Part shown: one piece after another, positions 1 to 64,000 of the stretch | Position numbering within the stretch: the stretch's first letter is position 1 | Layout: each line of letters opens with the position of its first letter | Assembly (NCBI RefSeq): GCF_009834535.1 | Contig: NC_045717.1 | Span: 27,280,001-27,344,000 of the forward strand | DNA from: Camelus ferus | Taxonomy: Eukaryota | Direction of reading: 5' to 3' | DNA length: 64,000 nucleotides | The notes under the pieces: generated by a model | The model's input: only the letters and a program-made list of their open reading frames with translations | What the model was told of the DNA's origin: nothing | Database searches by the model: none | Program-made: the position numbers and the translations under genes

Positions 1-770
1 GTCACAGGGTGGCTGCCTGAGCACTAGACATCACACACAGTCCCGGGAATAACCAAGAAGAAAAGATGGGTTCTCTCCTCCTGTCTCTTTTCAGGAGAGA
101 GAACATCGTCCCGGAAACTGCAGACTCCCTCTCAGGCCTCATTCCTAAGCCAGTCCTGGGGGCTCGGACCCCGGTGAACTGTCACCACTGTTGCTGACTT
201 CTCCATCTCAGCACAGTGGGGTCTCTTACTAAGAAGAAATGGAGGGCGGAGATGGTACACTCCAGCCCTGTGCCCTGCTCCCAGAGCAACTGTTCACTCA
301 GCAGACCATCGCAGACAGCCTTCTGAGGGCCAGGCGCTCTTCCAAGCCCCAGGACACACAGTGAGTGGGACTCCCTCGGCTCCTGGTCTGGGAAGGAACT
401 TTCTACAAGACAGAGCTAGACACTGAAGAAGAAAGCAAATATGTGACCAATGTCATTTCAGGCTGTGCCAAACGCCATGGAGAAGTCAAGCCAGGCGCTG
501 AGATGCAGAGCCCTAGGCAGGGGGCTGCTGTCTTGAAGAGGAGCCCCCAGGACGTGTGTGGGCAGAGGGAACCAGCATGTGCAGAAGCCCTGAGGTGGGT
601 GCCAGCAAGTTGGAGCAGGAAGGCAGAGTGGCAGGAGGGGATGGGGCGGGCCGAGGTTGGAGGAGTGGGCGAACCCACACAGGGCAGCGTCAGTGTCATC
701 TCGGTGGTGGCCGTCTGTGGCTGTGCTGGTCGTGGAACGTGGGCGCCAAGAATGTGGGGACAATTCTCCT

Positions 771-783
771 GTTGCCAGGTGAC
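771..783 (+). promoter_or_regulatory. RFX X-box-like element upstream of THEG ATG
   Basis: GTTGCCAGGTGAC, 59 nt before the ATG at 842. It resembles the RFX consensus GTTGCC(A/T)GG(C/T)AAC. Confidence 0.5.
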
Positions 784-841
784 CACAGACACACTTGGGT
801 GTTGTGGGAGCAAGGCTGCAGGGCTGGGGAGGGCCCGGCAC

Positions 842-3800
842 ATGGGGGACCACCAGCAAAGTTCACCGTATGGCCACCACACGTCGGAGCCCAAAGACAG
901 GTCGGAGCGGGTGCAGGAGGATGCCACGCTGGGCCTCCAGGGCACCGTGTATGAGAGCTGGGGGTCCAGGGACGCCAAATACCAGGATCTGGATGACAGG
1001 GAGCTGGGATCAGAGAGCCAGGAAGAGGAGATTCCCCCTGAGGTGACTGGGGAAGAGCTCCTGGACTCCCAGCACCCAGCAGAGGCCATCGCAGAGCTGG
1101 AGCGCGTTCTGGAGAAAGATGAGGAGGGTGTGCCAGAGATGAGGTGGGCCAGGGGAGTGGCTGCGCGGGTGGCGGGGGTGGGCTGGGTGGCCCCTGGGTG
1201 TGGCTGCACTGACGTGGGTTCCCCCGGGGCCTGAGACGCAGGCCAGGCACCTCACTGCCCCTGAGGAGGACATTGGCAAAGAGCCCCTGTCCGGGGGCTT
1301 ATGAGTTAGGGTGGGAAGCCCTGTAAAAGTGCTGCTTTGGGAGTTGAACAAAGTTTAGAGCGGCGGGAGGGTCACAAGTCGTGGCCCTTGGTCAGAAAGA
1401 AAAAGAAGTGGGAAAAAATCTCCCAATTCCCAAAGCTGAAACCCTTCCAAGTGCCACAAATGGCTAGAAATGCTGAGTACAGGCCGGAGGGCACATCCCG
1501 GGTGAGCTGAGCTGCTGCATGTCCTGCAGAGAAGCAGGTGCTCCCTCTCACTGTGGGATCTAGTGCCTTAGTGTGCGTGTGCGCGTGCACATGTGTGCAA
1601 GGGTCCCTGGGCTCCCTGCCCCCTGCCCCCTCTGCTTCCAGACAGTAGGTCAGCAGGTGCTACCCCCTGAGCCCCTGCACTGCAGAGGGACATTCACCCT
1701 CCCTGTACAATGACTCCTGTTCCCACAGAGCTTGCGTGAAGAGCACAGACCCATATGTGATGCGGCCGGCGGGGCAGGGGGTGTGTGCCTGTGCAGTCAC
1801 TGAACACCCTGGTCTGCCCTGTCTGTGGGCTTCCTGGGTGGTGGTGTGGAAAAGTGTTACAGCTCAGTTGTGACAGCAACCTGGATCCCGGTGAGAGACC
1901 AAGCAGCACTCGGAGAGTTGGAGAACTCTGGTTTATTACGCCAGCGGGCCCTGAGGAGTTAACACTCCAAGCTCTGGACCCCGTCTGTAGGTTTACATCG
2001 CTTTTATAGGCTGCCAGTTTATACTTTGCAACATCATATGCAAATGAGGTATAAGGAGAGTTGACTAAGAACAAGCTTTGTAGAAATGGACCAACCAGGA
2101 GTGAGCTCCATGCAAATAAAGTACTACAAATGGGCCAATCAGAAGTTAGGGAAGTGGGCCAATCAGGAGTGACAGAAATAACCAATCAGGAGTGAAGGAA
2201 ATAACCAATCAGAAGTGAGCTCAGGGAACCAATAGAATTTTAAGGGTAAGTAAGCTGGTTCAGAGGCAAAAAAGTGAAGATAGAGCCTCTGGGCTGGGGA
2301 ACTGGATGGTGCTGGCAGCAGAGTAGTGGCCCTGCTTGAGGGTCCTGCCAGTCTTTTTATGGGGCTTCCCGCCTCATTCCCCGCTTTGATGCTCTCTTTA
2401 ACATCTGTAGTGAGCATCAACCTTAGAGTGATGCCCCTTATTCACCATTGGGTTCTTCTGGTCCAGGGGCCTGTACTGAGTGACTAGTAGCTGTCGTATC
2501 AGTGACTCTACTCGTGAGCTAATGAAACAGGTAATGAGATTAAGGATGCAGGGGCCAAACAGCAGTGCTGAAAGGATCATAAGGAGGGGGCCTGCTAGGG
2601 GGAGGAGCCAGGAGGCCCAACCCCAGGGGTTAGTCCCCTGTGCCCAGGAGTTTGCTAATTCCTGGTTTCTGCGCCCAGCTCGATCTCGTAGTTGTTGGAC
2701 CATATTTCTGACAATTCCTGATCGATTTACATAGAAACAACATTCCTCATTTAGGAAGAGACAGAGTCCCCCCTTTTTGGGGGTGAGCAAGTCTAAACCC
2801 CTCCTGTTGTGTAGGACTACTGCTGCTAGGGAGTCCCACTGGTTTTGTAGCGTCATTAAGGACTCAGCCACCTGTTTTAAGCCTTCAGTGACCTCAGCAG
2901 ATAACTGCTGGTCATAGTAGGATGATGAGGCTATTCCTCCTATTCCTGTGCCCACTCCAGTCGCTATTCCAGCCCAACAAGTAGTGGTAGTATTAACTGG
3001 ATGGCCCTTTTTGATCAAGTATGGGCCATCAGGGGTACAGGAAGGCTCTGGTTATCAGGTATTATGTGTATCTGAGGGGTAAGGAAGGCCAGTGTGCAAT
3101 TACCTGTCAACTGGCTGGCAGGCGTGTGCCCCACCTACCAAAAAAGGTACCTGGGCTTGGTGTGCACCAGGGTTTGGCAGGCGTCCAACTGTAAACAGGG
3201 GTGCAGTTATGGGTTTGGGCACACTGGGCAGTGGCCAGATTTCCTACAGAATGTTTTGTCCCCGAGTTGTAGATGGAGGCGGGAGCTGTATGGGCCGGCT
3301 GTACATTAAGTGACTGGGGGCTTACATCTGTGGAGTCTGGGGACCACCCAGGGTGGCCATTAAACTTGGTTAGAGCTGAGAGACCTATCGGGCTTGCTGC
3401 ATGCTGGAGGGGGCTGGGACGCAGGCAGAGCCAGGAAGCACTCGCTAGTTGTGGGTTAGTAGCATTAAGGTGATGGACTTGCTTAATAAGGGACTTAATT
3501 GGGGGGTCCTGGTTATAAGGCATGGACCTAGGTCTATTTTTCTTTCCCAACCCTTGCTAGGTGTATAGAAGGGCCCTGAGCGTGTGGGCCGGGGATTTTT
3601 TCTGGGGAGCAGGTTCCTGCCAAATGCAATTTGGTGAATGGGTCCCATTGGAACCCCTGTCATGGAAAGAGATATGCCAGCAACTACTTTTGTAAGCAGA
3701 AGGGTTTGGGGCTTCACTTTTTCTAAGAGGGAGGTATGGTTCCTCCAGCAGATACCGACTGACCATTAGGCTTCCTATTGTAGAGAGAGTACAGCTGCTA

Positions 3801-6800
3801 TTAGTTTCTGGCCCATGTTCCAATCCTGGGGTGCAGTGGCTATCAGTCCTACAGCTAGTAATATAGTAACAATACTCAATAAAATAAAGTCGGGGCGGCA
3901 GTTCATTTTATGTCTTGATTGGTGGTTCCTCAGGCTTCTGCCGTGCGTTGACTAGCTAGCTTCCGAGTGTGGCTAGAGCAAGGCTTGGTGGTCTCCGGCA
4001 GGTGAGGCGGGTGTCTCTGGCCCCAATTTCGAGTGGCTCCTCGAGGTCCTGGTTGATTCTCCAGACGTCCTCGTCTCGTGGTGGTATTTCTCTCTTTACT
4101 CTGGTGTGATGAATCCATGGGGCGATATCTGCAACTTTAAGAGCTGTTGGGATGTTTAGTATAACTGGGTAGGGGCCCCTCCAAGTGGGTTCAAGGGGCT
4201 CCTTTTTCCAATCTCTTATCCAGACTTGATCTCCCGGCTCATATAGGTGTAACATTGTTCCCAGTGAGACTGGGATCCCATCAGTTACCCACCTATGGAC
4301 TTTCCGCATAGTTTTTTTGGAGACCCTGCATTTACTTATGAAGTTCTAAGCTTCCCACCTCTAACATTTTCCCCTAGTAACATCAGGGGAGGGGGTTTCC
4401 CATATAAGATTTCAAAAGGGGAGAATCCCGTCTTGGACCAAGGGGCGCAGAGTACCCACTGGAGAGCCATGGGCAGAGTGTCAGTCCAAGGTAGTTGAGT
4501 TTCTCAACTGAGCTTTATCATCTCCTTTTTAAGGGTCTGGCCCATGCACTCTATCCTCCCTGAATGCCAGGGCCTGTAGGCTTCTTGTAGATTCCAGCAG
4601 ATGTTTAGTGTTCTTACCACTTCTAGTATTTCTGCCACGAATGCGGGTCCATTGTCTGACCCTATGGTTAATGGCATCCCAAATCTGGGGATGATTTCTC
4701 TGAGTTAGGCCTTTGTTACTCCTCTTGCTTCCTCAGTCCGTGTTGGGTATGCTTCTACCCATCCTGAAAAGGTGCAGATAAAAACCAGCAAGTAGTTGTA
4801 TCCTCTGCTGGGCCCCACTTCTGCAAAACACATTTCCATATCTTTAAAAGGAGCCTGGCCAAGGCACTGGGTTCTTCTTGGTCTAGCTAGCTGACCCCTG
4901 TTGTGCATTATTCTGAGCACATGTGAGGCAGCGCTGAGACTGAGGCACAGAGGGATGGAAGTTGAGGGATCAGACAGTACCGCCCCAGCAGGGCCTCTGG
5001 GGCAGTCTTTCCCAGGTGGGCGAGCTCATGTTGCTGAGGGACCACCTGGTGGGCTAATCGTTCAGGTATATATATACACGTTTGTCAGGCATCACCCACC
5101 GTCCTTTTTTTCTGCTGGTTCCTTCTCTAGTTTTGGCCCATGAGTTTTTCTCGTGGCTGTATGCTGGAGATGTTGGCAGCAGTTTGGGTGCTGGTCGAAC
5201 CTTTGGGATGGCCCCAAGATCTCTGGCATGGCCTGATTCACTTGCCGCTTTGTGTGTACCCTGATCTGCTAGTTGTTTCTTGTTTATAGGGTTCATTTCC
5301 CTTTATGGTGTCCTTTATAGTGGATGATTGACATCTCTGTGGGCTCCCAAATTGCCTCTCACCATAGTACCTGGGGAACTTGTCTGCCTTTGGATCATGG
5401 TGGTCGTAGACATGTTGGTTGGTTTCTTTGCCCCAGCTCACAACCCATGTAGGAGGGCTCTCCAATATGTCTGCAGAGCCTTCCGTTCAGCTTGGGAGTT
5501 AGTTCCATTCTGGTCTTGTCTCTGGGGCTGCATTCCGGGCCCATTCTTCCACATCCATGGTTCCCTCTGGGGCCTGCTTTTGTAGCCATTTTCATTTTTG
5601 TAGCCGTTTCTGTTATGATCTGCTTTCTTTCTTTAGTATTGAAGAGTGTCAGGAGCAGCTGTTGAATGTCATCCCAAGTTGGCCGGTGGGTCTGGAAGAT
5701 GGACTCCAGGAGGTCAATCATGGCCTGGGGTTTTTCCGAACATGGCAGAGTGTGGTGTCGCCAGTTCAGGAGATCCATTGTACTGAAAGCCTGATAGTAC
5801 GGGATGGAGTGGCTGGGCTGTACGGGGCCATCATCGTTAGCTTGTTGGGGCTCTTGGGTCTCCCGGAGAGGCCTCTGTAGAATGGCCGCTGGCTGGGTGT
5901 CCTGCGGGGCTGAACAGAGTTTCCACCCCTTGGGCTCCCAGCTCAGAGCCTGGGGCCACCGTGGCGGTACAAGCAGTGGTGGACCGTCCGGTAGAGGCAG
6001 CTGTGGTGGAGCTGCAGTAGCAGTAGGAGCATTTGGCAGGGGTAGCACTGGCAGTTCTTCAGGGTTTACCTGAAGGACTGGCCTCGTGTCTTTTTCCATC
6101 TTTAATGTCAGAACCATGAGGATCTTATATTGTCCTTGACCGTTTGTGTAGACCCGGACCCATGGAGGCAAGGTTTGGGCGATTGTTAGCCAAGAATCAA
6201 TATATAGGAGTTGGTCGCGGTGCCCTGGGGGCGTGGTGATTATCCAGTGTACTGTCCCTGACAGCTGACAGGTCGAGCGTGCCTTCCAGGGGCCATCCCA
6301 CTCCAAAGGTGGGCCACTCTGACTCGCACCATGTGTGCAACTTTTTTGGTGTCAATTTAATTCCATAGTTGCCTGAGAAACCCTTTTTGAAATTTTTAAC
6401 CATGCAGTCCAGAACTGTCGGCTTTGATTTTGAGGATCCCTTTACTATTAGTTGACAGAGTTCATGGCCCATAGGTGTGGGTCTGCTTCTGGCACTGAGG
6501 ACTGTGACCCCCGTATCTTCTTCCCACTCCTCAAAACAGTGGAGTTCTCAAAAAAGCTGGCTGCCTCACTGGGCCTAACATCTACCTGCTTGGCTGCAAG
6601 TGCTGCCAGTGAGTTGGGGTTTCCACATTAGGCAGGTAACCCTGAGACTCCCCCAGGCCTGGATGAGCTCTGGGGGCCCTGTATAAGTCTTTTTATAGCC
6701 TGAATTGACAAAATATGAGGCCAGAGTGGCTGGCTGGTGGCAGAATAAGTGAACCAAAATAAGGGGGACGTCAGAAGTGAGTTCCAGCCAGTCCTGGGTT

Positions 6801-9800
6801 GGCTCCCTCTAGGCACAGGTCTTGTAGTCTTAATTTCAGACTGGTAAGTATATTGAGACTAGGTTTATTGATTGCGACAGGATATTCTGGGGGACTGGTG
6901 ACAAGGTCGCGTCTGAAACTGTTTAACATCGTCTCATCTTTGCCCCTAAGGACACAGGGGTCATTTACTCATAGACTGTTCTGCGTCCCTTTCCCTCCCT
7001 GTGTAGCCATCCTGTGCCGGTGTCGCAAACGGGACAAAGGGAGGGTTTTCCCTGCGTCTGCCTGGCCACTCCTCTCACGGGGATGAAGGCGCTAATTAGC
7101 TTCAGCGGGTCAGTATAAACCACTGACTCCAATCGATTCCCTGAGGGGCCGATACCGCCATGAGCCATGTAATGTTACCACAGAACCGCAGGTTGGGACT
7201 CACTCAAACTCCGTAGCAGAATGCCATGGAGCCACAAACTCGAACCTGACCGCATGCTTTTCAGGCTGCACCCACCCACCCCACACACACACCCAAACAC
7301 AGATTATTTGCACATTCCCTCCCCTACCGTCAGGTGGGGAGCTGGAGGAGGTGACCAGTCTCCTCTTCTGTCCTCAGAACACAACCTGATTACCCTAACC
7401 TAAATATGGATGCTTCCCAGAGCTCCTACCTTGTTCGGCCACATTGCTTGGTGAGTTGGTCTATTCCTCCACCAAGTCCAGTTGGGGCACAGCCGCCCAG
7501 AGGACCGAATCACCTCCGCAAAGGAGGACCTGCAATACTGTCAGGCGGCGCACCTCCTTGTTCACTTCTGGAGTTCCCGGTGGTTGCTCCGATGCTGCTG
7601 CGGCGTAAGGAAACAGCATGGTTGGAATCCCGCTGGGGCCTTCAAAAATGTCACGGAAAAATGTGTTACAGCTCAGCATTATAGCTCGGTGTTACAGTTC
7701 AGTTGTGATAGCAACCTGGATCCGGGCTAGAGACCAAGCAGCACTAGGATAGTTGGAGAACTCACGTTTATTATGCCAGCAGGCCCAAAGAAGTTAACAA
7801 TCCAAGCTTTGAACCCTGTCTGTAGGTTTACACTGGCTTTTATAGGCTGCCAGTTTACACTTTGCAACATCGTATGCAAATGAGGTATAAGGAATGTTGA
7901 CTAATTAAGAACAAGCTTTGTAGAAATGGACCAATCAGGAGGGAGAGAAATAACCAATCAGGAGTGAGGGAAGTGGGCCAATCAGGAGGGAGAGAAATAA
8001 CCAATCAGGAGTGAGGGAAGTGGACCAATCAGGAAGGAGAGAAATAACCAATCAGAAGTGAGTTCAGAGAACCAATAGAATTTTAGGGGTAAGTAAGCCG
8101 TTCCAGAGGCAAAAAGTGAAAATAGAGCCTCTGGGCCAGGGAACCGGTTGGTGCTGGCAGGAGAGTAGTGGCCCTGCTTTGGGGGGGGGGGGGTCCCCGC
8201 CTCAGTAGAGGGCACTCTGTGACCTAGTGCCCCTTTGGGCTCTGGTGGCCATTTGTCTTCTGACCCTGAGAGGCGGGAATGAGTCTCTGCTCGGTTCACA
8301 GAGGAGGGAACTGAGGGGCGCACTGGTGGAGAACTTAGGGTCTTGGTCCAGGTCGTTGTGATGCCAGAATTCTCCTCCAGAGAGACCTCTTTAGGAGGCC
8401 AGGAGACCCATGGGGTGGGGGGTGGGGGAGAGCAGAAGGATGGGTCTGGGCTGCAGAGGGGGAAGCGGGCACCTCCGACCTCACCCCCCGACTCTCCCGA
8501 AGCCGGCTGTCCATCTCCCAGAGGCTCCCCAGCACCTCCGTGGGCCGGGAGAGGAGGAAGAGGAGGCGGCTCTTCGAGCTGGCCAAGCCCAAGACCAACT
8601 GGCACGTCCTGAAGGACAGGTGAGGGTCCGTGGAGGGGAGCCCGGGCCCCAGGCCCCCTCTGTCCCCACATGCCAGGTGGGTTCTGAGGGGGGTGAGAAG
8701 TCAGGAGCCCAGCGCCAGGGTGGGCGGGGCCCTGTCTCCCGCAGGATGGGGTGCTGCTGCAGGGGCTATGCGTGGATCACCCCCCGCATGAGGAGCCTGC
8801 AGTTCTGTGTCTACTGGTGAGTCCAGGCCCCCCGCATGCCCTCCACGTCCAGGGGCCCGTCTCTCGAGTCCCTCTACTCTCCTGGGATGGGTCCAAGGCA
8901 GAGCTCTTGGCTGGGGGCCCCCACCCAGGACTCCTGGCCCCAGCTTGAGATGGGTTGGCTCCCCAGATGACCGCTGGGCCCCTTTCTCAGTTACACTTCT
9001 TTTTTCCCCCAGCTCCTTCCTCCTCTGAACACCTGCTTTGCTCAAAATAATCTTCACTCCCCACAGCTCTAAGACTTTCTCCCCTGCCCCTCTCTGACTG
9101 CCCCTTCTGCAACCCCCCACTCTGTCTCCTCCCTCCCTCCCTATCCAGCTGTTCTCCTCGAGGTTGAGTTCACAGGGCGCCCTGAGTCCTGTTCCTGAGC
9201 CGGGCGCAGGATGTCTGGGCCCTGCCTCCCTCACCCTGAGCCCCGCTGGGTGTGTTCCAGGCCATCTGTGTACTGGACGGAGAGATTTCTCAAAGACACC
9301 ACCCTCACCATCACAGTGCCGGGTGGGTGGAGCCCACCTGCCTCCCTCCTCCCAGGGCGGCCCATCTCACCCTGACCCGTGCCCCCCCTGCCCCAACCCT
9401 GCCAGGAGTCCCCTGGGGCTGCTCGTTCCTCGTCACCCAGGAGTACCCCCACCCAATCTTCCAGGGGTCCTCTCCAGAGTCTGTCCCCCATCAGGAGGCT
9501 GGCCTTGGGGGAGGGCTGTGGGGCCCACTGTCCAGGGGACGTGGCAGCCAAGGAGGGGCCAGTGTCAACTTCACAGAGGACCCTTCCCTTCTTTCCACAG
9601 TAGCTTCTACACTAAGTGCAGCAGGTCCCTTTAAATTAAACGTTTCAGGAAAGCTCATTTCTGGAGAGAAGCTCAGGGTGTGTTCTCCCTCAGGGTTCAG
9701 AAGCCCCGACCGGAGGCCTGTCCTGACTTCTGGCCAAAATCTGCTTTCCCACTGGTGGGCCTGCCGCGCCCCCGTCCAGCCCTGCTGCTCCCAGACCGGG

Positions 9801-12800
9801 ACCCGCGGTTCCCAGGCAGGGTGTCTGGTGTAGGGGGTCGGGTTTGAGTCAGGCTGTTGCCCTTTTCCCGCAGAGGTGTCCCGCCGGGTGGAGGAGCTGG
9901 CTCGACCCAAGAGGTTCTACTCAGAGTGCTACAGCAACAACAGGTGGGGCCCCCGCGACTCTGGGGTGGGCGGGGGCAGGGCCAGGGCCGGGGCCGCCCC
10001 CTCCAGGGCCTCGGGCACTGAGCCTCGGGGCTGCGCTCCCGCGGGAGATGCTGGAGACGCAGAGGCACTTGCCCAGGGTGAGCAGCGTGGGCCCCGGGGG
10101 CTCCAGAGGCTGGCAGCTGTGAGATGCCTCGGGGCACCGTGCCTTCTGTGCTGGTTGGAGTGTGGTCTGGAGGGACAGGACACAGGCTGCAGTGTCTTAT
10201 CTGGTGCTGGCATGGAAAGGAGGGCACCTGAGATGAACTGGCTGAATCCAGTGCAAATGTTCTGAGTCGCTTTCCGCTCAGCCCCACCCACGTCTTCCAC
10301 GTGCCAGTAACCCCTCACCTTAATGCCGATCACGAGCGATCGATGTCTGACTTGGAGGTAATTTACTCTGCGTGTGACGTAGCACCTGCAGAACCAGGTG
10401 CGTGGAGCTCGGCTGGGCTGACCCGTGTGATGCCCGCATCCCAGCACATCCAGGCAAGGACGACCTGGGCCTCTGGCGGCCGTGTCCCTGTGGTCCAGCC
10501 TGAGGGATGTGAAAATGAGAGTCTGCTTCAGACGTGGTTGTTTCTGGAGCAGAAGCAGAGCTGAGATCTGATTTTAGGAGGCGCGGGGCCTGCGGTGTGG
10601 GGAAGCTCTTTCCTGGCTTCCTGTGGGCACTCGGAAGCACACTCTCTACCCATGGCATCCAGTTCCCAACTTGCCCTGGTTGGGGGGGGGTATGGGGGAG
10701 GCCTGGGAAGGGCGGGCGGCACAGGATCTCCTGAGAGCGTCACTCTGACCCTGAGGACACTGGGGGCTCTTTTATGAATCCTCCTTGGAGGTATTTTCAA
10801 AACTCTCCATGGTCCCAGGCTCCCCTGATCCCCAGAATCAGAGAGCAGCTGAGAGGGGGGTGTCACCCACACATAGAAGCACACACATGTCCCCCTGGGC
10901 CTCCAATGTGGCTGTCCCTCAGGACCACCTCCGTCTGGCCCATTGCCCGGTCCACCTTGGGATACCAAGCGTCCAGTCGCCTGAGGGAACTGGCCAGGCC
11001 GAAGATGCGGAGCAACATCTGGAGCACCAGCATGTCCGAGGTAGGTACCTGTCTCTCCTGGATTGGCCCTGCTCCCCGCAGGCCCCCCACAACCCCGGCC
11101 CCAGGCTGCGGTCAGGGGCCTAGGAGGACAGGAGGGAACAGACTGCAGAGCAGTAGACACATCACTGCCTTCCTGTGAATCCTCCAGGATTTGTTCCAGA
11201 GAAAGCTTTACTTTCCTGCCCTGCCTGGAAGCCTGCTCCAGGACCACCCTCCCTGCCCCTCAGCTCAGAGAGGAGCCCAGAGCCTTCCGCCCAGTCTCAG
11301 GTTACCAGAAAGCTCAGCGCGTTCTGAATCCAGCCCTTACCTCTCCTCCCCAGCTGGGGCCTGACTCGGCCCCGTAGGCCCCCTCCGGCCACTCCTGATG
11401 AGACACGCTCTCCTGGGAAGGGGCCATGGTGTGGGCACGGCTCACCCGCTGAGGGACGTGTGGCTGTTTGTGGGTTTAGGCTCCTGCACACACAGCTGCG
11501 TGAACCTCTGAGCTCGGGTCTCTGTGGGGATAGTTTCTGTGCGTCCGGGGTGAACACCTGGAAGTGGGCTTGCTGGGTCCGGAGGCCTGTCTGACGTCAG
11601 AAACTGGCCAGCTGCGTCCACGGCAGCCACTCTGTCCAGCACCATCTGTGCCTTTGCTGGTCGCTCTGCTTGTTGCCTCCCAGCTGGCTGGCTGACAGAC
11701 GTGCCGCGGGTGGCACGGTGGCTCCACGCGCGTTGAGTCGTGTGCGGACGGGTGCTTTCACGAGCTTATTTGACAGACCCTGCTTTAAACCTTTGAAAAG
11801 TAAACCCAGGCATCTCAGCACTTCCTAATCAGTGCTTCCTTGTAGATTGCTGACAGAGGAGGCTACTTTGAAAACAACCGTAACGATAATAGTTACACTG
11901 GAAGACTGAACAACGTTACCTTAGTGTCAGCATACCCTGTCCACGTGCTGTCTCCCCATCTGTCTCAAAAAATGGCTTTTAGAGTCGGTTTTGTTTGGTT
12001 GCATCAGGATCCAGGGGGAGGGGGCACTGGCCTTCTGACCTGCCCACCTCTTGCCTGGTGATGCACCTGCTGTTGCCCTGGCCCCTGCCTCTCCTTTGCC
12101 GGTTCAGCCGTCAAGCCCTCTGTGCCCAGCGCCCTCCGTGGCTCCCCAGTACGCTCCCCGGGAACGTCAGCAGGACGGGGTCTTCTCCACCACTCCGCCC
12201 GCATGTGTCCCCTCTGTTGGACTAAATGCTGCTCCCTCTACAAGGCCCCCGGCCTTTGCACGTGTCGTCCCCCTACCTAGACTCCGGCTCTGCTCCTGTT
12301 CCGCCCAGCCTAGGGGGAGCCCCACCTCCAGACTCCTACACCAGAATTTCCCTCCGCAGCGCCTCTCACACAGGCTTGGACTGGACTGTCGATTCCTGCA
12401 CTGCACAAAGGGGCTTGTCTATCCTGGTGTCCAGACCTTGCCTTGTCCTGGGCAGGCATTGGAGTGGTCCTCAATATTATTCCAGTGCCTGAATAAACCA
12501 GTGTTTACCTGCCTGTGGTCTGCCCTCCAGGCTGGGGCTCCTTGAAGGCAGGACTGCAGTCTGACTCACCTCCACCTCAGCTGGTGACAGCTGTGGGGGC
12601 CACGGGCAGGGGTGGGGGGAGGAGAAGGGGAGGGGAGGGGAAAGAAGGACGGAGGGAAGGACAGAAGGAGGGACACGAGTCTGTAAACACCAAGATGTCT
12701 TTAGTGAGAGCAGTGTCTGTGGTTTCCAAGCAGGACAATGTCAGGAGACAGGGACTCAAGTTTCAGTGAACCTTGGAGATGGTTTCAGCCAGTCCTCTGC

Positions 12801-14904
12801 CTCCAGGCAGTCTCCTACCCAAAGCGCACCTAGCAGAGAGCTTTCGGAACACATGACATGCCCGAGGGTTTGGGCAGGTTTATTCTGACCTCCTCCCTTT
12901 AGGAGTAAAACATTCCCCCCTTCCCCTGCGCCCTCCCACTCCAGAGGAGTCAGGACGGCCCCCACCTCCACTGGGCAGACACACTCAGGTTTTGTCCATT
13001 CTTTAAGAACGTTTACACGTGTAAAGGAGCCGGCTGGCGGGGAGGGGGCAGCCTGGGAGGAGCGGATCTGGTTTGCACTTTTTTTGGGGGGGGGTGGCGA
13101 GAGCGGGACAACGATTAACCGATTTGCCGCCAGCTGATGGCGCCGCGTGACAGCCGGTTTCAAAGGCACTTGTCATGTGTGGATTCCCTGCGAGACACTG
13201 AGCTGCCTCTGTGGGTTTCTTAGTAAACCGTCTGCCGTCCTGCACTTTGGCCGGCTCTGCCTCGTTTCCATCATTTTGTACTTTATTATGCAAATAGATC
13301 CATAAACTATAATCACAGTGTGTTGTGTGTTTAATATACACATGTGGACTCTCTTCTTTCTTGCTTTCCCCTCAATGTCTGCTCTCTAGAGCACTGTGGG
13401 CTCGTTTATGTAGAAGCTGTGTTTTTACTGCTGGGTTGTGTCCGGGCACAGGAGTATACCCGTTCACCAACCCATCCCCGACTGATAGGCACCGAGGTTG
13501 TTTCCAGGTGCCCCGGTTGCCAGCCACGGAGATGTCCCCCCGCTTACCCTCCCGCCGTGGTGTCAGTGGTGTCCAGGGTGCATGTCCCCCGCTACTGGGG
13601 ATGGACGGTTGCTCTCCCAAGTGCTGGAGCCTCCCCTCCCCACCCTCTGTGTTCTTGCCAGGACTTGATAAGGTCAGACTTTTTCACTTTTGCCAAGTTT
13701 GTTGGCGTGGAGCGATGTTTTGCTGTTTTAATTACATTTCCCTGGTCCACAGAGAGGCTTGCTGATCCCTTGGCTTGCTTGCCTACCTGATTGGCTCAGG
13801 TTCCTGTCGTTCTTTTGTGTTATTGATTTAGAGGAGCTCTTTATTTGTGATGGTTGCTAATCCTTTGCTGAACACGCCGCAAACTACCCTCCTCCTAGTC
13901 TGTCTTTGGTCTTTCAGTATTGCCATGGGGTTGTTTGGTCTGGGGCATAAGGGAGAGTCACGAATAACTCTGTTTCCAGGTGTCCCAGGTGTCCAGGGCA
14001 GCCCGGATGGCCGTGCCCAGTCCCAGGATCCTCCTCTTGGCCAAGCCCAGGGCTCCAGCCACCCTGCTGGAAGAGTGGGACCCCATGCCGAAACCCAAGC
14101 CACACGTGTCCGACTACAACCGCCTCCTGCACTTGGCCAGTAAGCAGGTCCCTGGGGCTTGGTGCCTTGTTGGGGGTCCTTCCCCACCAGACACAGACGG
14201 GCAGTCAGTGGACTTGCACCTGCTTCTGCCAGATTCGTGCTTCCCTCATCTTCCCCTTGAACTGCAGAGCCACGGTCCAGACCCCTGTGGATAATTCAGA
14301 CTGTGGCCCACAGGGCCCCCTGGAGCTGGGGACCTGTCCCCCGGGGTCGGGTGTGTGGGCCTGGGCAGAGGGTCTCCTGGCACCGCAAGTGGCTGCAGAA
14401 GAGGAAGTCGGGGTGTGGGGCCGGGGCCTGGAGGGCTAAGCTGAGGCCCACGGGTGGCTGGTGTGGCGTTGGCCTGACTTTCTTCCCGTCCCGTAAAACA
14501 AAGGCAGTACCTGGTTCCCCCCAACAAAAGTAGCGTGCCCTGACTGCAGAGACTTTGGAGGAGGCAGAGTACTGTGGAGAAGAAAGGGATCCCACCACCG
14601 AAGGCAGCTTGCTGTGTCTCCCTCTGGGGTACACGTGAGGTGCACAGAGACCCCCAGACACACGCAGCCCTCTGGGGCCCTGCATGCCTGTCCCGCACCC
14701 CTGTGGCCAGTGCCCGGCAGGAACCCCCTACCAGGAGAGCAGCACCAGCCAGGAAGAGAGGAGGCCTCCCACACTCCCCTCCCCACCGAGACATCGGAGG
14801 AAGGAGTGGGAGAAAGGGCTGACTGAACGCCTTCCTCACCCCTGGCCCCTGGCACCTCCATCTCTCCCCTCTGAGTCTCTCTGTCTGGGACCTGTGACCA
14901 TTTC

Positions 14905-14937
<33 letters not shown>

Positions 14938-15647
14938 TTCACCCTTTTAAAGTGCCCAATTCAGCATCTTTCAGTACATTCACTGAGCTATGCACTCATC
15001 ACCTCTAATTCTAGAACATTCCACGTACTGTCCCCATGAGCAGCCACCCCACCCCCTACTCAGCCCCTGACAACCAGGAATCCCCTCTCCTGTCTCTGTG
15101 GACTGGCCTGTTCTGGACGTTTCACATCCATGGAGTCACACACTGTGTGTCCTCCTGTGTCTGCTTCTCTCCCTGAGCATCGTGTTCTCAGGGTCCATCC
15201 ACGTGGTGGCAAGTGTCAGGGCTGCTCTCCTTTTCACGGCTGAGTGATGCTCCTGTGTGTGGAGGGACACGCGTGTGTGTATCTGCTCAGCTGTCGTCGG
15301 ACAGGCCATTGAACTTGGGAGCTCTAACCCAGGAGGCTGACCTCTGCAGGGGCGGGCCCCACACGCAGGGCTCCGGGCCTGACCTGTCCTTCTCTCCCGC
15401 CCTTCCAGTGCCCAAGGCCCAGTCAGACAAGTGTGTTCCTGACCGAGATCCACGCTGGGAGGTGCTGGAGATCACCAAGAAGGCAGTGGCCAGTCCCCGG
15501 GTCATCTCGCTGGCCAAGCCCAAGGTGCGGAAGTGCCTGAACGAGGGCTACGACCCCTGCCGCATCTCCCCCGCCTCCCTGGTGGCCCGGGCGTCCCCAC
15601 GCCTGCACGAGCTCGCCACCCCCAAGGGTGTCACCGGAAGAGTCTGA
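842..15647 (+). CDS. THEG: Testicular haploid expressed gene / sperm microtubule-associated protein 2, 8 coding exons, 379 aa
   Basis: Exons 842-1143, 8503-8619, 8745-8816, 9261-9322, 9874-9943, 10923-11040, 13980-14139 and 15409-15647 all have AG/GT boundaries, join in frame and total 1140 nt. The translation (MGDHQQSS...ELERVLEKD..SRLSISQRLPS..RRLFELAKPKTNWHVLKDR..GYAWITP..PSVYWTERFLKDTTLTITVP..VSRRVEELARPKRFY..ATLLEEWDPMPKPKPHVSDYNRLLHLA..PKAQSDKCVPDRDPRWEV..) matches THEG as I recall it. Confidence 0.95.
1842..2376 (-). mobile_element. ERV 3' LTR
   Basis: Aligns with 7649-8204. On the minus strand it starts TGAGGCGGG, with TATAAAA (2002-2008) and AATAAA (1932-1937). It is immediately preceded by the polypurine tract AAAGCGGGGAA (2377-2387). 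Confidence 0.9.
2398..3906 (-). pseudogene. env: ERV env remnant (SU disrupted, TM largely open)
   Basis: SU has SWLC (degenerate CWLC) in LNATNPQLASASWLCLRP. The furin site reads tga-tca-aaa-agg (*SKR, 3017-3006), then AIQLILPLLVGL and a 1-nt frameshift. The TM ORF carries the immunosuppressive domain LHNRRGLDLLTPKKGGL, CLFLNEECC (CX6CC) and a hydrophobic anchor WLLPLAGPLLMILSALLFGPCIL, with the stop at 2398-2400. Confidence 0.9.
4000..5370 (-). pseudogene. pol: ERV pol remnant (RNase H C-terminus and integrase)
   Basis: EAIWEPTEMSIIHYKGHHKG (RNase H end), HLGKTAPEALLGRY..CLTCAQNN (HHCC), YLLVFICTFSGWVEAYPT, GSDNGPAFVA and [30 protein letters not shown]. Multiple stops and frameshifts. Confidence 0.9.
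5371..6442 (-). pseudogene. gag: ERV gag remnant (MA, proline-rich region, N-terminal CA)
   Basis: (K)GSSKSKPTVLDCMVKNFKKGFSGNYGIKLTPKKLHTWCESEWPTFGVGWPLEGT (MA; the presumed ATG appears as AAG at 6442-6440) and FSTMDLLNWRHH..SEKPQAMIDLLESIFQTHRPTWDDIQQLLLTLFNTKER (MLV-like p30). Frameshifted and truncated at about 5371. Confidence 0.9.
7627..7644 (-). other. ERV primer-binding site, tRNA-Thr-like
   Basis: Minus strand TGAAGGCCCCAGCGGGAT begins 4 nt after the 5' LTR end. It is 16/18 identical to TGGAGGCCCCAGCGAGAT, the complement of the tRNA-Thr 3' end as I recall it. Confidence 0.7.
7649..8204 (-). mobile_element. ERV 5' LTR
   Basis: Homologous to 1842-2376. Has TATAAAA (7838-7844), AATAAA (7767-7772) and seven CCAAT boxes in a 23/24-bp repeat array, and is followed by the PBS. 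Confidence 0.9.
12240..12500 (+). mobile_element. L2 (LINE-2) 3' remnant
   Basis: ggcctttgcacgtgtcgtcccc...gtggtcctcaatattattccagtgcctgaataa resembles the degenerate L2 3' end. Boundaries approximate. Confidence 0.5.
13285..13900 (-). mobile_element. Old L1 3' remnant, GC-shifted
   Basis: Resembles the antisense L1M 3' region (tgttttgctgttttaattacatttccctg, aggagctctttatttgtgatggttgctaatcctttg). Boundaries approximate. Confidence 0.55.
14905..15320 (-). mobile_element. L1MB-like 3' end with poly(T)
   Basis: A T run of about 28 nt is followed by acaattcacccttttaaagtg..ttcagtacattcac..ttctagaacatt..ctggacgtttcacatccatggagtcacacac. Confidence 0.7.
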
Positions 15648-16111
15648 GACTGAGAGCCGGCCTGGCCCCCGAGCCCACGCCATGACCAGTGAACACCCGA
15701 GCGCATCCTAACCTCATGTGTGGGTCTGAGCGCTTGGGCCAGGAGGCAGGAAGGCAGTGGAAGAGGCCAGAGGAGGAGGTGATGCTCATGATGATAATAA
15801 TACTTACATTCGCATTCAACCTGCAGCTCGTGCAGCCCTTTTTTCCCCCCAGATTTCCATCCCCTGCCATCGCCAGCTGCTCTGACGGCGACTCCACCCC
15901 TCACTTCACAGTTTCCCCTCGAATTCTCCTGCTCCAGCCACATCCTGGGTGTCCACGAGCCCCGCGGACACAGGGTGACCTCCATAACAAACCAGTGGAT
16001 GGTTCACCGATCGATCCTCGCAGCAACCTGGTGAGGGGGAGTAGGAGTGTCCTCGTTTTGCTGAGGTTGTGACTGAGGGTCAGATAGTTTGTGACAGACC
16101 CGCAGTCCCCA

Positions 16112-16575
16112 CGTGAGTTTCCTGGGGCAGCTGGAACAAGTCACCACAAACAGGTGGCTTAAAACAACACAGATCTGCTCTCTGACGGTCCTGGAGGTCA
16201 GGAGTCTGACTCGGGCCTCACAGCGCTAAACCCAGGCGTGGGTGGGGCTGGTCCCTCTGGAGGCTCCAGGGAGAAGTGGCTCCTGCCTCTTCCAGCTTCT
16301 GGAGGCGCTGCATCCCTGGCTCGCGGCCCCTTCCTGCATCCTCACCGCCAGCAGCGCAGCATCTCCCGTCTCTCTCTGACTCCGACCCTCCCGCCTCCCT
16401 CTAATGAGGAACCTATGAGGACACAGGGCCCCCTGGGAATCCAGGATCACCCCCATCCCAGGGGCCTTAACTCAATCCCACCTTCAGGGTCCCCTCTGTC
16501 CTGTGAGGTGACGCATCCTCAGGTCCTGGGACCAGGACAGGGGTGTCTCTGGGGGCTGTTATTCAGCTGAGCACA
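16112..16575 (-). mobile_element. MaLR MLT1 solo LTR
   Basis: caccacaaacaggtggcttaaaacaacacaga..ctggaggtcaggagtctga..ggggctgttattcagc is a typical antisense MLT1 pattern. Confidence 0.75.
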
Positions 16576-17156
16576 GTGGGAGAGAGATTCCTTATGTCTC
16601 TGAAATCCTAGACAAAGTCTCGTGTATCTCTGGTTCCGGCTGGGCCACTTGGGGACCAGTTGCTGGGTCCTGAGAGACTGATGTGTGGACTGACGTAGGC
16701 CAGCCCCTCAACAACTATTTTCTCAGCATCTGCCACAGGTCAGGTCCTGAGCCATGAGTCTGAGGATCCACAATTAGTACCAGGCTTTGGGGACATTAAT
16801 TCACTCAATGATTTAAAGGACATTTTTGAAGTATTTATAGACGCAAACCTGGACAGAGGTTCAGAAGAAAAAGGTTAAAAAGAAGCCCCCCCCCCCCCCG
16901 ATTGATACAATGACACAAACTGACTTGAAGCTGGTGGCCACTGCTGAGTGAATGTTTCTGCTACTGGAGGGAGATGGTGGCCGCACACCTGTCCAGTGGT
17001 GATAAGACTGCTGGCTCTCTCCTCATCACAGGAGTGGGGACCACGGCAGCTGGATAGCCTCGGCAGGGGCGGCTGTGATGAGACAAGGGGCACGTGGACC
17101 AGGGCTCACACCCTGTTTACTGGACAGGAGTTCCCGCCCTGGAAACAGGGTGTCCT

Positions 17157-17522
17157 GATTCTGGTCGAGTGGACACCAAAGATGTTTGGGCCCCAATCCC
17201 TGAAATCTGTGAACATGTCACTTTAGATGGCAAAAGGGACTCTGCAGTGGGATGAAAGGTTTTGAGAGAAGGAGGTTACCCTGGATCCCCCGGGTGGGAC
17301 CAATGTGATCACATGTCGCAAGAGGGAGGTAGAGGAAACTGTGACACCAAAGCCACACGAGGAGGATCGCAGCCCTCAGAGGAAGCACGGCCCCTCTCAG
17401 GGCCTCCGGGGGGAGCACGGCCTGCTGACACCGTGATGTCTGAGCCCCAGATAACGAAAGTGTGTTTGTTGTAGCTACTGGATCTGTGGTGGTTTGTCAC
17501 AGCAGCAAGAGGAGACTGATAC
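17157..17522 (+). mobile_element. MaLR MLT1 solo LTR (MLT1D-like)
   Basis: aatccctgaaatctgtgaacatgtcactttagatggcaaaagggactctgcag..ctgtggtggtttgtcacagcagcaagaggagactgatac. Confidence 0.75.
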
Positions 17523-19011
17523 CTGTTAGAAACCACAGAGGTTCAGTGTCAACAAGGCAGAGTGTACACACCTTGGTGACAGTGTGGCTGGTAAGCAGTG
17601 ACCCTCCACAAATAAAGGGGGTGTTCGCCCTTTGGGACCCTGCAAAACACAAAAAACAAAAACCATAAACCAACCAAGGGTCCAGAATGACGTGCTGGTT
17701 CTCTGGTCCAAGACCTCTTCACATTTTCACGTTCTTATTCAAGATGAGAAGAAAAAAGCTTCACGCAGACATCTCTCTAAGAAATACTATTTGACTTTGG
17801 CCTACACGTAAATCCCCATCTTGTGATCTGATGCGCTGATAGAGAAGCGTGTGTACTACATGTTGCAGATGTGGCTTGTGGTCAGCTTTGTTGAGCTGGG
17901 ACAGACAGACAGCAAGTCTTACCAGTTTATGAGCAGGACACAGGCACCCAGTGGCGGAGCCACCACTGTGATCAAGACACACAAGTTCATCTCCGCCAAA
18001 GCCCCAGTGGGGCTGCTCTCCCGGCCTGGCCTGGCCTCCAGTGTCTGCTCTCTGTCCCTACGGGGAATGTTTCTGGAACACTGGTAAACTGGGACCCAAT
18101 GTGACTCACTGGCTCCCAACCCTACGATGCATCTGGGGGTCATTCTGAGTTTGGCCTGCTCCCAGCTCCTGACAGCGCGCGTATCTGCTCTTAGCTCTTC
18201 ACCGTATTTACGCTACACTTTCAACGTGTGTTACCGCGTCTGTTTTTTACATTTTCAAAGTACGATTCCTGTTTTGTGTCAGAGGTGAGGTCCCCAGGAA
18301 GCAGATTCTGAGACCAAGATACAGACGAAAATGCGTGGTGCTGGCCCTGGGGGTCGCCACCCGCCCGGGGGTGCAGGACACAAGGGAAAAGGGAAAGCGG
18401 GCTGAGGGGACACAGTGGCAGCAGGTCCTAGGGGAGCGCTGGAACATCACAGCTGTCCCCCGTTGGTCACAGGTGCTGGGCCCCCACCAGTCCTTGGATG
18501 TGGGCGGCCCCTGTGACGGAGGTGACACTCCTCAAAGGCCAGACCTAGGAGACGCCGCCAGGAGCCACCAGCCACCGGGAAGCGACTCCTCGTGTTCAGG
18601 GTTGGGGCGGGGGCAGATGGTGCACACGGCTCCTGCTGTAGCCCACCCCTGGCCCGCTCAGCTCAGGGTGGTGTGTTCTGGAAATGGTTCCTCCAGGATC
18701 TTGTCAGAACTATTTTTCTGGGGGAAAACTTGCAAGAAAAAGACAAATGGGTGAACTCAGCCCCCACGGCTGCCCCTGAGCTGCAGGTGAATGCCTCCTC
18801 CCTCACCTCGGCCAGCTCCCCCTCTGCTGGGCCCCGAGGCTCAGCTGGAGGGGTGGGGGGCCCAGCCCAGAGGCCACTTAACTGCCCAAACCGGGCAGAG
18901 CAGGCCCAGGAGGAACAGGCAAGTGGACCCAGCGCTCAGTCGAGGCCCTGGACACCGCGTGCTCCCACTGCCGGGAATGCCCTCTCCAGCCTCTAGGCTG
19001 AAGACGCTGCG

Positions 19012-19100
19012 TTTTTAAAAATTGAAGTATAGTCAGTTTACAATGTCGCGTCAATTTGTGGTGTAGAGCACAATGTTTCAGTCATACATATACATACATA
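19012..19100 (-). mobile_element. Short lineage-specific (camelid-type) L1 3' end
   Basis: tttttaaaaattgaagtatagtcagtttacaatgtcgcgtcaatttgtggtgtagagc; the same motif occurs at about 56670. Confidence 0.6.
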
Positions 19101-19129
19101 CAGTGAGAGAGAATACAAAGACATTGCTT

Positions 19130-20250
19130 TTTATTTTTTTAGTTTTATTTTATTTACTCTTTATTTGAAAATCATTCAGGTTTTCAGAATAATTGCAAGA
19201 ATAAGTATAGTAAAAAAAAAAAAAAATCTGCATACCTTTTCCAGATTCAGCTGTTAACACTTGGCCCTACTCACCTTACCATTTTCCTTCTTTCTTTCTC
19301 TCCCCAAGCCCCTTCCCCATCTGTGTTTCACAGACATAAAAGGTGTTCTTCTGAAGTCCTTGAGAGCAAGCTGCAGATATCCTGGCACCTCAGCCCTGTC
19401 ACAGCCACTCGGGCTGCTCTGACAGAAAGGCCCTGGACTGGGTGCCTTATAAGCAACAGAGATGTGTTTCTCACAGTCTGGAGGCTGGAGGCCAAGGTCG
19501 AGGAGGCAGCAGGGGTCTGGTAAGGAACTGCTTCCTGGTTACGAGGCTGTCTTTTCACTGGACCCTCACAGGGCAGGACGGGCGGGGGAGCCCTCTGGGG
19601 TCTCTTGTAGAGGCACCCATCCCATTCATGGGGGCTCTGCCTTCGTGACCTCATCACCTCCCAAGGGCCCCACTTGCAAATACCTTCACACCGAGGACTA
19701 TGTTTCAACACAGGAATTTTTTGGATACAGAGCCACTTAGTCTATAGTAACCCCTGAATACTTCAGCGTGAATTTTCTAAGAATATTCTCTCACATGACC
19801 ACAGAAGAGCTACTGATTTCAGTAAACTTAACATTGATGCATTATGTTTATCCTTCCCTCACCTGACTTCAGTTTTGTCAACTGATCTAACAGCTTCCTA
19901 CAGGATCTCTACAGGATCCAGCCTGGGACCAGGCATTGCCTTTAGTTGTAATGTCTGGAAGATTTCCTCAGATCAGTGTTTTATGGCACTAACATTTCTG
20001 GAGAACACTGTCCTTCTCCCCCGAGCCCCCTGCCATTTAATAGAATGTTCCTTATTTGGGGTTTGTGAGAAGTCTCCTCAAATAAAGACCCAGGTTATGC
20101 GTTCCTCAGCAGATTGAGTGACATAGCGTCCTTCCCAGGGCCTCTACCTGCCCCTTCCTTGTGATGTTTATCTTTATCATCTGGCTGAGAGGTTGCCTTA
20201 TTTCTCCAGTCTAACTAGTAATCAGCCTGTGGGAAGAGGCTTTCTGACCT
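19130..20250 (-). mobile_element. L1MC-like 3' remnant interrupted by an MLT1 LTR (about 19398-19752)
   Basis: L1MC-type text (tattctctcacatgaccacag..aaacttaacattgatgc..ggatccagcctgggaccaggcattgcctttagttgt) flanks MLT1 text (tgtttctcacagtctggaggctggaggccaagg..gacctcatcacctcccaagggcccc). Confidence 0.6.
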
Positions 20251-21616
20251 AAAACATATCCTTCTCTTCATCTGAACCCCCACCTCTCCTGCATTACACA
20301 TCTATTTCATGATTCTTGTCCAGGCTCCCTCCAAGGAGTCTTCTCTGGCTGCCTTGGGTCTTGACTTAAGCCTCTTCCCCTGGTTCCTGTCACTTGTTAT
20401 GACACAGAGCCCCCACGTGGGCACGTAGCGTCTGCTGGTGCATCTCCCTGCTTCAGTGGACCTCTGTCTGCCTGGCACCCAGTTGAGGGCTGCAGGGGAC
20501 ACTGGTGGACTGACCGATGGACTGCATGACCAGCTGTTTCCTGTATTAGTGGGGACTCTGGGTCACCAGGGCCTGGACCCCCAACCTGAACGATGTATGT
20601 CAACGCGAGGAGTGGGGACCCATGACTCATGGACCGTGTGACTCATCAGAGAGCAGGGCAGACCTTTCACCAGAGGCTCCCTCCCCGGCTGGCAGATGCT
20701 GAGGGGAGCACCACACTTTCACACCATGCACCGAGCCCGGCGCCTCCCACCTCCCAGGCATTCCGTCCACACTGATATCAACGACAGCGTGCAAAGAATG
20801 GGGCTCTTGAGTTTCCCATCTCCCCAGTTCCGTTCTTCCCGGTTCGTCCGGAAATCCGGGGACCTCCTTCCTGCTCCCTCCACCTTCACTCCGCCGGGGC
20901 GTCCGTGGGTCCCCCTTTCCCACCCTCTCCGTTTCCGCTCGCGCCGTCTACACCTCCTGCCCTGATGCCCACAGCACGTCTCAGTCTGTGAGGACACGAG
21001 GCACCCATGTCAGGACCGGCTCGTTCACGTTTGCCCGGGGGCCCAGCGCAGGTTCATAACGTTTAATCAGTGGGTTACATCCCACGACAACCACGGGCCC
21101 AGAGTCAGTGGCCGGGCTGGCCTCCACCTCTGCTGCCCACCCTGGGCACTCGGACTCCAGGCACCCCAGGGAGACCCATCATCACGGGTGCAAAAGTGCA
21201 GAAAGCTGCAGAACTCGCTGCCCGCCTTCAGTCCCAGCTCCATCGCTCACGAACCGGGCGGTCGCTCCGGGCCTCGGGGTCCTCGTCTGTAACAGGGGCA
21301 CTGACGGAATTCGGCCGTGCGAGTGGGAGGAAGGACTGGGGCCAGCGCTCCCTGCGAAGGCGTGCTTGTCGGGAATCAGTACTTTCGTTAGCGGCATCCC
21401 GCACCGCCCACCAAGGGATAGCCCAGGCTCACGCGGGACCCCGCACCCCACGCCCGCCCGCGCGTCCCCGTCCGCGCACCTACTACGCGCCCGCCCGCGC
21501 CCCGCCCCCGGCCCCGCCCCGGAGCCCCCGCCCCCCCCGGGCGCCGCAGCCAATGAGCTCGCGGCCCCGCATCCGGGGATCCCGGCGCGGCCACCGCCTC
21601 CCGCGCACACACGGCC

Positions 21617-42228
<20,612 letters not shown>

Positions 42229-43117
42229 TCCCTGGCCACAGGCGGGCGTGTGTGGCCCACACTGGACTTGGGGCTGCCACAAGGCCTGCCTCCGTCAGTC
42301 TTCCCAACCCTCCCCTCCTCGTGGGCCTTGAGCAGTGCCTCCTCTGCTCAGAACACTTCAAGGACTGGGGTGAGCGGTGGCCCCTCCCTCCCCACACGCA
42401 TGGCACTGCTCAGCTCCAGGTGGCTGTGCCCACCAAGGGACCTATTGGATGGCTGGGCACAGAGGGCTGCCCATCCCGCCCACCAGGGAGATGCAGAGAG
42501 CGGGCAGGACGCCGCCCCCACCAGCAGCCTCCGCCGGGGCACCCGTTGCACTCTGCTCACCCGACTCCCTGCACCTGGCTGGACTGCGGGATGCCCCAGC
42601 CCAGGGTCAGGGGCAGCTGCTACTCGGTGCCAAACCCCGTGGGGCACAGAGCCATATACCTCGACGTCAGCCTGCCCCGCCCTCCACCTCTGCCCGCTCT
42701 CTCCACTTCAGGAAACGCCGCACTTTATGCCCCATCCTCCCTTTCTCCACCTGGGGCCCCTGGCAGCCTCAGGCGTGGGTCTGAGGAGACGGGACTCACA
42801 CCCCCTGGCAACCAGGGCCCTGTTGCCTGCAGCACCAGGGGGCGGCTCCAGCCCGGTCCCCTGACCCCGCAGGTCCTGTTTCTGTTGAGGCTCCCATGAG
42901 ACAGCCTGGGGTCCTGGTCCTCCTCCCTCATTTTATTTATGTTTCTGTTTACAAATTGGAGTGGGGTCCTCCGGGGGCAGGGCAGTGCTCCAGGCCCTGG
43001 TGTCACCACAAGAGGACGTGGCTCGAGCCTGTCTGCAGGCTGGACTTAACCACACCTCTCTCCCACAAGGACCACACTGTGAAGTGACGACTGCCTTGAC
43101 CCCGTGCTGTTTTATTT

Positions 43118-43123
43118 ATTAAA
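43118..43123 (+). terminator. Candidate MIER2 polyadenylation signal (ATTAAA)
   Basis: The only AWTAAA hexamer I found downstream of the stop codon, in a U-rich context about 890 nt after the stop. Confidence 0.5.
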
Positions 43124-43499
43124 CTTGATTTGAAGCCCGTGGGTGCGCGTGGTGCATCAGGCCGCTGGGGCTTGGGAGCTGCTGGGGCCACAGCAGGGGC
43201 AGAGCTGGGAGGGGCCCACGTCCCAGCAGGGAGGCTGAGGGCAGCGGTGGGGGCAGGTTCTGTTTCCAGTCTGCGGCCCTGGAGTCTTCACAGCCACCGT
43301 GTGACTGCACTCCAGCTGGGAAGGGAGGCCTCGGGTGGAAGGCGGATCAGGAACCGGCTTCAGGGCCGGTCCTTGCAGGGCTGGCTGTGCCAGCATCCAG
43401 ATGAGGGACTAAGGACTCACTTCGGTTGGAGCTTCTGCTTTGGTGCTTTGGAGGAGCTGCGCCCCATGTCCTGGCCCCTGCTCTCAGGGGAGCTCTGCC

Positions 43500-44700
43500 C
43501 TCATCCTCATCTCCATAGCTCTCTTGTGACGCCTCCCGCTGTGAGCAGGGTGTGGCCTTTTCAGGTTGGCCTCCTGCCCTTGGTCATGTGCGTCTGAGTT
43601 TCCTCCAGGCTTTTCATGGCTTCCAGCTGATTCCTTCACGCAGAGCGACATCCCCGTCTGGACGGACCAGGGTGCTTACCTGTGCACCTGCTGATGGGCT
43701 CCCGGTGGTTTCCCTGTGGGCCGCTGCGGGCGGGTTTTTGTTTGGATACAGGGTCTCACCTCAGTTGGGTGAGGACCAAGGAGCTGAGCTGGGTGGTGAT
43801 GTAAAGTTTTGTGAGGACCCTCCTACCTGTCGTCCGGAGCGGCTGCATCGTTTGTGTTCCTGCCCGTTGCTCCCTGACCCCCTCGGGTTTGGGGTTTGGC
43901 TGTTCTGCCCAGTGTTTTCCCCAGCCACTCGGAGGTGGGCGCTCACCCTTCCTGTGGGTCCCGGGTTCCGAGGTCTCGGTGAAGGGAGTTGGCTGTGATG
44001 CTTGGAGCCCTCCTTGGTGGGAAAGTCCTAACGCCTTTGTTTTTCAAGCACTTTTTTTAAAACTTCCTTCAGCATTTTGAAGATGTTCCATATATTCCTG
44101 GCTTCTCTTGTTTCTGAAAAACACCTGGTCACTCTTACATGTGTTCCCAAATACACGTACGCGTTTTCTGACCGATTTTCTTTGTTTGGTGGTGACGCAC
44201 CTGGTGTAGCTTCCCCCATGAACCTGAGAGTGGATGCCTTCCATCAGCGTGGGGCCGTCCTGGCCAATACCTGTTCCAATGTCTGCTGCCCCTCAGTCCC
44301 CCTGGTCCCAGGTACACGGGGAAACCCTGATGTGCACGGACCACGCGTCCCTCTGTTCTCTCCCACCTGCCCTCTGCTCTTCTGGGGTCTCACTTGGTCT
44401 GCCCCACGGCATCGTCAGCGCCTTTGTTGTGTATTTTAATTCTAGTATCTGCACTTGGGTTTTTCATTTATTTGCTGAAATGCTCCAATTTACATCTGTG
44501 TGCGTGTTCTTTATCCTTTTTATAAAGTTCCTGTATAAGTGTGCTGTTTTAGCATCCGGATCACTTCTGGAGATGATTCTGTTACTACTCTTCCCCCCAC
44601 AATTACAGGCCACAGTTCCCCCTTTTTGGTGGTTGTCTGTAAACGTGTTACTTCCATCGTGTTGACTCGGATCCCACCAGCGCCCTGCTGAGCTCCCCAT
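43500..44700 (-). mobile_element. Old L1 remnant between MIER2 and PLPP2
   Basis: cagcattttgaagatgttccatatattcctggcttctcttgtttctgaaaaacacctggtcactct resembles the antisense L1 ORF1 region. Boundaries approximate. Confidence 0.5.
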
Positions 44701-47700
44701 GCCTGCGTGCCTTCCTCCCACCAGCCGGGACCCAGTCGTGCCCCTGTGGTGGTGGCAGGTCAGCGCCGTGCTGGGGTGGGGGTCACTCTTGCACCGGCAG
44801 GGGAGTGTCCAGGGCGCAGGAGCAGACTCCGGGGCCAGTGTCATCGTGACGTCAGCGCTCTGCTCCCTCTTCCTCACTTGCTTTGCGCTCGGCCCTGCAT
44901 GGTGCCTGAGGCGCCACCAGAAGCCCCAGGACGCGACCTGAAATCTGTGGTCCCTGCAGAGAGCCTCTTCACCAGTAGCTCCAAGAAAAGTCCTTGGGTG
45001 AGATTTGTCCTTGAGCCTGACGCCCATCCGGGCACCGGGAGCTCTCGCCGGGCAGGAGGGGTCACTCCCCTCATGGGGTCAGACAGGCATTCCGGAGAGG
45101 GGCTGGCCTTCTGGGGAGAAGGAGCCAAGTCTGGGGGCAGGAATGGTGGCAGCTGGGTTGGAGCGAGCCCTGAGGCCAGAGTGCGTGCCGGGCCAGGGTA
45201 CTGGCAGTTTCCTCGGGAGGGAGCAGGGCCGCAGTGAGGGGGGCTCTCGGGAGACTGGAGTTGGGGGGCATCGCTGTTGACCAGGAGCTTCCTGTTCTGT
45301 CAGTTGTCACTGGGCATTGAACAACAGGGCCTAGGACGAGGAATGTGGGTCCCACTTGCCTCAGGAAGGCTTCTCGGCTGCCAAGGTGACGTCTCCAGAG
45401 TCCATCCCGGGGCTGCCAGGTCTCTGCTTGTGTGGTTTCAGTTCACCTCTGGTCCAGGGGTCTTGAGGTGAACCAGGCCCTTCCTGCTGCAGGGCTTCTC
45501 TGATTCCCATCCCAGCCCCACCAGGACCACACCCAGGCCTCCACCTCTGTGGAGACGTGTTGCTGTCGTCTTCCTGCTTTAGTTTATCCAGTGTCTTCAC
45601 AGGGGGAGAGGAGGTCTTTTGTGAGCTCCTACATTCTGACCCCATGTGGAGGTACCAAGCCAGGAGGCGAACCTGCTCCAGCCCCTCTTTGATGAAGGAG
45701 CCGGGCATCCGCCAGGGCCACACCTGGAGACTGACGCACAGGCTGTGTCTGTGGGGCCAGGAAGCGGGGGGGAGGTTGCCATGAGCCTCCCTGAACCAGG
45801 CTGTGTTGGGGACCCTGGGCCTGCCCAGACTGGACCCCACTGTCCCTGCTTGTTTTCCCAGTTTCGGGTTCGTGGGTGGGGCTGCCAGGTGAACGAGGGG
45901 ACACACAGACTGCAATGACAGGAACAAGTGTTCAGAGTAAGTATATCCGAGACAGTATTTGGGACGTACTTAACATCGAATGGTTTGTTGCTCATCTAGG
46001 AGTCAGATTTAACCAAGTCCTGTGTGTGTTTTTGTTAAATCTGCCAACCCTCTTTCTGGGTGGCTGTAGGACATGGAGACTGTGCTGCCTGGCACACTTA
46101 GTGCCCCGTGTGTGTCCAGATGTCGAGGCTGAGCCGTGGCTTAGCCTCACGGTCCAGCCAAGGCCGCTCCTGCCCCACCCCCTGGAATAACCCCCTTCCC
46201 CAGCGTGTGGAGGCTTCTGTGGGGTCAGGTGCCCCAGTGACCCAGAGAGCCCCCAGGCCTCCCCTGCAGAGTCTGAGCCCCAGCACTTCTTGCCCAGGGA
46301 GGACGCAGAATTGGGGCGCCCGGGAGCCCTTGGGAAGCGAACTCAGCCCCTGCTGTGCTGGGCTGTCCAGTCAGCGAGGAGGGGCCCTCCCGTAGTGCCC
46401 ATGACCCTTTCCCTCACCTTCCTCACCAGTCATAATACCCTGGCCCCAGAGGGCCTGGGTCCGTGCTCAGCAGCTCTGCGTGAGTCTCCTTGCCCAGCGT
46501 CCTGGCTTTGGGGGCAGGGACGGAAGGGGTGTGAATGGGAGCCTGACTGAGTGGGTGGTGTGGTGACCCCCATTTTCTCTCACGTTTTCAGAGAAGCAGG
46601 TGGAGACCAAGTCTCCATGAAGATGGCTCACGGGCTCATCTTACATGGCAGGACCCCACGAAGGCCTGGGCTCTGGGCACTGAGTTTGTCTCACTGGTTC
46701 ACTTTCGGTCAGAAGCACTGAGTGAGCGAGCGCCTGGAGCTCAGGGCTGGGAGTGAGCAGACAGATGGTGGTGCCAGCACTCTCCGGGGCGGGGGGTGGG
46801 GACAGGGAGGGGACTGTGGGTCAGGGTGACCCAGGGGGCTCCCGGGACAGGACAGGACAGCGGCTCAGTGCTGAAACCAGGAGGGTCACTCTGCCTGTGA
46901 CTCGAAGGTCGCCAAGTGCTAGGAGCAGTGCTAGCAGGGATACTCGGTTCTGAAGGAAGCCGGCCCCGACACCTATGCTCACCACTGCAGGAGTGCGTCC
47001 CAGTCAGCTGGGCTGCTGGGGGTGTCATCCTGTGCTTGTTGTGCAGGTGCAGAAGGAAACACTGAGGCCACCCGTCCCTCTGCCAGTCCTGCCCAAGTGT
47101 CACAGCCTATCACAGGCATAGTGGAGGGGCAGCCTCTACCCTGGGACCCTCAGAGGGAATGGAGCCTCTGTCAGGGAGACGACTCCCACGTGGCCTGAGC
47201 CCCAGGAGAAGTACAGAGAGAGGTGACGAGAGGCTGCACTCAGGCGGCTCTACTGCATGCAGACCCCTCTCTGCCCACCCCCAGCCACCCCTCTCTGATC
47301 GTCACAGCAGTCCATTTGGGAACGAGCCCAGAGTCCCGCAGGCTGAGCTGAGACAGTCGGGCGAGAGGAAGCCACAGCCTCTGAGCCCTGAGCGCCAGTG
47401 CTTAGGAGTGACCACCAGGCACAGGGGGTTGGTCCAGTCTCCAGGAGACACAGGCAAGGCCTTGTACCCAGTTAGGGGCTTAGTGACCATCAGCACCTTC
47501 CAGCTTGCAGGTGAGGAAGAAGCCACCGGGCTCCCAGCCCCACTCTGTCCCCAAGGCTGGCCTCATTGCCCTGGGTTCTCCTGCGAGGGGCCTAAGCAGA
47601 TTCCAGCAGGAGAGCCAGGCCTAATCCTAACTCTGATCCTAATCCTTGCTGCCCTCACTACATTTTAATCCTGACCCTGCCCAGGTATTTTGAGGACAAG

Positions 47701-49559
47701 TGAGACTGAGGTCAGCAGGGAGGGGAGGATGGCCACTTTGGTGCTCCAGCCTCATGCCCACCCTCCCTCCAGCCATCTGGTGAGCTCATCAGGACAGGCC
47801 CTGTGCCTTCCCACCCAGCCTCTGCCCGTGCAACCTGGGCCAGCCCCTCCCAGTGACCGCCCCCTGCCAGCACACAGTAGGTACTCCATAAAGAACCTGC
47901 GTTTTGTTGACTCCAATATAAGGTCACACCTCTACCTTAACTGAAAGTTGAGTCCACTGTTAAAGTGAACAAAAGTGCAACGGTGCCGGCTAATAAGAAT
48001 GTAACACCCACACCTTCACCCGTACTTTGTCAGGTGATTCCAAGGTATGAATGAGTGAATGAGGAACTGAGTGGATGTCTGAACTGCCTTTCCCTGGGGC
48101 CTGCCCCTTCCCCGTGAGTGCACTGGGGAAGGCAGTAGGCTGAGCCTGAGCCTGCCTGGGGCAGGGCCTCGCTGGGAGGAGTGCTGGATGCCCCGCCTCC
48201 CCAGTCTGAGACTGGCCCCCTGGCGACAGCTCCACCCCTGCTCAGATGGGGCGGGGGCGACCTTCTGGGCAAGTAACCTGATTCTTCTGGCCACCTTGTA
48301 GGAAGTCTGGGGGAGGAAGCTGCATTTTCAGGATGTGCCCTCCCAGCTCCTGGGGTGTGTGGTTGGAAAAGGGGAGTTGCTGGGACGTGTCTCCCACGCC
48401 GTGTCTCTGCCACACCACAGATGGAAAATCCAGGTCCTGCAGTTTCCATGCAGGAGCTTGTCATGTCCTGGGGGTGGGCTGAGTTATTTTGAGTGTGTGT
48501 GGGGGTGCCTGCTGGCTTGCTTAAGGATAGTTGTTCTGGGGTGCAGGGGCTTTGGCCCAGAGAAATGCCCCTCAACCCCAGTGGTGGAGGAGCTGCAGAT
48601 CAGCTGTGCACTGTCCCTGACTCCAACGACTTAGCTCTCTCCTTGGACCCCCCCGCCCCACCCCCACTCCCGCTAGCCCTCCCAGGAAGCAGGTACAGGG
48701 GCTCTTAGTTCCTAAGTCCCAGATGCTTGACCTTGGCCAGGGGCTGCCCCTCCGTGGACCTGACTCCCTTCATCTCTGAAAGAAGCTGAGAAGCATCTGC
48801 TTTAAGATTTTTGGAGGCGGTGAGGCTGGGGACAGGCTGCTAGGGTTCCATCTTCTCACTGTGTGACCTTGAGAGAGTGACAGAACCCCTCTGGTGTCCT
48901 GTGGGGTCGAAGCGGGAGTCTCGAGAAGGTGCTGGCACTACCAAGCCCTTTCAGATGGTTCCAGCCCAGAAGACCCAGTGGGAGTGCGTGGACACCGAGA
49001 GTGAATGCGATGGGCCCCTGGGGCCTCAGGTTCCCCAGCTTCCGTGCTTCTGACCCCCAGGAGCCTCCCACTCAGAGCTGCCTTGGGACCTGGTGGGAAC
49101 GTGGGGCACCAGCCCCAACGCTGACCCTGTCCAGAGGGTGAGCAAGTTCCTACCTCCTGGCGGGGCTTGCTCTCGGGGTAGTAAGTGTGCGACATAGGAA
49201 CAGGGCCTGGCACAAACAGGGTGGGTGTTGAGGAACCTGATCTTCTCAAGTGCCAGGGTAGTGGATTTAAGCCTTAGGAGGAAAGAAAACCAACCTCCGC
49301 AGTTTTGCCATGACACCCCGTCAGTTTTTAGGCATTTCCTGATTCCGAGGTACTAGCTCACACACAGCACTAGTGCCACTCTCCAAGGAGGAGACCGAGG
49401 CTCAGAGAGGGCCCCGGGCGGACGCGTCTGTGGGAGCCGGTGCTCCATCCTCCTCCACACCCCGATTCTGCCGGTCTGTCCGTTCACCCCCTCACTCACC
49501 CGTTCCTTTGTTCCTTCCGTCTCCCCTTATTCGCCGACTCAGCCGGCCCAGTCTGTGTG

Positions 49560-50760
49560 TGACGGGGGCGTGCTGCCGGACCCGGACCCGGACGCTCTGG
49601 GGTGATCCCGGACTCTCCGTCCCTGAGCCTCAGCCTCCCGGTCTGCGGGCGGGGTGATTGTCGGGCGCAGGCGATTCCTCCCAGCTCGGAGACCCGCCAC
49701 CCCTCCTCGGTACCGACCCGGGTTCCCCGGCCGCCCCCGCGCGCACTTTCCACCCGCTCTCCGCCCTGAGCTCGCGGGCGGGGCGGGGGCAGAGTCCGCC
49801 CCCTCCACTCGGGCTGCTCCGCCCCGCACGCCGCTCCCCTGCTCTGTCCTGCCCTCCCCTTGCAGGCTGGGCCCGGCTCCGCGACCATGTGACCCCGGGG
49901 CCCGGCCGGGACGCGACGGGACGCGCTGGGACGGGCACCGGGGGTCGCGGGCGCGGCCCGGGGCGGGGGCGGCATGGAGCGGAGGTGGGTCTTCGTGCTT
50001 CTCGACGTGCTGTGCGTGCTGGTCGGTAAGAGCCGCTGGGACCTGGTGTTTGAGGGGGGACCCCTTCCCAGGCGGTACCTGTCCCCGCTCCCTGCGAAGG
50101 TTTGTAGGACAGGTGGTGGGGTGCGCGGCGCCTCCACCCTTCGGAGGCCCTCTGGAGGTGGGGAGAACTTGGGGGGACACTCAGGCCGCGAAACGACCTC
50201 TGCGCCCCCCGCCCCTAGTGCCCTAGCGCCTGCCTGCGCCCTCCCGGGCCTCAGTTTCCCCTACGCGTCCCAGGTTCCGGAGGGGGTCGGTGTCAGGAAG
50301 TCGCCGTCTGGAAGGGGTTCGGGGGACCAAGTATGCCTCCCCCTCCCGCCCTGCCCGGTCGGGCCAGGGCGGTGATTCACGCGGGCGGTGGCCCGGTTGG
50401 GGAGGGCCGGGTGGGTGGCGCGACCGCGGGTCGCCTGGAGGCCCTCCAACCCCTGGCCCTCGGGCGGCAGTCCCTGTCGGGTCAGGGAGGGCTGAGCCCT
50501 GGCCCAGGACGCACCGGTAGTGGGATTCGAACCCGCTCCCAGCCGCCCTCTCCCCTCGGGCCTGGGAGAGGCAGAAGAAAGGCTGGGCCGCCGGCTGTTG
50601 TTGGACTGGGGGACTCGGGGTGGCGCGGACCAAACCTGTCCAGCGGGTTTGGCGGCCAGGCCGGGGGAGGGGGCAGCCCGAGGTCCCCTCCCCGCCCCTC
50701 CCCCAGGGAACAAAGGCTGAGTGTTTGTCTGCTCCCAGGCCGTGCGGACCATGACCCCGG
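49560..50760 (+). promoter_or_regulatory. CpG island / PLPP2 promoter
   Basis: High GC and CpG density with GC boxes (ggggcgggg) surrounding the ATG at 49974. Confidence 0.85.
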
Positions 50761-53700
50761 CACCGGGAGGGGCCCCTCCAGCCTAAATTGCCCTCCCCAC
50801 CCCCTGGCTGGTGCTGCTCCTCTGTTGGGACCCGCGGGTCCGCTCTGACCGATGGCAGATGTCAGGCTCTACTCCCAGGTCCTGGAAGAGACCCCTTTGG
50901 GGTGGGCCAGGTGGCAGCACAAAGCCCCCAGGGGACGTCAGCCAACACTGGGCATCACTTCCTGAGCAATTATTATTTATTTTAACATTTATGTGTGGCA
51001 CTTACTGTATGCCAGGCACTAGGTAACATGCAAATGATTAAACCTTTTCCTCCAAATAGCTGGTGAGGGAGGAGCTTGTTGTTAGCAGATGGGAGACTCC
51101 CCCTTAGAATGGAGGTCCCACAGAAAGGTGGGTTCTTGCCCGCTGGCTGGAAAGGATTCGCAGCACAGGCAGAGGGACAGAGTGAAAGCTGCTTTATTGC
51201 TTAAGGGGAAGAAGAAAAGGCGCTGGAGCGGGGAGCGGGGGAGCCGTAAGCCCGGGTGGCTTGACCAGGAACTGCCGCCCTTGGGGGTCTCAGCTGGGTC
51301 CTTTTATCTGTTCCTCTTTGTGGCTTCTTCTCGTTGGCTGCCCTTTTCGCCCTCACTTCTCCGCTCATTCCCCTGACTCCTTCTGCTCTGTGCAGCAGAG
51401 TACTTCGCAAAAACAAGGTTAAGCAGTCGGGACCCTCAAGCAGTGTGGTCAGGCAAGATTAGATCTATCAGGGCTCTCTTTTCCCTTCGGATAACTTTTT
51501 CCATTTCTCAAGCAAAAGTATCTGCTCAGACGTAGGTTAAATTTAAACTTATAAAGGATTCTCTAGACAATGAGACCGAGTTTCAGTTCCCTAGTTCCCT
51601 GCGTTTCACCCCAGAGATGTTCATCCACCTGCTGGAGGTCACACGGCGGGGGAGGTGGAGCTGAGACTGGGTGGTGTGCTGACGCTGTACTAGGTGCTGG
51701 TGGTCAGGCAGACCTGGCTTCCATTCTGGAAGCTTCAATACATGAACAGTTCAGTTCTCGATGGTGACAGGCTCCTGAGGACATTGGAGGTGGGTGGGAG
51801 GGCAGGGAAGCTCTGGTGGTGTCTGCCAGGGTGGGGGCAGGGAAGGGGTGGGTGACACAGACATCTGAGCCAGAGCATACCAGGCAGAGGGCGGCCCCAG
51901 TTCCAGTGCTCTGAGCTCTGCTTCCTGAATCCCAGGTCGGATGGTGGGGGGCTGGGGGGTGGGGTGGGTGGGGGTGGCTGACTCTCCAGAGGAAAGGGCT
52001 GGGGCTGAGGGAGAAGGGTTGGGAGGCTGACCTCGCTGGTCTGGGCACGCCGTGTGGGCCCCTGCCCGGCTCAGGCCACAGGGATAGGGCCTGACTGGAT
52101 TTCTCAGTCTTCTGAGATTTGATCTCCTTCCCCTGCCCCTCCTCCCAACTTTGGGAGTCTTCTCAGAGGCCTGTCTGCCTCCACCCTTGCCCTCACTCAC
52201 AGCAGGCAGAGATCTCGTGCCGGCATCCCCCTGCTCCCTGCCACCCAGCCTCCCACCTCACTCCCAGCCCTTCCCAGCGGGGCCCAGGCCCACCTCTGGG
52301 CCTCCTCCTTTACGCCACCTTCTCTGTGTGCCTACCCGACACCCTATTGAAGCAGCAGCCGCCTCCCCTATGTTTGTTTTTTTTTAAATTTAATTTAATT
52401 TAATTTTTTAAAGCATTTTCTTATTGAGTTATAGTCATTTTACAATGTTGTGTCAAATTCCAGTGTAGAGCACTATCTTTCAGTTATACATGAACATACA
52501 CATACTCATTGTCAAATATTTTTCGCTGTGAGCTACCACAAGACCTTGTATATATTTCCCTGTGCTTCCCCTATGATTTTTATTCCTAGCCCCTCTAAGC
52601 TCCAAGAAGCAGACCTCTGTATTTTCTCCACTGAGTCTTTTCCCAGACTCAGCCCCAGCACGGAGTGGCCCTGGAGGCCCTTGCATTTGGCCTTTGGAAG
52701 AAGGAGTTGGCCCTACCCTCCCCTGCTCTGGGATTCTGGCCCCAGAAAAGCCACACCTTTCTATACCTGTCATCTGTCCTGCCAGGGCAAAGGGCACACT
52801 GCCTGGGTTTGTCCCTTTCACCCACCCCGGAAGCAGAGAGCCCAGGGCTCTGGTGCTGTGGTGCTGTCTTGCAGAGCCTGGTCATGGCTTGTGGCTCCTG
52901 AGTGTGCATTTGGACGGAGCTCCTAGGGCCTGGCTGCGTCTGCCAGTCACCGTGTGCCTGGCTCAGGGACAGCCCAGGGGTGCAGGCATCTCAGTGCCCC
53001 CTTACCGCAGTGTGTCCCCGATCTCTGGCTGGCCCTAGAGTGATGAGCAGGGAGGCCTGTGACACACTGGCCTTGGCCAGGCCTGGAGCAGCTCTGGGGA
53101 CTGAGCCTTGAACACGGTGGCCCCCCTCCCCACCCCTCAGGTGCCCATAGATGGGTGTGTGTATTGAGGGCCGTGGTCCAAGTATCACACGGCAATTGCA
53201 CAGTTACACACAGGGGCCAGAAACATGAAGAATGGGAATTTCCTCCTGTGAGAGTGGGGCCAGGAGCAAGCAGTCAGGAGGGTGAGTGGAGGTCAGTCAG
53301 AGATGTTCTGGGCAGCGAGAATGATGTGACATGTGCCAGCTTTGTGCGGAGGGCAGGGGGAAGGGGAGAGGGTAGAGATGGGGGTGGGGAGTGTGGGCCT
53401 GGGGAGGAAGTGCTATTTATCTGATATGACAGGGAACCACAGGGGGTTTTAATGGGGGCAGCAACCTCCCATCTGACTCAAGGAAAGCTCCTCCCAGCTA
53501 TCGGGTGGACAGGAGGTGAGGGAACCAGGATGGACAACCCAGCTTGTGTATGTGGCCCCGGAGCTCAGCCATGGGAGCCTGCAGCCGGGGGCAGGGGCCT
53601 CGTGGTACCAGCCTTTTCTTCCTGCCCCCTCCAGCCGCCCTGCCCTTTGCCATCCTGACGCTCGTGAATGCCCCGTACAAGCGTGGATTCTACTGTGGAG

Positions 53701-56700
53701 ATGACTCCATCCGGTACCCCTACCGTCCAGACACCATCACCCACGGGCTCATGGCCGGGGTCATCATCTCAGCCACCGCCATCCTTGTAAGGGCAGAGAG
53801 CCTCCGAGGGAACGGGTGGGTGTTAGTTCTGCCCAGGGTGGTGTCTGTGGGGAAGAGGGCCCCTTTCAGAGTGCCTGGGTCCCGGTGACGTCAGGGCAGC
53901 CAGGAGTCCTGACCCCTTTCAGTGGGTGGGACCTAGCGAGGCCCAGTGCCCCTGCCTGGTGGAGACCCCACGGCTGCTACCCCTGCAGGTGTCAGCCGGG
54001 GAGGCCTACCTGGTGTACACGGACCGCCTCTACTCCCGCTCCGACTTCAACAACTACCTGGCCGCCATCTACAAGGTGCTGGGGACATTCCTATTCGGGG
54101 CTGCTGTCAGCCAGTCACTGACAGATCTGGCCAAATACATGACTGGCCGCCTGCGGCCCAACTTTCTGGCAGTGTGTGACCCCGACTGGAGCCGTGTCAA
54201 CTGCTCAGTGTACGTGCAGGCGGAGGTGTGCAGAGGAAGCCCTGCTAACATCACCGAGTCCAGGTGGGCAGTGCTGGAGGGCCTGGGCACAGACACACAC
54301 CCCCAGGAGCAGAGGGGTGCTAGAGAAGGGCCCTCAGGAGCTGGTTATTGAGGGATGAGGTGCTGGACAGAGAAGGTGAAGAGGCAAGACATTGGCAGAG
54401 AACAGGCGGGAGCAGGGCCTGGAGGTGCTTGTTGGCCTGCGTCCCACAGACGGGAGGTGAGGGTCCAGGGATGCCGGCAGGCCCAGGAGCGAAACAGTAG
54501 GTGTCAGGAGACAAGCTCCACCTCCTAAATTTCAGGCCCCATTCTCATGCTTCTGCTCTGTCCTCTCACCATCTCTACTGATAGAATTTTCATTTAATTG
54601 ATGTTCTTATTTTACCTCTTTAAAAATTAAGTGAAATTCGCATAGCGTAAAATCCACCAGCTTAACCGTCTTAATGTGTACCATTCATTGATTTTTGGCA
54701 CATTCACAATGTTGTGCATCCATCCTCCTAATGTTATTCCAGAATATTTTCATCATGGAAAAAGAAACTCCATGTCCATTCTCTATAGCCCCCCTCCCCC
54801 AGCTCCTGGCAACCAGGTCCCCCACTCTCTGTGTCTGTGGACTGGCCTGTTCTGGACGTTTCACATCAGTGGAATCACACATTGTGTGGCCTTTGTGTCT
54901 GGCTGCTTCAATGTTTCAGAGTTCATCCATGTTCTCACTTCTGTCAGTTTTTGCTTTGTGTGCTTTGAGGCTCTGTTTTTAGGTGCGTATATCTTTGCAA
55001 TTGTTATGTCTTCTTGATGGATTGATCCTTTTATCACTATATAATGTCCTTTGTCCCCCAGCAGTTTTTGACTTAATATCTATTTTGTCTGAGAGTAGTG
55101 TAGCCACTCCCGCTGTCTTTCAGTTACTGTTTACTTCCATTCTTGTTCTTTCAGCCTATTTGTGTCTTTGAATCTAAAGTCAGCATCTTGTACACAGATG
55201 TTTTTTCAATCTTTTCTCCAATCTCTGCCGTTTAATCGGGGAGTTTAATACATTCATTGTAATTACCGATATTTTGTCATTTGTTTTCTATATTTTGTAT
55301 CTTTTTTGTTTTTCAGTTTCTCCACCAAGGCCTTTTCTGTTACATAGGTATTTACTATGCAAAAAATTTGCAGCTATATGACTCTACCCTCTACGAGGTT
55401 ATTGTCAAAAATTATGTCTTTATACATTGTGTGCTCATCAACATAGATTTATAATTACTGTTTTATGCAGTTTTTTTAAAAAATGAGGTATTGTTGTCAT
55501 ATGACATTATTAGTTTCAGGTGTACAACACAATGATTTGATACTTGTATGTCATGTGGAATGAGCACTGTAAGTCTGTTCAACATGTCATGATGTATGCA
55601 TGTTTTTACTTAATCATGGAGGGAAAAATAGGAACTGTAAACCAAAACACATTATTACTGATGTTCATATTTTGTAGTTACTCTCACTGTTGTCTTTTAT
55701 GTCTCTGTGTGGATTTGAGTTACTGTCTAGTAGCCTTCATTTCTCCTTGAAAGACTCCCTTTTGCATTTCTTGTGGAGCAGGTGTATGAGCTATGAATTC
55801 TCTCGGTTTTTGCTTGTCTGGGAATGTCTAAATTTCTCCTTTATTTTTAAAGGATGATTTTGCCGGATAGAGAATTCTTGATTGACAGGTTTTTTTGTTT
55901 CTCTTACTGTAATTTGAATATGTCGTCCTTCTGGCCCCCATGGTTTCTGATAAGAAATTAGCTGCGAATCTTATTGAAGATTCCTCATACATAATAAGTC
56001 CCTTCTTTTGCTGCTTTCAATGTTTTCTCCTTGACTTTGTCTCTTGGTAGCTTGATTAGAATGTGTCNNNNNNNNNNNNNNNNNNNNNNNNNNNNNNNNN
56101 NNNNNNNNNNNNNNNNNNNNNNNNNNNNNNNNNNNNNNNNNNNNNNNNNNNNNNNNNNNNNNNNNNNNNNNNNNNNNNNNNNNNNNNNNNNNNNNNNNNN
56201 NNNNNNNNNNNNNNTACCTATTGTGTATATGTTGCTACGATTTGATGGTGTCCCACAAGACTGGGGCGCATTCATTTTCTTCATTCTTTTTATGTTTGGT
56301 GCCTCAGACCAAAATTCTCAGCTGACCTGGCTCCATGTTCACAGACTCTTCTGCCTGCCCAGGTCTGATTTTGAGCTCCTCTGGTGATTATTTTATTTCA
56401 AATACTACAGTTTTGAATTCCAGAATTTCTGTTGTGTTCATTTTTATAACGTCTGTTTCTTCTTGATGTTCTATATTAGGTGAGACATTTTCACAGTACC
56501 TTTAGCTCTCTGAACACAAATGACACGTTAAAAGTCTTTGTCTAGTAAGTCTAACGTCTGGGGTTCCTCAGGGACAGCTTCTATTAGTAGATTTTTCCCC
56601 CCTGTGTATTGCCCACATTTTTTTCCCCCCGTGTGCCTTGTAATTTTTTTTGTTGAAAAGTGGGCTTTTAAAAATTGAAGTATATAGTCAGTTATAATGT

Positions 56701-59700
56701 GTCAATTACTGGTGTACAGCATACTGTCCCAGTCATGCATATACATACATATATTCGTTTCCATATTCTTTTCCATTGAAGGTTATTACAGGATATTGAA
56801 TATAGTTCCCTCTGCTGTACAGAAGAAACTTGTTTTTTTAATCTGTTTTTATATGTAGTGGTTAACATTTACAAATCTCAAACTCCCAAATTTATCTCTT
56901 CCCACTCGCTTTCCTCTGGTAACCATAAGATTGTTTGCTATGTCTGTGAGTCTGTTTCTGTTTTATAGATGAGTTCATTGGTGTCCTTTTTTTTTTTTTT
57001 TCTTTTAGATTCCACATCTCAGTGATACCATATGGTATTTTTCTTTTTCTTTCTGGCTTACTTCACTTAAAGTAATGGACTGAGTCCATCCGTGTTGCTG
57101 CAAATAGCAGTATTTTATTCTTTTTTATGGCTGAGTAGTATTCCATTGCATAAATATACCACAGCTTCTTTATCCAGTCATCTGTCGATGGACATTTTGG
57201 CTGATTCCATGTCTTGGCTATTGTATATAGTGCTGCTGTGAACACTGGGGTGCATGGTATCTTTTCAATTTAGAGTTCCTCTGGATATACACCCAAGAGT
57301 GGGATTGCTGGATCATATGGTAAGTCTATTTTTAGTTTTTTGAGGAATCTCCATACTGTTTTCCATAATGGCTCCACTAAACTGCATTCTCACCAGCAGT
57401 GTAGGAGGGTTCCCTTTTCTCCACACCCTCTCCAGCATTTATCACTTGTGGACTTTTGAATGATGGGCATTCTGACTGGTGTGAGGTAATACCTCATTGT
57501 AGTTTTGATTTGCATTTCTCTGATAATTAGGATGTTGAGCATGTTTTCATGTGCCCATTAGCCATTTGTGTGTCTTCATCGGAGAATTGCTTATTTACAT
57601 CTTCTGCTCGTATTCGGTTTGGGTTGTTTGGTTTTTTGTTATTAAGTTGTATGAGCTGTTTACATATTCTGGAGATTAAGCCCTTGTCAGTCTCATCTTT
57701 TGCAAATATTTTCTCCCATTCTGTAGGTTGTTGTTTTGTTTGTTTTATGGGTTCCTTTGCTGTGCAAAAGCTTATATGTTTAATTAGGTCCCACTTGTTT
57801 ATTTTTGCTTTTATTTCTATGAAAACTGAGCACCTGTAACATTATAAAGTAGCAGCTCTGGAAATCAGATCCTACTCTCCCCAAGGATTGCTGTTGCTGT
57901 TTGTTGTAGATGTTGCTGGTTGTTTGCTTAGTGACTTTCCTGAACTAATTTTGTGAAGTCTGTGTTCTTTGTCACGGGTGGCCATAAAGTTCTGCTGTCA
58001 GCTGCGAACACCTGGAACTGGGGGAAAAGCTCCCGGTTTACAGGTGGGCTCTGTGCAGTGTTGGGGCGTGTCCACTGACAACTCTGTCTTAGCTTGCAGC
58101 ACCTGAAGGTCGGCCAGAGGTGAGAGTCTTGGGCCTTCTCAGTTCTTTCCTGAGCATGGGTGCAGCCCTGGCCTTTAGACTTCCAACCCTTACTCTCCAG
58201 AGCACCTGATTCCCTGGCCTTTCCTCCCAAGCTTTTTGGTTAGTCTGTCTGCCTCCACTGCTGTCCACTGCCCCAGGCAGCAGTGACGATTACATTTCCT
58301 ATGAATGTTTCCGACCAGTGCTCCAGGGAGCCCCCAGCTGGGACCACACAGTCACAGTTCTTTGTAAGTGAGGTCTGTTCTGCTCCGTCTGGTGCACATG
58401 GCCACCCCCAATCTGATTCTCATCATTGTTGTCAGTTTTTCTGTTGCTTTTATCAGGGGGGTGGAGTGGACCTCTGGAGTTTCTTAATATGCCATTTTAA
58501 AACTTGAAATTATATAAAAAGAAAATGTGAACCTTGCATCAGGGGCCGCAGATGGAAAATAACCTTGAATAGAAACACAGTGAATGTGAAGCTGTGGTTT
58601 TAACAGCTTGCTGGACACAGCTGACTACCCTGGGTCTGTGTCCCGGGCCCTTAGCATCTTCATGGTGAGGCCCTAAGGACCACGCACCCCTACTGGGACT
58701 TTCTGTTGCATCGTCAGAAAAGTGGAAAGGGAAGAACTGATGGTGTCTAACGCTAGCAGTGTTTCTACATGAACTCCTTCCTTGTGCTGAGTCCCGGGCT
58801 TAGGGAAACCAGCAGGAGGGGCGGGGCGGGGGGGGGGCGGTGTTGGAAGGCAGCAATGCTGCGGGAGCTGCCTGGCCTCTGAGCCCTGGGGGCTGCCCTC
58901 TGCCCGGCCTCCTGACCCTGCTGGCCCCCACCCCCTTTTTAGATTATCTTTCTACTCTGGGCACTCCTCCTTCGGAATGTACTGCATGATGTTCTTGGCG
59001 GTGAGTCTGTGTCTCTGTGACCTGCTTGTTGTGGGGCAGTGGCCAAGTCACTCCCCTTCCATGGGTGGGTGAGGGGGTGATGGGTGGGCTAACTGGTTCG
59101 GTCATAAAAACGGGAGGTCCTGGGTCTGTGGGTTCACTCCTGGCCCCAGTGCTCCATCTGTGCATTGTGTGGGACCTGAGCCTGGCAGGGGCCCATGCTG
59201 ACGGCTGCTCTTGGCTCTCGGCCCCCAGCTCTATGTGCAGGCTCGGCTCCGCTGGAAGTGGGCGCGGCTGCTGCGGCCCACCGTGCAGTTCTTCCTGGTG
59301 GCCTTCGCCCTGTACGTGGGCTACACCCGCGTGTCTGACCACAAGCACCACTGGAGCGATGTTCTCGTCGGCCTCCTGCAGGGGGCACTGGTGGCCGGCC
59401 TCACTGTGAGCTCCTGGGTCCTGACCCCCTGCCCTGACCCGAGACCACACTCTGGGACCCCCTTGCCCTCTTTCTCTCTTCCCAGGACCCCAGGCCTCCC
59501 CTTTCCCATCTTCCCTGTAAGAACCCATCTCTGTCTTTCTCGTTGCCCTGCCCCACGGTGCCCCTCCCCTCCTGGGTCCCACCGCCCCTCCCTGTGTGGT
59601 TCTGCCCTCATCCCCGCCCACTTCTTACCTTCCTCTCCTCTGCCAGGTCCGATACATCTCTGACTTCTTCAAAGCCCGGCCCCCACAGCACTGCCCAGAG

Positions 59701-59797
59701 GAGGAGGACATCGAAGCGGAAGCCCAGCCTCTCGCTGACACTGACTCTGGGCGAGGCTGACCGCAACCACTATGGGTACCCGGTCTCCTCCTCCTGA
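49974..59797 (+). CDS. PLPP2: Phospholipid phosphatase 2 (LPP2/PPAP2C), 6 coding exons; +1 frameshift in the last exon as assembled
   Basis: Exons 49974-50025, 53635-53786, 53989-54263, 58943-59000, 59229-59405 and 59647-59797. Catalytic motifs [15 protein letters not shown] and [12 protein letters not shown] are intact. The as-written frame stops at 59758-59760, while the canonical tail [23 protein letters not shown] lies in the +1 frame ending at 59797. Confidence 0.95.
51104..51608 (-). mobile_element. Probable ERV1-type solo LTR inserted in a MIR, PLPP2 intron 1
   Basis: The minus strand begins TGAAACGC and has AATAAA at 51193-51198. CCCC lies on both flanks, and removing the block rejoins a MIR-like cagatgggagact|ccccagagatgttc..ggtcacacggc. 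Confidence 0.55.
52385..52570 (-). mobile_element. Lineage-specific (camelid-type) L1 3' end
   Basis: T-rich tail then ttattgagttatagtcattttacaatgttgtgtcaaattccagtgtagagcac..tgtgagctaccacaagaccttgtatatatttccctgtgct. Confidence 0.65.
56068..56214. other. Assembly gap (N run)
   Basis: A run of about 147 N. Confidence 0.99.
56666..57819 (-). mobile_element. Younger 5'-truncated L1 (ORF2 C-terminus plus 3' UTR)
   Basis: The minus [56 protein letters not shown] is L1 ORF2p C-terminus. It is flanked by tgaaaagtgggc (56654-56665) and tgaaaactgagc (57820-57831). Confidence 0.85.
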
Positions 59798-60105
59798 GGC
59801 CGGGAGCCGTTCCCAGCTGGGGCTCAGGCTGTGGTCAGCATGTCCGTGGTCCTGGCAGGCCCTTCACCTGGGATGGTGATGAGGGCTCTGGCAGGCTCCA
59901 GGTGCCCCAGGCTGGCTCCCCGGGGCGGGTTCCACTAACCCCACCTCCTGAGATGGGACCAGGGGCCTGGGGTGCCTGGGGCAGCCCTAGAGTTTGGAGG
60001 AAGACCCTGTTCTCAGGACCCCCTTCGTTTGTGGGGTTAGGGAAGGGACTGAGAAAGTCCCCGTGGGTGCTGTTTTTGTAAAATGGATTATGTATGTGGA
60101 TTTTT

Positions 60106-60111
60106 AGTAAA
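60106..60111 (+). terminator. Candidate PLPP2 polyadenylation signal (AGTAAA variant)
   Basis: No AATAAA/ATTAAA near the stop. AGTAAA lies about 310 nt downstream of the stop, after a U/GU-rich stretch. Confidence 0.4.
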
Positions 60112-62719
60112 GTAGGGCGTTCAGTTGACAAATGTTATCAGCACTTCTGTTTTGTACGGCCGTTCTGAGGACCACTTTCCTTCAGCAGAGGCGGGGACCC
60201 TCTTTTGTCGGGGCTCTGCTGAGCTCAGTTGTGGGAGTAGCTGGTCAGTCAGCGAGGCCTGTGGTCGCTGCTCTGGGCACATTTGGCAGGAGGTCAGCGG
60301 AAAGAAGCACCGACTGCCCGTCGCTCTCTCAGGAGGCCCAGCATTGCGGCTGGGGGTCGGGCAGACCTGCACAAGTAGCAGGGGTAAGGGGGGCGGTCAC
60401 ACTGCGGAGAGAGCCCTGAGCAGGAGATGCCTGCAGTTGCTTGGATGCTGGAGGGCCAGGAGTAGGAGAGTCCTGAGACCCAAGTTGGAGAGGTCTTACA
60501 GCTCTTCTGTCCTCCCAGGAAGTTTCCCTCTCCCGAGGGCCCCTACAGGACCTGCCCCCAAGGCCCCACCCACACAGGCCCTGTGCCCACCCGTAGCTCC
60601 CCCTGCCTCCCCGCCAGGCCCCTGGATGTGAGCACTTGGGTGGAAATTCAGATTTGGGTAAGCGTATGGCCAGAGGAGCCTGAGCCCTCACCTGCGCCCC
60701 CAGAGGATGCACGCAGGGCTGTGTCTGAGTCCAGGGAGACGGCAGCTCGCCGGGGCTTTGCCAGGTGGAGCCTTTGCGTGGTTGCAGTTGGAAAGATCAC
60801 GCATGGGGTTTTAGCCTGGAACCGGGCTCATTGTCCCCTTTCTACTCAGGATATACCCCCTCCCCACACCGAAGCCTCAGATCGCCTCCCCTCAAGTGAC
60901 CGGGACCCCTGCCCTTGGATCATTCCGTATCAGCAGGGCCCACCAGCACCTGCACACACTGGATTTCCAGGGTGCCCAGTTTGTCCACTTCCTGTGTTCC
61001 CAGAGGACTCACCACAGCTGAAACTCCCCCATCCTGACCCCTTTTCTCTGGTTCCATGGACCCTGGTGCAGGTGGAGCTTCAAAAATGGGTCCACTGTCC
61101 TCTGGCCTGGAATGGGGACTCCTCACTCACCACTCACAGAAGTGAATGTCAGGGAAGCAACATAGATAAGGCCTCACACCAACCTCTAGGAATATTTTCT
61201 AAACAGGAAAAATGTGTTCAAACCCCAATGTGGGGAAGACTTTTGTAACTGGGAAAACAGTGAAGAGGAGGGAAGTGGGGCCCAGGCCAGAGCAGAGGGC
61301 CAGGAGGTGGGACAGACACTGTGTGCCCGGAAATGTCTAAGGTGACATTGGAGCTTCTGAAGCTGATCGCGGACGGCTGGTGTCCCTGAAGCCATTGCAG
61401 GACATACAGAGCTTACCTTTTCTCTCAGAGAGTTAAGTGATAAGTTTAACTTTTCACCAAGTATCTGTGCAAAATGGGTTACTTATTTTTTAATGTCTGT
61501 TTCTGTTTTATTTGCACCCAGAACCTGTCTTATTCCATACCCCTTGCAGGTGTGCCTGTCTGGTCTTAGTGGGTTTCTGCAGCACCTGGGGGCAAAGAAG
61601 CAGCCTCTCAGCCCTGCACTGGAGGCCAAGATGGAGAAGACCCCCGTGGCCACTGTGACATCCCCTGGGCCGCAGCAGATGGGGAGGCAGTTGACCCAGA
61701 CACTGCATAGCAGCAGAGCGCGGAAGGTCAGGAACTTGGTTTCCTTAAAGTATCAGGCAGATTCCTGGCCAGGAAAGCCACTGTGAAGCTCCCTGGAGCC
61801 AAAGAGCCCGGTGTCCCAGGACACAGCTGAAGATGGTGATGAGTCCTCATTGCATGTGAGAAGGACACGTCCAGGCTTGGAGTGTGGCTGTGTCAGTTAA
61901 GGGGAAGGAGTCCCCAGGCAGATTCCACGGAGAGTCAGCTGAGTCAGGGAGCAGATGAGATTGACACCAACCAGTGCCTCACCCTCCTCCCAGGAGCAGT
62001 GACCCTGAAAGCCAAGGCCACAGTGATGGTTTTGGCCCACATGTGGAATAGGCCACTGTAAACACTACTCCCAGTGTGGATTGCTGGGGGACACAGTGGC
62101 TGCGCTGGGACAGGCAGGGAGGAGTCAAGAGCAGAAGAAGTGCAGGAGGAGGGGAAAGAGGAGGATGCAACTGAGAGCCCGGGCACTGCTGACCGTGGGA
62201 GAGCCGGTGCTGCACAAAGACTCACAGAAGCACAGCTGTGAAGGCGGAGGAGGAGAGGGCAGACCTGGCTGGAGCCGCCCCTAGAAGCCCGAAAGCTCAC
62301 AGCCTTTGGGGGCAGCGTCCTCTGGTACTGTTTGAGTGTTGGACACTCTGGTCCGTGATGGGAAAAGCAGGGATGCAAGGTCTCAGATCCAGTAATTCCT
62401 ACAGATCTGAGCGTCAGTGTGTGGTCATGTTCATGTCGAAAGGTTAGGACATATTGGTTCACCCCAGCAAGGCTGCATGGAAGCTCTCATGCATAATCTC
62501 AGATTTGCACAATCTATGGTTCTAGGGAAAATGTGTGTTTTCTCCTTTCCTCTTCACACATGGCAGGCACTTAGTTGATTCTCATGGGAAACTCCTAGAT
62601 TCTTAGCCATGTAAATGTCATTTCTCGATGACATTCCCTTGATGCCCAACGTCCCCGCCTTCTCATGTTAACTGGCTTCGAAAGCATCTCTAACTAAGCA
62701 TTGAACGGTATGCAGGAAG

Positions 62720-62975
62720 TTCTGCTGTTGAGGTTGTAGGTGCAGCATGTGCTGTGGTTTTATAGGGAGTCGTGCTTGCTTTTTTACAGGTACATACTGA
62801 AGTATACCGGAGCAAAATTTTGTAATAGCTATGACCTACAATATTTCACAATACAGAAATATGAAGCAAATGTTGCACGATGTAGTAATTGTTAAGCCTG
62901 CATATTTGTGAATAGGAACCCATTATGACACTCTTTTTACTGTATTTTGGAAACATTTATATGAAATGAAAACTG
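62720..62975 (+). mobile_element. Old L1 (L1MC/ME-type) 3' remnant
   Basis: cttgctttttacaggtacatactgaagtat..gcaaatgttgcacgatgtagtaattgttaagcc..actctttttactgtattttggaaacatt. Confidence 0.5.
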
Positions 62976-64000
62976 GAAAGCTCTGCCTAAGTAAACCTTC
63001 CTAAGTTGAAAAATATGTACTAATCATTCACCAAATGAATCCCTATTTAAGTTGTAACAACACGGAACCCTGACTGGAAAACTGGTTACTGTAGTGCTCT
63101 CTGCTTACCAATTCCCGGCCGCAGTGGTGTCTGGGCTCTTTCGGAGGGTCACTCCCGGGGCCATGTGGTTTGGTCATTCTCCCTGGAGGCTGAGTAGCTT
63201 CAAGCCTGCTTGTCTGGCCCTTCTTATTGAGGAGGGGAGAGTTGTACTGCAGTTTTAAAAACCTGTGATTTTTGTTAAGCCTCTTTCAGTGCATTTTCAG
63301 CAGCTGGACAGTTCCTAGGTCCCGTATCTGACATAAAGATGCTCCAGAGTTTTTCTCTTAGCCTCATTTTTATCAGTGTGAGTTTGGAATCCGAGCAGCG
63401 CAGTTTATACATTTAGTAGCCACAGTTTTGTGAATCTGGGGCACTGGGTAAGAATTTCCAATTGAAAAAATGCTGGAATTGCTCGGCAATAAGCATCTGC
63501 TCGAACCACGAGGAATGCACGAATCTCCCGCCCGTGTCTTTTCTTGGCCTCTAGAGAAAACGCTCACCTCTCACAGCATCAGAGGCCGACAGCCCTGCCC
63601 AGGTCCAGCCAAGATGCAGCAGTGACACCACCACACCTGTGGGCAGAGGAGCCCTCAGGTTCAGACAGGGACACCGACCCTTGACACTCAGCAGGGGGTC
63701 ACGGGTGACCTAAGTGGCAAGAGAAAAACATGGTCACTGTCTTCCTGAAGGAAGCAGTCAAGAGGTGCTTCTGTGGTATTTGTGAATGATATCTCTTCCT
63801 TTGACCTGCCGTGGAAAGCGCTCTGGGTATTAAACAACCTCACTCACTTCCAGTAGTAAGAGCCGCTCAAGGGCTTTTTCACACCACATTGTTTTGAGCA
63901 CCACTGCAAGGGCTGCCTGGAAAAGTTGCTCAGGAGCTATTTCTAGGACCAGCTTCAGCCTTTAAAGTCTTCCTCCTCTGTCCTGTCAGTGCCAGCTCAA

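What the first reader, a model, noticed from the sequence alone, without database searches (positions are those of the whole stretch)
1842..8204. Near-complete ERV provirus inside intron 1 of an intact testis gene
Seen: a 6.36-kb two-LTR provirus antisense to THEG expands intron 1 from about 1.0 kb to 7.36 kb, and the 3' LTR ends about 700 bp from exon 1, yet the THEG ORF is intact. By-eye LTR-LTR divergence of about 10% outside the repeat array and a 3/4 TSD imply an old, probably fixed insertion. Inference: it may be a poorly described camelid ERV family, and it is unusual that it was not reduced to a solo LTR in a germline-active locus.
Basis: partly seen in the sequence, partly recalled or inferred. 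Interest (0 to 1): 0.7.

Follow-up and report, generated by a model that had tools for sequence, protein, structure and literature searches.

The report
Gutted old camelid retrovirus inside THEG
An old retrovirus copy sits backwards in the first intron of a camel sperm gene and is spliced out of that gene's message; it lacks its own copying enzyme, shares the same gap with about 25 other copies in the genome, and so likely spread on helper copies' proteins, a pattern already known in other mammals.

Summary
The element is real: a two-LTR, class I (gamma-like) ERV at 1842-8204, antisense in intron 1 of an intact THEG/SPMAP2 gene, with a tRNA-Thr primer site, a 3/4 target-site duplication and 10-11% LTR divergence. 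It is not near-complete. About 2.7 kb (second half of capsid, nucleocapsid, RT, most of RNase H; protease by position) is missing at a 6-nt microhomology, and 29 of 38 records examined carry the same junction (about 25 insertions). Branches among these deleted copies show no protein constraint; branches among long copies do. It is therefore best read as a non-autonomous subfamily spread in trans, like IAP I-delta-1 or cattle D-type ERVK. An alpaca gene model shares private residues with this copy, so the insertion likely predates the camel-alpaca split. RNA contigs show exon 1 spliced straight over it. One run also shows two provirus-strand splices matching this copy. An in-frame 102-nt cryptic exon is annotated in alpaca but was not seen in camel RNA. 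Two-LTR survival is a minority fate (about 2-3% of insertions), with no sign of a locus-specific cause. No paper on this family was found.

The parts
842..1143 (+). THEG/SPMAP2 exon 1, coding part (host gene)
   Evidence: 100% to P0001; spliced to exon 2 in RNA runs X1 and X3
1838..1841 (.). Left target-site copy GTGG
   Evidence: family duplications are 4 bp
1842..2376 (-). 3' LTR; five CCAAT words at 2135-2233, two ATGCAAAT words, provirus-strand AATAAA at 1932
2377..2390 (-). Polypurine-tract-like stretch
2521..3906 (-). env remnant, broken by stops and frameshifts; TM closest to syncytin-2 and syncytin-1 among solved structures
   Evidence: TLV_coat E 1.5e-46
3998..5353 (-). pol remnant: end of RNase H and integrase with MLVIN_C domain, broken
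4144..7429 (-). Provirus-strand GT-AG intron (leader donor to env acceptor), seen spliced in one RNA contig
   Evidence: run X1, depth 8, side 28 nt; nearest other fetched copy has 5 mismatches over both sides
5354..5359 (.). Junction of the about 2.7-kb deletion; 6-nt microhomology GCCTCT found at both ends of the missing piece in long copies
5360..6450 (-). gag remnant: matrix and first half of capsid, broken
   Evidence: Gag_MA, Gag_p30
7007..7108 (+). Cryptic 102-nt in-frame cassette exon (AG...GT) in the antisense of the viral leader; used in alpaca model XP_072804272.1, not seen joined in camel RNA contigs
   Evidence: no joint
7627..7644 (-). Primer-binding site, 16 of 18 nt complementary to host tRNA-Thr(UGU) with CCA added
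7640..7765 (-). 126-nt provirus-strand GT-AG intron; its donor GTGAGT lies just past the 5' LTR AATAAA and is absent from every other LTR listed
   Evidence: run X1, depth 17, side 29 nt
7649..8204 (-). 5' LTR with a 23/47-nt CCAAT tandem array (7922-8062)
8205..8208 (.). Right target-site copy GTAG
8503..8619 (+). THEG exon 2

Best explanation
This is an old, broken, RT-less copy of a camelid class I (gamma-like) endogenous retrovirus that lies antisense in THEG intron 1 and is spliced out of the THEG message; it likely spread by borrowing proteins from longer helper copies, and it likely inserted before camels and alpacas split. Shown: structure, deletion, shared junction, copy numbers, splicing of exon 1 to exon 2. 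Inferred: (1) one template-switch deletion at a 6-nt microhomology made a short genome that kept LTRs, primer site, leader and polypurine tract; (2) it was packaged and copied in trans, giving about 25 surviving proviral insertions against about 9 dispersed long ones plus a cluster on one contig; (3) this copy was tolerated because its own poly(A) and splice signals face away from THEG and its cryptic THEG-strand exons are mostly skipped; (4) its 5' LTR likely still makes some provirus-strand RNA in the reproductive tract.
For: Same junction letters in 29 of 38 records (window plus 37 fetched), against 8 with the 2.7 kb and 1 truncated. Deleted copies cluster: 23 of 25 in one clade (100/99) on RNase H-integrase, 27 of 29 (100/99) on leader-matrix (the 29 included truncated L033, labelled deleted by default). 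Codon position 1+2 / 3 branch-length ratios (699 codon bootstraps, 5-95%): inner branches among long copies gag 0.32 (0.19-0.50), integrase 0.32 (0.19-0.50), env TM 0.48 (0.23-0.94); among deleted copies gag+integrase 0.90 (0.70-1.23), env 0.95 (0.61-1.49); non-coding leader control 0.93 and 0.96. The alpaca insert matches this copy best (27 of 34, bits 59.3) and shares residues G8 and L29 that no other listed copy shows. Exon 1-exon 2 splice in X1 and X3; both provirus-strand joints are GT-AG and fit this copy.
Against: The long copies were not shown to be the actual helpers. Deleted copies are not strictly one clade (2 changes; L020, L024, L026 move, likely recombinants). The alpaca evidence is one predicted protein, and L001 and L031 also reach 27 of 34 identities. 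The provirus-strand joints are single contigs in 1 of the 4 bulk RNA runs laid (X1; not X3, X5, X8), with sides under 30 nt; contigs cannot show strand or level, and depth inside the element (20-44) is within the range of other THEG introns (7-38).
Confidence: 0.82

Rival explanations
1. The deleted copies arose by host segmental duplication or gene conversion of one damaged provirus, not by retroviral copying.
For: Some records are host duplicates: L011/L018 share flanks, L029/L030 are a tandem array, L010 is near-identical to L011 internally.
Against: Most copies have their own flanks and their own 4-bp duplications, lie on many contigs, and have LTR pairs 3-17% apart.
Confidence: 0.03
2. 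The deleted form supplied Env while env-damaged long copies supplied Gag-Pol: a two-part partnership.
For: Most deleted copies keep the env region, while L001 has env deletions and L004, L037 and L038 do not match it; first-pass env TM ratio 0.46-0.64.
Against: After removing duplicates and recombinant-like copies, pooled env ratio is 0.95 (0.61-1.49), no lower than gag+integrase; env was lower in only 45% of replicates.
Confidence: 0.07
3. The provirus has been kept by selection at THEG: it donates a camelid cassette exon, or its antisense RNA or LTR tunes THEG in germ cells.
For: In-frame exon in alpaca RefSeq isoform X3; stop-free in both species; provirus-strand splices in a run that holds spliced THEG; survival within 300-700 nt of two exons, a depleted zone (PMC3088655).
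Against: Splice sites and the open frame are present in most paralogous copies, so they are inherited, not selected. 7 of 34 residues differ between camel and alpaca. Three species' models use three different ERV pieces (P0005, P0002, P0122), as cryptic splicing or gene-prediction noise would. No camel contig joins the exon.
Confidence: 0.12
4. Assembly artefact.
For: None found.
Against: Both junctions are bridged in independent runs; models of three other camelid assemblies contain pieces of it.
Confidence: 0.01

Closest known systems
Trans-complemented defective ERV forms: IAP I-delta-1, ETn/MusD, RecKoRV, cattle ERVK[2-1-LTR] D-type (PMC10924933, PMC1331978; passages read)
   Same: Internally shortened genome with intact cis ends, outnumbering its long partner; no need for its own proteins.
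   Different: This family is class I, 10-25 My old and extinct by appearance. It has a simple deletion rather than the central-segment swap described for the D-type, ETn and RecKoRV pairs. No constraint was found on the retained integrase.
Class I gamma-like ERVs outside the MLV-related clade (HERV-ERI-like neighbourhood; scheme of PMC4724089)
   Same: Gag_MA, Gag_p30, one CCHC knuckle, MLVIN_C, gamma-type TM, 4-bp duplication; RT 46-61% identical to bat, lizard, primate and MLV-type relatives.
   Different: No close named relative. It sits on a long branch in an unresolved group; TM is nearest syncytin-2/-1. That the primate cluster with AAA73090.1 is HERV-I is recalled, not tested.
HERV-T / S71 (MLV-like supergroup)
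   Same: Threonine primer (recalled for HERV-T).
   Different: RT falls on the other side of a 99/98 branch from MLV, PERV and kin; TM scores 72 bits to S71 Env against 166 to syncytin-2.
Fixed antisense intronic ERVs (PMC1794541, PMC3088655; passages read)
   Same: Antisense orientation; host exons spliced across it; occasional cryptic exon use.
   Different: More than 5 kb long and under 1 kb from both exons, where full-length LTR elements are depleted.
Short ERV1 clusters noted in alpaca (PMC8605555; passages read)
   Same: Proposed non-autonomous camelid ERV1 elements.
   Different: Those are described as mostly lacking coding domains; whether this family is among that paper's clusters was not checked (library and supplements not seen).

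Membership tests
Endogenous retrovirus provirus | Two LTRs with TG...CA ends and a target-site duplication | tested here: met
   TSD 3 of 4
Endogenous retrovirus provirus | tRNA primer site and polypurine tract inside the LTRs | tested here: met
   16 of 18 to tRNA-Thr(UGU); tract is degenerate
Near-complete provirus | gag, pro, pol and env all present | tested here: not met
   about 2.7 kb with capsid second half, nucleocapsid, RT and most of RNase H missing
Class I (gamma-like) ERV | Gamma-type Gag, RT and TM | tested here: met
MLV-related gammaretroviruses / HERV-T | RT within the MLV-related clade | tested here: not met
   (99/98 branch; the camelid row is long, so its place is unsure)
ERV-Fc / HERV-HF | tRNA-Phe primer and multiple zinc fingers (PMC4798954, PMC4724089) | tested here: not met
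   Thr primer; one clear CCHC knuckle in 5 of 8 long copies
HERV-ERI supergroup | Pol groups with HERV-E, ERV3, HERV-I references | tested here: inconclusive
   unresolved polytomy; no named references in the tree
Trans-complemented non-autonomous ERV form | One shared internal lesion in many independent insertions | tested here: met
   29 of 38 records, about 25 insertions
Trans-complemented non-autonomous ERV form | No purifying selection on its genes while it spread, with selection in the helper lineage | tested here: met
   intervals are wide
Trans-complemented non-autonomous ERV form | Mobilisation by helper proteins shown directly | not testable with these tools
   inferred only
A named Repbase/Dfam camelid ERV1 family | Match to a library entry | not testable with these tools
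Exonised ERV cassette exon | Both junctions seen in RNA | tested here: inconclusive
   alpaca model only; no joint in camel contigs, which drop rare forms

The most novel reading that the evidence does not exclude
The fossil provirus still makes its own strand of RNA in the male tract, helped by a new splice donor beside its 5' poly(A) signal, and that RNA masks the cryptic THEG-strand exons it carries. Camels skip the 102-nt exon; alpacas partly include it, adding 34 virus-derived residues to a sperm microtubule protein. The locus would be a natural test of the antisense-shielding model of PMC1794541.
Probability: 0.1. Interest if true: 0.6.

Novelty: new member of a known kind. Interest (0 to 1): 0.3.

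Why it matters
It gives camelids a worked example of a defective ERV form overtaking its helper, with a selection signature to back it, and a dated presence/absence marker shared by Old and New World camelids. The locus also puts a cryptic in-frame exon and an apparently transcribed antisense provirus in one short intron of a sperm gene, so an old hypothesis on why antisense ERVs are tolerated could be tested there. None of this changes a known principle.

Tried and rejected
Env-supply partnership: suggested, not upheld by the bootstrap on the cleaned set. ERV-Fc membership: rejected on primer and zinc-finger count. HERV-T kinship from the Thr primer: rejected on RT tree and TM scores. Read depth as evidence of provirus transcription: not usable, contig depth overlaps other THEG introns. 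Single-cell runs X19 and X22 had no THEG reads in the share read, X5 covered exon 1 only, and X8 covered only LTR words. A protein search with the cassette frame found nothing, not even the alpaca model, so it is uninformative. The window LTR value 0.139 is inflated by the misaligned CCAAT array and was set aside. Empty-site or solo-LTR alleles could not be scored, because no single lay spanned both flanks. Earlier scan notes concerned other loci.
Full report
Observation. The window holds two related LTRs at 1842-2376 and 7649-8204 on the minus strand. They are flanked by GTGG and GTAG; sister copies with readable ends show 4-bp duplications. Both LTRs carry CCAAT arrays. Outside the array they differ by K2P 0.103 (368 sites; 0.079 without CpG), or 0.113 by the method used for all copies. 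The primer site matches 16 of 18 nt of host tRNA-Thr(UGU) genes. The host gene is THEG/SPMAP2 of a Camelus genome: eight exons from 842 to 15647 give P0001 exactly, and seven give P0004. Intron 1 is 7,359 nt; the element is 698 nt from exon 1 and 298 nt from exon 2.

What is missing. Pfam finds matrix, the first part of capsid, the integrase C-terminal domain and env, all in broken frames, but no RT. A genome search across 4900-5900 returned 23 places matching end to end and others split by about 2.7 kb (40 of 63 candidates scored). I fetched 39 stretches. L003 and L039 hold solo LTRs; of the other 37 plus the window, 29 carry the same junction, 8 carry the extra 2.7 kb and one (L033) is truncated with long-type sequence. 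The extra piece holds the rest of capsid, one CCHC knuckle, RT and RNase H; protease is placed there by position only. Its two ends share GCCTCT, as a template switch would leave (inference). Removing host duplicates (L018, L030, L010, possibly L032) leaves about 25 insertions. A search with RT found 13 places at 79% identity or more, six on one contig (40 of 65 scored). The long copies whose frames I listed are also broken.

How it spread. Deleted copies cluster in both trees (2 label changes against 7.4 and 6.6 in shuffles), with L020, L024 and L026 moving between regions. Branch lengths by codon position on fixed trees gave ratios (1+2)/3 of 0.32 for gag and for integrase among long copies, and 0.75 and 1.19 among deleted copies, whose intervals include 1; the non-coding leader gave 0.93 and 0.96. 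Ten records were dropped first (L011, L018, L030, L032, L020, L024, L026, L027, L031, L033). The long lineage therefore needed its proteins and the deleted lineage did not, as expected for complementation in trans. An early hint of env constraint vanished (0.95, 0.61-1.49). Known cases are listed in PMC10924933 and PMC1331978 (passages seen).

Age. LTR pairs of 24 deleted copies have median K2P 0.11 (0.034-0.17) and of 5 long copies 0.105, so this copy is typical. At 5e-9 per year (the rate used in PMC8605555, passage seen) it is 10-11 My old; at a recalled mammalian 2.2e-9 it is 23-26 My. Alpaca model XP_072804272.1 has a 34-residue insert matching 7007-7108. The window copy scores best, and residues G8 and L29 are shared with no other listed copy, so the insertion likely predates the Camelini-Lamini split, put at 11-25 Mya in PMC4884201 (passages seen). 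Wild-camel model P0002 and Bactrian model P0122 contain other pieces of the element.

Solo LTRs. A 19-nt LTR motif occurs 723 times in G000 and in 27 of 67 fetched LTR hits, implying about 1,800 LTRs; one search had 1,735 candidates. About 42 places with internal sequence make proviruses roughly 2-3% of insertions, if other LTRs are solo (not checked). Survival is the minority fate but has many peers. Full-length LTR elements are depleted within 2-5 kb of exons (PMC3088655) and antisense ones are better tolerated (PMC1794541; passages seen).

RNA. One search gave 24 runs; 7 were laid. In X1 and X3 (one study, labelled reproductive system) exon 1 joins exon 2 directly, and the main form skips exon 3. 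No contig joins 7007 or 7108. X1 alone shows two joints that read GT-AG on the provirus strand: 7429-4144 (leader donor to env acceptor, depth 8) and 7765-7640 (depth 17). The second uses a donor GTGAGT just past the 5' LTR AATAAA, found in no other LTR listed. The nearest other fetched copies differ at 5 and 9 positions over the two sides. These are single contigs with sides of 28-29 nt, so provirus-strand transcription is likely (about 0.6), not shown. That this donor could suppress the adjacent poly(A) signal is speculation from recalled U1 biology.

Placement. RT is 46-61% identical to the 40 relatives aligned and falls outside the MLV-related clade, in an unresolved group with bat, primate, lizard and caecilian sequences. 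TM is nearest syncytin-2 and syncytin-1. It is not ERV-Fc, which uses tRNA-Phe and has several zinc fingers (PMC4798954, PMC4724089; passages seen). Searches listed no paper on this family or locus; PMC6675863 was seen as a listing only, PMC11831830 as one passage. The repeat library and supplements of PMC8605555, Repbase and Dfam were not seen and may already hold the family.

Verdict. A real, old, RT-less non-autonomous ERV copy, tolerated in an antisense intronic position: a new member of a known kind. The alpaca exon and the antisense splices are leads worth a look in raw testis reads. Interest 0.3.

Noticed in passing
L003:3112-3642 (about 8.7 kb upstream of the provirus): A solo LTR of the same family, same orientation, upstream of THEG.
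   Followed up: partly
window 8616-9871: RNA run X1 shows exon 2 joined to 9010, 9258 and 9871; skipping of exon 3 (8745-8816) is the main form in X1 and X3.
   Followed up: no
window 8279-8502: RefSeq models P0003 and P0121 start just past the 5' LTR and lack exon 1; could be an LTR antisense promoter or a prediction artefact caused by the long intron.
   Followed up: no
L029 and L030 (G000:C17:36.27-36.29 Mb): Three head-to-tail units of the deleted provirus sharing LTRs, about 0.5% apart: a recent tandem amplification or an assembly artefact.
   Followed up: no
G000:C27:24.63-24.95 Mb: Six long, RT-bearing copies clustered within about 320 kb, probably a segmental duplication array.
   Followed up: no
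homologue of window 5835-5937: An about 100-bp tandem duplication in gag is present in several deleted copies (L008, L009, L012, L014, L015, L022, L025, L029) but not in the window copy.
   Followed up: no
L001 and L028, homologue of window about 3040-3731: A long copy and a deleted copy share nearly the same env deletion, suggesting recombination between the two forms.
   Followed up: no
window 1860-2330: Very high summed contig depth over the LTR in X1 (about 4,000) suggests that this LTR family is common in reproductive-tract RNA; contig depth cannot prove it.
   Followed up: no
window 56068-56214: One run of 147 N, far from the finding.
   Followed up: no
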